A DNA stretch of 20,000 bases from an uncultured virus (IMG/VR IMGVR_UViG_3300027833_000041) (Duplodnaviria > Heunggongvirae > Uroviricota > Caudoviricetes), in IMG/VR virus record IMGVR_UViG_3300027833_000041; one strand, 5' to 3'. The notes under the pieces were generated by a model, which searched no databases, was not told the origin of the DNA, and worked only from the letters and a program-made list of their open reading frames with translations. The position numbers and the translations under genes are program-made. This document shows, one piece after another, positions 1-20,000 of this stretch. Positions within the stretch are counted from its first letter, which is position 1; every line of letters starts with the position of its first letter.

Positions 1-2
1 AT

Positions 3-3000
3 GTACCCGCTGCGGTGGCTAAATCTTTTATGGCCCGCACATTTGCTAACTCCGGCAGAATCGGCGTGTTTAAAAAAGACGGTACCGTTAAGAAAGACTC
101 TAGGCAAGATTTCTTTTATAATGTAGCGGACGTACAGAGCGCTCTTGTAGGCGAAGGCAAGCTTTACACACAAGAGGAATGGGATAACGCTGAAACAATG
201 GCAGCAAGCGCTGACGTTAAAGCAAGCTACTTGAATGGTAAGTTTGAAAATTCCGCTGAATTGCAGGCGCAAGACGCAGCTACAGCAAATGCAGCATGGG
301 AGCTAACCAGCACTATAGTTAAAGGGCTTAAAAACTACAGTCCAGATGTCCAGGCAATGGTTATTGCAGCGATGAATTCCGGTACAAATACAGTAGCTAG
401 GGTAGCTGCTCCGGTTACGCATATAGCTGAAGGTGCAACTTCTAAAAACACTAAAAGTTACAGATACGAGCATGCCACACCAGCAAGAGCTATTCTAGCA
501 TTAATGTTTAAAAGCTACGTACAAGGTGGCAAATCTATAGACATGGACGCTCTTAAGGCTGATTATAAGGTAGCTATTATACCGTTAGCTATGGACAAAG
601 TTGTTACTGCCGCCGGCTTTGCTGCTCGTCAGGCTATTGGCTATGTTCCCGGACAAACACCTTGGTATAAAAGATATTACAACATATTTACTTTAGGTAA
701 AATCCAATACGCTTTAAAGCCTTTTGCAGGCGGTGAATTAATAGGTGAAAAATACGCTAAAGCTTACAATACTAAACAATCTTTTGACGTTAACTCTAAA
801 CAGTATTTAAAAGCTGTTAAAGACGTTAAGGCTGTAGAAACTACCAAAGCGTCTAAATCTATAGATACTTCGCTGAGCAAAGAGTTTAATAACATACTAG
901 AGCGCAAAACAGGTGTTGAAGCATTCAAAACATTCTCAGCCGTTCAAGCGCAGAAGCGTGGGGAAAAGAAAGGTAGATTTAAATTCTTTATTGCGCCGAG
1001 CGTTGATGATTTTAGAGGCTTAGTTAACTATGCGTTTGCTGGTAAAGGTAAACAGGGTGAAGCTGATATGAAATGGCTCGAAGATAACCTAATGACGCCT
1101 TACGCTAAAGGTATTGCCGCTATTAATGGTATACGCCAGCAAATAAAACGCGACTTTAAAACCGCAGTTAAAGCATTTCCTAAGCAGTACCAGTTGCTAA
1201 ATAAGGAGATCGGAAAGACAGGTTTTACTTATGATCAAGCTGTTAGAGTGTACCTGTGGGGTAAAGCAGGTATTAAAGTACCAGGCTTGTCACAGAAGGA
1301 TACGAAAATACTGCAAGACGCTATTCGTGAAAATCCGGAGTTAATGGACTTTGCAGATGCAATGCTTGTTGTTGCCCGACGAGATACGTGGATGGAGCCG
1401 AGCGAACATTGGTCGGCAAGTACATTGCTGTCAGATCTTAACAGTATGACCGAGAAGATTGGCCGTAAAAAATACTTAGAAGAGTTTATAGCGAACGCTG
1501 ATGCAATATTTACCGAGGAAAACCTAAACAAGATTGAGGCATTGTACGGTAGAGCACATCGTGACGCTATTGTGGACGCTTTGTATTCAATGACTAACGG
1601 TACAAACCGTGAGAAAAACACTAACAAGCAAATTAATGCTTGGTTGAATTGGATTAATGGTTCTACAGGTGCGATTATGTTCTTTAACAGACGCTCTGCA
1701 TTATTGCAGATGCTTTCTACTGTTAACTTTATAAACTACTCTGATAACAACCCTCTTAAGGCAGCCGCAGCGTTTGCTAATCAAAAGCAATACTGGACTG
1801 ACTGGGCTATGATATTTAACTCAGACAAACTTAAGGAGCGCCGGGGCGGATTAAAGCAGGACGTAAGTTCTAACGAAATAGCTAGTATAGCTAACGCAAA
1901 CAAGAACAGCCCTCAAGCTATTTTAGCTAGGTTATTGCAATTAGGTTTTACACCTACTCAAATTGCAGATAGTATGGCTATTGCATCTGGGGGTGCTACA
2001 TTCTATCGTAATCGCGTTAACACGTATCTTAAAAAAGGCATGACCCAAAAAGAAGCTGAGCAGCAAGCTTTCTTGGATTTCTCTAAGATATCAGATGAAA
2101 CACAGCAGTCTTCAGATCCAGCGCTAGTTTCTCAGGTGCAAAGAAGCAACCTAGGTCGTCTTGTATTTGCTTTCCAAAATACGCCTATGCAAATGACGCG
2201 TTTAATGAAGAAAGACGCGTTGGATATTATTAATGGCCGCGGTGACTGGAGAGCTAAAGTAGCAAGAATTACTTATTACGGAGCGATCCAAAACTTTATA
2301 TTCTCATCCTTGCAAAGCGCATTATTCGCTATGCTACCAGGTTTTGATGACGACGACGAAGATCTTACTGCCGCTGAATTAGATAAGAAAAACGCAAAAG
2401 AAGAAGCTAAGATAGCTAGAGTGTTAAACAGTATGCTCGATACTCTGCTTAGAGGCTCAGGCGTATACGGAGCGGTTTTCTCTACTGTTAAAAACGTTAT
2501 TAGAGAATACAACAAGCAAGAGGAAAAAGGATTTATGTCTGAACATGCTTACACTGTGCTGTCTTTATTTAATATATCACCGCCTATTGGCTCTAAGGCT
2601 CGTAAAATACATAGTGCTATTCAAACAAGAAAGTTTGAGAAAGACGAGATTGCAGCACGTGGCTGGGGCGTAGTAGCAGACGGTAGATTAGATTTAGGCC
2701 CAAATTGGAGTATATTAGGTAAAGTTTTATCTGCCGCGGTTAGTGTACCGCTTGATCGTGTGGTAGATGAGCTTACTTCTATTAGCGAAGCATTCGATGC
2801 GCGTAACAAAGCGTGGCAGCGTATAGCATTAGCCTTAGGCTGGAAAACGTGGGACGTGGGTGCTATAGAGGAAAACGCTGAAGCTATTAAAGCAGCCGCT
2901 AAGAAAAAACGCAAGGAAGCGGGAACTAAGAAGGCAAAAGAAACCCGCAGAAAAAACAAGCCGAAAAAAATAGAAGCTAGAAAAAAGAAAGAGCAAGAAT

Positions 3001-3053
3001 TAGAATTAATGACCCCCGCTGAAATGACTGAGTATTTAAATAAAAACAAATAA
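3..3053 (+). CDS. Large phage structural protein, probably an internal virion/ejection protein (5'-truncated)
   Basis: ORF of at least 1012 aa. The frame is open to the window edge upstream of the GTG at 15. Predominantly helical, Ala-rich sequence with a Lys-rich C-terminus, directly before the endolysin (TAATG overlap at 3051-3055). Function inferred from size and position. Confidence 0.65.
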   Translation, partial: VPAAVAKSFMARTFANSGRIGVFKKDGTVKKDSRQDFFYNVADVQSALVGEGKLYTQEEWDNAETMAASADVKASYLNGKFENSAELQAQDAATANAAWELTSTIVKGLKNYSPDVQAMVIAAMNSGTNTVARVAAPVTHIAEGATSKNTKSYRYEHATPARAILALMFKSYVQGGKSIDMDALKADYKVAIIPLAMDKVVTAAGFAARQAIGYVPGQTPWYKRYYNIFTLGKIQYALKPFAGGELIGEKYAKAYNTKQSFDVNSKQYLKAVKDVKAVETTKASKSIDTSLSKEFNNILERKTGVEAFKTFSAVQAQKRGEKKGRFKFFIAPSVDDFRGLVNYAFAGKGKQGEADMKWLEDNLMTPYAKGIAAINGIRQQIKRDFKTAVKAFPKQYQLLNKEIGKTGFTYDQAVRVYLWGKAGIKVPGLSQKDTKILQDAIRENPELMDFADAMLVVARRDTWMEPSEHWSASTLLSDLNSMTEKIGRKKYLEEFIANADAIFTEENLNKIEALYGRAHRDAIVDALYSMTNGTNREKNTNKQINAWLNWINGSTGAIMFFNRRSALLQMLSTVNFINYSDNNPLKAAAAFANQKQYWTDWAMIFNSDKLKERRGGLKQDVSSNEIASIANANKNSPQAILARLLQLGFTPTQIADSMAIASGGATFYRNRVNTYLKKGMTQKEAEQQAFLDFSKISDETQQSSDPALVSQVQRSNLGRLVFAFQNTPMQMTRLMKKDALDIINGRGDWRAKVARITYYGAIQNFIFSSLQSALFAMLPGFDDDDEDLTAAELDKKNAKEEAKIARVLNSMLDTLLRGSGVYGAVFSTVKNVIREYNKQEEKGFMSEHAYTVLSLFNISPPIGSKARKIHSAIQTRKFEKDEIAARGWGVVADGRLDLGPNWSILGKVLSAAVSVPLDRVVDELTSISEAFDARNKAWQRIALALGWKTWDVGAIEENAEAIKAAAKKKRKEAGTKKAKETRRKNKPKKIEARKKKEQELELMTPAEMTEYLNKNK

Positions 3054-3517
3054 TGAGATTATCAGATAACTTAAGCGTTGCTGAGGTGATTAAATCAACC
3101 ACAGCAAAGAGATGCGGCATCAGTAATGAGCCTACAATAGAACATTTGGAAAATTTAAAGGCAATTGCGCTAAACATCTTCCAACCAGCGCGTAATTATT
3201 TTAAAAACCCTATTGCCGTTACTTCCGGATATCGCAGCGAAGCTCTTAATGAGCGCATTGGCGGAAGCAAAACCTCACAACATTCCAAAGGTCAAGCTCT
3301 TGACTTAGACGCTCACACATTCGGTGAGCTGACCAACAAAGAATTATTTCATTATATTTCCGAGCACACTGACTTTGATCAGTTGATATGGGAATTTGGT
3401 ACAGAAGATGAACCGGATTGGGTGCATGTTTCTTACGTTGATAACCAAGCAAACCGTGGAGAAAGATTAATAGCCTATAAAAAAGAAGGCAGAACAAAAT
3501 ACAAGTACTTTAAATAG
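3053..3517 (+). CDS. Endolysin, peptidase M15 family (Zn-dependent peptidoglycan peptidase)
   Basis: Motifs TSGYRS..LN..IGG..TSQHSKGQALD (His and Asp Zn ligands) and WVHVS, typical of M15 phage endolysins. Confidence 0.9.
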   Translation: MRLSDNLSVAEVIKSTTAKRCGISNEPTIEHLENLKAIALNIFQPARNYFKNPIAVTSGYRSEALNERIGGSKTSQHSKGQALDLDAHTFGELTNKELFHYISEHTDFDQLIWEFGTEDEPDWVHVSYVDNQANRGERLIAYKKEGRTKYKYFK

Positions 3518-3518
3518 C

Positions 3519-3794
3519 ATGGCAAAGGAAATTTCAGAAAACACAGTAGTAGGGCTGTCCCTAAAAACTTTAGGTGCTATAATAGCGGGTGTAGGAGTAA
3601 TTACACTCGGGTATTTTGACCTACAAGCAGGTATTGAAGAAGCTAAGCTTTTACCGCCTGCCGAAATTGGTAGAATGGAATACGATCTTAAAGATCAATT
3701 AATCCGCGAAACAATAATGAACACACAGAATGACGTGGGCGATATCAAAAAGCAACTTGATAAAATAGAAGAAAGACTATTTGAAATGAAATAA
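3519..3794 (+). CDS. Single-pass membrane protein with coiled coil (holin- or spanin-like candidate)
   Basis: Hydrophobic segment TLGAIIAGVGVITLGYF followed by a heptad-like C-terminus (DVGDIKKQLDKIEERL); immediately follows the endolysin. Confidence 0.55.
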   Translation: MAKEISENTVVGLSLKTLGAIIAGVGVITLGYFDLQAGIEEAKLLPPAEIGRMEYDLKDQLIRETIMNTQNDVGDIKKQLDKIEERLFEMK

Positions 3795-3795
3795 C

Positions 3796-4146
3796 ATGAA
3801 AAACACAATCCTTTTATTAATAGCATTTACACTTTGCTCGTTTGCTTCTAGTACTATTAGCAAGCGAGGTATAGTTTTAGTGCATTACAACGCGGGTTTT
3901 AACGCTGCAAACAATTATGTAGATGTTGTTAAAATTAAAGACGCTAAAATATTCAAAGCTACCATTGATGGTAACGCAACTCTTAAGCAAGACGAGCGCA
4001 TAAGATCAGTGCCAACTTTAATACTGTATAAAAACGGTAAAGAAATTATGAGATGGGAAGCGGGTATTGATTTGTCTTTAAAGCATATAGATTACCGCGA
4101 AATACAAAAGGAAGTTGACCAGCTAACAGGAGCTAATAAGTTTTAA
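3796..4146 (+). CDS. Exported thioredoxin-fold protein lacking CxxC
   Basis: Signal peptide MKNTILLLIAFTLCSFA. IVLVHYNAGFNAAN occupies the position of the thioredoxin VLVDFWAxWCxxC segment, and the cis-Pro segment IRSVPTLILYKNGKE is retained. Confidence 0.75.
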   Translation: MKNTILLLIAFTLCSFASSTISKRGIVLVHYNAGFNAANNYVDVVKIKDAKIFKATIDGNATLKQDERIRSVPTLILYKNGKEIMRWEAGIDLSLKHIDYREIQKEVDQLTGANKF

Positions 4147-4148
4147 GC

Positions 4149-5240
4149 ATGAAAAATTTACTTATAACATTTTTTATATCAACCTCGGCGTTTGGGCAGG
4201 GATTGTTAAAGTACAGCACGTTGTACACCAGTGTGTACGGAGCGTCGCCAATGGAAGCACAGTCAGAGTACTTTGTTTCTCAAGGTGGGGACCTAATGGA
4301 TATAACCATTGAAAACCCGTTTGATTACAGATATACATTTGGCATTCGCCGTGTGGCTCGTTACGATTACGAAAAAAGACAAAACCCATTTTACGATGGC
4401 CACAACCAGTCTACGACATCTTTATTCGCGACGGTTGGCGCTGTTGAGGGGTTTGAGTACTTAGCTCAGTTTGATCGCGGCAGGCAGCAAGGCAATGATT
4501 ATATAAACCAGCGTTACTTCCTTAGGTACTTAGCTAACTATTGGATGGTAAAAGCAGAGCTGTTTAACCAAGGGCTAGTTAATTTAGATTACACTCAGGT
4601 TGAAGTAAGAGGTAGACTGCACGTTGGTGAAGTTGATTTTAGCTTAGGCGTTGCAGCGAGACAGCACCAAGCTTATGGCTACAACCCTATTGCGGAATAT
4701 TTAGTTAACAACCAATGGTGGGACTTAGTACGCGGTATGGGTTACCAAGATATCTATTTCGGTATTGATTACGATAACGACGATGAGGTGGAAGACGGGG
4801 ATTGGTATTGGCTAGACCCTAACGGTAATAAAGTTGCGGATACAGATCTTGATTTTAGAAAGTATATATATGGTGATATTGTAAACACGTACAACGCAGA
4901 GCAGTTATCAGGCATTGGCGCGCTTGGCTCTTTATCGGCCATAGTTGGTATTGATTACTACCACTATTCAGAAAAATTTTGGATGCACTCATGGGCGAGT
5001 ATGTTACCGTGGCACATGCATATTATAGGAGACCACGAGTTTTCCTACGAGCAGTTTGCTGATGAGCTAGAAAATACAAATCATTTTATACCAGGGCAAT
5101 GGATCGACTATAACTTCGGTGGTGTCATCGGCTATAAGATAGGATTGAACTGGGGTATATTCGCGGAAGGTGAGTATATGAAATACTGGGATAAAGAAGT
5201 GTTCGAAATAAAAGCAGGTATTAATTACCAATTTAGATAA
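4149..5240 (+). CDS. Probable outer-membrane beta-barrel protein
   Basis: Signal peptide MKNLLITFFISTSAFG/Q. Tyr/Trp/Phe-rich with alternating amphipathic strands (e.g. VEVRGRLHV, WGIFAEGEY). Ends in the beta-signal-like EIKAGINYQFR. Confidence 0.65.
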   Translation: MKNLLITFFISTSAFGQGLLKYSTLYTSVYGASPMEAQSEYFVSQGGDLMDITIENPFDYRYTFGIRRVARYDYEKRQNPFYDGHNQSTTSLFATVGAVEGFEYLAQFDRGRQQGNDYINQRYFLRYLANYWMVKAELFNQGLVNLDYTQVEVRGRLHVGEVDFSLGVAARQHQAYGYNPIAEYLVNNQWWDLVRGMGYQDIYFGIDYDNDDEVEDGDWYWLDPNGNKVADTDLDFRKYIYGDIVNTYNAEQLSGIGALGSLSAIVGIDYYHYSEKFWMHSWASMLPWHMHIIGDHEFSYEQFADELENTNHFIPGQWIDYNFGGVIGYKIGLNWGIFAEGEYMKYWDKEVFEIKAGINYQFR

Positions 5241-5248
5241 TAAAAGTT

Positions 5249-5716
5249 ATGTACAAACAAAATCCAAAATCGCCTGTATTAAAGGCGTTAAAAGGCAATC
5301 AAGGAAAACTACCACAGCATTTACAAGATGCAATTAAAGCTGCGCCTGAATCTCCAGCTAAACAAATTGTAGGCCCAAAGCCTAAGAAAAAAATTATTCC
5401 AGGTGAGGAGCTTACAGGAAAAAAACCAAAGGCCAATAAAACTTTTAAAAAAGAGCCGCTTGGCCCATATAAGCCCGCGCCAAAATCTCCAGCAAAACAG
5501 ACAACAGCCGGCGAATTCGCTCACAAAAAGTCTTTAAAAGAAAAAGAGATGGGGAGGAGCACAAAAGTTGTAGACAAGTTTACATCAGCTCTTGAGGCAC
5601 CGTTCAGTGACAAAACATACAGTGAGCTAAAAAAAGAAAAGCGTGCTAAGCAGAAAGCTAAGTATGACGCTAAGTCTCCAGCTAAAAACTATAAAAAAGG
5701 ATATTATGGCGTTTAA
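5249..5716 (+). CDS. Basic Lys/Pro-rich protein with SPAK repeats
   Basis: 155 aa, highly basic; contains KSPVLK, ESPAKQ, KSPAKQ and KSPAKN. Confidence 0.75.
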   Translation: MYKQNPKSPVLKALKGNQGKLPQHLQDAIKAAPESPAKQIVGPKPKKKIIPGEELTGKKPKANKTFKKEPLGPYKPAPKSPAKQTTAGEFAHKKSLKEKEMGRSTKVVDKFTSALEAPFSDKTYSELKKEKRAKQKAKYDAKSPAKNYKKGYYGV

Positions 5717-5849
5717 AATGTCATCGCCCTTTAAACTTAAAGACGCATGTTACCATAAGGTAAAAGCACAATACGACGTATTTCCATCGGCATACGCGTC
5801 TGGTGCTATTGCAAAGTGTAGAAAGAATAAGGGGAAAAAGAAGAAGTAA
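5706..5849 (+). CDS. Small basic phage protein (47 aa, MAFKMSSPFKLKDACYHKVKAQYDVFPSAYASGAIAKCRK...)
   Basis: Start re-placed to ATG 5706, in frame with the track ORF at 5643, overlapping the previous gene by 11 nt. Its stop overlaps the next ATG (TAATG). Confidence 0.75.
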   Translation: MAFKMSSPFKLKDACYHKVKAQYDVFPSAYASGAIAKCRKNKGKKKK

Positions 5850-6133
5850 TGTATAAACAAAACTCACCGTTCAAAAAAGTCAGAAAGACTAAAGAAGGTT
5901 TAGCTCTTAAACGATGGTTTAAAGAAGACTGGAGAACACCTAGTGGTAGTAAAGACTACAGCGACGGTGATGTTGTGTTTAGACCTACAAAGAAAGTTAG
6001 CAAAGATACTCCTAAAACGTACAGTGAGTTAAGTCCTTCAGACATAGCTGCCGGCAGAAGAGAAAGAAAAGCTAAAGGCAGAGTATCGAAATACGATAGA
6101 TCAGAACTAAAGAAAAACAAAAAGAAAAAATGA
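5849..6133 (+). CDS. Small basic phage protein (GLALKRWFKEDW...RPTKKVSKDTPKT)
   Basis: 94 aa, coupled on both sides (TAATG and ATGA). N-terminus MYKQNSPFKK resembles MYKQNPKSP of the 5249 ORF. Confidence 0.75.
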   Translation: MYKQNSPFKKVRKTKEGLALKRWFKEDWRTPSGSKDYSDGDVVFRPTKKVSKDTPKTYSELSPSDIAAGRRERKAKGRVSKYDRSELKKNKKKK

Positions 6134-6537
6134 GAAAAGGAATCGGACCTAAACAGCTAGGCTCTCCGCTAAAGCTAGACAAAGGAAGAAAAAAGGGTAA
6201 AAAAAATCGCAAAGACTATAGTCAAGACGCTACATTTAATGATTATGATGTAATGAAAGCTTCAATGCCTGACACTTACGCTCCTTCCGATACTATATTT
6301 AAATCATTCAGCATCGATGGGGGAGTTTCAGCAAATAAAGGAGCGAGCCAAGCACAGCGAGCTGCTGGGAAAATGGCTGGCGCTGGAAATAGTTATAGCA
6401 CTAGATTTTTGCAGCCTAATGACCGCGTTCAATATAGAACCACAAACGAGGCCGGCCAAAGTGGAATTACTACGTTAACCAAGTACAATAAAAAAGATAT
6501 GGTTGACTCTGTTGTTAAAAAGAAAAACAAAAAATAA
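6130..6537 (+). CDS. Basic hypothetical protein
   Basis: 135 aa, ATGA overlap with the upstream gene, GSPLK near the N-terminus, Lys-rich ends; stops just before the terminator. Confidence 0.7.
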   Translation: MRKGIGPKQLGSPLKLDKGRKKGKKNRKDYSQDATFNDYDVMKASMPDTYAPSDTIFKSFSIDGGVSANKGASQAQRAAGKMAGAGNSYSTRFLQPNDRVQYRTTNEAGQSGITTLTKYNKKDMVDSVVKKKNKK

Positions 6538-6543
6538 ATAATA

Positions 6544-6578
6544 AAAGGGGACCCAATTACGGATCCCCTTTATTTTTT
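6544..6578. terminator. Bidirectional rho-independent terminator between convergent blocks
   Basis: AAAGGGGA (6544-6551) pairs with TCCCCTTT (6564-6571), with an inner CC/GG pair and AATTAC loop. A T-run follows on + and an A-rich run precedes (T-rich on -). Lies between the stops at 6537 (+) and 6578 (-). Confidence 0.85.
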
Positions 6579-8296
6579 TAACCATCACAAGCAACGCAAT
6601 CATCCATTGCAGCTGCAGCTAAATCGCCCCGCAGCACTGATTCCGTCCTCGTGTAATACAAGGTTTTAACACCTTGCTTCCAAGCTTCCATATGGACTTT
6701 GTTAATCCACTTTGGTGTAGCTTCAGAAGGGAAAGCTAGATTTAAACTAACCGATTGGTCAATGTACTGCTGCCGTATTCCGGCTTGCCTTACTAATTCC
6801 AATTGGTTAATTTCTTTAAACGTTTTAAATACGTTCTTAATTGGCTCGTCCCAATCACCCATTAACAAACCATCGAGTTCTTCGATGTTCTGCACTGAGC
6901 CGCCATCGGCTAGGATTTGATTCCAAATCTTTTCAGTGTTTATTTCATTATCTTCTAAAACACTTTCAAGAACAGGGTTTCTACGTATGAAAGTACCTTT
7001 AGCACTTTGCTCTGTAAATACGTTCGCGGCCCACGGCTCAATGCCTGGAGAAACGTTCCCAGCCAGTTTACTATTACTAACGGTAGGAGCAATAGCCCTA
7101 AGATGAGTGTTACGCATCCCAGCACCGACGCACCAAAGAGGTTCACCATAGACATCGGCCAGGTCCCTTGAAGCGCGCTCGCTTTCAATCTTGATTTGAG
7201 AGAATATTTTTCTTGTTTCATATTGTGCTGATAATCCTTCAAAAGGTATGCCTCTGTCTTGCAAGTATGTATGCCAGCCTAAGACGCCAAGACCTAATGG
7301 TCTACCCTTAACTGCTGAGCGCACTGCATTTTCAAAACCACGCAAGCCTTTTGCTCGTTGTATAAATTCTTCCATAACACCATCTAAGAACCATGTAGCA
7401 TGGTAAATAAGATCAGTGCCTTTCCATTCATCGTACTTAGACAAGTTAAGCGAGCTCAAACAACATACAAAGCTGTGTGACTCGTCTGTATGCAGTGTAA
7501 TCTCACTACATATGTTTGTCATATGTACTTTTAAACCATTTGACTTATATGCTTCTGGATTGTTCTTATTAACGTTCCCTTTAAACATAATGTACGGTTC
7601 TCCAGTTGCTTTTCGCTTTCTAAGAAGTTTACTCCATCGAGTTCTTGCTTCCTTATCGCCTTGTTCAAGTCGTCGCATAAACTTATCACCAACAATTGCG
7701 CACTGATGGAGATTAAGCGATTGTCGGTTAACATCGCCCTTCGGTTCTCTGATTTCCAACCACTCTTCAAAATCAGGGTGTTCAATGTTGATGTTAACTG
7801 ATGCTGCTCCTCTTCTAACAGATCCTTGATTAGTTGCAAGGATTGTTGAGTCATAGATTTTGCAAAAAGGTACGACTCCGTCTGATGTTCCATTTCCTGT
7901 AATTTTAGCTCCGGCGGGTCTTATCATATTAATGCCAACACCCACACCGCCACCGTGTTTTGCTAGCAACATCATTTCTAAGTTCTTAGAGCCGATATCC
8001 TGGATACTATCCGCGACATCGATTCCAAAGCAACTAATCGGTAAGCCTCTATCGGTACCGGTATTTGAAAGTACAGGAGAAGCCAGGTTAAGCCAACCTT
8101 TCCATATGTAATCAAAAAATACATCAGCAAGTTCTGGTTTATATAATCTTCGTGCAACTGTTTTAGCTACACGTTCGTAAGCATCTTTGGGGGTCTCGCC
8201 TTGCAGCAAGTACCCACCAGAGATTGTTTTTCTGTATACTTCGGTATCGCCCCACTCCGGGTAGTCGGTACCTTTTACCCATTCATTATTCCACAT
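6578..8296 (-). CDS. nrdA: Class I ribonucleotide reductase alpha subunit (compact, apparently no ATP cone)
   Basis: Motifs PISCF, GGGVG, TNICSEI (N-x-C-x-E), VCCLSSLN, AIAPTVS, KTLYY (Tyr pair) and C-terminal CVAC. Confidence 0.95.
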   Translation of the reverse strand: MWNNEWVKGTDYPEWGDTEVYRKTISGGYLLQGETPKDAYERVAKTVARRLYKPELADVFFDYIWKGWLNLASPVLSNTGTDRGLPISCFGIDVADSIQDIGSKNLEMMLLAKHGGGVGVGINMIRPAGAKITGNGTSDGVVPFCKIYDSTILATNQGSVRRGAASVNINIEHPDFEEWLEIREPKGDVNRQSLNLHQCAIVGDKFMRRLEQGDKEARTRWSKLLRKRKATGEPYIMFKGNVNKNNPEAYKSNGLKVHMTNICSEITLHTDESHSFVCCLSSLNLSKYDEWKGTDLIYHATWFLDGVMEEFIQRAKGLRGFENAVRSAVKGRPLGLGVLGWHTYLQDRGIPFEGLSAQYETRKIFSQIKIESERASRDLADVYGEPLWCVGAGMRNTHLRAIAPTVSNSKLAGNVSPGIEPWAANVFTEQSAKGTFIRRNPVLESVLEDNEINTEKIWNQILADGGSVQNIEELDGLLMGDWDEPIKNVFKTFKEINQLELVRQAGIRQQYIDQSVSLNLAFPSEATPKWINKVHMEAWKQGVKTLYYTRTESVLRGDLAAAAMDDCVACDG

Positions 8297-8444
8297 TATC
8301 TAATACTTTTTTACTTAAAAATAAAGGGCTGCCATCTTTGTAGCTAATCTGCCATACGTGTTCTTTTTCAACAACAATAAGCGGTCGTCCCTTAAATAAT
8401 TTTGGGTATTTTTCTAATACGTATTCTTTTATTTTATTTTCCAT
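8286..8444 (-). CDS. Small hypothetical protein (52 aa) between nrdB and nrdA
   Basis: Manually translated as MENKIKEYVLEKYPKLFKGRPLIVVEKEHVWQISYKDGSPLFLSKKVLDNVE. Its ATG overlaps the nrdB stop (TAATG) and its end overlaps the nrdA start by 11 nt. Confidence 0.65.
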   Translation of the reverse strand: MENKIKEYVLEKYPKLFKGRPLIVVEKEHVWQISYKDGSPLFLSKKVLDNVE

Positions 8445-9412
8445 TACCATATGTCTTCAAAATCTTCCCCTTCGTTAGCTTTAGAATAGTCTGTCGGTCT
8501 AATTGCAAAGAAATCAGTATGTGTTACACCACCTGTAAGATGGTAAAACCAATCTAGTTTCTTAGCCGATCCTTCCACGAAAGGAAAATAATTACCGAGA
8601 TCAATATAGCCAAGCTCAACAAGCTTTTCATTTGTTCTCTTTTTAATAAAATTCTTTAAATCTTCAGCAGCTATGCCTTCAATATCACCAGCCTCAAACA
8701 TTTTATCTATGTAATCTTCTTCAAGCTTTACCATAGTAGCCGCGGCATTAATAACATCTTCTCGACATTGCTCCATTAATTTAGCATCTTCTTCGCACAT
8801 ATGGCGAAACAGCTGGCATCCCATTTTACTGTGCAGCGATTCATCTCTTACGCTCCACTTCATCTGCTGGCCAATACCTTTAAGCAAATTGCGTAGTTGG
8901 AAAGAATACAACACAGCAAAAGCTGAGTACAGACTAACGCCTTCCGCAAACGCGCTGAATACAGCCAGTGATTTAGCTATGCCTAACTTATCTGTACCAT
9001 CGTATGCGACTAGATTATCAAACCTAGAGGCTGTTGCGGGCTCGTGTAAGAAGGCTTCATAATCTTCTAAGCCTAACGTCTCATTGAGGTAACTATAAGC
9101 TACCGCGTGGACTGTTTCTTGTGAGCCAAACATCATAGCCATCTGCTGTATTTCGTGCTTAGGGAACCAGCCAACAACTTTTTGTGTCCAGTAATCAGAC
9201 ACAGCGCACTCTGTCTGTGCAAAACCTAAAAGTATATTACCCACTAAGTTTTTTTCAGCGGGCGTAAGCTTCTCGTTCCAGTCTTTGATGTCGCTTTGCA
9301 TTGATATTTCAGTGTGCAACCAAAATGCTTGTGCTTGTTTTAACCAACCTTCCGTGTAATATTCTGGATATTCAAAAGGCTTGTAAGCTATTCGTTCATT
9401 AAACAACCCCAT
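8444..9412 (-). CDS. nrdB: Class I ribonucleotide reductase beta subunit
   Basis: Motifs YKPFEYP, AFW, AQTE (first metal ligand), ETVH...Y, AEGVSLYSAF, VRDESLH and C-terminal TDFF...DY. Confidence 0.95.
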   Translation of the reverse strand: MGLFNERIAYKPFEYPEYYTEGWLKQAQAFWLHTEISMQSDIKDWNEKLTPAEKNLVGNILLGFAQTECAVSDYWTQKVVGWFPKHEIQQMAMMFGSQETVHAVAYSYLNETLGLEDYEAFLHEPATASRFDNLVAYDGTDKLGIAKSLAVFSAFAEGVSLYSAFAVLYSFQLRNLLKGIGQQMKWSVRDESLHSKMGCQLFRHMCEEDAKLMEQCREDVINAAATMVKLEEDYIDKMFEAGDIEGIAAEDLKNFIKKRTNEKLVELGYIDLGNYFPFVEGSAKKLDWFYHLTGGVTHTDFFAIRPTDYSKANEGEDFEDIW

Positions 9413-9558
9413 TAGCCCTCAGTTTGAAATGCAATATCAAAAAACGGTAAGTAGAGCACGTGTGATGTCATGTCCTCTGCATAATAAGATCGGGCACCTA
9501 TTAAGACGCCTGGGTAAAAACCTATTGTGATAGCCCAGCCTTTATTGTTTTCGCTCAT
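9412..9558 (-). CDS. Small hypothetical protein (48 aa)
   Basis: Manually translated as MSENNKGWAITIGFYPGVLIGARSYYAEDMTSHVLYLPFFDIAFQTEG. Its stop overlaps the nrdB ATG (TAATG). Confidence 0.7.
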   Translation of the reverse strand: MSENNKGWAITIGFYPGVLIGARSYYAEDMTSHVLYLPFFDIAFQTEG

Positions 9559-9709
9559 ATTTGTTTATTTGCTCTATTAGTTCTTTATAAATTACTCTGC
9601 CGCGTACATTCCACGACCACTTAACCCATTTTTCTATCTTTCGCTCTGCGTACTTTTTCCTGGCGACTGCTTTTGTTTCTCCAGGATCAGTTGAATTGTT
9701 TCGTCGCAT
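9542..9709 (-). CDS. Small basic hypothetical protein (55 aa)
   Basis: Manually translated as MRRNNSTDPGETKAVARKKYAERKIEKWVKWSWNVRGRVIYKELIEQINKYERKQ. Fills the 9559-9633 gap and overlaps the endonuclease 3' end by 76 nt. Confidence 0.5.
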   Translation of the reverse strand: MRRNNSTDPGETKAVARKKYAERKIEKWVKWSWNVRGRVIYKELIEQINKYERKQ

Positions 9710-10116
9710 TCTTTCTGATTTTGTGGTTTATACAATGTGAACGGCTCTAGTTTGTTTTCAGCTATATATTTTTTAAAAAGCTTCCAGCGCATCGGAAATG
9801 ATTCGTTAGCTCTACCTTTAGTTTCAATAATAAAGTGCTTGCCTACGAAATCGGGGGTGTATTTAATATTGAGGATCTTTTTATTTCCTCTATTAGTAAA
9901 TTCGCCTTTACCGTTCCCCGTCCGCTCGTAACTTTCAAATGGGAAATCAAATGCTTGTTGCAATTCGAATGTTTCTCCTTCATATAACGCTGCTATTTTG
10001 GCTTTTCTTAAAGCCATGTACATATACTTTTCTAGCCCTGAGGCAAAGTTGATACCGTCATACGATACCTTCTTTGCTCTTACAGGTCCTTTCTTTCTAC
10101 TATATTTCTTTTTCAT
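9634..10116 (-). CDS. T7 endonuclease I-like Holliday junction resolvase
   Basis: Motifs FASGLE, YTPDF and IIETKG (PD-(D/E)xK). Start re-placed to ATG 10116 (MKKKYS), just after the upstream stop at 10118. Confidence 0.85.
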   Translation of the reverse strand: MKKKYSRKKGPVRAKKVSYDGINFASGLEKYMYMALRKAKIAALYEGETFELQQAFDFPFESYERTGNGKGEFTNRGNKKILNIKYTPDFVGKHFIIETKGRANESFPMRWKLFKKYIAENKLEPFTLYKPQNQKECDETIQLILEKQKQSPGKSTQSER

Positions 10117-10117
10117 A

Positions 10118-10363
10118 TTACTCCTCGGAGCTCGTTGCTTCATATTTTTCTTTAGCTTTTTGCAAATACAAGACGGCATCCATAAGTTCTTCTTGTAAAT
10201 GATTTAGCCAAGCGAGCATCTCACTAGGGTCATCTTCGAGAGTAACACCGTATTTTTCATAGCCGACATTTGAACGGCCTACAAACTTTTGGCAGACACG
10301 ACGCACAACAGGGTCGCGAAACTGCATTGGCACAATAGTGTCGTGTGATTTTATAGGTTTCAT
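10118..10363 (-). CDS. Small phage protein, possible all-alpha NTP pyrophosphatase (MazG-like)
   Basis: RSNVGYEKYGVTL...WLNHLQEELMDAVLY; the acidic EExxD helix resembles all-alpha NTP-PPase metal-binding helices. Confidence 0.55.
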   Translation of the reverse strand: MKPIKSHDTIVPMQFRDPVVRRVCQKFVGRSNVGYEKYGVTLEDDPSEMLAWLNHLQEELMDAVLYLQKAKEKYEATSSEE

Positions 10364-11196
10364 AGTGTATTGGTTTTAGATAGTAAGTAGTCAGAAAAAG
10401 AATTATTCTCTGGCATTGTTTGTTTTACAAACGACCCGTTAACCATAGAGCCACGTCTATTAGAAATCTCATCGTAAGCAGACTCAATGCAATCTTCAAT
10501 ACGGACGCCTCCAAGGTGGGCAAGGTTGGTGAGCACAACAACGCAATCGCCAATAGCATCAATAAACTCCTCGTTATCATTCCTAAGTACAGCTTGAGCA
10601 AGTTCTCCTGCTTCTTCATATAATTTAATTAATTGTGTTTTTGTATCGCCTTTGGTATATATACCGCGCTCGTCCGCCCATCTGCGAATGTCGCCGTATA
10701 TTGTATCGCCATGGTCTTCTTTTGAGTGCACAACACTATTGTGCCGCGCTTTGTCAAATTCAAACATGGCTTTATTATAAACATAACAGCGCTCTGAATT
10801 AAAGCGTGAGGTTAGTGCGTTGTCCACAATCCACTTTGATAATTCAACGTCTAATGTAACGCGATGGCCTAATGGTGTTACCCAGCTTAAGCCTAATTCA
10901 TCCATAAGTCGCCCTTTGAGTTTGTTTAATGGCACAGGGAATGTTGTTGTTTGATCGGTAATGTTTACTCTCATTTGTTTTGGTTTAAAAAGGTTTTTGT
11001 ATAATTCAGTGTCAACTCTATAGCCGTAAGACTTTTGAAGTTCTATCTCCAACTGTGATACCTCATCGATATCTTCACCCGTAAATAGAACTTCGTATTC
11101 GTCTGGAGCGTAGCCTTGCTGCTCCGTTACTCTCTTATTAAGATCACGTGTTACGCCTATTTTTTTACCAGGTATGTGATAAATATAGTATGTCAT
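10360..11196 (-). CDS. Fusion protein: N-terminal GIY-YIG-like domain plus C-terminal MazG-like NTP pyrophosphohydrolase
   Basis: N-terminal YYIYHIPGKKIGVTRDLNKR...LEIELQ. C-terminal IRRWADERGI...QLIKLYEEAGELAQAV...FIDAIGDCVVVLTNLA...CIESAYDEISNRRG matches the MazG EExxE...DxxxD pattern. Confidence 0.8.
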   Translation of the reverse strand: MTYYIYHIPGKKIGVTRDLNKRVTEQQGYAPDEYEVLFTGEDIDEVSQLEIELQKSYGYRVDTELYKNLFKPKQMRVNITDQTTTFPVPLNKLKGRLMDELGLSWVTPLGHRVTLDVELSKWIVDNALTSRFNSERCYVYNKAMFEFDKARHNSVVHSKEDHGDTIYGDIRRWADERGIYTKGDTKTQLIKLYEEAGELAQAVLRNDNEEFIDAIGDCVVVLTNLAHLGGVRIEDCIESAYDEISNRRGSMVNGSFVKQTMPENNSFSDYLLSKTNTL

Positions 11197-11202
11197 TTTG
11201 TC

Positions 11203-12027
11203 TTATTTGCCAACCGATAGCGGTGCTGGTATTGCAGGCTTAGGATTGTAGTTTTTAATAGCTATATCGCTGAACTCCGGGATGATCACCTCGTTGTGCA
11301 TTGTGCTATACATACCCTTGGCTAGTTCTAGTTCCGGCATATGCGGCGGCTGTACTCTAGCTAAGTATATTCTAGCTTGCTCTAAGTGATCGTTGTACAA
11401 ATGGCAATCGCCAAGTTGCGCAATTAGTTTACCAGGTTTTAAATTGTTGCCTTTGGCAATCATTTCAAGTAGCAGACCGTACATTGCGATGTCATAGGGT
11501 AAACCTAGGAATACATCCGCCGAGCGTTGCTGCCACATTAAATCTAGCTCGCCATCGTTTACATACAGCTGAAAGCCGTAATGACACGGAGGCAATACCA
11601 TATCTGGCATATCCGCGGGGTTCCAAGCATTAACTATCATACGGCGTGACGTAGGGTTGTTGCGTACGTCGTCCAATACATTAAACAATTGGTCGACACC
11701 GTTAAAGTCGCGCCATTGTTTGCCATATACAGGCCCTAGAGTCTCATCAGAGCGTCCTGAGCGATCGTAATCTGCATTCCAGTATGTAACGCCGTTATCA
11801 CGAAGATATTGCATGTCAGTGCGTCCGTTTGCAATCCACAGTAACTCGTGAACAGCCATCTTGTGGTACACGCGTTTGTTGGTTAACAAGGGAAAGCCTT
11901 CACTCATGTCGTGTATTAGCATCCTGCCAAATACAGAGCGCGTACCAGTACCTGTGCGATCGTCTTTCTTCTTAGCTAATAGCAGCTCTTGGATTAACGC
12001 TTTATACTGATTTTCGATGTTTGTCAT
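11203..12027 (-). CDS. thyA: Thymidylate synthase-family enzyme with Asn177->Asp (possible dCMP methyl/hydroxymethyl-transferase)
   Basis: Motifs DRTGTGT, GFPLLTNK, ELLW, LGPVYGKQWR, SRRMIVNAWNP, LPPCH (catalytic Cys), QRSADVFLGLPYDI and GDCHLY. Start re-placed to ATG 12027 (MTNIENQY). Confidence 0.9.
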   Translation of the reverse strand: MTNIENQYKALIQELLLAKKKDDRTGTGTRSVFGRMLIHDMSEGFPLLTNKRVYHKMAVHELLWIANGRTDMQYLRDNGVTYWNADYDRSGRSDETLGPVYGKQWRDFNGVDQLFNVLDDVRNNPTSRRMIVNAWNPADMPDMVLPPCHYGFQLYVNDGELDLMWQQRSADVFLGLPYDIAMYGLLLEMIAKGNNLKPGKLIAQLGDCHLYNDHLEQARIYLARVQPPHMPELELAKGMYSTMHNEVIIPEFSDIAIKNYNPKPAIPAPLSVGK

Positions 12028-12283
12028 AATAATATTTGTAGTATTTGTAAATTTGTGGCCATAGCTCTTTAGCGTCAAACGTATTTGGGCTTCGGCTTAA
12101 GCGGCCTTGAATAATAATGTCAATATAAAAGTTCTGCGGGTTTGTTTTCACTTTATCCGCAGCTAATGGCGCAACAACTATTTTGTTTTTCAAGCACCAC
12201 ACCATTGCCTCATACTCTTCTGGTGTGCGATAATAACTGCCAAAGTTTGTTTTCTTGCCTTTAGATTTGTTACCGCTACCCAT
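12002..12283 (-). CDS. Hypothetical protein
   Basis: 93 aa, coupled to the primase-helicase stop (TAATG at 12283); overlaps the thyA-like start. Confidence 0.7.
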   Translation of the reverse strand: MGSGNKSKGKKTNFGSYYRTPEEYEAMVWCLKNKIVVAPLAADKVKTNPQNFYIDIIIQGRLSRSPNTFDAKELWPQIYKYYKYYYDKHRKSV

Positions 12284-13992
12284 TATTCCCAGGGCATTTT
12301 AGCATCGAGTAAGTCTGCAGGGTTATCTATAGACAAATAGTCACCAGAGTCTGGCTGCCATTTGAAATGCGCCTCCGCGCCATTCTCCCCAAGGTTTTGA
12401 AACTTAACCTTGAGCACTTTAGCTTTAACGGTCTTTGCTTCATAGTCTCTATGAATAAGCAAACCGTGGTAAGAGGCATCGTACCACTCACCACCACCTT
12501 TAATATTGTACATAGTTGGCTCCTCAATCTTACCATTTGCATCCTTATACATTTTAGTAGGGTGCGCAACAACAATAACAAGCACGTCGTACTTTTTAGC
12601 AAACGTTTCTATTTTCTGCAGATACTCAAGAGTATATACATTAACATCACCTGACTGGTCGTTCGATCTTACTTTATTAAACGGGTCAATAACCAAGCAC
12701 TTAATCCCTTTGCGCTTTACTAGCTCAGCACCTTTCTTTAACACTGCTTCAAGCGTGTAGCGCTCCATATCTATATGGAAGAAGTTAGTATTGCAGTGAT
12801 CGGCTATTTGGTTCCATCTATCGCTGTATATATCAGCAGCGGTTGGCATTCCACCCCAGCATTTACGCATTAGCTTGTGAGCATGCAAATACGTCGGTTG
12901 GTTTTCTGGTGAGGCAAATGCTGTTTTCCATTCATAATTGCGGTTGTAACCAACAACCATTCGGTCTACAAAATCTGACTTGCCACTGGAAGGTATGCCC
13001 GTAACAGTAATAAACTGCCCAGTGTAAGTGCTGAAGATATCATCGAAGTTGCTAAGGCCAACTTGAAAACCGGGCTTGAAGCCATTGCGAACGAAGTCCG
13101 TGATTTCGTCTTCGATGTCACGGAAGGTTGTGACGTTTTCAAGCGGAACGGGCTTTGCATTCGTAATTCTAGATACGAGTTTTTCTGGTCCATGCTTTAT
13201 TAAATATTCATTAGCGTCCTTACAATCGTCAAACGTAGCTAAAAAACAAACTTCAGAGCCTAATCTACGAATAAGCTCGGTTTGTAGTGCAATTCCTGCT
13301 TCGTCTGAGTCGGTAGCAAGTATGATTTTCTCCTTATCTTCGAAGTAATCAATACAAGCATCTAAGTAATCTAAATTGTTAGTATTAAGTGTAGCGCCAT
13401 TAGGCACTGATATTACATTGCTAATACCAGCTTCGTGCAACGCTAACACATCCATTTCTCCTTCTACAAGGATACAATACTCGTAACCTACAATACTATC
13501 TATATTGTAAAATACTTTCTCAGCACCCTTATATAATTTAAAGTTCTTTCTCCCATCACGATACTTAACATTGATTAAGTCGTCGCCCATGAAATAATTG
13601 AACTTTATAACATTCTCGGCTTTACCGGTCTGTGGCATATATTCACTGCCTTCAGTAACACGTAGCTCGTGTAACGTTTTGCGGGATATACCCCTTGTCT
13701 TAAACCACTCTTCTACTTTCGTACCAACCTCCTGAACAACAAAGGTTTCAGGTTTGACATATGTCTTTTCTGATTTGCCTTTGCGTTCATAGGTGTGTAA
13801 CTGAAATGATTTATCACAGTTGTGACAAGTACCGAGACCACGTTCCCAATCATAAGAAGCGCATTTTTGCTTCTGATTTTCAGGTTTTCTTGTAGAAGAA
13901 CACAGAGGACAAGTCCCCTGCGTTTTACCTTCATCAAGACCATGTTGATTGAACGTGTCAATCACAAATCCATTGATCTCTACTGTCTGCAT
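12283..13992 (-). CDS. T7 gp4/Twinkle-like DNA primase-helicase
   Basis: Zn finger CPLC...CHNC; TOPRIM motifs VEGEMD, SVPNGA, DSDEAG, KDANE; SF4 helicase Walker A TGIPSSGKS, LVIDP, VVAHP. Confidence 0.95.
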   Translation of the reverse strand: MQTVEINGFVIDTFNQHGLDEGKTQGTCPLCSSTRKPENQKQKCASYDWERGLGTCHNCDKSFQLHTYERKGKSEKTYVKPETFVVQEVGTKVEEWFKTRGISRKTLHELRVTEGSEYMPQTGKAENVIKFNYFMGDDLINVKYRDGRKNFKLYKGAEKVFYNIDSIVGYEYCILVEGEMDVLALHEAGISNVISVPNGATLNTNNLDYLDACIDYFEDKEKIILATDSDEAGIALQTELIRRLGSEVCFLATFDDCKDANEYLIKHGPEKLVSRITNAKPVPLENVTTFRDIEDEITDFVRNGFKPGFQVGLSNFDDIFSTYTGQFITVTGIPSSGKSDFVDRMVVGYNRNYEWKTAFASPENQPTYLHAHKLMRKCWGGMPTAADIYSDRWNQIADHCNTNFFHIDMERYTLEAVLKKGAELVKRKGIKCLVIDPFNKVRSNDQSGDVNVYTLEYLQKIETFAKKYDVLVIVVAHPTKMYKDANGKIEEPTMYNIKGGGEWYDASYHGLLIHRDYEAKTVKAKVLKVKFQNLGENGAEAHFKWQPDSGDYLSIDNPADLLDAKMPWE

Positions 13993-14019
13993 TATATTAA
14001 ATTGCGGATTTAATTAATA

Positions 14020-14088
14020 TTAGTCCTCTACTGAGGTTACGTTGCCATCTTTATCGTACGAAATGTTTACAAAATCTTCTTCGTACAT
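14020..14088 (-). CDS. Acidic micro-ORF (22 aa)
   Basis: MYEEDFVNISYDKDGNVTSVED. ATG lies 4 nt after the SSB stop, and the ORF fills the SSB-primase gap. Confidence 0.45.
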   Translation of the reverse strand: MYEEDFVNISYDKDGNVTSVED

Positions 14089-14092
14089 ATGA

Positions 14093-14413
14093 TTAAAATG
14101 GTAGATCATCAACAGCTGCCGCTTGCGGTGGAGGTGGCGGTGCCATTCCCCCTGGTTGATCAGTTCTAGGCGCGGCGTCTACGTTTTGGCCGTTTGACCA
14201 TACAACTTTAGCATTACCTAAATAAACCTTCGGCATTTTAGCCTCGCGTTCTTCTTTAGACTGCTCGATGATTAGCGGTCCTTGATTACCAAACTGGTCA
14301 ACTTCATCGTTGAGCGTAATGGTTAGTGGTAAATACTTACCTTTCTTGCCTTCGATGATCTTTGATTTGTCGATCATGTTGAGGTTGATGCTTGCTTTAA
14401 TAATTGATGCCAT
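14093..14413 (-). CDS. ssb: Single-stranded DNA-binding protein (phage type)
   Basis: Beta-rich N-terminal region, Pro-rich linker and acidic C-terminal DDLPF tail; lies next to the exonuclease, ERF and primase genes. Confidence 0.8.
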   Translation of the reverse strand: MASIIKASINLNMIDKSKIIEGKKGKYLPLTITLNDEVDQFGNQGPLIIEQSKEEREAKMPKVYLGNAKVVWSNGQNVDAAPRTDQPGGMAPPPPPQAAAVDDLPF

Positions 14414-14415
14414 AC

Positions 14416-15147
14416 TTATAATGTTTGGTTAATAAAATAGTTTCTTGGTTCAAATTCTGGGTTGTCATAAAATAACTTGTAAGCTTCAATAGCACGTTCG
14501 ACTTTCTCTTTGCCACGCTCAATGAACTGCGGTGAGCAATCGAATATACCTATTTGGTGCGTCTTCTTATCAATCGCAACGAAGACCATATCGTAACCGA
14601 ATATCTTTTGGTAGATATACGCTTGGCTGTCGTAGTTGTACTTCGAAGCCGACCATCTGAAGTCGTCCAGCTTAGCTGTTGTCTTCAAGTCAACGATTAG
14701 TCCGTCGTCACGGTTGATAATATCCGCTTTGCCTTTCCAAGCAATACCGTCGATTTCTGTGATACCAGGTAACTCGTATTCACCATCGATCGGCCGGATC
14801 AAGCCTCGGCATACATCATTAGCGAGCACTTTGTCAATCATCACTTCAAGTTGGTCAACCTCATGTTGCAGCAAACACATTTCGCCGTTTGAGATTTCTT
14901 TATACTTTTTAGTGTTTCTTGTTGAAGACTCTATAATCTTGTATTTCTTAAGCTTGTTAGGTTCAAGAATGGCAGTGTGAAAATAACCACCAACCAAGAA
15001 CGCTGGTACTTGTTCTCTCGGTTTACCAAGAGCTAACGGATCTCGAAGCAACGTGGAGATGTCGCTGTTACTTAGGAATTTTTTACCAAAGTCCCCGTAG
15101 TAATGCTCGTCTTCACGTAGCTTGTCAATCGCTTCTTTGTCTATCAT
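14416..15147 (-). CDS. PD-(D/E)xK exonuclease, RecE/exonuclease VIII-like
   Basis: Motifs LSNSDI, G..FHTAILEP, KGKADII, IVDLKTT and YNYDSQAYIY. Confidence 0.85.
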   Translation of the reverse strand: MIDKEAIDKLREDEHYYGDFGKKFLSNSDISTLLRDPLALGKPREQVPAFLVGGYFHTAILEPNKLKKYKIIESSTRNTKKYKEISNGEMCLLQHEVDQLEVMIDKVLANDVCRGLIRPIDGEYELPGITEIDGIAWKGKADIINRDDGLIVDLKTTAKLDDFRWSASKYNYDSQAYIYQKIFGYDMVFVAIDKKTHQIGIFDCSPQFIERGKEKVERAIEAYKLFYDNPEFEPRNYFINQTL

Positions 15148-15686
15148 AATGTTGTTAATAGTTTTTCAACGTCAGGGGATAAGTCGTACTTTGCTTTGAT
15201 AGCTTCTAACTTACCCCCTCCTTTTACATACTCCATTGCCTTAGTGAATGCAGCATCCGATGATGAAGTTATCTTAGCTTTTGGTTTGGCAGCTTTGCCG
15301 TGGCTATTACCAGCGTCAGAGTCTTGTGTGTCGTCGATAAGGAATAGGTTGCCAAGGGCATACTTTTTCCCGTACGATGATGCTGAACCGAACTTTTGAG
15401 GCATTTGCATACCTTTCTGATCGAGGTCAACACCAACGACAGCTGTGGCGTGTATAGCACTTTCGCCGTCGGTCACCGTAGCTTTGCTCTCCACAATAGG
15501 GAAAGGCTCGGCTGCAATGATGGACTCACTGACTGTTACACTAACTCCTAACTCTAATAGATAGGGCTTTGTAGCTTCTAGGATATCTTCAGCACTACGA
15601 AAGTAGTACTTACCAAAGGAATTGTAACGCGACTTTTTGGATTTGAACTTGGTTTGAATAGTCGCAAGTTTCTCATTTAAGGTCAT
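15144..15686 (-). CDS. erf: ERF-family single-strand annealing protein
   Basis: Motifs FGKYYFRSAEDILEATKP and QKFGSASSYGKKYALGNLFLIDDTQDSD. Confidence 0.88.
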   Translation of the reverse strand: MTLNEKLATIQTKFKSKKSRYNSFGKYYFRSAEDILEATKPYLLELGVSVTVSESIIAAEPFPIVESKATVTDGESAIHATAVVGVDLDQKGMQMPQKFGSASSYGKKYALGNLFLIDDTQDSDAGNSHGKAAKPKAKITSSSDAAFTKAMEYVKGGGKLEAIKAKYDLSPDVEKLLTTL

Positions 15687-15758
15687 AAGGTATATGGTGT
15701 TTGTTATTAATATAATTACGCATGTTGTTACTGAGTTAATTAGTATTTAGTGCTTAAA
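15687..15758 (-). promoter_or_regulatory. AT-rich intergenic region, putative promoter for the recombination/replication genes
   Basis: On the - strand it reads ...CGTAATTATATTAATAAC... (15703-15720), similar to the motif upstream of the KTSC gene. Confidence 0.4.
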
Positions 15759-16514
15759 TTACAGAAAATCAAGCACTTGAGAAGAATCGGTGGATGCTAT
15801 CAACTTGTCAATAGCGTCCTTCTTTATTTGCGAAATACGCACATTAGCGGTAGCAACACTGATACCTACTTGACTAGCGATCTGCGACGCAGGTAATTTT
15901 TGGCTGTCCAATCCGTAAGATAAGCGTAATACATCATATTGTACCGGTGTTAAATGCTCGCGCATTAAACCTAGCAAGTATGAATTCATTATTGTAATAT
16001 TGTACGCTTCGTTTGTATCTGCAACCTGCATAAATGGATTATCCTCGTTGCTGAAGTGTGCATCGATGCTGGAGAACACGCTGTTAAAGAACAATGCAAC
16101 CATAGCGTCATCATCCGGGTTCTTGCGTATCTCATTTAGTTTATGCTCGGGGATGCGTACGTCGCCCCTATTAATATCAATAGCGCGGCGTATCGCTCCC
16201 TTTATTCTTTTAGATAGGAATGACTTAATTGTTTTTTCAGGGTCTTCAGAATCGAGTATCTTGTCCCAGCTAATTTTGTCGACAGCGGCAACTAAGCCGT
16301 AATTACCCTCCTGTATTAAATCATTTATGCTCATAACGCCGGACGCTTGGTCTGATGTAGAAAACTTTCTCGCTAAGTTCTCAACCAATGGCATAAACTG
16401 CGCTACAAGTTGATCGCGTGACATATCGCCCCACTCTAAATTTTCATTACGCAAGAGCACTGTTTCTAAATCAGTCTTGTATCTGACGTAATTTTGTATG
16501 TTGTATTTTTTCAT
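15759..16514 (-). CDS. Phage-encoded sigma-70-family RNA polymerase sigma factor
   Basis: Region 2-like LVAQFMPLVENLARKF...DLIQEGNYGLVAAVDK...IKGAIRRAI...VRIP; region 4-like LTPVQYDVLRLSYGL...QIASQVG...RISQIKKDAIDKL. Confidence 0.88.
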   Translation of the reverse strand: MKKYNIQNYVRYKTDLETVLLRNENLEWGDMSRDQLVAQFMPLVENLARKFSTSDQASGVMSINDLIQEGNYGLVAAVDKISWDKILDSEDPEKTIKSFLSKRIKGAIRRAIDINRGDVRIPEHKLNEIRKNPDDDAMVALFFNSVFSSIDAHFSNEDNPFMQVADTNEAYNITIMNSYLLGLMREHLTPVQYDVLRLSYGLDSQKLPASQIASQVGISVATANVRISQIKKDAIDKLIASTDSSQVLDFL

Positions 16515-17134
16515 TATAGTTCTTGGTTAAGCAGTTGCTTTTCTTTTTTAAGTTCTGTACTCATGTTGCGGTGGATAGTTCTAGTAGAACAACCCAATCG
16601 CCCTGCAATTGATTTTATGGTGAGCTTTTCACCAGCGTCGTGCATAAATAACATAGCGTCGTATATTTCCGCCTCGGATAGCTTTTGCTTTCCTACCATG
16701 CTGCCTACAATACTTAACTTCTCGTTAAGTGACAACCCACAATTGTCTTTAAATATAATTTTTCTAACTTTGTTAGCGGGTGGTCGTTCGAGGTCTTGCA
16801 TAGATACATCGTATACCATGCTTTCAATAAGTGCATCAGAGACGTTAAAGGTAACAAAACCGTTTTCTTTAGAGCAAAGATATTGAGTTAATGTTATAAA
16901 TTCGTCCTGATCCAATGCGTCGTTGAGGTACCACAATACATACAAGTGCCACTTCAGCGATTTGTATGTGTTGATTTTAGCTTTCGTTTGAAACAAAGCG
17001 TAGCACTCGTGCGTACCTGTTTCGTAAAAGTTACCCCATTCAAATTTAGCTGAAGGCTTGTCGGTAATTGGATTGCGGCGGTATATTATGCGCTTATCAT
17101 TTAAGTACTTCATATTCCGTTCATACTGTGACAT
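16514..17134 (-). CDS. Hypothetical protein with C-terminal helix-turn-helix
   Basis: LTIKSIAGRLGCSTRTIHRNM fits an HTH; coupled to the sigma factor gene (TAATG). Confidence 0.7.
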   Translation of the reverse strand: MSQYERNMKYLNDKRIIYRRNPITDKPSAKFEWGNFYETGTHECYALFQTKAKINTYKSLKWHLYVLWYLNDALDQDEFITLTQYLCSKENGFVTFNVSDALIESMVYDVSMQDLERPPANKVRKIIFKDNCGLSLNEKLSIVGSMVGKQKLSEAEIYDAMLFMHDAGEKLTIKSIAGRLGCSTRTIHRNMSTELKKEKQLLNQEL

Positions 17135-17155
17135 TAGCCTGTTACTATTATATCA

Positions 17156-17275
17156 TTATAAGCTACCGTCGCGTTCTTCCGAACCCAAGGTGGCATATAT
17201 AACTTGATCATCATTATTTTGAGCAAGCTCGTTCATTACTTTAATTAGGTATTGGTTACATACAGCTGTTGGCAT
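17156..17275 (-). CDS. Possible micro-ORF (39 aa)
   Basis: MPTAVCNQYLIKVMNELAQNNDDQVIYATLGSEERDGSL; fills the gap, with an alternative ATG at 17236. Confidence 0.35.
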   Translation of the reverse strand: MPTAVCNQYLIKVMNELAQNNDDQVIYATLGSEERDGSL

Positions 17276-17732
17276 ATCTAGTTATTTTAGTTTCGTTAGC
17301 ATTAGCTACGGTATGCTTTTCAGCTTCGTAGTAGTTCCAGTAAGCGTCAACCGAGCATTCTGATTTGTATTCATCAGGCATGCATTGTGGCGGCTGTTGC
17401 CATTCTTGAGATGGAATGCCAGGCGGCAAATCCATTAGCGTGTTGTAGCACTTTTCAATTGTCAAGTGCTTCTTACCATAGCGCCGCGTGTACTCGTTTC
17501 CGAGTGCAATCATATGTTCATATAACCAAAGGTAAGCGAGGTCGTTAGAGCGCGCCCAAATGGCCGAGGGATGGTTTTTATGAGTTGCTTTGTACGGCAC
17601 ATCATGGTTACCCAACTCGTGGTGCGCTGTGCATAACAATTGTGCAGACTCAAGAATCATCTTGACTACGTGTTTGTTGTATTGCACTCGCGCAGCTTCA
17701 TCGGGATCGTGGCTTAGGTAAAATATATTCAT
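17256..17732 (-). CDS. Pyrimidine-dimer DNA glycosylase (DenV)-like protein
   Basis: MNIFYL..DP..AA....KHVVKMILESAQLL, HKNHPSAIW and EYTRRYGKKH, recalled as typical of a phage family usually annotated this way. Confidence 0.7.
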   Translation of the reverse strand: MNIFYLSHDPDEAARVQYNKHVVKMILESAQLLCTAHHELGNHDVPYKATHKNHPSAIWARSNDLAYLWLYEHMIALGNEYTRRYGKKHLTIEKCYNTLMDLPPGIPSQEWQQPPQCMPDEYKSECSVDAYWNYYEAEKHTVANANETKITRYANSCM

Positions 17733-17824
17733 CGTTCTTTTTTGTCTAAGTACTCGAGCAACCGCATCGCGGCTCCGAGTGTTAACTGATCAGTTTCGTA
17801 CATGCGGTAGATTAATTTCCTCAC
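17729..17824 (-). CDS. Micro-ORF (31 aa)
   Basis: (GTG)MRKLIYRMYETDQLTLGAAMRLLEYLDKKER. Coupled at both ends (GTGA at 17821-17824, ATGA at 17729-17732). Confidence 0.65.
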   Translation of the reverse strand: MRKLIYRMYETDQLTLGAAMRLLEYLDKKER

Positions 17825-18012
17825 GATATCATCTTTATAAGTTTCAATCGACGCTCGTACTTGCGGATTAGCAATGCATTATTAGTAATAGACTTCTGCA
17901 GTTCCTTGTTCCAACCTGTGCGTGATGCTTGTATAGAGAGATTAATGCACTCTATATGCAACGTACCCAGGTAGTTACGTAACCTCTTGATGTGCTTATA
18001 GATCCGTATCAT
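17821..18012 (-). CDS. Hypothetical protein (63 aa, basic)
   Basis: Fits the tight gene packing, with short overlaps on both sides. Confidence 0.6.
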   Translation of the reverse strand: MIRIYKHIKRLRNYLGTLHIECINLSIQASRTGWNKELQKSITNNALLIRKYERRLKLIKMIS

Positions 18013-18298
18013 GCGCTAAACTTTTTTGTACCATGAAAGCTTTTTCTAAAATGCCTACTTGTACTTGGTTAAAGAATTCGTATACGCGATCGTGTACTTC
18101 CTCCATCATAATGTCCATTACTTCGTCATATTCATTATCGGTATGACCAAGCATGTTTACGTCAAAATTGTCCTCAATCCAGTTGTGCATTTCGTCTACG
18201 TCGCTAAAGAACACACCCGCTTTTAAGGCTTCCTCAATAACTTCAGACGCACCTTTGCGTACCAGTTGATCTTTGATTTGTGTTGAATTCTTATTCAT
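17996..18298 (-). CDS. Hypothetical acidic protein (100 aa)
   Basis: Start re-placed to ATG 18298 (MNKNSTQIKDQ), overlapping the ligase end by 8 nt. The upstream 130 codons of the track ORF lie inside the ligase gene. Confidence 0.7.
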   Translation of the reverse strand: MNKNSTQIKDQLVRKGASEVIEEALKAGVFFSDVDEMHNWIEDNFDVNMLGHTDNEYDEVMDIMMEEVHDRVYEFFNQVQVGILEKAFMVQKSLAHDTDL

Positions 18299-19145
18299 AG
18301 TTTCTAATTGCTTTAAATTGTGGGTGACGGTAGCTATTTGCTTTAGTACGCTCGAAGTAAGTGAACGTAGCTTGCTTGCCGATATAATCGTTAATGTTTT
18401 CAAGGATTTCTTTAAGCGCAATGTGGTTGAAGCCTTTACCGGGAGGGCAGCCGAATTCAATACCTGCTTCGTCGCGCATGATAAACTTGCCGAGCGTACC
18501 GGTGCGTTTGCCTTTGCCTTCGACATAATCAATAATCGTCGCTTCCTTATCGCTGAAGTCTTTGAACTTCTGCAAGTTGTACGAGCGTTTACACTCATAA
18601 ACTTTATTAAGGCGGATGATAGAGCCTTCGAAGCCGCCGCCGAGGTTAGCGTCGTGTATAGCACGGGCTTTGTCGAGTGAATCAACACGCATGGTTACGA
18701 GTGGAAACACGTGGTGTGGATCCGCATAAGGGAAGAAGTCACGTAGTAATTCATGGATAAACTTACTGCGATCGATAAACAAGATGTCGTTATCGTCGTC
18801 AATAATGTCGTACCAGTGAAATTGTACTAACGATTTGGCTTCGAGGCGGTCGTCATCAGTAGGCTTTTGCTTTCTGACGAGCGAAATGATTTTCTCGAAA
18901 TCGTTTTTGAGGGCGTGGTTGTATAGTTCGCCGTCAAGGATAAGATTTGGGTAGTCATGGAATAGCGGTTGTAATTCATCTTCAATGTGTTTGACGTTCA
19001 TAAATTGTTTACCGGTACGTGAGAACGCGCCGTCTTTAGTAAATAGACAACGTACGCCGTCAAGCTTTGGTTGAATATACACTTGCTCTGAAAAATCGAT
19101 CGGTTTGATACCTGCTTTGTACGCGAGCATGGGTTTGATATTCAT
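18291..19145 (-). CDS. ATP-dependent DNA ligase (minimal phage type)
   Basis: Motif I QPKLDGVR (adenylated Lys), III LDGELY, IIIa FHWYDI, IV FEGSIIR, V LQKFK, VI YRHPQF. Confidence 0.93.
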   Translation of the reverse strand: MNIKPMLAYKAGIKPIDFSEQVYIQPKLDGVRCLFTKDGAFSRTGKQFMNVKHIEDELQPLFHDYPNLILDGELYNHALKNDFEKIISLVRKQKPTDDDRLEAKSLVQFHWYDIIDDDNDILFIDRSKFIHELLRDFFPYADPHHVFPLVTMRVDSLDKARAIHDANLGGGFEGSIIRLNKVYECKRSYNLQKFKDFSDKEATIIDYVEGKGKRTGTLGKFIMRDEAGIEFGCPPGKGFNHIALKEILENINDYIGKQATFTYFERTKANSYRHPQFKAIRNYE

Positions 19146-19146
19146 A

Positions 19147-19392
19147 TTATTTGCTTTTAAGTTTCGTTATTTTCTTGTGTATTGTAGCGGCTAGCTCAAA
19201 CTCTTCGTCTTCTAGTGCTTTACTAAGCATTTCCTCTAAGCGTTTAAGCTCGTCGTCTAGATTAGGCATTTCGGTTTGAATGAGTATTTGAGTTTGCCAC
19301 TCTTGCATAAACTCTTCATCGAGTTCGGCTTGGCGCTCGAAGATCTTATCAACGATAATCGAGGCCAGCCTATCCATCTCATCCTCAGTCAT
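19147..19392 (-). CDS. Small acidic protein with C-terminal UVR (UvrB/C) coiled-coil motif
   Basis: LKRLEEMLSKALEDEEFELAATIHKKI matches the UVR pattern L...M..A...E.FE.AA....I. Confidence 0.75.
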   Translation of the reverse strand: MTEDEMDRLASIIVDKIFERQAELDEEFMQEWQTQILIQTEMPNLDDELKRLEEMLSKALEDEEFELAATIHKKITKLKSK

Positions 19393-19646
19393 TAAACGTG
19401 ATCGAAGTTGAACGTGTTGATAACGTAGTTGTTGATGAATTTACCTTTGCTCGCAGACTCTTGTAAGCCGTGGAACGTGAAGCGCGGTACACGTGAGTAC
19501 TTGTACTTAGCGCCGTTAGTAAAGGTAAGTGTTAACGCTTCGTTAGCGTAGTCGTAGTCAGCAGACTTAATTGCTTCTGAATCAACGTTAACTGTTGCGC
19601 TGATGTTTGATTTCACAAAAGATTGTGGTGATAAATTGAATTTCAT
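19392..19646 (-). CDS. KTSC domain protein
   Basis: VDSEAIKSADYD....LTLTFTNGAKYKYSRVP....GL..SASKGKFINNYV matches the KTSC pattern. Confidence 0.88.
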   Translation of the reverse strand: MKFNLSPQSFVKSNISATVNVDSEAIKSADYDYANEALTLTFTNGAKYKYSRVPRFTFHGLQESASKGKFINNYVINTFNFDHV

Positions 19647-19702
19647 AGTTATTGTTTTTAGTTTATTATATTATCGATTTGTGTTCGTGTTGGTTTTGTA
19701 AG
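19647..19702 (-). promoter_or_regulatory. Putative phage promoter region
   Basis: On the - strand it reads CTTACAAAACCAACACGAACACAAATCGATAATATAATAAAC, with a TATAAT-containing core at 19661-19676. Confidence 0.45.
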
Positions 19703-19864
19703 CTATTTCTCTTCGGCGTTAAACCATTCGTTTATTGTTCTATCAGCATATCCGGCAGCGTAAGCAACCCTTCTCACTAATTCCATAAACTCGCTGAAGT
19801 CAAGGTCATCGTTTTCTCTTTCGATAGAAACCTTTTCATCATAATGCTCAACTGTTATTTTCAT
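19703..19864 (-). CDS. Hypothetical protein (53 aa)
   Basis: MKITVEHYDEKVSIERENDDLDFSEFMELVRRVAYAAGYADRTINEWFNAEEK; ATGA-coupled to the upstream ORF. Confidence 0.7.
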   Translation of the reverse strand: MKITVEHYDEKVSIERENDDLDFSEFMELVRRVAYAAGYADRTINEWFNAEEK

Positions 19865-19998
19865 TTCTCTTTTGTGTTAAAGGTTTCTATTAAATCTCTA
19901 ATCCGTAACTCAAGGTCATCAACTCTTCCTTTTAGGAATATTTTCTTCCGATTAGACTCCACATCAAAACTTGAGTGCCAATAAACTTCATTCATCAC
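19861..19998 (-). CDS. Hypothetical protein (probably 5'-truncated at the window edge)
   Basis: ...VMNEVYWHSSFDVESNRKKIFLKGRVDDLELRIRDLIETFNTKEK; frame open to the edge, and its TGA overlaps the next ATG. Confidence 0.55.
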   Translation of the reverse strand: MMNEVYWHSSFDVESNRKKIFLKGRVDDLELRIRDLIETFNTKEK

Positions 19999-20000
19999 AA

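Follow-up and report, generated by a model that had tools for sequence, protein, structure and literature searches.

The closest described relatives of the locus analysed here are the 5m-dCMP synthase cluster of phages Xp12 and PaMx74, together with the MetaGPA modified contigs, and the cytosine-replacement genes of T4 (gp42, gp56, gp1 and EndoII, also called DenA). With the former it shares a ThyA (thymidylate synthase, TS) homologue bearing the motif GLPYD and, as predicted here, 5-methylcytosine (5mC) as the product. In Xp12, as here, the TS adjoins a predicted all-alpha NTP pyrophosphatase. Xp12 differs in having a dCMP deaminase, a DHFR and a DNA polymerase I beside the TS, none of which was found in the present genome, and its pyrophosphatase shows no evident GIY-YIG domain in translation, whereas ours has one. 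With T4, what is shared is the logic: synthesis of a modified dCMP and removal of dCTP, gp56 being the dCTPase of T4. The present phage differs in that its synthase is of the methylase type, its pyrophosphatase and nuclease are one polypeptide, and searches turned up neither a kinase nor a polymerase nor a DNA glucosyltransferase. The T4 use of a GIY-YIG nuclease, EndoII, against unmodified DNA is possibly paralleled (PMC1564403).

The locus lies in a 20,000-nt stretch (the window) of an uncultured Caudoviricetes genome (IMG/VR IMGVR_UViG_3300027833_000041; linear, CheckV 100%). A two-gene unit in it, the TS homologue and a GIY-YIG/MazG fusion, likely replaces cytosine by 5mC in the phage DNA, a change that would stop many restriction enzymes. 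The first-pass annotation described three tightly packed, co-oriented genes near nrdAB, and the coordinates were confirmed:

12283..13992, minus strand: primase-helicase, upstream flank and synteny anchor
12002..12283, minus strand: conserved 93-aa ORF between primase and TS, staying when TS and fusion are lost
11203..12027, minus strand: TS homologue, 274 aa counted from the ATG (PF00303, E 4.9e-86; aligned to solved ThyA)
11197-11202: 6-nt gap between TS and fusion
10360..11196, minus strand: GIY-YIG/MazG fusion, 278 aa
10999..11196, minus strand: fusion residues 1-66, T5orf172-type GIY-YIG nuclease domain (PF10544 above cut-off)
10744..10977, minus strand: fusion residues 74-151, conserved alpha/beta domain (AlphaFold secondary structure) that fits no known family
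10360..10707, minus strand: fusion from residue 164 onwards, all-alpha NTP pyrophosphatase of the MazG/HisE superfamily, predicted dCTPase
10360-10363: ATGA overlap of the fusion and the 81-aa ORF
10118..10363, minus strand: 81-aa ORF, two-helix protein, a neighbour of the module and not a member
9634..10179, minus strand: DUF1064/resolvase-like nuclease, downstream flank
9412-8444 and 8296-6578, minus strand: nrdB and nrdA, class Ia ribonucleotide reductase, about 0.7 kb downstream
6571-6544: terminator-like hairpin after nrdA

The TS start was set at the ATG at 12027; the TTG at 12078 chosen by the ORF finder falls within the upstream gene. The nrdB and nrdA genes likely share a transcription block with the module. 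The tight packing is nothing special, as the entire leftward block from primase through nrdA is equally packed. A promoter scan was at chance level (20 vs. 22.4). Contigs from a DNA run (X1, possibly the source sample) matched 10054-11048 and 11019-12511 without a differing letter, and two RNA-labelled runs, seen as contigs only, covered the stretch at a flat, DNA-like depth.

The TS reads G175-L-P-Y-D179 where ThyA has G-x-P-F-N (alignment and motif mapping), so that Asp179 stands in place of the Asn177 of canonical E. coli ThyA. The other key positions are Leu145 (L143 in E. coli), Cys148 (C146), His149 (H147) and Asp171 (D169). The core is complete by motif mapping: C148, R24, E61, W83, Y101, R128, R129, R168, S169, D171, H209 and Y211, matching Cys146, R21, E58, W80, Y94, R126, R127, R166, S167, D169, H207 and Y209 of E. 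coli (numbering in part from PMC13326640). In ThyA, the N177D change switches the substrate to dCMP, and Asp marks the modified contigs in MetaGPA (PMC8670742). Leu at position 143 goes with a methyl product and Asp or Glu with a hydroxymethyl product (PMC13326640). The T4 gp42 type has an acidic residue at 143 and a residue other than His at 147, where this TS has L145 and H149; the D169N of 5-hydroxy-dCMP synthases is also lacking, D171 being kept. We predict with good confidence from these residues that the TS is a dCMP C5-methyltransferase and not a hydroxymethylase, the product being 5mC rather than 5hmC because of the Leu at 143. The first-pass annotation had proposed a dCMP-type TS modifying cytosine; the Asp-type residue (D179) supports this, and the predicted product is now refined to 5mC over 5hmC. 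When Asp-type TSs were placed in E. coli, 5mdC was made in 5/7 cases and not in 2/7, and the host polymerase incorporated the modified dCTP, T4 gp1 being supplied (bioRxiv 2024.12.05.627091). The other position at which MetaGPA sets modified contigs apart from unmodified ones is 147 (PMC8670742), and His149, the canonical ThyA residue there, counts against a modified-type assignment.

The TS and the fusion travel together. Among 205 deduplicated loci, both are present in 199, neither in six, and one alone in none; the complete genome of a relative (G001) lacks both anywhere. Co-occurrence with Asp-type thyA, a test suggested with the first-pass annotation, came out clearly: Asp was found in all 197 viral loci where the residue could be read and in 70/70 readable among 80 metagenome loci, with no Asn-type TS beside the fusion in either set. 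The enzyme in the TS slot is either ThyA-like (type A, with two subclades) or shorter (type B). Type B, found in about half of the relatives, is gp42/MilA-like: MilA and T4 dCMP hydroxymethylase come out on top in PDB searches, and it has the residues of the gp42 type (D-T-P-C-T). Judged by such residues and matches, the slot alternates between ThyA-derived enzymes of the methylase type and T4 gp42-like enzymes of the hydroxymethylase type. On the primase tree the type switches 21 times, compared with 46 after shuffling. The fusion has no residues specific to TS type at 70% thresholds, and its tree also gives 21 changes, thus no co-phylogeny beyond the backbone. Two other candidates were set aside. 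DNA ligase is uncoupled from the module, being absent from 31/45 type A loci whose upstream DNA reaches far enough. A block of sugar enzymes after nrdA (KdsA, KdsB, GT29, JmjC), considered as a 5hmC hypermodifier, occurs in 11-12/90 type B loci and partly in 6/63 type A loci.

Could the TS be an ordinary, metabolic dUMP-methylating enzyme that tolerates Asp? It is 45-50% identical to ThyA, scores above the TIGR03284 cut-off, keeps His147 and has a full C-terminus. The reading is nevertheless very improbable: Asp is fixed in 95/95 type A loci, whereas Asn is present in 77/80 best matches from cellular genomes; the TS is interchangeable with a gp42-like enzyme; and the published ThyA mutagenesis speaks against dUMP (PMC8670742). 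The three cellular Asp matches sit on short contigs of Bacteroidota MAGs, one with the gene order of the phages. On the TS tree, the window enzyme falls among cellular ThyA of the Asn type (support 0.99) and not with the Xp12 TS, so that its switch to Asp was likely independent of that in Xp12.

The fusion begins with a nuclease domain, matched by T5orf172 at 21.5 bits (cut-off 20; residues 5-59; Pfam), a family of the GIY-YIG clan; Atlas protein clusters with T5orf172 back the assignment. The GIY-YIG pattern is present as Y-I-Y6 ... K12-I-G14 with R22 and E50, the second Tyr (of YIG) being replaced by Lys; Arg22 and Glu50 are presumably catalytic, as in the family. Y6, H7, K12, G14, R22, E50, Q54, Y59 and D62 are invariant in 197/197. 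In a profile search of solved structures, the domain matched no GIY-YIG chain, and the matches in fold searches with the whole fusion all fell to the MazG domain. Outside the fusions, the closest relatives are free-standing and carry NUMOD tails (six of 14 hand-picked ones scanned, plus locus L033). From these features, the domain is probably a working nuclease that derives from a homing endonuclease. The first-pass annotation compared it with EndoII; no tie between the two was detected, and the nearest relatives are homing endonucleases. The T4 Seg family and the T5orf172-NUMOD homing endonucleases have a catalytic domain of the same family. They differ from the window domain, which is fixed in its lineage and fused to an enzyme, with the NUMOD tail replaced by an unfamiliar domain. 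This middle domain has no match among PDB profiles. It occupies the place of the DNA-binding tail in the related homing endonucleases and so may bind DNA. The nuclease is the best-conserved part of the fusion, mean identity among relatives being 72% for the nuclease, 67% for MazG and 54% for the middle.

Cytosine replacement may be right and the GIY-YIG domain, instead of recognising unmodified cytosine, still be a homing-type, site-specific nuclease (selfish, or excluding rival phages) or a non-catalytic passenger, a serious possibility that we put somewhat short of even and that touches the nuclease step only. The NUMOD-tailed relatives are consistent with it. So are locus L068, where the fusion's domains are carried as two ORFs, and the frequent exchange of the TS beside the fusion. 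There is also a precedent in T4, where SegF, a GIY-YIG homing endonuclease encoded at soc/56, adjoining gene 56, targets that gene (PMC2988022). On the other side, the domain is present in 199/199 TS-bearing loci with its predicted catalytic residues invariant and no decay, and it is lost jointly with the TS. Homing endonucleases are typically patchy in distribution.

The C-terminal domain scores with both MazG (PF03819; 29.5 bits, cut-off 22) and PRA-PH (PF01503; 29.4 bits, cut-off 21.3), and K191, E194, E195, E198, D213, D217 and R247 are invariant. It has the fold and the EExxE ... D-x-x-x-D metal ligands of the MazG/HisE superfamily, sharing fold and acidic metal-binding helices with DCTPP1 (RS21-C6), MazG, MazZ of S-2L and HisE. 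Its match to 1vmg (Z 9.6, rmsd 2.8, 80 aligned) is level with those to HisE, MazZ and further MazG chains; as these ties span dCTPase, dGTPase and HisE, the substrate cannot be assigned from the fold. DCTPP1 is reported to act on 5-methyl-dCTP (PMC4491611), and the window enzyme would have to spare that nucleotide. The MazG subfamily is generic, matching 1037 phage records, mainly of Streptococcus and Staphylococcus phages.

The first-pass annotation counted three genes in a cytosine-replacement module. The Asp-type TS and the fusion are supported; the third gene, called a second MazG-like protein, is not, being uncoupled from the pair and unclassified, and the label found no backing in Pfam, fold or hhalign searches. 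The 81-aa protein has two invariant motifs, G-x-x-KY and QEE-x-x-D-x-x-x-Y, with a single acidic motif (QEE-x-x-D) on a helix. Pfam gave no family at cut-off for 37 homologues. The monomer model is a two-helix hairpin for which nothing in the PDB reached Z>=5, and fold searches (PDB and viral) returned solely coiled coils and uncharacterised homologues. Comparison by hhalign with Nmad1/DUF1599 gave a probability of 0.15%, and that identity was set aside. That this protein is a second pyrophosphatase required by the pathway is improbable. It is mostly encoded next to the fusion, its acidic motif is invariant, and one distant phage homologue is annotated as ntP-ppase. However, hhalign puts a match to MazG of the fusion at a probability of 1.65%; the gene stays in 6/6 loci without TS and fusion, is missing from 5/199 with them and is relocated in others; and homologues occur in unrelated phages (Lillamyvirus, Elemovirus, Nipunavirus and phage-73-like), with no Asp-type TS annotated nearby in the three regions read. 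Since the gene outlives the pair, lives in unrelated phages and has no MazG match, we regard the module as two genes.

The first-pass annotation also called for a search of the rest of the genome for a dNMP kinase or glycosyltransferase. Pfam searches of 66 ORFs (several large structural and some small ones left out) detected no kinase, deaminase, DHFR, DNA polymerase or DNA glycosyltransferase. PF02223 and PF02224 found no kinase in the record, which is linear and may lack a small piece. In motif scans of this genome and eight relatives, the sole credible P-loop was that of the helicase, and none of the nine had a deaminase motif. As no phage kinase or polymerase was found, host enzymes probably supply these steps. 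In the likely host order, genomes carry Cmk and lack canonical Tmk, which is a lead to the missing kinase; a bifunctional Cmk has reportedly been described, and our literature searches found no paper on the dTMP kinase of Bacteroidota.

The same gaps raise another possibility: the TS may make 5m-dCMP as a detour to dTMP, with a host deaminase converting it, the DNA keeping cytosine and MazG cleaning the pool. Deamination of 5m-dCMP or 5m-dCTP to thymidylate has been proposed for Xp12-type phages; the genome has no other TS and no kinase; and the locus adjoins nrdAB. Still, we find this hard to credit. A detour gives no reason for a hydroxymethylase to be swapped into the same slot, the deaminase motif is absent as noted, and the restriction-site record would be left unexplained, as TS-bearing genomes do not avoid GGCC, CCWGG or GCGC.

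Sites were counted as observed over expected in the TS-less G001 and in eight TS-bearing genomes. G001 has GGCC at 0/16, CCWGG at 1/48, GCGC at 2/13 and AGTACT at 0/18, and none of the eight is depleted for these sites. The window has GGCC at 76/106, GCGC at 162/182 and CGCG at 132/140; HaeIII, HhaI, BstUI and AvaII are blocked on both 5mC and 5hmC DNA. Among the eight is G059, a genome of 30% GC whose primase falls inside the TS-less clade (sibling L201 on the tree). The word most avoided in type A loci is GATATC (0.41; type B 0.37), which EcoRV cuts on 5hmC DNA and which is missing from Xp12. Joint loss of the pair and avoidance in the old lineage without it thus favour the cytosine replacement that the first-pass annotation proposed. 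The avoidance contrast rests on a single old TS-less lineage; a second, L217, shows no avoidance, which we read as recent loss of the pair. Several counts go the other way. The window has GACGTC at 0/10, although AatII is 5mC-blocked; loci with the TS have slightly too little GGCC (0.74-0.77); type B avoids GGTACC more strongly, although 5hmC blocks KpnI; these loci, when pooled over both types, do not avoid CATATG, although 5hmC DNA is cut by NdeI; and BstNI (CCWGG) cuts Xp12 DNA. The missing kinase, the generic MazG subfamily, the Lys in the YIG motif and a fusion tree that follows TS type no better than the primase tree does also count against the proposal.

For DNA with 5mC in place of cytosine, we prefer the following steps. 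The MazG domain would, on balance, split dCTP into dCMP and PPi, which would take away the normal precursor and supply the TS with substrate. The TS, with Asp at 177 and Leu at 143, would very probably methylate dCMP to 5m-dCMP. A host kinase would phosphorylate this product; the best candidate, named speculatively, is the host's dTMP enzyme where Tmk is lacking, possibly Cmk. The host replicative polymerase would incorporate 5m-dCTP, since no phage polymerase was found. The GIY-YIG domain most plausibly, if tentatively, would cut unmodified-cytosine DNA of the host or of rival phages, recycling nucleotides to the attached pyrophosphatase. The 81-aa gene would be dispensable. A bolder version, rather unlikely as a whole, is that an abundant lineage of marine Bacteroidota phages tamed a homing endonuclease by fusion to its dCTPase, so that one protein would both destroy unmodified-cytosine DNA and clear dCTP beside a swappable 5mC/5hmC synthase; no phage kinase would be needed, because the kinase of Tmk-less hosts would already accept 5-substituted pyrimidines.

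The core chemistry is already known; here it would be done without a recognisable phage kinase or polymerase. We found no paper on the cassette in this phage group in literature searches, most subscription journals being outside their coverage. The missing kinase bears on the question of which enzyme phosphorylates dTMP in Bacteroidota without Tmk. If the nuclease does spare 5mC as well as 5hmC, it would make a useful reagent. Because methylase and hydroxymethylase replace each other naturally on a single backbone, the benefit of each base can be tested directly. The fusion has at least 8000 protein clusters, and the metagenome stretches that carry it are estimated at 5700, so that cytosine-modified DNA may be usual in a common group of marine phages, which would bear on flavobacterial restriction in the sea and on the bias of enzyme-based virome protocols.

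The window forms the final 20 kb of a linear virus record of 66,454 bases (100% complete by CheckV). For the major capsid protein there are 85 matching phage records, and in all but one (84) the phage is one of Flavobacterium, Cellulophaga or Maribacter; the labelled sequencing runs that cover the window best are marine or seawater metagenomes. Abundant virus groups of marine Flavobacteriaceae are described in PMC7198788. We infer a host in the Flavobacteriales. A long and densely packed leftward block carries, in order, a primase-helicase, a 93-aa ORF, TS (the ThyA-derived homologue), the GIY-YIG/MazG fusion, an 81-aa ORF, a DUF1064 nuclease, nrdB and nrdA. The arrangement of three of these genes is as the first-pass annotation gave it:

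12027-11203, minus strand: TS
6 nt: gap between TS and the fusion
11196-10360, minus strand: fusion
ATGA overlap: junction of the fusion and the 81-aa ORF
10363-10118, minus strand: 81-aa ORF

A strong terminator-like hairpin (window 6544-6571) lies past nrdA, at the convergence of the leftward and rightward gene blocks. A pyrimidine-dimer-glycosylase-like gene (window 17256-17732) and an ATP-dependent DNA ligase gene (18291-19145) are patchy in relatives and uncoupled from TS.

The set of viral loci combines 33 found with the fusion, 80 with each of three primases (with overlap) and 80 with TS, a query biased towards type A loci, those with a ThyA-like enzyme. From the primase to the DUF1064 gene, 273 loci are covered, 205 once identical primase ends are removed. 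TS and the fusion are both present in 199/205, both missing in six and never found one alone. The residue at E. coli position 177 is Asp in all 197 readable viral loci (L236 and L079 are unreadable by pattern). The fusion also served to anchor 80 metagenome loci; four off-target pattern matches being disregarded, the motif is found in 70, with Asp in 70/70, and the other 10 are short of upstream DNA. In the readable loci an Asp-type TS keeps company with the fusion, as had been expected. Both genes are absent genome-wide from the complete relative G001. At another TS-less locus (L217:4123-5981) a serine resolvase gene and a 391-aa ORF fill the slot, probably after a recent loss; L214, whose primase is 92% identical, has both TS and the fusion.

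The 81-aa gene is kept in 6/6 TS-less loci, missing from five TS-bearing loci and relocated in others. As it stays without TS and can be missing with it, while TS and the fusion come and go together, the unit is one of two genes and not the three-gene module first proposed. Nor does the label "second MazG-like protein" find support in the databases: for the 81-aa protein, Pfam and NCBIfam offer no family, structure searches gave no match, and the hhalign probability against the MazG domain of the fusion is 1.65%. The protein is predicted to fold as a hairpin of two helices that bears a single invariant acidic motif, and may bind metal or nucleotides; 199-226 phage records contain homologues, among them Lillamyvirus, Elemovirus, Nipunavirus and relatives of phage 73. 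Thirteen of the deduplicated loci (e.g., L005, L109 and L122) have, at the same position, one ribonucleotide reductase of ~620 aa and no nrdB. In the relative L110 the region upstream of the primase encodes three DNA methyltransferases and a PAPS-reductase-like protein; no TS directly follows its 93-aa ORF, the contig ending shortly beyond, and GATC, CATG and CTAG are strongly avoided.

TS is 45-50% identical to ThyA and retains the catalytic core, and its motif G175-L-P-Y-D179 ends in Asp where ThyA has Asn. The Asn-to-Asp change makes dCMP the substrate of ThyA, and contigs obtained by selection for modified C are characterised by Asp here (PMC8670742). When T4 kinase was added in E. coli, 5mdC was formed by five of seven enzymes of this kind and by neither of the other two (bioRxiv 2024.12.05.627091). 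Leu at position 143 goes with methyl products, Asp or Glu there with hydroxymethyl products, and D169N with hydroxylation (PMC13326640). Because TS carries Leu145 and Asp171 at the E. coli 143 and 169 positions, its product is predicted to be 5m-dCMP. Two points speak against this: the second position that discriminates keeps the canonical His (His149), and two of the seven published enzymes were unproductive. By its sequence TS would be a dCMP methyltransferase. In a FastTree phylogeny of 60 rows the main clade, TS included, joins cellular Asn-type ThyA (support 0.99) and a small second subclade (PPCY) of ThyA-like enzymes branches separately; the proven Xp12 enzyme has GLPYD as in TS, yet occupies a separate branch. 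Asn is found in 77/80 best matches of TS in cellular genomes, and the three with Asp are all short contigs of Bacteroidota MAGs, one of which (L321) has phage gene order.

Of the sequence evidence, what argues most strongly for a role of the slot in cytosine modification is that two enzymes, both predicted to be cytosine-specific, alternate there. ThyA-like enzymes (L-P-P-C-H/Y ... P-Y-D) are found at 95 loci and a short enzyme (type B; D-T-P-C-T ... F-C-N/I-D where readable) at 104; the latter finds its best PDB matches in MilA CMP hydroxymethylase and the dCMP hydroxymethylase of T4. The ThyA-like and the short enzymes are ~25% identical to each other. The primase tree (129 rows, thinned from 180) requires 21 changes of TS type vs. 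a shuffled mean of 46, and the fusion tree likewise 21. Since the two counts agree, TS is swapped while the fusion tracks the backbone.

Past nrdA, a minority of relatives (L264:8100-11987, of genome G005; L008, L012, L024) carry a block of JmjC, cupin, KdsB-like, KdsA-like, glycosyltransferase-like and GT29 ORFs, perhaps for surface-glycan synthesis; it occurs with both TS types, with no relation to type. A small DUF1599/Nmad1-like gene (L008:1713-2021; weak Pfam match, E 0.01) is confined to type B loci (10 sequences). GroEL and GroES genes are present in one phage genome (L193:1035-2844; G000 21035-22844).

AlphaFold gives the fusion three separate domains (pLDDT 83.8, pTM 0.38). Profile and fold both identify the C-domain as a pyrophosphatase of the MazG/HisE type. 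In T4, gp56 is the dCTPase. As MazG, HisE, MazZ and DCTPP1 tie in fold comparison and the subfamily is found in 1037 phage records, a dCTPase role has to come from context: the fusion is lost together with TS, PRA-PH co-occurs with TS on modified contigs (PMC8670742), and a predicted pyrophosphatase adjoins the Xp12 TS. We therefore regard the C-domain as a predicted dCTPase. The middle domain matched no known family in a PDB profile search.

The N-domain, the best conserved of the three, passes the T5orf172 profile, and Y6, H7, K12, G14, R22, E50, Q54, Y59 and D62 are invariant in 197/197. Among the best 150 of 1108 profile matches, 48 run on into the other domains of the fusion, 43 stop shortly after and 59 have different tails, many apparently truncated or chimeric. 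An I-HmuI NUMOD-like domain is present in 6 of 14 hand-picked homing-endonuclease-like matches, and NUMOD3 on a nuclease relative (L033). Relatives with NUMOD domains, together with the invariant residues, make it likely that the N-domain derives from a homing endonuclease and is kept under selection. EndoII, the GIY-YIG nuclease of T4 (PMC1564403), is one model for its role, and fits because the fusion disappears with TS; SegF, which sits beside gene 56 in T4 (PMC2988022), is another. For the predicted nuclease domain we consider the two roles about equally likely.

A phage with modified C has no need to avoid the sites of C-sensitive restriction enzymes. In TS-less G001 (32% GC), observed/expected counts are GGCC 0/16, CCWGG 1/48, GCGC 2/13, AGTACT 0/18 and CATATG 0/14. 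Of eight TS-bearing genomes (five of all the records compared were covered over their first 58-60 kb), none is depleted for the first four sites and one (G062) for CATATG. The phage genome of the window has GGCC 76/106, GCGC 162/182, CGCG 132/140 and 64 CCWGG. L201, the locus of TS-bearing G059 (30% GC), falls inside the primase clade of the TS-less relatives, yet GGCC in G059 is 21/22. GGCC is absent from 0/177 TS-bearing loci vs. 3/4 TS-less loci. The TS-less control amounts to a single old lineage, and part of the contrast could come from differences between hosts. Stretches of two cultured Flavobacterium phages have GGCC 0/9 and 0/4, with GATC and CTAG avoided.

HaeIII, HhaI, BstUI and AvaII are blocked by 5mC and by 5hmC DNA, EcoRV cleaves 5hmC DNA, KpnI cleaves 5mC DNA, and GATATC and ATGCAT are absent from Xp12 (Flodman et al., PMC7653180). 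The pooled TS-bearing loci avoid GATATC (0.41 in type A, 0.37 in type B), ATGCAT (0.47, 0.60) and GGTACC (0.54, 0.28). The match to enzyme sensitivities is partial: 5hmC protects DNA from KpnI and NsiI, and BstNI cuts Xp12 DNA (PMC7653180), GACGTC is 0/10 in the phage genome of the window although AatII is blocked, the pooled loci show no avoidance of the NdeI site, and neither does TS-less L217 avoid sites.

The window lacks a dNMP kinase and a DNA polymerase, as noted at first pass, and Pfam searches of 66 ORFs of the phage genome, with motif scans, found no kinase, deaminase or polymerase; in eight relatives the scans detected neither a kinase motif nor one of a deaminase. Among genomes of the order that includes Salibacter halophilus, which we take to be Flavobacteriales, Tmk (TIGR00041) is found in 0/49 and Cmk in 47/49. 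Bacteroides thetaiotaomicron alone lacks a match among 14 PF02223 controls, and since Neolewinella has a strong one, the absence is not phylum-wide. Hosts without Tmk must phosphorylate dTMP by another enzyme; we speculate that this kinase may also act on 5m-dCMP. C5-modified dCTP is a usable substrate for a host polymerase (bioRxiv 2024.12.05.627091). The closest isolate homologue of the type B enzyme (46%) is in cultured Bacteroides fragilis phages; in phage BF503P2 (L496, 3109-6669) two dCMP hydroxymethylase genes are annotated, with no kinase annotated nearby. Such phages could be used to probe whether a host kinase takes part.

The gene beside the TS of Xp12 (L400:21208-21981), annotated as a HAD hydrolase, looks by eye like a fusion of an all-alpha pyrophosphatase with an Nmad1-like domain, for which hhalign gives weak support. 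The TS/fusion unit would work like the replacement pathways of both Xp12 and T4. It differs from the Xp12 cluster in lacking the deaminase, DHFR and polymerase found there, and its TS is of a different enzyme type from T4 gp42. The results specific to this analysis are that the unit ends at two genes, that enzymes are swapped in its slot, that restriction sites differ between TS-bearing and TS-less genomes, that the nuclease probably descends from a homing endonuclease, and that the absence of Tmk offers a lead on the kinase. Pathways of the Xp12 and T4 kind were known already, and the TS/fusion unit is a variation on them.

Follow-up and report, generated by a model that had tools for sequence, protein, structure and literature searches.

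The thymidylate synthase homologue of Xanthomonas phage Xp12 (MT664984.1, CDS 45326-46195) is the dCMP methyltransferase behind that phage's full replacement of cytosine by 5-methylcytosine. The principle that dCMP methylation goes with an Asp at the position of E. coli Asn177 is already published, for Xp12 and through virome surveys (Yang et al. 2021, PMC8670742; bioRxiv 10.1101/2024.12.05.627091). According to Yang et al. (PMC8670742), Asp177 is enriched on cytosine-modified contigs, position 147 differs between contigs with and without modification, and PRA-PH pyrophosphohydrolase domains accompany thymidylate synthase domains on the cytosine-modified ones; the same text cites N177D and N229D mutants, in which preference is switched to dCMP. 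As summarized in the preprint (bioRxiv 10.1101/2024.12.05.627091), five of seven virome Asp177 homologues made 5-methyl-dC in E. coli, in a test whose positive control was the Xp12 enzyme, and the other two gave none. Residue rules for the product are outlined by Lee et al. 2026 (PMC13326640): N177D leads to dCMP as substrate, L143D/E to a hydroxymethyl product, and D169N to a 5-hydroxy product.

Here we describe a member of this family encoded on a 20,000-nucleotide stretch of viral DNA (the window, below; IMG/VR record IMGVR_UViG_3300027833_000041), whose source is an uncultured marine phage. The gene, on the minus strand, runs from an ATG at 12027 to a TAA stop at 11205-11203 and encodes 274 aa. 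A longer frame could open at a TTG start from 12078, but we prefer the ATG start (MTNIENQY), because 274-aa homologues cover 100% of the query from that point. We consider it probable that the product is a folate-dependent, ThyA-fold C5-methyltransferase, switched from dUMP to dCMP through the change of Asn177 to Asp and making 5-methyl-dCMP. The features on which the argument draws are collected in Table 1.

Table 1. Positions of the ThyA-family gene, of the codons discussed in the text and of neighboring genes in the window.
Feature	Position	Strand	Basis
ThyA-family enzyme, 274 aa; predicted dCMP C5-methyltransferase (5-methyl-dCMP synthase)	11203..12027	-	PF00303 and alignment
GAC codon of Asp179, equivalent to E. 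coli Asn177 (pyrimidine-specificity residue)	11491..11493	-	sequence read and alignment
Asp171 codon, equivalent to E. coli D169; Asp retained	11515..11517	-	alignment and rule from PMC13326640
L145-P-P-C148 codons, equivalent to E. coli L143 to C146; Leu where hydroxymethylases are acidic	11584..11595	-	alignment
YWNAD in place of IWDEW; W80 retained, W83 changed to Asp	11770..11784	-	translation
T5orf172 (GIY-YIG clan) N-terminal domain fused to MazG/PRA-PH-type domain, 278 aa; next gene downstream; putative dCTP pyrophosphatase	10360..11196	-	Pfam
MazG-like catalytic domain of the fusion, residues about 163-247	10456..10710	-	VIA-align, Foldseek
Conserved 81-aa gene, next after the MazG fusion, in 60/81 loci	10118..10363	-	gene cluster count
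Primase-helicase, upstream, same replication/nucleotide-metabolism block	12283..13992	-	Toprim_2 E 3.7e-14, DnaB_C E 4.6e-07
Ribonucleotide reductase large subunit, same block	6578..8296	-	PF02867 E 2.5e-93
Ribonucleotide reductase small subunit, same block	8444..9412	-	PF00268 E 2.3e-57

By fold and catalytic core, the enzyme belongs to the ThyA-type thymidylate synthase family (PF00303). It matches the Pfam profile over its full length (E 4.9e-86, profile positions 2-266 of 266), its best solved relatives in HMMER searches are ThyA chains (E 9e-73), and its AlphaFold2 model (pLDDT 95.7) has E. coli ThyA as its top Foldseek matches (TM 0.89, rmsd about 2 A), with 44% identity to that protein in the alignment. 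The enzyme also scores 270 bits against TIGR03284, the NCBIfam thymidylate synthase equivalog, for which the cut-off is 108.35; the expectation of the first-pass annotation that such a gene would be labeled thymidylate synthase automatically is thus borne out.

What separates the enzyme from ThyA lies in the pyrimidine site. In a MAFFT alignment of the enzyme with E. coli ThyA, the Xp12 homologue and T4 gp42, Asp179, which is part of the motif QRSADVFLGLPYDI and is encoded by GAC at 11493-11491, falls in the column of E. coli N177, as do the Asp of Xp12 (PYDV) and that of gp42, and HMMER alignments to three solved ThyA chains give the same PFNI-to-PYDI column. The first-pass annotation had read an Asp at the Asn177 position from the motif (GAC codon), and these alignments agree; at the residue that is Asn in dTMP-forming thymidylate synthases (EC 2.1.1.45), the enzyme has Asp. 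Its claim that the catalytic Cys (PPCH) and the phosphate-binding Args are intact holds as well: C146 (residue 148 of the enzyme), R21, R126, R127 and R166 are all present in the alignment, whose invariant columns include E58, W80, Y94, R126, R127, C146, R166, S167, D169, H207 and Y209, and H147 is likewise ThyA-like in both alignment and translation. The reported alteration of IWDEW to YWNAD is correct for I79, D81, E82 and W83, and not for W80, which is kept. Because Asp or Asn also occupies position 83 in many Asn177 relatives, we read YWNAD as a subfamily trait with no link to cytosine use. The clade to which the enzyme belongs carries further changes of its own relative to ThyA (I55A, F62I, I79Y, Y164Q, S180M and H186E, and a four-residue insert after the W80 segment), and the C-terminal region of the enzyme is full length, ending in APLSVGK and extending two residues beyond that of ThyA. 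The active site differs from that of ThyA essentially by one residue, which makes the enzyme a clean test, provided by nature, of the N177D switch in specificity.

The Asp is a stable property of this clade. PYD is present in all 121 of the nearest database proteins, a set that includes the query and spans 64-97% identity, and L143, H147, D169 and D177 occur together in all 81 loci compared (80 viral contigs plus the window); locus L251 gives the same reading at these four positions. Across 82 loci the residue is Asp in every case, encoded by GAT in 71 and by GAC in 11, so that synonymous change has left the residue intact. No Asn177 protein comes closer to the enzyme than about 54% identity. 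In a FastTree tree the clade forms a single branch (support 98 for 31 rows, 99 for 33 rows), and over the tree as a whole residue 177 must have changed at least 9-10 times. Conservation of the Asp across homologues, which the first-pass annotation had made a point to check, is therefore plain, and its worry that the Asp might be a one-off variant among Asn-bearing close homologues can be laid to rest. A search of the representative protein library returned the clade only as a 142-aa fragment (P0269), with no full-length members, so that the library gives no measure of clade size, and a related-locus search started from P0122 returned two loci only. Among cultured phages, megablast with window positions 9000-14000 found no match, and the 4206 records returned by tblastn all lie below 60% identity, so that the clade has no close cultured relative there.

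This pattern bears on the plainest alternative, namely that the enzyme acts mainly or also on dUMP as a thymidylate synthase that tolerates the Asp, leaving the phage DNA canonical or lightly modified. Such an enzyme would account for a score above the equivalog cut-off, for a protein that is ThyA-like at all but residue 177, and for genomes with no other source of thymidylate synthase: the gene is the only PF00303 gene in five of five near-complete clade genomes, and ThyX was found in none of the five. Set against these points, the N177D and N229D mutants cited in PMC8670742 switch to dCMP, and every member of the clade has the Asp where sister lineages have Asn, a pattern that speaks for selection toward another substrate. 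The constant gene partner is moreover of MazG type and not a dUTPase, whereas dUTPase genes adjoin some Asn177 genes. On balance we judge action on dUMP to be improbable.

As to what would be made from dCMP, the published residue rules favor a methyl product over a hydroxymethyl or hydroxyl one. The enzyme has the combination given for methyl formation, with Asp177, a non-acidic position 143 and Asp169 kept: a Leu in place of Asp/Glu at position 143 points to methyl rather than hydroxymethyl, and retention of D169 excludes, by the same rules, the 5-hydroxy-dCMP type. The rules are themselves correlations, and the verified Xp12 methylase has Asn143 and Pro147 in the alignment; we therefore treat positions 143 and 147 as loose markers. 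The His147 of ThyA type is kept across the clade, at a position that in Yang et al. varies with modification, and this we count among the points against our reading.

Three other product classes were set aside. A 5-hydroxy-dCMP synthase of the RB69 gp48 or DLP3 gp80 type does not agree with an Asp169 that is never Asn in 81 of 81 loci, and a CMP-specific, MilA-type reading does not agree with the retention of H207 and Y209. The third class, a dCMP hydroxymethylase of the T4 gp42 type, deserves fuller discussion, since Asp177 is common to gp42 and a dCMP-specific enzyme could add water to the methylene intermediate, giving DNA with 5-hydroxymethylcytosine or a derivative. The change of W83 to Asp, that of I79 to Tyr and the two additional C-terminal residues could loosen the shielding of the intermediate from water. 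However, all 81 loci have Leu at position 143 and not the Asp/Glu described for hydroxymethylases (PMC13326640); Asp83 is also found in Asn177 relatives, some of them next to genes for dihydrofolate reductase (cluster 29, 13 loci); and the ThyA C-terminal region is complete here, where gp42 ends early. For whole-genome context we used the nearest virus record, G001 (63,892 bases, about 90% nucleotide identity, collinear with the window), in which no glycosyl-, carbamoyl- or other transferase was recognized. We accordingly regard a hydroxymethylase as unlikely.

The gene next to the enzyme offers a second line of evidence for dCMP as substrate. Its product is a fusion whose C-terminal domain is a MazG / all-alpha NTP pyrophosphohydrolase by profile, four-helix fold and acidic residues. 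The fusion passes the Pfam thresholds for PF03819 (E 9.3e-07, 29.5 bits, cut-off 22) and PF01503 (E 1.1e-06, 29.4 bits, cut-off 21.3), residues 163-247 align in VIA-align with MazG, PRA-PH and cyanophage S-2L MazG-like chains (Z 8.2-10.0), mouse dCTPase is among the matches listed by Foldseek, and the metal-binding acidic residues E194, E195, E198, D213 and D217 do not vary among 41 sequences. Assignment of the N-terminal domain to T5orf172 draws on two sources, a Pfam match (PF10544, E 3.4e-04) and look-alikes in the Atlas (score 0.96), where 11-12% of members carry T5orf172. Foldseek with the model of the whole fusion returned no match at E 0.001 or better, and BLASTP between the MazG protein and the T4 gp56 dCTPase gave no significant likeness (best E 0.05).

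The two genes form a fixed pair. The MazG fusion stands at position +1 in 78 of 81 loci and at +2 in 2 of 81, and the sole locus without it ends 61 bases past the enzyme gene, so that the pairing holds in 80 of 80 loci where downstream DNA exists. A profile built from the fusion matches 81 of 82 clade loci, as against 1 of 161 thymidylate synthase loci outside the clade, of which about 150 are Asn177, and the MazG gene is also missing from two cultured relatives without the enzyme. Because the clade evidence all stems from a single lineage in which gene order is conserved, the pairing should be weighed as about one evolutionary event. It is the gene pairing that suggests dCTP as the preferred substrate of the MazG domain, and the pairing fits a route from dCTP through dCMP to 5-methyl-dCMP.

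The remaining neighborhood is that of a replication and nucleotide-metabolism block. Ribonucleotide reductase (6578..9412) would supply deoxynucleotides, and the G001 orthologue of the primase-helicase matches phrog_239. The conserved 81-aa gene at 10118-10363 was checked as a candidate second pyrophosphatase: it has no Pfam family, PDB and Atlas searches returned nothing, and its PHROGs matches are only to function-unannotated families. Tet_JBP (PF12851) was found in none of the five clade genomes, in a search in which the control likewise matched nowhere, so that this zero does not speak for absence. The clade phages are of roughly 60 kb, with structural genes related to those found in Flavobacterium and Cellulophaga phages.

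Genome content also weighs on the possibility that 5-methyl-dCMP is mainly a detour to thymidylate, reached by deamination of a 5-methyl-dC nucleotide, with little or no 5-methylcytosine in DNA. The preprint proposes that adjacent 5mC-specific deaminases make dTTP from 5-methyl-dCTP (bioRxiv 10.1101/2024.12.05.627091), the Xp12 dCMP deaminase gene adjoins the Xp12 homologue, and the clade is without another thymidylate synthase, as noted above. We nevertheless think this detour very unlikely in the present clade: a PF00383 deaminase was found in none of the five near-complete genomes (the control was found in 12 of 14 genomes), and none was recognized in G001 by Pfam or PHROGs. Xp12 moreover combines the deaminase route with full 5mC replacement, so that such a route would not exclude modified DNA.

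If the enzyme is a dCMP methyltransferase, as we favor, the two genes can be placed in a simple scheme. The MazG-type pyrophosphatase would convert dCTP to dCMP, both feeding the enzyme and excluding ordinary dCTP from replication; the ThyA homologue would then convert dCMP and methylene-tetrahydrofolate to 5-methyl-dCMP and dihydrofolate; and host kinases would raise 5-methyl-dCMP to the triphosphate, for incorporation into phage DNA instead of cytosine. DNA with 5-methylcytosine would be shielded from restriction enzymes that require unmodified cytosine. In G001 neither a phage dNMP kinase nor a dihydrofolate reductase nor a deaminase was recognized, so that the route would lean on host enzymes, the kinases and reductase included.

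A bolder extension, which we offer tentatively and think rather doubtful as a whole, is that this two-gene cassette (a near-unaltered ThyA with a single N177D change and a GIY-YIG-clan/MazG fusion) may suffice for 5-methylcytosine phage DNA, without a phage kinase, deaminase, reductase or recognizable polymerase. The fusion might then join, in one chain, dCTP removal with nuclease attack on cytosine-containing host DNA, roles that T4 divides between gp56 and endonuclease II. A considerable part of marine viral DNA might in that case have fully methylated cytosine, as the cassette is constant throughout a phage family that occurs in many marine metagenomes.

The stretch itself is present, at no less than half of the sampled words, in 15 public runs, and all 20 rows holding it come from 11 studies. 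Parts of the gene, such as 11020-11433 and 11477-11823, are matched at 5-12 differences each by RNA-library contigs from X15 and X16, which belong to one study; DNA can occur in RNA libraries, so that expression is not to be inferred from these contigs, and contigs bear no trace of base modification. What is new here is a well-delimited clade with a fixed MazG partner, and not a new mechanism. If the proposed reading is true, there would be a widespread family of marine phages, of roughly 60 kb, that have 5-methylcytosine in place of cytosine, with effects on restriction evasion in the sea and a bias in sequencing methods that rely on cytosine chemistry; genome annotation would be affected too, because pipelines name the gene thymidylate synthase.

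Comparison with described systems helps to place the enzyme. It shares with the Xp12 homologue the ThyA fold, the catalytic Cys, the Asp in the N177 column and the PYD triplet, so that the same chemistry is expected, and both phages have a class I ribonucleotide reductase. The two proteins are, however, only 29% identical and sit in different parts of the tree, FastTree placing Xp12 elsewhere on a long branch of unsure placement. The Xp12 homologue has Asn143, Pro147 and a shortened C-terminus, and scores 99.6 against TIGR03284, below the cut-off that the enzyme exceeds. Its gene partners are a dCMP deaminase, a dihydrofolate reductase and a HAD hydrolase, as opposed to the T5orf172-MazG fusion, with no deaminase, in our clade. 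Given the low identity, the separate tree position and the number of changes at residue 177, we take the enzyme to be an independent lineage with the same switch as Xp12.

Engineered ThyA of the N177D type has in this enzyme a natural counterpart, whose active site is ThyA-like but for an Asp in place of the specificity Asn; the enzyme differs in being fixed in a large clade and in carrying further clade-specific changes. The virome Asp177 homologues, as described in PMC8670742 and bioRxiv 10.1101/2024.12.05.627091, likewise come from environmental phage, have Asp177 and co-occur with PRA-PH/MazG-type domains. Those tested in the preprint were, by its account, picked for an adjacent dCMP-deaminase-family gene, which is absent from this clade.

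The T4 pair of gp42 and gp56 follows the same logic, in that a pyrophosphatase clears dCTP by turning it into dCMP, which is then modified by a ThyA homologue with the same specificity Asp. It differs in that gp42 is 23% identical to the enzyme, has Asp at position 143 and ends about 35 alignment columns earlier, in that gp56 has no significant sequence likeness to the MazG domain, and in that no dNMP kinase or glucosyltransferase was recognized in G001. A comparable role is played by the MazG-like enzyme of cyanophage S-2L, a phage MazG that supplies a monophosphate to a base-modifying enzyme. That pyrophosphohydrolase (PDB 7ody) resembles the C-terminal domain of the fusion over 93 residues (VIA-align Z 8.4; Foldseek TMt 0.67-0.69), but serves the aminoadenine pathway, with a different base, a different partner enzyme and no N-terminal T5orf172 domain.

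We consider dCMP methylase a fairly probable function of the ThyA homologue encoded in the window. The protein matches PF00303 end to end (E 4.9e-86, profile positions 2-266 of 266), bacterial ThyA chains are the closest solved structures (E 9e-73 to 1e-65), and its AlphaFold2 model, made with 40 input sequences (mean pLDDT 95.7, pTM 0.94), returns E. coli, M. tuberculosis, and human thymidylate synthases at the top Foldseek ranks (TM ~0.89, rmsd ~2 A). The first-pass annotation had placed an Asp where E. coli ThyA carries Asn177 (E. coli numbering is used for the enzyme throughout). In an alignment of six proteins that includes E. coli thyA (NC_000913), the Xp12 homologue (MT664984), and T4 gene 42 (NC_000866; gp42, dCMP hydroxymethylase), this Asp indeed shares the column of Asn177, as do the corresponding Asp residues in Xp12 (PYDV) and gp42. 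The catalytic Cys and phosphate-binding Args are kept, as had been read at first pass: C146, R126, R127, and R166 are invariant in the six proteins, as are E58, W80, Y94, S167, D169, H207, and Y209. The expectation that the protein would be named a thymidylate synthase automatically is also borne out, as it passes the NCBIfam equivalog model with 270 bits (cut-off 108.35); the same model gives 99.6 for Xp12 and 30.6 for gp42.

Coordinates of the enzyme gene, its specificity motif, and the adjoining gene in the window
Feature	Position	Strand	Basis
ThyA-family ORF, 274 codons	ATG 12027 to TAA 11205-11203	minus	sequence read
Motif QRSADVFLGLPYDI	Asp codon GAC 11493-11491	minus	sequence read
Fusion, 278 aa: T5orf172 domain (GIY-YIG clan) and MazG/PRA-PH-type pyrophosphohydrolase domain	10360-11196	minus	Pfam

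The Asp is far from a one-off variant, the case that the annotation had set against its own reading: PYD is present in the query and in all 120 of the closest database proteins (64-97% identity), which together form the clade considered here. L143, H147, D169, and D177 occur in 81/81 genes from 80 viral contigs and the window, and likewise in the remaining clade locus, L251; of the 82 loci, 71 encode Asp177 with GAT and 11 with GAC. The nearest Asn177 proteins are only ~40-54% identical to the enzyme. A FastTree tree was inferred from 183 rows: one in four of the clade proteins with 260 aa or more, the 150 library representatives with 240 aa or more, and E. coli ThyA, Xp12, and gp42, with shorter rows excluded. 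In it the clade is a single branch of 31 rows (support 98, starred), and adding two more Asp177 proteins gives a group of 33 rows, all with Asp, that sits on a long stem (support 99, starred). Tentatively, this group is nested among Asn177 enzymes with Asp83 and a PLSN-ending C-terminus (support 80-93, unstarred). Residue 177 changes at least 9-10 times on the tree, and the Asn/Asp switch therefore arose repeatedly. Other clade traits are two additional C-terminal residues (SVGK or SVGN), a four-residue insert, and the changes I55A, F62I, I79Y, Y164Q, S180M, and H186E. The alteration of IWDEW to YWNAD, also seen at first pass, stands: W83 is replaced by Asp, but W80 is retained. Asn177 rows among the 150 representatives show WDGD (12), WNGD (6), WVGD (5), and WDAD (3), among others, and the change is not tied to cytosine use.

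The enzyme has a fixed partner. The T5orf172-MazG fusion gene follows the enzyme gene immediately in 78 of 81 loci and one gene removed in two; in the one locus without it, the sequence stops 61 bases past the enzyme gene. A profile of the fusion, which detects related MazG proteins only, matches 81/82 clade loci and 1/161 other thymidylate synthase loci (~150 of them Asn177; gathered with proteins P0138, P0128, and P0122). Among representatives of gene clusters found in at least 4 of those 161 loci (81 of 110 scanned, short ones excluded), Pfam matches include no MazG family; families around these genes include dihydrofolate reductase, dUTPase, HAD phosphatase, thioredoxin, and homing endonucleases. 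In the model of the fusion protein (pLDDT 83), residues 163-247 match MazG, PRA-PH, and cyanophage S-2L MazG-like chains (Z 8.2-10.0), with mouse dCTPase also among the Foldseek matches, and the acidic metal-binding residues of the MazG domain are invariant in 41 sequences. Residues 1-160 comprise the N-terminal T5orf172 domain (Pfam E 3.4e-04) and a middle region without a family match; Y6, H7, K12, G14, R22, E33, E50, and N78 of the N-terminal part are invariant in the same 41 sequences, and the domain fusion is maintained clade-wide. T4 endonuclease II cuts cytosine DNA, and by analogy the T5orf172 domain might be a nuclease reminiscent of it. Co-occurrence of thymidylate synthase and PRA-PH domains in modified contigs is described by Yang et al. 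2021 (PMC8670742).

Other Asp177 lineages have kindred neighbours. In locus L092, a nucleoside triphosphate pyrophosphohydrolase (phrog_173, E 3.4e-13) lies three genes downstream, and in L252 dUTPase, dCMP deaminase, and enzyme genes are consecutive. A third, viral contig L189, carries two thymidylate synthase family genes ~3 kb apart (242-889 and 4001-4951), one of Asn177 ThyA type and one short, divergent, and Asp-type, with a dCMP deaminase fragment preceding the latter; by sequence, this phage looks like one with separate dTMP and modified-dCMP enzymes. Among the Asn177 relatives (P0123-P0271; loci L172-L250), many proteins of 300-550 aa match in 2-4 separate stretches, and GIY-YIG/I-TevI-type endonuclease genes (cluster 22) adjoin them in 15 loci; these synthase genes are often broken up by inserts or mobile elements.

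The rest of the pathway was sought in G001, the nearest virus record (rated 100% complete), which is collinear with the window at ~84-96% identity over common parts. By Pfam and PHROGs, its 87 ORFs include ribonucleotide reductase, a thioredoxin-like protein, primase-helicase, ERF, ligase, a sigma factor, GroEL/GroES, terminase, portal, and a crAss-type muzzle protein; the same searches recognised no second thymidylate synthase, deaminase, dNMP kinase, dihydrofolate reductase, or transferase acting on DNA. Each of five near-complete clade genomes has exactly one PF00303 gene, and none of the five has PF00383 (control positive in 12/14 genomes) or ThyX (control positive in 5/14). With those enzymes unrecognised, the proposed route would draw on the host for kinases, reductase, and thymidylate supply.

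Several further features of G001 deserve mention. Neither Pfam nor PHROGs identified a DNA polymerase; the primase-helicase, ligase, ERF, a PD-(D/E)XK nuclease, and the sigma-70-like factor are present. GroEL (phrog_5725, E 2e-137) and two GroES-like co-chaperonins lie at L004:9867-11676 and L004:6200-6796. A 949-aa gene without Pfam or PHROG match (L002:13750-16599), between a DUF5872 gene and a 135/142-aa gene, is missing from the corresponding place in the window (~5948-6537), an insertion/deletion difference between close strains. The window opens within the C-terminal region (positions 3-3053, +) of a giant protein that has no Pfam or PHROG match and measures 2678 aa in G001 (L003:754-8790); in G001 its gene is two genes from that of the muzzle protein (PF25731, E 6e-15), and by analogy with crAss-like or N4-like phages it may be a virion-borne enzyme. 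A 158-aa protein at window 17256-17732 (-) has a weak, sub-threshold match to pyrimidine dimer glycosylase of the T4 endonuclease V type (PF03013, E 4.2e-04), and its G001 orthologue matches phrog_624 strongly (E 1.6e-46).

At least half the words of a 5-kb stretch of the window are found in 15 public runs; the 20 matching rows derive from 11 studies, each with a marine or seawater label. One DNA run contains the stretch with zero differences and may be where it came from; contigs of this kind cannot reveal base modification. A 69% identical clade member on 46 contigs (P0022) bears the NCBI name thymidylate synthase and is assigned to a metagenome-assembled genome of Methylophagaceae, which reflects either a phage contig binned with that bacterium or a hint of the host. 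Terminase kinship points to phages of Flavobacteriia rather than a Methylophagaceae link. Two cultured relatives identified through terminase similarity, one an Elemovirus of Flavobacterium and the other a spring-water contig, have neither the enzyme nor the MazG gene.

Modification of dCMP by Asp177 enzymes, the mechanism proposed at first pass, is the accepted reading and already in print. Asp177 selects dCMP in tested enzymes (Lee et al. 2026, PMC13326640) and is the residue that best separates cytosine-modified from unmodified contigs (Yang et al. 2021, PMC8670742). Of seven virome Asp177 homologues tested in E. coli, for which the Xp12 enzyme served as positive control, five made 5-methyl-dC and two were negative (10.1101/2024.12.05.627091). 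To this the window adds a large, sharply bounded marine clade of Asp177 enzymes, ThyA-like enough for equivalog acceptance, with a fixed T5orf172-MazG partner and no PF00383 deaminase. As to the product, Lee et al. 2026 (PMC13326640) associate an acidic residue 143 with hydroxymethylation and Asn169 with flavin-dependent 5-hydroxy-dCMP synthases. The Xp12 enzyme (L086:45326-46195), a verified dCMP methylase, has Asn143 and Pro147 in the alignment where the clade has Leu143 and His147, so these markers are loose and Leu143 is not universal for methyl products. The enzyme retains the entire ThyA C-terminal region, which gp42 lacks, and this, with clade-wide Leu143 and Asp169, points to methyl transfer as the likely chemistry of the predicted dCMP enzyme.
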